Shown here: one piece after another, positions 1-14,715 of the stretch
Layout: each line of letters opens with the position of its first letter
Position numbering within the stretch: position 1 is the first letter of the stretch
Source: Bradyrhizobium oropedii
GTDB taxonomy: Bacteria; Pseudomonadota; Alphaproteobacteria; Rhizobiales; Xanthobacteraceae
Reading direction: 5' to 3'
Length of the DNA stretch: 14,715 nt
Assembly: GCF_020889685.1 (NCBI RefSeq)
Contig: NZ_JACMYO010000204.1
Location: forward strand, 1-14,715
Translations under genes and position numbers: made by a program
Notes under the pieces: generated by a model
Databases searched by the model: none
What the model saw: only the letters and a program-made list of their open reading frames with translations
What the model was told of the DNA's origin: nothing

Positions 1-1
1 C

Positions 2-565
2 GGTCGGCGTGAAGCATTCCATGGCCAGATTATCTCCTATGCCGACGACTTCGTCATTCTCAGCCGCGGCCACGCGGAAGACGCATTGACGTGGACGAAA
101 GCGGTGATGACCAAGCTTGGGTTGACACTCAACGAGACTAAAACCTCGGTGAAGAATGCCCGATTGGAAAGCTTTGACTTCCTTGGGTACACGCTCGGAC
201 CCCGCCGCTTCCGCAATGGCGGACGGTGGTATCTTGGCGCGGCTCCGTCCAAGAAAAGCGTGCTGCGGATCAAGAGGAAGGTCAGCGTACTGCTGACGCC
301 GGGCAACAAGGGCGCTTGGCCCGAAGTACAAGCACGACTGAACCGCCTTCTGCGCGGCTGGTCCGCTTACTTCAGCTATGGCTCTCTTGCTACGGCTCAT
401 CAGGCCGTTGATCGACACGTCTTCGACCGCGTGCTCGCCTTTCTGCGCAGACGACATAAGACGCCAGGACGTGGCGTCAGACGGTTCTCTGATCAGATCT
501 ATGGGAACCCTGGCGTACTTGTGCTGAACCGCGTGCGCAAAGTGTCGCCGACGTGCGCCTTGTGA
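2..565 (+). CDS. Group II intron reverse transcriptase/maturase, C-terminal part (5' end outside window); no HNH endonuclease domain visible
   Basis: Frame 2 is open from the window edge: GRREAFHGQIISYADDFVILSRGHAEDALTW... The RT active-site YADD is at 38-49. The maturase/X-domain pattern ...RLNRLLRGWSAYFSYGS... follows, with stop TGA at 563-565. The ORF track shows only the part from TTG 86. Confidence 0.9.
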   Translation, partial: GRREAFHGQIISYADDFVILSRGHAEDALTWTKAVMTKLGLTLNETKTSVKNARLESFDFLGYTLGPRRFRNGGRWYLGAAPSKKSVLRIKRKVSVLLTPGNKGAWPEVQARLNRLLRGWSAYFSYGSLATAHQAVDRHVFDRVLAFLRRRHKTPGRGVRRFSDQIYGNPGVLVLNRVRKVSPTCAL

Positions 566-579
566 CGAGACCTGTCGGA

Positions 580-676
580 AAGCCGGATGCGGGAAAACTG
601 CACGTCCGGTTTGATGAGCGGGGAGAGGAAACGGAACGCGCAACAAGCGCATCACCGCGCCTCTCCTCGACTCTAC
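580..676 (+). ncRNA. Group II intron catalytic domain V and branch-point domain VI
   Basis: Domain V: AAGCCGGATGCGGGAAAACTGCACGTCCGGTTT (580-612), with the AGC triad and complementary arms AGCCGG/CCGGTT. Domain VI: GAG-CG-GGGAGAGG (616-628) pairs with CCTCTCCT-CG-[A670]-CTC (660-673). The unpaired A is followed by CTCTAC, consistent with a branch adenosine 7 nt from the 3' splice site. Confidence 0.75.
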
Positions 677-801
677 TTCCTCCCTTGGTCTTGCGCTGTG
701 CGACCTTTTCCAGGGGCGCGCGTCAAGGCGCGACAGCCGCCGACATAACCGATGCCTCCTCGCCTGTTGCGATGGGCCGGCGTTCAGTAAGGAGCTGACA
801 G

Positions 802-2368
802 GTGCCCACCGGTGAAGCGCATCACTTGGGTCTGTTCCCAGCGACCAATGAAAGCACCCGCGCCGCTTTCGTCTACGCCATGGAGCGCGTCATCGATCAC
901 GTGATGGAAAGTTGGGACGAGCAATCTGCTCCGACCAGCGGCATCAAGTTTGACCAGCTCAAGCACCTGCTGGCGTCGCTCGAAGTGTGCCCGGCCGCCG
1001 GCCGCGGTCTCGATGCCGTCATGCTGGAGGTGCGCGAGCGGATCATGCCGCACTTCGTCTCAGTCTCGCATCCTCACTATGTCGCGCATATGCATTCCGC
1101 GCCGATATTGCCGTCGTTGGTTGCGGAGTTTCTGATCAGCGCGAGCAACCAGTCGCTGGATTCGTTCGACCAAGGCCCATCTGCAACGGCGTTGGAATGC
1201 CATGTAGTGCGCTGGTTGAGCGATCTCGTGGGGTTCGGCGCGGCCGGTGATGGCGTGTTCACGAGTGGAGGAACGCAGGCTAATCTCATGGGGCTGATGC
1301 TGGCTCGCGATCACGCCCAGGCGAGCGAACAGAATACTGTGAGGATATCCGGCTTGCCGGCCGAGGCACGGGGTGGCGCATTCTGTGCTCGGAGCTTGCG
1401 CACTTCTCAGTCGCCAGAAGTGCCCACATCCTGGATCTCGGCGAATCCGCAGTCGTGCCGATCGAGGCCGAGCGCGATGGCAAGTTGAGCGCGGACCGGC
1501 TCGACCGGGCGATACGGTCCGAGGCCAATCGAGGTCATCGTCCGATCGCGCTGGTGCTGACGGCCGGCACCACCGAATGCGGCTCAATCGATCGAATCGA
1601 GGAATGCGCGCGTGTGGCCCAAGGCGCGAACGTGTGGGTCCACCTGGATGCCGCCGCCGCCGGCGCGCTGCTGCTGAGCGATCACGCGCCACTTTTGCGC
1701 GGTGTCGAACTCACCGATTCCGTCTCAATCGACTTCCACAAAATGCTGTTCCAGTCGATCAGCTGCGGAGTCTTCATGGTTCGCAGGCGTGCGACGCTGC
1801 GACCGGTCGATTGCTTACCTCAGCCCGAGCGATAAGGCCGATAGTCTCGGACCGAATCTGGTCGGGAAGTCATTGCAAACGACGCGCCGGTTCGATGCCT
1901 TGAAGGTGTTCATGTCGCTGCGGGCGCTCGGCAGGGAACATGTGGGCGAACTGCTCGACCTGATGCTTGCCCAAGCGCAATTTGCCGCGAAGGAGATGAG
2001 AAATCGACGGAGCTCGAATCGCTGGTCCGGCCCGAAACCAATATCGTATTGTTCCGATGACGACCCGCTGGGCAGAGCCTGCCGGACGCGCTCATCAACG
2101 AGGTCAATCGGCAGCTTCCTGGCCGCTCTGGAATGATCGAATCGCGGTCATCGGGAAGACAGTTTACCGGGGTCTCGCAGCTCTGAAGCTGACCCTGCTG
2201 CATCCCGAATGTGCGAAAGAGCGGGTCATCCCAGTGCTGGCCGCGATCGAAGCCAGCGCGGGCAAGCTCGGCGCAGAGTTGTGGTCCGGCGCTGATCGTC
2301 TGGACGAAATGCTATTGGTCGGAGCAGGCAAGTGGCGCATCATGACGGTCTTCTTGTCGAGCGGGTAA
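802..2368 (+). pseudogene. Group II PLP-dependent amino-acid decarboxylase (diaminobutyrate/aspartate/glutamate decarboxylase-like), multiply disrupted
   Basis: RBS AAGGAG (789-794) precedes GTG 802. Frames below are coordinate mod 3. Frame 1: ...HPHYVAHMHSAPILPSLVAEFLISASNQSLDSFDQGPSATALECHVVRWL...GVFTSGGTQANLMGLMLARD. Frame 0: WRILCSELAHFSVARSAHILDLG...VHLDAAAAGA...SIDFHKMLFQ (PLP-Lys codon 1740-1742). Frame 1: YLSPSDKADSLGPNLVGKSLQTTRRFDALKVFMSLRALG. Frame 0: ELESLVRPETNIVLFR-TGA(2058-2060)-...LPDALINEVNRQL. Frame 2: IAVIGKTVYRGLAALKLTLLHPE. Frameshifts fall near 1355-1373, 1795-1812, 2000-2010 and 2115-2129, plus one in-frame stop. Confidence 0.85.
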
Positions 2369-2835
2369 ATTGGGGCGACCCCCGATATGAGCATGCACGC
2401 CGGGCGGAGCTCGAAATTTTCGGTATCCCCAACCGGTTTTCGACCCCGGACGACATAGCTGCGGGAGAAATGCTCACCTATCGTCAGTTCGAGCGAACAA
2501 GCGAATTCTACCTGGCCCGAACGGCGGAGAACGCTGGTGGAGATATCTTCGGCGTCGGGCGCCTCATCCGCCACGATCCGGCGCTGGGAGTTGCGAGCTT
2601 CAGCACGATGCGGGACGCGCGCAGCTACGCCCCACCGGGTGGAGGAGAGCCTACATGCCATTTGGCCGCTGAATGGGCGAGTTTTTTCGATCAAGTCGCC
2701 GCGCAAGATAGGCGCCACGAAGCGATATGGCGACGAGGACGTCTGGGACTTCACCTTCAATTCCGGCAGGGCCGAGGTCGAGTATGTCCATGTTCGAGAC
2801 TTCGAAGAAAAGATAACCTGTGCCGGGTGGGTTGA
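2332..2835 (+). CDS. Hypothetical protein, probably a truncated fragment
   Basis: ORF-track ORF with GTG start. The first ~105 aa look protein-like (...EMLTYRQFERTSEFYLARTAENAGGDIFGVGRLIRHDPALGVASFSTMRDA). The Arg/Gly/Cys-rich tail looks like out-of-frame read-through across the next ORF. No family recognised. Confidence 0.3.
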   Translation: MAHHDGLLVERVNWGDPRYEHARRAELEIFGIPNRFSTPDDIAAGEMLTYRQFERTSEFYLARTAENAGGDIFGVGRLIRHDPALGVASFSTMRDARSYAPPGGGEPTCHLAAEWASFFDQVAAQDRRHEAIWRRGRLGLHLQFRQGRGRVCPCSRLRRKDNLCRVG

Positions 2836-3169
2836 GGCGTTCTCTGAAACCGAAAAGCAGCGAGAACTGCGGCTCCGTGACGTGATCGTCTACGATTTCG
2901 AGGGAGCGGTTTTATTCGAAGCGCCGCGCGTGTACCCTGCACGGAAGATGGACAATATCGATGTAGAGTTCCCATACAGGCCAGGACAAGCAAATGACGA
3001 ACCCGCCACGTCCCCCGGTTGGACCCCTTACCGAAGGCTACGTCGTGAAAGGCGGCCACAACCCAGGCACGTCTCAAACTCAGACGCGTCCAGCAGCGCC
3101 AACGCCAATCCTCGCGCCGAGAACGCCGCCAGCCCCAAATGCGCCGCCGTCGGGAGGACGCAGCAATGA
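2537..3169 (+). CDS. Hypothetical protein with a small beta-rich core; start and end unresolved
   Basis: Protein-like core at about 2726-2977: YGDEDVWDFTFNSGRAEVEYVHVRDFEEKITCAGWVEAFSETEKQRELRLRDVIVYDFEGAVLFEAPRVYPARKMDNIDVEFPY. No in-frame ATG; GTG 2639 is a candidate start. The tail after ~2990 overlaps a better ORF in another frame and is probably not real. Confidence 0.35.
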   Translation: MEISSASGASSATIRRWELRASARCGTRAATPHRVEESLHAIWPLNGRVFSIKSPRKIGATKRYGDEDVWDFTFNSGRAEVEYVHVRDFEEKITCAGWVEAFSETEKQRELRLRDVIVYDFEGAVLFEAPRVYPARKMDNIDVEFPYRPGQANDEPATSPGWTPYRRLRRERRPQPRHVSNSDASSSANANPRAENAASPKCAAVGRTQQ

Positions 3170-3176
3170 CCAATAA
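2994..3176 (+). CDS. Small Pro-rich protein (60 aa), paralog of the next ORF
   Basis: AGGA (2983-2986), 7 nt spacer, ATG 2994. Sequence: MTNPPRPPVGPLTEGYVVKGGHNPGTSQTQTRPAAPTPILAPRTPPAPNAPPSGGRSNDQ. Shares MTN..(E/D)GY..G..TSQ..RP.AP.P with ORF 3166-3339. Confidence 0.45.
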   Translation: MTNPPRPPVGPLTEGYVVKGGHNPGTSQTQTRPAAPTPILAPRTPPAPNAPPSGGRSNDQ

Positions 3177-3339
3177 GCACAGGACAAATGACGGCTACGC
3201 GATGGACGGCAAAATCATGAGCCGTCAGGACTCGTACGAAATCAAGACCTCACAGGTTAAGCAGAGGCCGCCTGCGCCTGCACCGATGGTGAAGGCTCAA
3301 GCTCCAACACCGCCACCGCCCAAGCCTACGAAGGAGTAG
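3166..3339 (+). CDS. Small Pro-rich protein (57 aa), paralog of the preceding ORF
   Basis: Strong RBS GGGAGGA (3152-3158), 7 nt spacer, ATG 3166. Sequence: MTNKHRTNDGYAMDGKIMSRQDSYEIKTSQVKQRPPAPAPMVKAQAPTPPPPKPTKE. Overlaps the previous ORF by 11 nt. The ORF track lists a longer alternative-start version from 3139. Confidence 0.5.
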   Translation: MTNKHRTNDGYAMDGKIMSRQDSYEIKTSQVKQRPPAPAPMVKAQAPTPPPPKPTKE

Positions 3340-3492
3340 GGCTGTCGCCGCGAGTGACAATCCACTGGAGGACGCCAAGTAGCCAAGCAATTGCGCTAAG
3401 CTGCTTGGCCTACCTTCAAATTGTCCTCGTCGCTCATACGCACCGTCCAGGTTTTGGGCGCTCCCGACGACCTAGGCAGAGATACTGCGTAG

Positions 3493-3650
3493 CCAAGCGT
3501 CTTCCCAGCCGGTGAGGATACGCGCGCGGTTATCTCAGACGGAAACTCGAGCAGCGCGAATATCGACAACCGAGTAAGCCTGAAACGCATTCAGACCCTG
3601 GTGGGTCATGAAGACATCAAGACCACGCTCAACGTTTACGGCATCTCATC
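3493..3650 (+). pseudogene. Tyrosine recombinase (phage-type integrase) C-terminal remnant
   Basis: The frame opens after TAG 3490-3492 with no start codon: ...NIDNRVSLKRIQTLVGHEDIKTTLNVYG. This matches the conserved LGH..(I/L).TT..Y box around the catalytic Tyr (codon 3637-3639). Only the last ~50 codons of an integrase are present. Confidence 0.6.
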
Positions 3651-4036
3651 GAGCGCGTCGAGGCGCAAATGTCTGCGACCCATCCAACTATGAAACTTCA
3701 ATTGGAGACTCGCGCTTGTGAATGTGGCTGGCATTTACTTTCCGCAAACGGTTCGACCATTGAATCGCCGCAAAGTTGCACTACGTTTCTGGCTGAAATA
3801 CGTGCAGTGTGTTGGGGGCGACCAGAGCACGCAACGAACAGTCCCCGGCCTACTGGCCCAATGTATGAAGGCACGTACCGAAAGGGACCCTCGTACAGGA
3901 GATGGAGATACACCATGACGGTGTTGCTCACTCTCGAAGCCAGCCAGCCCTGCGGTAAGACCTACCGTCTTGGTTTCGGGTGCAATGTGCATCTGGCTTC
4001 GATGTTAGCCTTGCTCAGCAGGCTGTTCTAACAACG

Positions 4037-4065
4037 AGGGCGCCTCTCACGGGGTGCCCTTTTTG
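4037..4065. terminator. Rho-independent-type hairpin between convergent transcription units
   Basis: AGGGCGCC (4037-4044) pairs with GGGTGCCCT (4053-4060, one G-T wobble), with an 8-nt loop. It is followed by TTTTTG on the + strand and preceded by an A-run on the - strand. It sits about 5 nt downstream of a possible TAG (4072-4070) for the minus-strand module. Confidence 0.5.
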
Positions 4066-4069
4066 CTGC

Positions 4070-4843
4070 CTAGCTCGCCTCTTTGAACTCGATTTTGCCG
4101 TCAGCTCGTATTGCTCGCCGTCATCGAATGCCGACTTCATGGTTCGCTGTGTGCCTTTCGGTAAAGGCGCTCCCTTCCGCGTCGGCTTCGCCAGAAAATT
4201 CCTCTGCCAGTCGGTTTGGCGGTGCTGCCGCACCAAGCCGCCCGTGCTGGATCCCGGAAAACAGCCGGAACAGATCGGCGTCCGAGGAATCTTCGCGCAC
4301 CGGCTTCCGGCCCAGCTCGTCCCAGACCCCGCCGCGCGTGATGCCCGCGGAATTGTAGATGGCGCCGACGATCGCGAAATGCAGCTCGGAGTAGTCCTTG
4401 ATCCATTGCAGGAACAGTTTCACCACGTCATCACTCGCCAGCGTTCAGGCGGCCGCATTGCTCAGGAGGTTGCGGACAAGCACCCGCTTTTCATCACTTT
4501 CCGCTGCCCAGTCGCGGAAAGCCTTGCGCAGCAGCGATCGATATTCCTCGCTTCGTATCCGCTCCGCCGTCTTTTCGTCTTGCATGTCGATCCGGGCGGT
4601 CAGCTCCATAATCGTCTGCGTCTTTTCCTTCATCTTGGCGGCAAGCATGTCGGCGAGATGTTTCAGGAAATCATTGATCCGCGCTTGCTCCCGCTCCGAC
4701 CATGCACCCGCACCTGCCGCTAAAATCCCGCCGACGAACGGAATCGCACCGCCCGCGGTGTTCAGCATAAACCGGGCGGCACCACTGGCCTTACTGCCTT
4801 TCGGGAGTTCAGGCAGACCACCTGCGGCGTCATTGTCGGACAC
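4070..4843 (-). pseudogene. Uncharacterised protein B of a two-gene module (nonsense codon plus frameshift)
   Basis: GTG 4843 is preceded by GGGG. It reads MSDNDAAGGLPELPKG...GAIPFVGGILAAGAGAWSEREQARINDFLKHL...RNLLSNAAA, then an in-frame TGA (4447-4445). The same frame continues TLASDDVVKLFLQWIKDYSELHFAIVGAIYNSAGITRGGVWDELGRKPVREDSSDADLFRLFS. A frameshift near 4262-4275 leads to ...STGGLVRQHRQTDWQRNFLAKPTRKGAP...SAFDDGEQYELTAK. The 3' end is uncertain (4072-4070 TAG in a third frame, or 4017-4015). Confidence 0.55.
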
Positions 4844-4853
4844 GAACCGCCCC

Positions 4854-5425
4854 TTAGTTTGTCACGCGGGCGCTGCGACTCTTATCGCGCGCATCCTCGG
4901 CTTCGATTTGGGCCTTTCGCTGAGAAGCGGCCTGCTGGATCGCTTGCTCAAGCTGTGGCTTGTTACGCTCGTATTCTGCGCGCAACGTTTGCAGATTACC
5001 CTCGACCATCTGTTTGAAGTTCTGCAAGACGGCTTCGGTCCGGTCATCGTCCACCACGCTGATTGTCAGCGTATTGCGTTCAATCGTTGCTCGGCGATCC
5101 AACAGCGTCATGGACGAGGGCCCAATCCTCAGTGTCTCCGCCTTGCCCACGAAGGGGATGCTGACGTCGAGCCATGTCGTTTCATCATCCGATAGTCGCC
5201 CCAGCCATCCTGGCGCTGCCGTTCTTCTGTTCGCCTTTCGGCGGTCATCTGGCCTTGGAAACGGACCACCTCGATGTTGTATTTTTCTGAGATCGACTGG
5301 AGGACGCCTCCGAGCGACGGGTATTTGAACAGCTTCCCATCAAGTTTCTGCACGTCGGCCACAGCGGCCTGCATCTGAAGCTGCCAGACCTGATAGAACG
5401 ACTTCTGAAACAAAACCTCTTCCAT
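4854..5425 (-). pseudogene. Uncharacterised protein A of a two-gene module (one frameshift)
   Basis: GGAG, 6 nt spacer, ATG 5425. Reads MEEVLFQKSFYQVWQLQMQAAVADVQKLDGKLFKYPSLGGVLQSISEKYNIEVVRFQGQMTAERRTEERQRQDGWGDY. A frameshift near 5165-5185 leads to ...DDETTWLDVSIPFVGKAETLRIGPSSMTLLDRRATIERNTLTISVVDD...EAEDARDKSRSARVTN. Stop TAA at 4856-4854, 10 nt before the start of gene B. Confidence 0.55.
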
Positions 5426-5481
5426 CTTTTGCTCCGTAGCCTGGTGCCGGCGGATCCTCGACCACAACCGGTGATCCTACC

Positions 5482-6130
5482 TTGATCCAGATACTGCCAG
5501 ATTTTCTTACGGCAAGCTTCCGACGCCGACCGAGGTGGCCCCGGAGACCTTATCGGGGCCGGCGGACGACAAATCCGGCGAGGCGGCCGCCGGACAAGCG
5601 GGATCAGTTTGGCTCGGCCTGGACAAGACTTACAGAGCTTGGAAATCGGCATGCCGAAGTCGGCGACGTGCATGCATTATATATAGCGAGGGCCGCGCAG
5701 TCGCTAACGTGAGTCCGTACTTTCTCGGCAGTATCGTCCTGGTCAAGAATCGCTGGCGGCTCAAACCGACGTGGTCGACGGCCAGCAGCGCCTTACGACC
5801 ATAACGATCCTCCTTTGCGTCCTCCGGGACCTGGCGGATGCGAAAATCGGGCAGGCGATCCATAACTAAATCTGCCAGACCGGCGACCCGATCATGGAAA
5901 CTGCCGACGTCTTTCGCTTGACGCCCAGGGAGCGCGATGCTGAGTTCTTCCGCTCGACGATCCAGATCGCATCGCAAACGCGGAGCCTGCCCGATCCCCG
6001 GCTGCTTGTGAGGGTCACATCCTGGCTGAACCATTATAGATGCGTCGGTTTTACGTGCTTCGAACGAAAGCTGATGTCGTGGAAAGTCATACCCTGCGCA
6101 CAGTCGGTCTGGATCAAGCGCGTGGTTTGA
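5482..6130 (+). pseudogene. DUF262-family (GmrSD/ParB-nuclease-like N-terminal domain) gene remnant
   Basis: ...PYFLGSIVLVK (from 5715, frame 0) is followed after a frameshift by DVVDGQQRLTTITILLCVLRDLA (DGQQRLTT = 5777-5800, frame 2). There is an in-frame TAA at 5867-5869. The same frame then continues ...FRLTPRERDAEFFRSTIQ... to 6130. The N-terminal part (RPYRG..., around 5549-5563) is also frame-scrambled. No DUF1524/HNH-like C-terminal half was recognisable. Confidence 0.6.
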
Positions 6131-6400
6131 TAGCGGACGGCATGGATTGTCGCCGCAGCAATTGTTTCTTGGCGACGTCAGTTGAAAACCGCAGGCGGTC
6201 ATTCCGAAACAGAATTGCAATTTGTGCCGGCCGTCATGGATAGCGGGGGGCCGGCGCCCCCGCTTTCGATGCCAGCACACTCGCCAGCCGGCACGCAGCC
6301 GGCTATCCGCCGCAGATTTGGCCCCCGACGCCGCGACCGCCGGCCGACGTATCCGTGCCTTCACAGAAGGCGCCAATCACCACCGGCATGAAGGCCCAAC

Positions 6401-7216
6401 TCACTGCATCCTTTGCGTCGTGATTGTCGATAAATGCTGCCCGTTGGGATTCCTGTAACGATTGGCGAGGCTTTGTAACAATGAAGCCATCCGGTCCGGA
6501 TCTGATCGAACAGTAAATTCTCCATAGTTAGGGTCGAAAACCGTGGTCCTTCCATTCGAGGCCGACGTCGCGATCGTGTGTGCGCCGCCTTCGGCAAAAT
6601 ACAAGCTGAGCAAATGGTTCGATCCATCTTCGTTGATTTCGTTCACCATGCGCATGACGTTCGAAGACTTGCCGAATTCGAATCTCTTCACTTCTCCAGC
6701 CGGTTCCAAGCCTGCGTCCTCCAAAATGGTATTTTGTGCCTGAAGGTCGGCCTGAGAAGATCCTGCTCCCCTGCTCCGCAACTGATCCTTGAGATTTTGA
6801 TATTGCTGCTGCCGTTCAGCCGCTGAGGCGTGCGTTTGCGATCCGGGTGTGAGCGCACTCATTCGGGTTGATGGGCTGTTGTTAAGATTGCGGAACCACT
6901 CCGCAGTCAGCCCAACGCAGATGCCGTCCACATTCGCATCACGCAGGTCGCCCGTTCTGTATTCAAACAAGGAGGTGGCCGGACTCTCTGGAGAGGATGT
7001 ACTGGGGTCGGAGGCGCTAGAAGTTTGAACGTTTGCATCCGAGGTATGTGGCTTGCTGCAGCAGGCCCCCATCTTGTCAGGCAACTCCCCCGGTTGTGAG
7101 CTCCACTGAGGCGCGAGACCTGCAAGTGTTTCCGTAAAGCCGCCGCTATCCACCGACTGACTCGGTTCGTCAGCTTGTCTAGTGCATGTGGATGAGCCAC
7201 TGATTCGATCATACAT
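6401..7216 (-). CDS. nopT: Type III secreted effector, YopT/AvrPphB-family (peptidase C58) cysteine protease, NopT-like
   Basis: 271 aa, intact, with AAGGTG RBS upstream of ATG 7216. Catalytic-triad motifs: DGIC100VGLTAEW, EGGAH213TIA, VFD228PNYGEF. The N-terminal PDK-M49-G50-A-C52-C53-SKP resembles the autoprocessing site that exposes a Gly/Cys acylation motif in this family. GC is visibly lower than the flanks. Confidence 0.85.
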   Translation of the reverse strand: MYDRISGSSTCTRQADEPSQSVDSGGFTETLAGLAPQWSSQPGELPDKMGACCSKPHTSDANVQTSSASDPSTSSPESPATSLFEYRTGDLRDANVDGICVGLTAEWFRNLNNSPSTRMSALTPGSQTHASAAERQQQYQNLKDQLRSRGAGSSQADLQAQNTILEDAGLEPAGEVKRFEFGKSSNVMRMVNEINEDGSNHLLSLYFAEGGAHTIATSASNGRTTVFDPNYGEFTVRSDPDRMASLLQSLANRYRNPNGQHLSTITTQRMQ

Positions 7217-7284
7217 GACGATTCACCTTTCTGTGCTGCGCTAGTCTCTACGCATCAATTCGGGCTGCTTAGTCCTGCTGCGAG

Positions 7285-7316
7285 GATACCCAGACAAGCT
7301 GATGGCGAGCTGACGG
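7285..7316 (-). promoter_or_regulatory. Candidate tts box (TtsI-dependent promoter element) upstream of nopT
   Basis: Minus strand reads ccGTCAGCTCGCCATCAGCTTGTCTGGGTATCC. Against the tts-box core as I recall it (GTCAGCTTnTCGAAAGCT), 12 of 17 specified positions match, including GTCAGCT and AGCT. It lies ~95 nt upstream of the nopT ATG. Confidence 0.45.
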
Positions 7317-7359
7317 GCAGCTGTTGTCCAGCTTAGAAAGCGTTCCTTTGTCGGACTTC

Positions 7360-8005
<646 letters not shown>

Positions 8006-8326
8006 CTTCCATCGGAGGTCGCGAGCGCCTCATGATGATTTCCAGATCGGCGCCGCAGTGAGTGCGGACAAACCGCCACCGGCGGATTGGCTGTCAATCG
8101 GCGTCGGACGGGGTCTCGGCGTCGACGCGAAGTTCGCTGGTCGACAGGGCGACGACGGCCGTGATCTTCCTGGCGTCGAACAAGACGGGCGCCCCAGTGG
8201 TCGGCGTCAATTGGACGAGAGCACCCCTGCGAAGGCGGGAAGGGTTAGCAGCTATGTTGCGCGAATAATCTTTTCATTGCGTGAACTTCCAAATCATTAC
8301 CTTGCCGGTTGCCGGCGAAAAACGGC

Positions 8327-8536
8327 CTACTTCAAAGCGGTCTCGATCAAATTGGCCAGCCTGGCTCCCGCCAGGGCGGCCCGCGCTCGGGCCACGTTCT
8401 TGGCGTCGGTCTCGTACTCGCGCGTCAGGAGGGGCGGGTTCTCTTGAGCCCAGACGGCGGGATCGACGATCTGCGCCTGCGCTGGGCTGACGCCGACGCC
8501 CGACAATCCGTCCTTGTCGTCCGCGTCGAAGATCAC
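8327..8536 (-). CDS. Hypothetical protein or C-terminal gene fragment
   Basis: GTG start only. The frame is open upstream (..WPWDWDAAFGGYASPYR) to a TAG with no ATG. Sequence: VIFDADDKDGLSGVGVSPAQAQIVDPAVWAQENPPLLTREYETDAKNVARARAALAGARLANLIETALK. It looks protein-like, but no family was recognised. Confidence 0.3.
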   Translation of the reverse strand: MIFDADDKDGLSGVGVSPAQAQIVDPAVWAQENPPLLTREYETDAKNVARARAALAGARLANLIETALK

Positions 8537-8692
8537 GCGATATGGCGAGGCGTAACCGCCAAAGGCGGCATCCCAGTCCCACGGCCAGCGCCTTCGATGG
8601 CGTCGGACGCAAGGCTCCGCTAACTGATGCGGCCTTGCTCCATTTACTCGCTGGCGCTAACGCTAGCCCTTCTGTCGGCGTAGGGGGGCACG

Positions 8693-8938
8693 GTGAGCAA
8701 CGCTCGCGAGTTTATCGATTTCTGGATCGAGAACAGCGTTCACGCTGTCGAGCAGTATCGGACGGTTGGCGCGTCGCAGGACGTGGCCGAACTCACCCGG
8801 CGCCTTGTCGAGGCTGCCGAAGGGCAGGGTATTTCGGAAGCCGAGTTGCGGGCTCAGATCGGCGACATTTCCGACTACATCGAAGGCCGGCTCAAGGCTG
8901 CGAATAGGGCTGAGAACGAGCGGCGTAAGCCTGCCTAA
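8693..8938 (+). CDS. DUF768-family small protein (common in rhizobial accessory regions)
   Basis: GTG 8693 is preceded by GGGGGG. 81 aa: MSNAREFIDFWIENSVHAVEQYRTVGASQDVAELTRRLVEAAEGQGISEAELRAQIGDISDYIEGRLKAANRAENERRKPA. The pattern matches my recollection of DUF768 proteins. Confidence 0.6.
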   Translation: MSNAREFIDFWIENSVHAVEQYRTVGASQDVAELTRRLVEAAEGQGISEAELRAQIGDISDYIEGRLKAANRAENERRKPA

Positions 8939-9077
8939 GCAACCTACAACTTGGCGGGGAAAGCCTTTGCTATCCAGAGTGGCCCTCCGGAAACAGGCCG
9001 CGCTCGCTACTCAGCCACTTTGTAAACGTCGCAGGGTTCGAGCTTAAGTTCTTCGAACGTTCGCTGCTGCTCAACGG

Positions 9078-9745
9078 TCAGCGCGACGTCCAACACCAAC
9101 CGCTACCATCTAAGTGGATGGAACATACTCTGGTGTGCTCTGGAACTACCTGACTTGGTAGCTGCCCATGCCACGTAGCCGGTGTTAAGTAGGCTTGAGC
9201 GAGGGGGCCGATCGAACCCCGTGGATGCTGTGCAGAGCCTCCAGTTCGGTCCGAGGTCGTCCGCTTGTCCTTCACGCTCTCTAAGGCGGCCGGGGCAGCT
9301 TGGCAGATGGAATGGATATGCAACAGCGGAGCCCGCTCCCGAATGGTGATCGATCGGCCGGCCATTTTCGGAACACCGCTTACGAGCTCAATAAGAGCAG
9401 TCCCTATTTCGATGCAGCTCACGCGGCCTGCCTCATGGTCGAGGGACGTTCCACGACAGGCGGGCCTTTGTTTTGGACCCCGGTCCACTGTTCGACTTCG
9501 AAGGCATCTCAGAATCGCTAAGGCGAACGTCTTCGGCGCGTCCGCACGGTAGGATGAATATTTCTGGAGAGCGCACTAATGCCCGACTGGGATATGCACT
9601 CATTGTCGGCCAGCGCACCCAGAAAAATGCTTCAACCTCGGTACGACGGCTTGGCAATTTCGTCCACCAGGATGGTGTCGCCGCCCGAACCCGCGGGCTT
9701 CATCAGGCGCCGGCCCGGATCGCCGCGCAGCATCGAAGCGCTGGT
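9078..9745 (-). pseudogene. Probable sigma54-dependent transcriptional activator (bEBP, NtrC/NifA family) relic: 5'-truncated and frame-scrambled
   Basis: Minus-strand fragments appear in the correct order but in different frames. (1) GRRLMKPAGSGGDTILVDEIAKPS, Walker-B-like GG(T)L.(L)DEI, about 9710-9650. (2) PEIFILPCGRAEDVRL, compare LPPLRER.EDI, 9555-9526. (3) ARLSWNVPRP, compare W(PG)NVR, about 9453-9445. (4) SCIEIGTALIELVSG, compare NCIERA. (5) ALESVKDK...RTGGS, compare the Fis-type HTH region, about 9275-9235. There is no Walker A or sensor domain, and several internal deletions are implied. Confidence 0.45.
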
Positions 9746-9831
9746 CCCTAACGAGCTATCCGTCTTGGAATCCAAAACCAATCAAACAAAACCTCCGTAT
9801 CGAGGTACTGGGACAAAATTGAGGGGAAATA

Positions 9832-10608
9832 ATGTCTGACGCTGCGTTAGATCGCACACCGAATGTCACGGGAACCAAGACCCTTAGCATAAACTACGGA
9901 TTGTTCGCGTTCGCGATCGTTGCGCTGACGATCCTCTACATCTGCGCGCGGCTGTATCAGCAGGCTTTTGGTTTCTCCATGGGGCTCGATGCAAGTTCAC
10001 CAGAATTTGGCGAATACTGGATGACGCTCTTCAGGATCGAATTACCGGTCTTGTATGGCGCAGGCGCGCTCTGCTGGACCTATCTCTTCCTGACGCGTGA
10101 CAAGAACATTGAGGCCATCACGCCCGAGGTCGAGTTGCGCAGTTACTTTTATCTGACCATGTGGCTCGTCGTGTACAGTTTCTGCATCTTCTGGACAGGC
10201 AGCTTCTTCGCCGATGGAGATGGAGTCTGGCATCAGACGACCCTCAGAGACACGCCGTTTACTCCCAGTCACATAATTCTGTTCTATGCGACCATTCCAA
10301 TCTATCTCTTCTTTGGCGTAGGCAGCTTTGTTTACGCAATGACCCGCATTCCGGCTTTCTGCAGGGGGATCTCGCTCATGCATGTCTTCGCCGTAGTGGG
10401 GCCTTTCCTCATTTTGCCGAATCTCGGTTTCAACGAATGGGGGCATGCTTACTGGCTCACCGAGGAAATCTTCTCCCATCCGCTGCATTGGGGTTTCGTG
10501 GTTCTTGGATGGTGCGCACTCGCGCTGGCGGGCGTCCTGATGCAGATCGTCGGACGATTTAGAGAACTCGTTCCAATTGTATTCAAGCAGGAAGCAGCGA
10601 GCGCGTGA
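9832..10608 (+). CDS. xmoC: Copper membrane monooxygenase subunit C (PmoC/AmoC family)
   Basis: GAGGGGA RBS (9821-9827), ATG 9832, 258 aa. Family motifs: FGFSMGLDASSPEFGEYWM; GDGVWHQTTLRDTPFTPSH (D130/H134/H147); NEWGHAYWLTEEIFSHPLHWGFV (N201/H205/H219). Multiple hydrophobic helices. Confidence 0.95.
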   Translation: MSDAALDRTPNVTGTKTLSINYGLFAFAIVALTILYICARLYQQAFGFSMGLDASSPEFGEYWMTLFRIELPVLYGAGALCWTYLFLTRDKNIEAITPEVELRSYFYLTMWLVVYSFCIFWTGSFFADGDGVWHQTTLRDTPFTPSHIILFYATIPIYLFFGVGSFVYAMTRIPAFCRGISLMHVFAVVGPFLILPNLGFNEWGHAYWLTEEIFSHPLHWGFVVLGWCALALAGVLMQIVGRFRELVPIVFKQEAASA

Positions 10609-10738
10609 CGAACGCACGTCTGCTACGCGTTGGAAAAATCGCGGTGCGGGAAGCCGTGCGACAACAATACAAGCCATCAGCTATTCCCGGACAGCGATCG
10701 CAGTTCGGCAAGAGCAGGTAAACCCTGGGGAGAGAGGA

Positions 10739-11587
10739 GTGACCTCAATTACCGACATCGATGCAGTGGCGATTCCGAAAAGGAAAGCTGGCCCCAAAGG
10801 TGAGACGGTCATTTCTGTCTCCGGTCTAACCCCCGGGGCAGCAAGATACTCCCGCATGTTCGACTTCTTGGTCGTGGCGGCGGTGGTGCCCCTCTTTGCG
10901 GGAGCATTCCATCTGCACGTGATGCTCACGGTCGGTGATTGGGACATGTATGTCGACTGGAAAGACCGGCAATATTGGCCCCTTGTCACGCCCATCTCCA
11001 TGATCATGTTTCCTGCTGCTCTGCAGGCGATCTTCTGGGTCAACTTCCGTTTGCCCATCGGCGCGACGGTGGGCGCAACAGTATTGCTGATTACCACGTG
11101 GCTCGGACGTTACGCGAATTGGTGGATATGGACAGGCTTCCCGTTCACGGAAGGTGTGCCCTCACAGGTGATCGCGGGCGCATTGTTGATGGATATGGCG
11201 TTAATCGTCCTTCGCAATAGCCTGTTCACATCCATCTTCGCGGGCTTTGCGTTCGGATTCGTATTCTGGCCATCGAATTATTCCGCTTTGGCTCCGTTCT
11301 ATCTCCCGGTCGAGCACCAAGGAATGGTCGCATCGTTGGCCGACATGATCGGTTACACATTTCCGCGTTCGAACATGCCTGAGTATCTGCGTATCATTGA
11401 GCGCGGTACGCTCCGGACTTTCGGTAGCTCGGTCAGTTGGGTGTCGGCGGCGTTCGCGGGCTTCATCTGCATATTCATGCACCAACTTTGGTGGCAGCTT
11501 GGGCGTTTTGCGTCCCAGACGACGTTCCTCAAGAACGGCGATGTCGTCAAATCCTTCATGGGTATGAAAAGCAGGCCAGCGTCCTAA
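10739..11587 (+). CDS. xmoA: Copper membrane monooxygenase subunit A (PmoA/AmoA family)
   Basis: Motifs: HLHVMLTVGDWDMYVDWKDRQYWPLVTPI..., LPIGATV, MPEYLRIIERGTLRTFG. The start is uncertain. GTG 10739 has GGGGAG 6 nt upstream; GTG 10766 and ATG 10856 are in-frame alternatives. The ORF-track start at 10577 overlaps xmoC and is unlikely. Stop TAA at 11585-11587. Confidence 0.9.
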   Translation: MTSITDIDAVAIPKRKAGPKGETVISVSGLTPGAARYSRMFDFLVVAAVVPLFAGAFHLHVMLTVGDWDMYVDWKDRQYWPLVTPISMIMFPAALQAIFWVNFRLPIGATVGATVLLITTWLGRYANWWIWTGFPFTEGVPSQVIAGALLMDMALIVLRNSLFTSIFAGFAFGFVFWPSNYSALAPFYLPVEHQGMVASLADMIGYTFPRSNMPEYLRIIERGTLRTFGSSVSWVSAAFAGFICIFMHQLWWQLGRFASQTTFLKNGDVVKSFMGMKSRPAS

Positions 11588-11612
11588 GCGAATAAGCACA
11601 GGGAACACGGGT

Positions 11613-12860
11613 ATGTTGGCGAAACTTATAAAACTCGCTGCAGGTTGGGTTGTCGCCTTCACTGTCGGAGTGTCTAGCGCAGCCGCTCATGGCGAACGTG
11701 CTCAGGAGCCATACTTGAGGACCAGGACGGTACAATTCTACGATGTCCACTTTTCCAAAACTGACGTGAAGGTGAACGAGCGATTCGAGCTAACGGGAAA
11801 ATTCAGGCTGATGGAGGACTGGCCGGACGCAGTTACTCCGCCGGATATTGTTTTCGTATCGAGCGTATCGCCGGGGCCGACAATTGCCAGGGTGGAAACA
11901 TACCTCAACGGTGAGCCAGCGAGGCAGTCTTTCGCAAAGCTGGAACTTGGCCGCGACTACGATTTTCGAATGGTTCTTGAGGGGCGCACATCGGGCAGCA
12001 GCCACATCCATCCCTCGATCTCGATCAAGGGATCTGGCCCTCTGGTGGGGCCGGGGCAGTGGATAAACATCTCGGGTGATGCGCATTCGTTCGCGTTTCC
12101 GATCAAGACTATGACTGGTCTGCAGATCGACGACTTGCAGACGTTCGGGCTGACTAACGCGATCGGATGGCATGTGGCCTGGCTGGCCGTGGCTGCGGCA
12201 TGGTTGTTGTTCTGGTTGGTTCGTCCACTGTTTTTGCCTCGATGGCTTGTTCTGCAGAAGGGCAGGGAGGATTTGTTGGTTTCGTTGAGAGACACCGGGG
12301 TCGGGATCATAGTGGCGGCGATCGTTCTCGTCATGGTCTTCGGCGGCTATGTCCGAGCCAATCAGGAATATCCATATAATGTGCCCCTCCAGAGCGGGTT
12401 GAATAAGGTCGCGCCGCGCCCGGCAAGCCCTGCTGACGCAGAGGTCAAGGTCATATCGGCCACCTATGACGTGCCGGGCCGTTCGATGAGATTAGCGACC
12501 AGGATAACGAACAAAGGATCAGAACCTCTTTCAATCGGCGAGCTTACGACCGCAAACATCCGCTTTCTCAATCAGGGGCTCCCGGCAGCAATAGCCAATG
12601 TAGATCCGACCTACCCAAGGGATCTCGTTGCACGCACAGGGCTTGAGCTCAGTAGTGATACGCCGATAAATCCCGGTGAGACGAGAGAGGTGCTCGTCGA
12701 GGCAACGGACGCCGTGTGGGAATTGGAGCGCCTTGTCAGCTTCCTCACCGACGTCGACTCCAAGTTCGGCGGGTTGTTGCTCCTCTACACTCCGAATGGG
12801 AAACGCGTCATAGCGGAGATGGGCGGACCAATCGTGCCCGTATTCACCGAACTTAAGTAA
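11613..12860 (+). CDS. xmoB: Copper membrane monooxygenase subunit B (PmoB/AmoB family)
   Basis: 415 aa. Signal peptide ...VGVSSAAA|H26GERAQEPYLRTRTVQFYD. H131-I-H133 sits in GRTSGSSHIHPSISIKGSGPLVGPGQWI. Two central TM helices (WHVAWLAVAAAWLLFWLV, VGIIVAAIVLVMVFGGY) are followed by a C-terminal cupredoxin-like half. Confidence 0.95.
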   Translation: MLAKLIKLAAGWVVAFTVGVSSAAAHGERAQEPYLRTRTVQFYDVHFSKTDVKVNERFELTGKFRLMEDWPDAVTPPDIVFVSSVSPGPTIARVETYLNGEPARQSFAKLELGRDYDFRMVLEGRTSGSSHIHPSISIKGSGPLVGPGQWINISGDAHSFAFPIKTMTGLQIDDLQTFGLTNAIGWHVAWLAVAAAWLLFWLVRPLFLPRWLVLQKGREDLLVSLRDTGVGIIVAAIVLVMVFGGYVRANQEYPYNVPLQSGLNKVAPRPASPADAEVKVISATYDVPGRSMRLATRITNKGSEPLSIGELTTANIRFLNQGLPAAIANVDPTYPRDLVARTGLELSSDTPINPGETREVLVEATDAVWELERLVSFLTDVDSKFGGLLLLYTPNGKRVIAEMGGPIVPVFTELK

Positions 12861-12874
12861 GCTTGGGTGCGCGA

Positions 12875-13504
12875 ATGTTGCGACGAGGTCAGTGGTGGAC
12901 GACCGCGAGCGGAAGAGGGGCGTTCCCGGCCGTCCTTGTGATGGCGCTCGGCGCTCTCTTTGTTCTTGCCGCCGTCCGCGAAGGTCATGCGCACGGAGCT
13001 GTGTCCATGGAGGCTGACCAATGCAAGCTGAAGGTGGACAGCTACTTCATGCATTTTACTGGCTATCAGCCGCAGAGCTCGAGAGCCGAATTTTGTGAGG
13101 ACATACCGGAGGTCGGGCGAACGATCATTGTTCTCGATTTCGTCGACGAGTCCCTGCGAGACATCCCGGTAAGCGTGAACCTGGCTAGAGATGACGGCGT
13201 ACAAAGGATGGAAATGACGAACACACCATCCAGCATACTCTACATTCCACCAAGGAAGTATCCGAACGGAACGATCAAGATCGACGTCAATTTCGAGAAA
13301 GCCGGCAGATACGTCGGCATGGTGGCGATCGAGCATCGCGGGCAAAGCGTGGCAAACTTTCCATTCGACGTGGGGCGAGGCTGGAGTCTGATACGTCTTC
13401 TGGCGTGGTGCCTGGTCATAGTGTCAGGCGCCGTGGGAACGTTTCTGTGGGCACGGCGACGATACTCGATCGGGCGGGAGCTATCCTGGGCGAACCACAG
13501 ATAA
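12875..13504 (+). CDS. Secreted, C-terminally membrane-anchored protein in the pmoD/amoD position (possible PmoD-like copper protein)
   Basis: ATG 12875; the ORF track uses TTG 12863. N-terminal signal-like segment FPAVLVMALGALFVLAAVREGHA|HGAV. Also present: C50-x8-M59-H60, FC74EDIP, and a C-terminal helix WSLIRLLAWCLVIVSGAVGTFLWARRRY. It is tightly packed between xmoB and copC. Confidence 0.7.
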   Translation: MLRRGQWWTTASGRGAFPAVLVMALGALFVLAAVREGHAHGAVSMEADQCKLKVDSYFMHFTGYQPQSSRAEFCEDIPEVGRTIIVLDFVDESLRDIPVSVNLARDDGVQRMEMTNTPSSILYIPPRKYPNGTIKIDVNFEKAGRYVGMVAIEHRGQSVANFPFDVGRGWSLIRLLAWCLVIVSGAVGTFLWARRRYSIGRELSWANHR

Positions 13505-13519
13505 AGGAGAGTTGTTTCG

Positions 13520-13879
13520 ATGAGAAGGTTCGTGCTCGTCATGATGGCCGTGCTGATCGGGATGCCAGGCGCGGTACTCGCTCACGCGCATCTCATTCGA
13601 TCGACGCCGCAAGATGGCAGCGAAATTTCAGCTCCGATCGACCCGATGGTCCTGTACTTCACTGAAGCGCTCGAACAGGGGCTCATCAATGTCGCCCTTT
13701 CTCGCGATGATAAAGCCGTATCAGGGCTTTCGCAGCCCGTGCTAAGCGGCAATGGGCGAATCGTGAATGTTTCATTGCCTCATCTATCTGCCGGGCTCTA
13801 TACCGTCAGTTGGAGCGTTGTCTCGATTGACGGGCATCGCACGGAAGGCAAGTTTAAATTTCTCTACCGAGGACCTTGA
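13520..13879 (+). CDS. copC: Periplasmic copper-binding protein CopC
   Basis: AAGGAG (13504-13509), ATG 13520, 119 aa. Signal peptide ...GMPGAVLA|HAHLIRSTP gives an N-terminal His after cleavage. ...GLYTVSWSVVSIDGHRTEGKFKF shows the D-x-H pattern typical of the CopC Cu(II) site. No Met-rich Cu(I) loop is evident. Confidence 0.9.
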   Translation: MRRFVLVMMAVLIGMPGAVLAHAHLIRSTPQDGSEISAPIDPMVLYFTEALEQGLINVALSRDDKAVSGLSQPVLSGNGRIVNVSLPHLSAGLYTVSWSVVSIDGHRTEGKFKFLYRGP

Positions 13880-14715
13880 TGGAAACGGTCCTCTCACTTG
13901 CGCGAGGGACTGCTTTCGCCTCCACGGCAGCTTTCGGCGGATTCTGCTGGGGTTTGGCACTGTGGCGCGAGGGTCTTGAAAGCGGCACTCGGTCGCGCTT
14001 CACGACGATAGCTTCCATCGCTGCGTCCGTAGCACTGGTCCTCAGTCTCTTGTATTTGACGGTTCGGATCGGCGCCGTCCTTGGCAAGCCGGTCTTGGCG
14101 GTCAGCTCCAGCGACGTGCTCTTCATCATTTTGGACACGCGGTTCGGGAGAGCTCAGGTCGCGGCGCTTGGGTTTGTGCTAGTCGGAGTTGCGAGCTTGC
14201 GACTTCTTCACAAGCCAGGTCTTGCCGCGAGTTTCAGCGGACTATCGCTGCTGGTGGGATTGTCCTCGAGCCACTCGGCGGCTGGCGGCACTATAGCAGG
14301 CTTCGCGATCAATATGATCCATGTTGCTGCGGCGGCGCTCTGGTTCGGAGGACTGTCAACCCTCGTTGTCGCGATGGCTCGACAGGCAGCGGAGAGGCCC
14401 GAAAGTAAATCCAGGCTCCTGAGCGGCTTTTCGACGGTCGCGCTGCCGCTCATGTTGCTCGTGGTCGCAACCGGAGTAGCTCTAGCAATCGAAAACGTGG
14501 GGACCTGGCCGGGTTTGGTGGCGACCGAATATGGCTGGCTCCTGACGGGAAAGTTCGCCTGCATCGGCCCGGTCCTGATCTGCGCTGCGTTTATCAGACA
14601 AAGGCTATTGCCGTTGCTAAAGACCGAAGGGGCAACTCAGCCACTCGGGATGGTCTTGAAGATCGAGCTAGCCTTCGCATTTCTGGTCACGTTACTTGCT
14701 GGCTGCCTGTCTCAG
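13879..14715 (+). CDS. copD: Copper resistance/import membrane protein CopD (partial; continues past window end)
   Basis: ATG 13879 overlaps the copC TGA (13877-13879). 279 codons are open to the window edge. The product is polytopic and hydrophobic, with ...SSSHSAAGGTIAGFAINMIHVAAAALWFGGL..., typical of CopD. It is not in the ORF track because no stop is reached. Confidence 0.85.
   Translation, partial: METVLSLARGTAFASTAAFGGFCWGLALWREGLESGTRSRFTTIASIAASVALVLSLLYLTVRIGAVLGKPVLAVSSSDVLFIILDTRFGRAQVAALGFVLVGVASLRLLHKPGLAASFSGLSLLVGLSSSHSAAGGTIAGFAINMIHVAAAALWFGGLSTLVVAMARQAAERPESKSRLLSGFSTVALPLMLLVVATGVALAIENVGTWPGLVATEYGWLLTGKFACIGPVLICAAFIRQRLLPLLKTEGATQPLGMVLKIELAFAFLVTLLAGCLSQ

Follow-up and report, generated by a model that had tools for sequence, protein, structure and literature searches.

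Khadka et al. 2018 (PMC6215863) counted an operon of Bradyrhizobium sp. ERR11 among the copper membrane monooxygenases (CuMMO) of unknown function and did not analyse it further. Extended operons have been described as pmoCAB-pmoD-copC-copD-pCuAC in Methylosinus trichosporium OB3b and as amoCAB(E)D-copCD in betaproteobacterial ammonia oxidisers (Fisher et al. 2018, PMC6189053). Here we analyse a stretch of 14,715 nt from Bradyrhizobium oropedii (NZ_JACMYO010000204.1; hereafter the window), in which six same-strand genes at 9832-14715, namely xmoC, xmoA, xmoB, a PmoD homologue, copC and copD, follow the order of these extended pmo and amo operons, as an earlier note made from the sequence alone had stated. 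The xmoCAB genes are orthologous to those of ERR11 (= B. shewense ERR11), with 94.7% DNA identity over 9128-14715 of the window and 96-97% within xmoC, xmoA and xmoB (xmoA 97%). Gene order is the same and nopT likewise lies nearby; ERR11 is a different strain, its upstream flank is rearranged, and its xmoA start codon differs. The CuMMO operon is thus a genuine find but not a new one, a near-identical ERR11 cluster having been on record since 2018. The observation made in the earlier note is itself confirmed and its interpretation as a whole is partly supported; the proteins are not near-identical to any characterised enzyme, but the novelty is lower than the note implied, given the ERR11 ortholog named in PMC6215863. 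Our preferred reading, which we hold to be probable with modest confidence, is that of a functional, horizontally mobile accessory CuMMO module of a separate clade, most likely acting on a small organic molecule.

Operon layout and copper-handling genes

The features of the window are as follows.

6401-7216, minus strand: nopT, full length, 2.6 kb from the module
9570..9831, plus strand: upstream non-coding region, putative promoter and 5' leader, alignable between both Bradyrhizobium lineages
9832..10608, plus strand: xmoC, CuMMO subunit C, 258 aa (Pfam AmoC; CuC and CuD sites)
10739..11587, plus strand: xmoA, CuMMO subunit A, 282 aa from GTG 10739 (Pfam AMO)
11613..12860, plus strand: xmoB, CuMMO subunit B, 415 aa (Pfam Monooxygenase_B; CuB site H26/H131/H133)
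12863..13504, plus strand: pmoD/amoD homologue (orfD), phmmer match to PmoD 6CPD
13520..13879, plus strand: copC, periplasmic copper-binding protein, 119 aa (Pfam CopC)
13879..14715, plus strand: copD, first 279 codons, frame open at the window end (Pfam CopD)

The coordinates agree with the earlier description of six ORFs running off the window, with gaps from xmoC to copC of 130, 25, 2 or 14, and 15 nt. The third gap depends on whether orfD starts at TTG 12863 (213 aa) or at ATG 12875 (209 aa, 14 nt). What had been taken for an ATGA stop/start overlap at 13877-13881 is actually a TGATG junction, in which copC and copD have one base in common. The start of xmoA is uncertain on sequence comparison: in the three closest relatives GTG 10739 reads GTC, with one extra base just downstream, and GTG 10766 is the single start common to the window and these relatives. 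The choice leaves the conserved core unaffected. Upstream of xmoC, searches for a sigma-70 consensus, a nod box, a tts box and a NifA UAS/sigma-54 signal came back empty, and a weak GG-N10-GC at 9742 is the sole promoter-like element seen. In relatives, the full module reads xmoCAB-pmoD-copC-copD::cytochrome c-(decayed gene X)-PCuAC and spans about 7.1 kb; the PCuAC gene lies just past the point corresponding to the window end.

The product of orfD has no match in Pfam or NCBIfam, and a phmmer search of the PDB links it to the PmoD crystal structure 6CPD (E = 8.6e-19). It is laid out as a signal peptide, a periplasmic domain of cupredoxin-like type and a membrane helix at the C-terminus, and carries the motif C54-x8-M63-H64...C78, with Phe where the CuA-forming Cx7MxH motif has Met49; the same Cx8MH-type motif is found in clade relatives. 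CopC (Pfam CopC, 7.7e-18) has a predicted mature N-terminus HAH and a D-G-H motif in its translation. CopD (Pfam CopD, 2.4e-16) belongs in relatives to a 636-663 aa CopD-cytochrome c fusion, and in full-length orthologues (645 aa) residues 379-463 hold Cytochrom_C and Cytochrome_CBB3 domains.

Copper ligands of the catalytic subunits

All three catalytic subunits match their Pfam families strongly (XmoC to AmoC, 1.2e-90; XmoA to AMO, 1.1e-79; XmoB to Monooxygenase_B, 3.8e-133) and align over their full length with chains of solved AMO and pMMO. Residues D130/H134/D140/H147 and N201/H205/E212/H219 of XmoC align with the residues that bind CuC and CuD in solved pMMO and AMO, and the residue numbers given earlier for D130/H134/H147 and N201/H205/H219 proved accurate; both XmoA peptides quoted earlier are present in the translation. 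In XmoB, the alignment to M. capsulatus PmoB pairs H26 with H33, H131/H133 with H137/H139, Q41 with H48 and R65 with H72, in agreement with the numbering and the readings proposed for these five residues. Cleavage of the XmoB signal peptide is predicted after AAA, before His26, and is supported by AMO and pMMO PDB chains, which start at the same HGE. The ligand positions are thus not mis-assigned relative to the reference enzymes, and judged from gene content and residue conservation the CuB, CuC and CuD sets are complete.

A separate clade of copper monooxygenases

In a neighbor-joining tree of XmoB, the window groups with B. manausense and locus L007 at 98% bootstrap, and with loci L008, P0160 and L006 added at about 70%. 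With HmoB as the outgroup, this group falls outside AmoB, PmoB, PxmB and HmoB, in a tree whose deep nodes are unresolved (bootstrap below 20%). Around CuC and CuD, XmoC of the clade has the invariant signature H-A-[YF]-W-[LM]-T-E-E-I-F-S-H-P-L-H and R-D-T-P. The closest named relatives outside Bradyrhizobium are Burkholderiales MAGs, with XmoA 59-65% identical. These comparisons place the module in a distinct proteobacterial CuMMO clade of Bradyrhizobium, metagenomic Proteobacteria and Burkholderiales MAGs. Near-identity to a characterised enzyme was not found, the best identities to AMO, pMMO, Pxm and actinobacterial HMO being 37-49%: 41-49% for AMO, pMMO and Pxm subunits (41-43% for PmoA/PmoB; XmoA shares 43% identity with M. 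capsulatus PmoA and 49% with Methylomagnum PxmA), and 37-41% for actinobacterial HMO. That the proteins differ heavily from textbook enzymes, as had been said, is overstated: 41-49% identity to AMO, pMMO and Pxm is the ordinary gap between CuMMO clades.

Part of the family evidence points toward an ammonia monooxygenase, which would convert NH3 to hydroxylamine in heterotrophic nitrification or as a side reaction of co-metabolism, perhaps with a role in N-rich nodules or soil. The best solved relatives of XmoB are bacterial AMO (AmoB of 9leg, 3e-115; 44-47% identity to 9leg, 9pxf and 9cl6), with PmoB of pMMO second, and the C-terminal half of XmoC is closest to AmoC. AmoB_BACT (541 bits, cut-off 336) and AmoC_BACT (361 bits, cut-off 319) are passed, and CuMMOs in general are promiscuous towards NH3 (PMC6215863). 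However, XmoA misses AmoA_BACT (285.3, cut-off 290), and the same NCBIfam models label Methylomagnum pxmABC as amoABC, so that they are not substrate-specific. Moreover, the clade is not nested in AmoB, XmoC differs from AMO near CuC and CuD at clade-invariant positions, hydroxylamine-handling genes are absent near the roughly 10 loci examined, and some clade members have carbon-catabolic neighbours. We therefore consider ammonia oxidation unlikely.

Oxidation of CH4 by Bradyrhizobium, for example at atmospheric or rhizosphere levels, appears highly improbable. It would fit the gene order, which an alphaproteobacterial methanotroph has in identical form in its extended pmo operon, and the best solved relatives of XmoA (M. 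capsulatus PmoA) and full-length XmoC (Methylocystis PmoC); TIGR03079 and TIGR03078 are also passed by the B and C subunits. In contrast, the A subunit fails TIGR03080 by far (244.6 versus 318), PmoA and PmoB are only distantly identical and the clade lies outside PmoB, and no methanol or formaldehyde oxidation genes occur in any neighbourhood examined. Carriers of related betaproteobacterial xmoCABD, studied by Rochman and colleagues in 2020, reportedly could not assimilate methane.

Distribution, flanks and selection

In a scan of one genome per species, the module was carried only by five Bradyrhizobium species and one Hyphomicrobiales MAG. The window has about 95-96% DNA identity with Bradyrhizobium sp. 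Arg816, sp. cir1 and B. shewense ERR11. Identity to B. sacchari and B. manausense is 84% and confined to the module, with different flanks: similarity across lineages starts about 100-260 nt upstream of xmoC (blastn matches to both species begin at window 9721-9734) and stops at the PCuAC stop. The upstream region 9570-9831 travels with the module, being alignable across both lineages although the remaining flanks differ. Transposase fragments adjoin the module. The window and its three closest relatives have an intact nopT 2.6 kb off amid insertion-sequence and group II intron debris, whereas in B. manausense and B. sacchari the module is flanked by genes for an amino-acid ligase, an MFS transporter, PLP enzymes, ornithine decarboxylase and StiP. 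Comparison of these genomes indicates that the module is accessory and mobile in Bradyrhizobium. Of the earlier proposals, the rhizobial context and the maintenance under selection are supported, as is an accessory position: the host is a Bradyrhizobium, the flanks are unrelated between lineages and dN/dS is low. The operon is not, as had been claimed, the only long lesion-free stretch, as nopT is also full length.

The same linkage bears on the idea that ethylene or another plant volatile is the substrate and that its oxidation modulates nodulation, which would explain a symbiosis-island place by nopT. A truncated groEL-like ORF lies upstream at locus L002, and some CuMMOs do act on ethylene (Haliea, cited in PMC6215863). 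Yet just one of the two Bradyrhizobium lineages has nopT linked to the module, the nod, tts and NifA signals are missing upstream, and no epoxide- or CoM-pathway genes occur near any locus. The idea is without support in the sequence, and we regard it as quite improbable.

Module genes are intact in all six genomes. At dS up to 0.5 (the lineages are 0.3-0.5 apart), dN/dS is 0.07-0.14 for xmoC, 0.10-0.19 for xmoA and 0.09-0.15 for xmoB, with higher values for orfD (0.25-0.39) and copC (0.28-0.42). Gene X, beside the module, is reduced by decay to remnants that differ between the two lineages; low dN/dS at such distances, while gene X decayed, requires that selection has kept acting on the monooxygenase and copper genes. 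These rates show purifying selection on the module at the sequence level. A module that merely hitch-hikes in silence, unused by its host and still intact through chance or recent arrival, would suit the pseudogene-rich surroundings, the loss of gene X and of the relatives' CoA-pathway genes, and the want of an adjoining regulator gene in Bradyrhizobium; this reading is hardly credible given six intact genes in every genome, catalytic dN/dS of 0.07-0.19 and the decay of gene X.

Substrate class and proposed function

Further evidence comes from the neighbourhoods of relatives. At L007 (XmoA 74% identical), an AraC regulator and an aldehyde dehydrogenase gene lie upstream, and a hydrolase-like gene X, acyl-CoA ligase, thiolase, SDR, enoyl-CoA hydratase and PCuAC genes downstream. 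L008 and L009 (60% identical and nearest to the Burkholderiales MAGs) have the same downstream genes and a divergently transcribed MimR_N/HTH_8 regulator upstream. Carbon-catabolic neighbours are present only in L007 and L008/L009, and absent from the Bradyrhizobium module and L018. The aldehyde dehydrogenase and CoA-pathway genes in several clade operons make a small organic compound, for instance a short-chain alkane, a more likely substrate than methane or ammonia.

For enzyme activity, substrate class and copper delivery we infer the following. XmoC, XmoA and XmoB would form a membrane enzyme that, by analogy with pMMO and AMO, may use O2 and reducing equivalents at the XmoC copper sites (CuC, CuD), with CuB on XmoB, for the hydroxylation of a small, uncharged compound. 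Supplying or handling the copper would fall to PmoD, CopC, the CopD-cytochrome c fusion and PCuAC. The physiological substrate is most likely a C2-C4 alkane, alkene or related compound, and its alcohol product may be passed on to host dehydrogenases. The Bradyrhizobium module would be a trimmed form of a longer operon, sitting in an island-like region by nopT and insertion-sequence debris and retained by purifying selection.

Comparison with known systems

The actinobacterial hmoCAB operons (Mycolicibacterium chubuense NBB4; Rhodococcus sp. ZPP) encode a CuMMO acting on C2-C4 hydrocarbons and are plasmid- or island-borne. Like L007 and L008, they continue into an acyl-CoA ligase gene, which in NBB4 is 33% identical to that of L008. 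They differ from the window in their low identity (37-41%), their outgroup position and the lack of the pmoD-copCD-PCuAC extension. Ethane- and propane-associated xmoCABD operons were reportedly found by Rochman and colleagues in alkane-utilising Betaproteobacteria (Rhodoferax, Polaromonas), which are likewise proteobacterial hosts that are neither methanotrophs nor nitrifiers and share the xmoCAB-D order. Burkholderiales-type relatives of our clade have operons with fatty-acid/CoA genes, and may belong to the same lineage as those of Rhodoferax and Polaromonas; the Bradyrhizobium module lacks CoA-pathway genes. With the pmo operon of OB3b and the betaproteobacterial amo operons, the window shares gene order and the CuB, CuC and CuD ligand sets, but its subunits are only 41-49% identical and its clade is separate. 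Its PmoD has Cx8MH without the Cx7MxH CuA motif, and the CopD of relatives' modules is fused to a cytochrome c domain, unlike in the extended operons. Finally, XmoC has residues specific to the clade, namely Thr and His in its CuD loop and Pro in its CuC loop, and the host, unlike those of pmo and amo, is neither a methanotroph nor a nitrifier.

Gene content of the operon

Six co-directional genes run from position 9832 to the window end, as shown by the ORF table and, for the 3' end, by inspection of the sequence itself. Subunits C, A and B are encoded together, with near-full profile matches to Pfam AmoC, AMO and Monooxygenase_B (E = 1e-79 to 4e-133), and CopC and CopD were also identified in this operon by Pfam and NCBIfam. 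The fourth ORF gave no family match in Pfam or NCBIfam; it resembles PmoD of Methylocystis sp. Rockwell, whose crystal structure (6CPD) it matches at E = 9e-19, and carries a signal peptide and a C-terminal membrane helix, as expected for PmoD. When read beyond the window end in the relatives, copD proves to be a 645-aa fusion of CopD to a c-type cytochrome domain. The gene order in the window, C-A-B-D-copC-copD, is extended in the relatives to a PCuAC gene, found after copD at three of their loci (L002, L005 and L013) and followed in L002 by a transposase fragment.

The inter-gene gaps of the earlier note are correct, and so are all the residue numbers it quoted, which correspond to metal ligands when aligned with solved structures. 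The overlap of copC and copD, which it had given as ATGA, is actually a TGATG junction. The start of xmoA varies among close relatives: the GTG at 10739 (window 10739-10770) is not conserved, with GTC and a 1-nt insertion in Bradyrhizobium sp. Arg816, sp. cir1 and B. shewense ERR11, and GTG plus an in-frame ATG in B. sacchari and B. manausense. The real start may thus be the GTG at 10766, and the first nine codons may be untranslated in some strains.

Copper sites and clade signatures

The ligands of three copper sites could be aligned with those of solved enzymes. For CuB, XmoB H26, H131 and H133 align with H33, H137 and H139 of Methylococcus capsulatus PmoB, and the solved chains begin at the same HGE as mature XmoB; Q41 and R65 occupy the positions of His48 and His72, which are specific to M. 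capsulatus. In XmoC, the CuC residues D130, H134 and H147, the CuD residues N201, H205 and H219, and also D140 and E212, all lie in gap-free alignment with ammonia monooxygenase (AMO) and particulate methane monooxygenase (pMMO) chains. The residues matching D140 and E212 have been reported as ligands in purified AMO (PMC13058606).

The XmoC proteins of the clade share a distinctive sequence around these sites. Their CuD loop reads H-A-[YF]-W-[LM]-T-E-E-I-F-S-H-P-L-H, in which a Thr (Thr210) replaces the Met of AMO and pMMO and an extra His (His216) replaces Ala, and their CuC loop reads R-D-T-P. This signature (residues 139-142 and 205-219; window about 10246-10488) is invariant throughout the clade, across proteins of 56% to 100% identity, and is not present in the AMO, pMMO, Pxm and HMO sequences compared. 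Variation in the CuD loop has been proposed in a review as a possible determinant of substrate preference (PMC13058606), and these clade-invariant changes beside CuC and CuD offer concrete positions for probing such preference in the family. PmoD is also altered. Judged by the definitions in PMC6189053, the CuA-forming Cx7MxHxnC motif was not found in the window protein, which has C54-x7-F62-M63-H64...C78, with the Met shifted by one position; the resulting Cx8MH is kept in clade relatives.

Placement among copper membrane monooxygenases

Copper membrane monooxygenases (CuMMOs) drive methane and ammonia oxidation, and their lineages in ordinary heterotrophs are little known. By its three predicted subunits and its CuB, CuC and CuD sites, the window operon is assigned to this family, and we are highly confident that the module specifies a functional enzyme of this type. 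Identity to enzymes that are solved or of known role is 37-49%, with 44-47% for AmoB, 49% for both PxmA and Methylocystis PmoC, and 43% and 41% for M. capsulatus PmoA and PmoB.

We compared the module with each of the established groups. The NCBIfam bacterial AMO models are passed by subunits B (541 versus a cut-off of 336) and C (361 versus 319) and failed by A (285.3 versus 290). Membership in the bacterial AMOs is improbable: the AmoA_BACT cut-off is missed and XmoB falls outside the AmoB branch of a neighbor-joining tree, in which deep nodes are poorly supported. The pMMO cut-offs (TIGR03078/79/80) give the same picture, with B and C passing and A failing (244.6 versus 318.15); there is no grouping with PmoB in the tree, and pMMO membership is likewise improbable. 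An HMO/BMO enzyme is disfavored by identities of 37-39% to HmoA and HmoC of Mycolicibacterium NBB4, and HmoB, together with a Rhodococcus ZPP sequence, forms a distant outgroup.

The tree was built with bootstrap from cluster representatives and named references. When 1.84 billion cluster representatives were searched with XmoB, no more than 326 members of the family came back, and the top full-length hit was 48% identical. In the tree, the window sequence groups with B. manausense and the clade relative L007 (98% bootstrap) and, at about 70% bootstrap, with the homologues L008, P0160 and L006. This clade stands apart from AmoB, PmoB, PxmB and HmoB, with poor support for the deeper nodes, and AmoB (9cl6, 9pxf and the homologue P0161) lies in another branch, beside PxmB. 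Homologues of XmoA at 71-88% identity are all metagenomic, and those at 59-65% include MAGs of Burkholderiales, Methylibium and Burkholderiaceae. Alkane-linked xmoCABD genes were reportedly described by Rochman et al. in 2020 from Rhodoferax and Polaromonas lineages.

A side observation concerns annotation. Plasmid pRS11DPr1 of Methylomagnum ishizawai (106382-109193) carries a CuMMO operon of pxmABC order that PGAP annotates as amoA, amoB and amoC. The NCBIfam name "ammonia monooxygenase" is thus not substrate-specific. Automatic annotation gives it to the genes of the present module as well, a label that may lead astray surveys of the nitrogen cycle based on soil metagenomes.

Genomic setting of the module

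When one genome was searched for each prokaryotic species, related sequences turned up at six loci. DNA identity between the window and Bradyrhizobium sp. Arg816, sp. cir1 and B. shewense ERR11 is 95-96%, and this match takes in the nopT flank; for B. sacchari p9-20 and B. manausense BR3351 the figure is 84.5%, and the match is confined to 9721-14715. The flanks of these two lineages are unrelated, and the unit they have in common spans roughly 7.1 kb, beginning about 100-260 nt ahead of xmoC and ending at the PCuAC stop codon. In the window, the sequence before the module contains the following features:

86-676: 3' end of a group II intron, comprising a maturase ORF fragment (86-565; GIIM, E = 7e-14) and an Rfam Intron_gpII domain V/VI RNA (578-676; 47 bits)
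802-2136: PLP-dependent decarboxylase (Pfam Pyridoxal_deC), broken into three ORFs that overlap and differ in frame
4445-5467, minus strand: three consecutive ORFs of 132, 98 and 112 aa, protein-like, no Pfam match
6401-7216, minus strand: intact NopT-type effector protease, 271 aa (Peptidase_C58, E = 2e-62)
8693-8938, plus strand: ORF of 81 aa, protein-like, no Pfam match

The split of the decarboxylase over three frames marks it as a frameshifted pseudogene. With this broken gene, the group II intron end and an intact NopT, the context is island-like. The operon had been described as the only long lesion-free stretch of the window, but nopT is intact too, and it is about 95% identical in DNA in Arg816, cir1 and ERR11. 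The intron at 578-676 was the sole Rfam match, and the operon and its surroundings have none; a search for repeats, direct or inverted, that border the module within the window came back empty, and the operon had no megablast match among PLSDB plasmids. Look-ups of the exact XmoB and XmoC sequences found no identical protein on record. The module has a GC content of 56.4% versus 59.9% for its flank; the same offset of 2-4 points is present in every host, so GC content does not discriminate a foreign origin.

Upstream of xmoC we found no sigma-54 promoter (TGGCAC-N5-TTGC), NifA UAS, nod box core or tts box. The only hits were a weak GG-N10-GC at 9742, within chance expectation, and a single GTCAG site of poor quality at 9077; both were rejected as signals of symbiotic regulation. 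Scans for sigma-70 promoters and terminators returned nothing above shuffled expectation. At the more distant locus L008 of a Burkholderiales-type relative (8760-8850), two copies of the palindrome TGTCGCAG-N-TGCGACA lie between xmoC and the gene of a regulator resembling MimR. They are candidate activator binding sites; no equivalent occurs in the Bradyrhizobium upstream region, and no clear -24/-12 sigma-54 element was seen at L008 downstream of the regulator.

Selection on the module and decay of an adjacent gene

Each of the five relatives has all six module genes intact, and synonymous divergence between the lineages reaches 0.3-0.5. The values of dN/dS are 0.07-0.19 for xmoC, xmoA and xmoB, and 0.25-0.42 for pmoD, copC and copD. 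A seventh gene, which we call X, lies after copD in four more distant relatives (L007, L008, L016 and L017), where it is intact; its product, about 300 aa long, resembles alpha/beta-hydrolases. In Bradyrhizobium only remnants of X persist, with different segments surviving in each lineage, at these positions downstream of the window end:

L002, 15232-15459: gene X remnant
L003, 15220-15435: gene X remnant
L004, 8393-8677: gene X remnant
L005, 15531-15695: gene X remnant

X has thus decayed while the module genes remained intact, which indicates that selection kept the monooxygenase and the copper genes. The alternative that the operon is a silent relic is strongly argued against by the intact genes, the low dN/dS and the decay of the adjacent X.

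Substrate and role

At L007, whose XmoA is 74% identical, an AraC regulator and an aldehyde dehydrogenase lie upstream of the module; downstream come X, genes for an acyl-CoA ligase, a thiolase of the acetyl-CoA acetyltransferase type, an SDR and an enoyl-CoA hydratase, and PCuAC. The loci L008 and L009 have these same downstream genes and a divergently transcribed regulator with a MimR N-terminal domain, and on the contig of homologue P0013, genes for a LysR regulator, a CoA-transferase and an SDR lie close by. Within about 20 kb around each locus, no hydroxylamine- or methanol-oxidising genes were found, and HAO, c554 and cM552 were not seen. Such carbon-catabolic neighbors, together with the lack of hydroxylamine and methanol genes, would favor a small organic substrate over ammonia or methane; that this is the substrate class, with short-chain alkanes as the prototype, we regard as an even bet on gene context. 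The Bradyrhizobium module comes without the CoA genes, which suggests either that downstream metabolism is carried out by host enzymes or that the role of the enzyme is non-catabolic.

The earlier note had proposed a link to ethylene and nodulation. This idea gained no support: the linkage to nopT occurs in one of the two lineages only, and there are no symbiotic promoter motifs. We consider it very improbable that this is a symbiosis-island CuMMO that has an altered CuD environment (His216, Thr210) and acts on a small molecule of the plant or nodule, such as ethylene, another volatile or bacteroid ammonia. If it were so, symbiosis would be affected, and the family would have a role outside methanotrophy, nitrification and hydrocarbon catabolism.

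Relation to known systems

Khadka et al. (2018) named Bradyrhizobium sp. ERR11 as the carrier of a CuMMO operon with no assigned function (PMC6215863). Our literature search found no later work on CuMMOs of Bradyrhizobium and no characterized member of the clade. The window is a strain-level addition to this known, uncharacterized lineage; the finding is real and experimentally tractable, but specialists would not be surprised by it, and it belongs to a known kind. What is new is the definition of the full module, its two genomic contexts, the evidence of selection, the decay of X and the clade signatures in XmoC and PmoD. A few rhizobia that can be cultured and genetically manipulated, among them the isolate B. 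shewense ERR11, have retained under selection an intact enzyme together with a complete set of copper-delivery genes, which makes the substrate of the clade accessible to experiment. Two known systems resemble these loci: the extended pmo operon of Methylosinus trichosporium OB3b has exactly the gene order of the module (PMC6189053), and in the characterized hydrocarbon monooxygenase operon of Mycolicibacterium NBB4 an acyl-CoA ligase follows, as in L007 and L008.

Follow-up and report, generated by a model that had tools for sequence, protein, structure and literature searches.

A probable amoD/pmoD gene, encoding a putative membrane-tethered periplasmic copper protein, in the xmoCAB-amoD-copCD cluster of Bradyrhizobium oropedii

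The open reading frame between xmoB and copC in Bradyrhizobium oropedii almost certainly encodes a member of the PmoD/AmoD family. Taken as a whole, it is probably best explained as the amoD/pmoD gene in an xmoCAB-amoD-copCD cluster of Bradyrhizobium and as a member of the Cx8MHxnC (“AmoD”) subgroup. The window, which is the whole 14,715-nucleotide stretch of DNA analyzed here, encodes a protein for which copper binding is quite probable, and for which a copper-handling role for XmoCAB is somewhat favored. The product may be a membrane-tethered periplasmic copper protein that, with CopC and CopD, supplies or maintains the copper of the CuMMO. Identification of the gene adds little in itself, because the 2018 PmoD publication and the accompanying data files had already covered the family and its subgroup motif, as well as the operon architecture and the ERR11 ortholog.

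The CuMMO subunit genes of the window were all located on the + strand and comprised xmoC (subunit C, 9832..10608; Pfam AmoC E=1.2e-90; NCBIfam AmoC_BACT 361 bits vs. a cut-off of 319), xmoA (subunit A, 10739..11587; Pfam AMO E=6e-80; NCBIfam AmoA_BACT 286 bits, slightly below the cut-off of 290), and xmoB (subunit B, 11613..12860; Pfam Monooxygenase_B E=3.8e-133; NCBIfam AmoB_BACT 541 bits). The start of xmoA is probably the GTG at 10739, with a Shine-Dalgarno-like GGGGAG ahead of it, rather than the mechanical ORF start at TTG 10577. On the same strand, these were followed by the amoD/pmoD-type gene (12875..13504, +), copC (13520..13879, +; Pfam CopC E=7.7e-18), and copD (13879..14715, +; Pfam CopD E=2.4e-16; NCBIfam copper_CopD E=2.6e-25), the last of which runs off the window end. 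The five neighbors all had strong matches in Pfam and NCBIfam; the Pfam E-values of the AmoC, AMO, Monooxygenase_B, CopC, and CopD neighbors ranged from 1e-16 to 1e-133, and the amoD/pmoD-type gene was assigned by phmmer, by Foldseek against 6CPD, and by its orthologs. It encodes 209 aa from the ATG at 12875, and a TTG at 12863 could serve as the start instead; these codons lie 14 and 2 nt, respectively, downstream of the xmoB stop, which ends at 12860. Its TAA stop ends at 13504, leaving a 15-nt gap to the ATG of copC at 13520, and copC is in the same reading frame. The coordinates therefore agree with the position between xmoB and copC, with gaps of 2-14 nt and 15 nt, that was given in a preliminary description of this DNA. 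A terminator and promoter scan of 9000-14715 returned chance-level hits only, and an intergenic terminator was not found in it. The genes are 2-15 nt apart, and the gaps contain no credible terminator; co-transcription of the cluster is likely.

The ORF is a real gene and not a chance frame. It had 28 close homologs, and 816 family representatives were recovered at E<=1e-3 (profile search of a 50%-clustered library); relatives were encoded at 493 genomic loci. Relative to B. manausense, dN/dS was ~0.20 in the soluble domain and 0.33 in the TM and tail region, which is evolving faster. An antisense ORF (186 aa, 12785-13345) was regarded as a consequence of high G+C, given that it is the + strand frame that has homologs and is under purifying selection.

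Translation from the ATG reads ...AFPAVLVMALGALFVLAAVREGHA|HGAVSMEADQC50KLKVDSYFM59H60F...EFC74EDIP (209 aa). Residues 1-39 (12875..12991, +) form a predicted signal peptide with R3, R4, and R14 in the n-region, an h-region at 16-34 with Kyte-Doolittle hydropathy >2, and a c-region of REGHA. The predicted cleavage after A39 rests on hydropathy, on the -3/-1 rule, which the G-H-A|H site satisfies, and on family-wide junction statistics. From the sequence and the family comparison, the precursor would be exported via Sec, and signal peptidase I would cleave it following Ala39. A Tat signal, as suggested by the R3-R4 pair, was rejected, given that the S/T-R-R-x-F-L-K context is missing and the pair is unconserved among homologs. 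The predicted periplasmic cupredoxin-like domain extends from His40 to ~Gly168 (12992..13378, +), as delimited by the model, the 6CPD superposition, and conservation, and it carries H40-G41, D48, C50, M59-H60, and C74. It is followed (13385..13504, +) by a C-terminal TM helix (~171-192) and a predicted cytoplasmic RRR tail, after which comes the TAA stop. Hydropathy placed the hydrophobic segment at 171-192, followed by A-RRR, and the AF2 model contained a helix at 172-208. In the periplasm, the cupredoxin-like beta-sandwich would be anchored to the inner membrane by one C-terminal helix that ends in a cytoplasmic RRR stop-transfer tail. Translation and hydropathy bear out the signal-like N-terminus, the ~130-aa soluble part, and the C-terminal helix with RRR that had been described, and C50-x8-M59-H60 and C74 were likewise present in the translation.

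The family assignment is based on pairwise, profile, and fold evidence and not on a curated HMM. A phmmer search of PDB sequences matched residues 49-167 to 6CPD, the PmoD of Methylocystis sp. Rockwell, at E=8e-19, with Cys50, His60, and Cys74 opposite Cys41, His51, and Cys65 of 6CPD. The AF2 model, which was built from 27 homologs, had an all-beta soluble domain and a mean pLDDT of 81. The pLDDT was 88-97 in nine of the 12 ten-residue blocks of residues 51-170 (81, 56, and 86 in the remaining blocks) and <50 at residues 37-40. In Foldseek, the model superposed on 6CPD_B with E=2e-12, a target-normalised TM of 0.87, and an rmsd of 2.0 Å, and the next matches were eight orders of magnitude weaker. 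The structure prediction of the monomer that had been proposed thus placed it on PmoD. The protein also has the features of the PmoD/AmoD family, namely, a predicted signal peptide, two Cys, a C-terminal TM helix, a length of 209 aa (family range 150-250 aa), and a CuMMO neighborhood. In a Pfam scan at E<=1, the ORF gave only a spurious holin match (E=0.69), and NCBIfam at E<=1 gave none; the profiles of CopC (PF04234), YcnI (DUF1775), and classical cupredoxins, to which a match had been considered, remained unmatched. This absence reflects a missing model, not missing homology. Of the “divergent PmoD” that had been suggested, PmoD stands (6CPD E=8e-19, TM 0.87), but the protein is not especially divergent. 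Methylocystis PmoD and the window protein share the cupredoxin-like fold, ~30% identity, both Cys, and a His (His60 = His51). On the other hand, the window protein has Phe58 in place of the Met ligand at C+8, and the 6CPD protein is without the N-terminal His-Gly.

The closest known counterpart is AmoD (orf5) of AOB and comammox Nitrospira, which shares with the window protein the C-x8-M-H...C motif, the order of signal peptide, beta-domain, and C-terminal TM, the AxA|HG junction, and 37-47% identity. The best 80 of the 493 loci included Nitrosospira, Nitrosomonas, Nitrosovibrio, and comammox Nitrospira. The AmoD (orf5) loci also resemble the window in that the gene lies downstream of the B-subunit gene and is followed by copC/copD where these are present. 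An amoD-type gene was located directly after xmoB in 30 of the 80 related loci, and the full CAB-D-copC-copD order was found in 12 loci. Beta-AOB contain an amoE copy between amoB and amoD, whereas the window harbors a single copy and no amoE paralog. Where a nitrifier locus encodes two or three paralogs, identity to the query was 37-47% for the copy at the amoD position, 27-35% for that at the amoE position, and 32-40% for the third comammox copy. The window further differs from the loci of nitrifiers in its Bradyrhizobium host and in that close relatives of its gene are fused in frame to copC.

Over the cluster and some of the flank upstream of it, nucleotide identity of the window was ~96% to the strains Arg816 and cir1 of Bradyrhizobium sp. 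and 95% to B. shewense ERR11; for B. manausense and B. sacchari, it was 85%. The Bradyrhizobium orthologs of the amoD-type protein were 93-96% identical. The ERR11 operon was placed among CuMMOs “of unknown function” (Khadka et al., 2018). The 93%-identical ortholog Ga0061098_101195 (Bradyrhizobium sp. ERR11; our locus L003) is listed in the Supplementary Data of Fisher et al. (2018; PMC6189053) as Cx8MHxnC, with the triplets QCK, YFM, and MHF and the operon code “cabdcd.” The undescribed subunit that had been raised as a possibility is therefore not supported, as the Cx8MHxnC class is published and its ERR11 ortholog was catalogued in 2018. Ga0061098_101195 is recorded as a 290-aa “CopC” because the IMG call starts at Met45 and the lost stop runs into the in-frame copC. 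In ERR11, Arg816, and cir1, the TAA stop is replaced by CAA or CAG, resulting in an in-frame AmoD-CopC ORF, and one protein of the set (P0001, 331 aa) is such a fused AmoD-CopC call. NCBI names the orthologs of the manausense/sacchari type “hypothetical protein,” with calls of 165, 187, 188, or 209 aa; the 165-aa calls begin at Met45 and so omit the conserved His as well as the signal peptide.

Fisher et al. (2018; PMC6189053) based their classes within the family on the residues that surround the first Cys. The Cx7MxHxnC class comprises the in-operon PmoD of alpha-methanotrophs and AmoE, and it is the sole class that forms a dimeric CuA, via Cys41, Met49, and His51 (PMC6189053). The Cx8MHxnC class is annotated amoD in AOB, and the other classes are Cx9H, Cx8M, and bare CxnC; representatives of these three bound copper without CuA features, and there were no Cx8MH proteins among those tested in vitro in that study (PMC6189053). 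The motif of the window protein, C50-KLKVDSYF-M59-H60, is Cx8MH, with Phe58 at C+8, Met at C+9, and His at C+10, and the Met at C+8 and His at C+10 of Cx7MxHxnC are thus not both present. By this motif, the window protein is of the AmoD type. The copper binding through Cys, Met, and His ligands that had been attributed to PmoD proteins holds for the CuA class (C41/M49/H51), but not in that form here, where F58 occupies C+8. In the 27-sequence alignment, H40, G41, D48, C50, H60, and C74 were invariant. The proposed conservation of the ligand residues thus held for H40, C50, H60, and C74 but not for M59, where 102 of 176 relatives had Met and most others had Ala. Cys50 and Cys74 were conserved in 169/169 and 175/176 relatives, respectively. 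Copper would be bound near the mature N-terminus by His40, Asp48, Cys50, His60, and Cys74, with or without Met59, as judged from conservation and from the copper binding of other PmoD subgroups. Several of these bind copper in vitro (PMC6189053), and copper binding by the Cx8MHxnC subgroup is an extrapolation from them.

The prediction of a mature N-terminal His-Gly at an AxA|HG junction is strongly supported by comparison across the family. In an HMM alignment of 176 relatives, the His40 position was His in 153/161 and the Gly41 position was Gly in 159/162; the -1 position was A, G, or S in 161/161, the -3 position was mostly Ala or Val, and the -2 position was variable and often bulky. As a signal peptidase I pattern immediately precedes the His, the His40-Gly N-terminus that had been predicted is well supported. 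The translations also agree with the A|HG arrangement that had been pointed out for XmoB, and with its resemblance to CopC; the predicted junctions of these flanking products are ...SSAAA|HGE and ...VLA|HAH, respectively. The N-terminal His appears to be a family-wide trait, including AmoD, AmoE, and most PmoD homologs, and not a lineage-specific one. The ...A|HG-x8-C arrangement was found in AmoD (VHA|HGGLSLADDIC) and AmoE (AGA|HGKVSLEEDSC) of beta-AOB, as well as in those comammox copies that occupy the amoE and amoD positions, and [AG]HG[GAKSN] occurred in at least 445 of Fisher's 860 PmoD sequences. In the data table of Fisher et al. (2018; PMC6189053), the N-terminal His is given a column of its own, “H1.” The crystallized Methylocystis PmoD is without H1, and its mature region reads ...EGGAGPEAMSMGNMC in the Fisher data files. 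Furthermore, the published PmoD constructs all began with a vector-derived Ser-Met, and the existing biochemistry is therefore blind to an amino-terminal (brace) ligand. Asp48 was Asp in 141/168 relatives. Among 161 sequences with an intact N-terminus, Asp48 and His60 were both present in 129, both absent in 23, and present one alone in nine, an association that is confounded by phylogeny; this co-variation hints that the two residues may belong to one shared site.

Histidine-brace copper sites occur in CopC (the Cu(II) site), PmoB (the CuB site), methanotroph PCuAC, and LPMOs. A mononuclear site of this type, in which the amine and imidazole of mature His40 together with His60 and/or Asp48 would hold copper in a manner resembling the CopC Cu(II) site, with Cys50 and Cys74 joined in a disulfide in the oxidizing periplasm, is a serious but minority possibility; it refines the AmoD-type assignment and does not contradict it. 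In favor of such a site are the conserved AxA|HG junction (including its A/G/S at -1 throughout) and its recurrence in beta-AOB, in comammox copies, and in at least 445 of the 860 published sequences, the joint presence or absence of Asp48 and His60, and the disulfide between the two invariant Cys in 6CPD. The extra Ser-Met of the published constructs would mask a brace, and the crystallized alpha-methanotroph PmoD does not have the His. Since the Cys pair is near-invariant even in subgroups without the Met and His and forms a disulfide in 6CPD, it is conceivable that His40, Asp48, and His60 form a site alongside a Cys50-Cys74 disulfide. However, the model has a pLDDT <50 at residues 37-40, phylogeny confounds the Asp48/His60 association, the conservation of His-Gly could stem from another ligand role or from a processing requirement, and Cys41 in CuA-forming homologs is a copper ligand and not one half of a disulfide. 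Brace proteins of the CopC/PmoB type resemble the window protein in having a predicted mature His after the signal-peptidase site, with a second His and an Asp nearby. In contrast, the window protein has no sequence or profile relationship with CopC or DUF1775, its fold differs, and amino-terminal coordination is hypothetical for PmoD/AmoD. A literature search found no work that links PmoD/AmoD with a histidine brace, which is weak evidence given that most subscription papers were outside the search, and its hits for PmoD with “N-terminal histidine” used the phrase only in ways unrelated to the PmoD N-terminus.

Alongside CopC and CopD, the window protein would serve the neighboring CuMMO, most likely by helping to acquire or load copper and not as a CuA electron carrier, as suggested by gene order, fusions, and the missing CuA Met. 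Members of the family are recurrently fused to CopC, YtkA-like, or multicopper-oxidase domains, and in three close relatives the stop codon is lost and an in-frame AmoD-CopC ORF results. PmoD genes are confined to genomes carrying CuMMO, and deletion of pmoD in the methanotroph Methylosinus impairs growth in a copper-dependent manner. A mainly structural or assembly subunit that docks on XmoC/XmoB via its TM helix, with copper binding as a secondary property, would also account for the tight linkage of the gene directly after xmoB and for the conserved C-terminal helix. A preprint on comammox AMO tentatively assigned extra TM densities to AmoD/AmoE-like proteins, which is consistent with such a subunit. 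However, cryo-EM of bacterial AMO and pMMO has shown no bound PmoD/AmoD, and a purely structural role is disfavored on this ground. For Nitrosomonas AMO, the extra helix has been attributed to small proteins that are unrelated, dN/dS is higher in the TM and tail region (0.33) than in the soluble domain (0.20), and the strongest conservation is in the N-terminal ligand cluster and not in the helix. A mainly structural role is improbable.

Less probable still is an electron-transfer partner of the CuA type, that is, a dimer around a Cu2S2 core as in Methylocystis PmoD that passes electrons to the monooxygenase. The window protein shares its fold and family with CuA-forming PmoD, and its Cys50 and His60 match two of the CuA ligands, Cys41 and His51, in the alignment, but the third ligand, Met at C+8, is replaced by Phe58. 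Its Met59 lies at C+9, within a Cx8MH and not a Cx7MxH motif, CuA was formed solely by Cx7MxHxnC proteins (Fisher et al., 2018), and the exchange of Met49 for Ala abolishes CuA formation in Methylocystis PmoD. With Phe58 at the position of the CuA Met, formation of CuA by the window protein is not expected under the published motif rule, and the missing Met disfavors a role as CuA electron carrier. Finally, a non-homologous analog that founds a new family in the same operon slot, the other option in the preliminary description, is practically untenable: the absence of a Pfam or NCBIfam match is set against sequence homology (E=8e-19) and a fold match to 6CPD, the recovery of canonical amoD of Nitrosospira, Nitrosomonas, and Nitrospira at 37-47% identity, and an ortholog (that of ERR11) in the published PmoD dataset.

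The AmoD subgroup is present in all bacterial ammonia oxidizers, and, as the family has no Pfam or NCBIfam model, its orthologs are labeled “hypothetical protein” or mis-called CopC. An HMM of the family is part of Supplementary Data 4 of Fisher et al. (2018). That AmoD-type and most other PmoD-family proteins carry an uncharacterized mononuclear N-terminal-His Cu site, distinct from CuA, is a rather doubtful proposal; such a family-wide site may have been missed because the crystallized PmoD is without the His and the constructs carried two extra vector residues. If the proposal is true, the adjacent genes for XmoB, AmoD, and CopC would encode a run of three copper proteins with an N-terminal His. 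This family-wide His, together with the conserved Asp and His that partner it, offers a cheap and testable hypothesis for the copper site in vivo.

The amoD-type gene and copC lie in a common reading frame, with 15 nt between them (window 13499-13522). The stop codon that ends the amoD-type gene is TAA in the window and TGA in B. manausense. Comparison of equivalent positions in the Bradyrhizobium relatives Arg816, cir1, and ERR11 (loci L001, L002, and L003) revealed that this codon is replaced by CAA or CAG, thus forming a single AmoD-TM-CopC open frame that encodes the 331-aa protein P0001. The Shine-Dalgarno sequence ahead of copC in the window (AAGGAG) is stronger than that of Arg816, cir1, and ERR11 (AAGGCG). 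Two other family representatives, P0019 and P0031 (295 aa), are independent AmoD-CopC fusions, and N-terminal sequences that are near-identical to these were found at loci L009 and L015, which belong to Burkholderiaceae and Acetobacteraceae MAGs.

In public ortholog records, gene calls for the same Bradyrhizobium protein also differed, with annotated lengths of 165, 187, 188, and 209 aa. A start at Met45 is used in the IMG call for ERR11 and in the 165-aa calls, so these annotations lack the signal peptide as well as the conserved His-Gly. In the family alignment, the N-terminal His is retained by nearly every member. Across subgroups, Asp48 appears and disappears in step with His60, and both residues are missing from most of the Cx8M-only proteins. 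This association may mark a common metal site.

The xmoC-xmoA-xmoB genes (window 9832-12860) were scored against NCBIfam equivalog cut-offs. XmoC (361 bits vs. 319) and XmoB (541 bits vs. 336) were above the cut-offs for bacterial AmoC and AmoB, respectively, and XmoA (286.3 bits vs. 290) was slightly below. Automated pipelines are thus expected to label the Bradyrhizobium enzyme as an ammonia monooxygenase, whatever its actual substrate. The mechanical xmoA ORF starts at TTG 10577, within xmoC (window 10577-10741). Judging from the sequence, the true start is likely GTG 10739, located 7 bases past GGGGAG, which would leave a gap of ~130 nt between xmoC and xmoA.

The DNA upstream of the xmo cluster (window 86-565, 802-2136, and 6401-7216) resembles an island containing gene remnants. 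Part of a group II intron maturase (GIIM) lies there, as do two pieces of a PLP-dependent decarboxylase, likely a pseudogene, and a minus-strand gene encoding a Peptidase_C58 of the YopT type characteristic of type III effectors. Together with the G+C content (0.54-0.58 in the xmo cluster vs. 0.60-0.65 upstream), the remnants and Peptidase_C58 suggest a horizontally acquired or symbiosis island context.

Different xmoCAB clusters were found in Bradyrhizobium diazoefficiens, manausense SZCCT0118, niftali, frederickii, cajani, and uaiense (loci L007, L011; L059, L071, L072, L077; L068). Each has its own AmoD-type gene immediately after xmoB, and most lack copC. Their subunits share only 46-57% identity with the window XmoCAB, thus indicating that several distinct CuMMO lineages circulate within Bradyrhizobium.

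Six PmoD-family representatives carry additional C-terminal domains (P0100, P0102, P0139, P0143, P0171, and P0132), namely a YtkA-like domain (PF13115) in five and a multicopper oxidase domain in one. Because these added domains are all copper-related, they support a predicted copper-handling role for the PmoD family.
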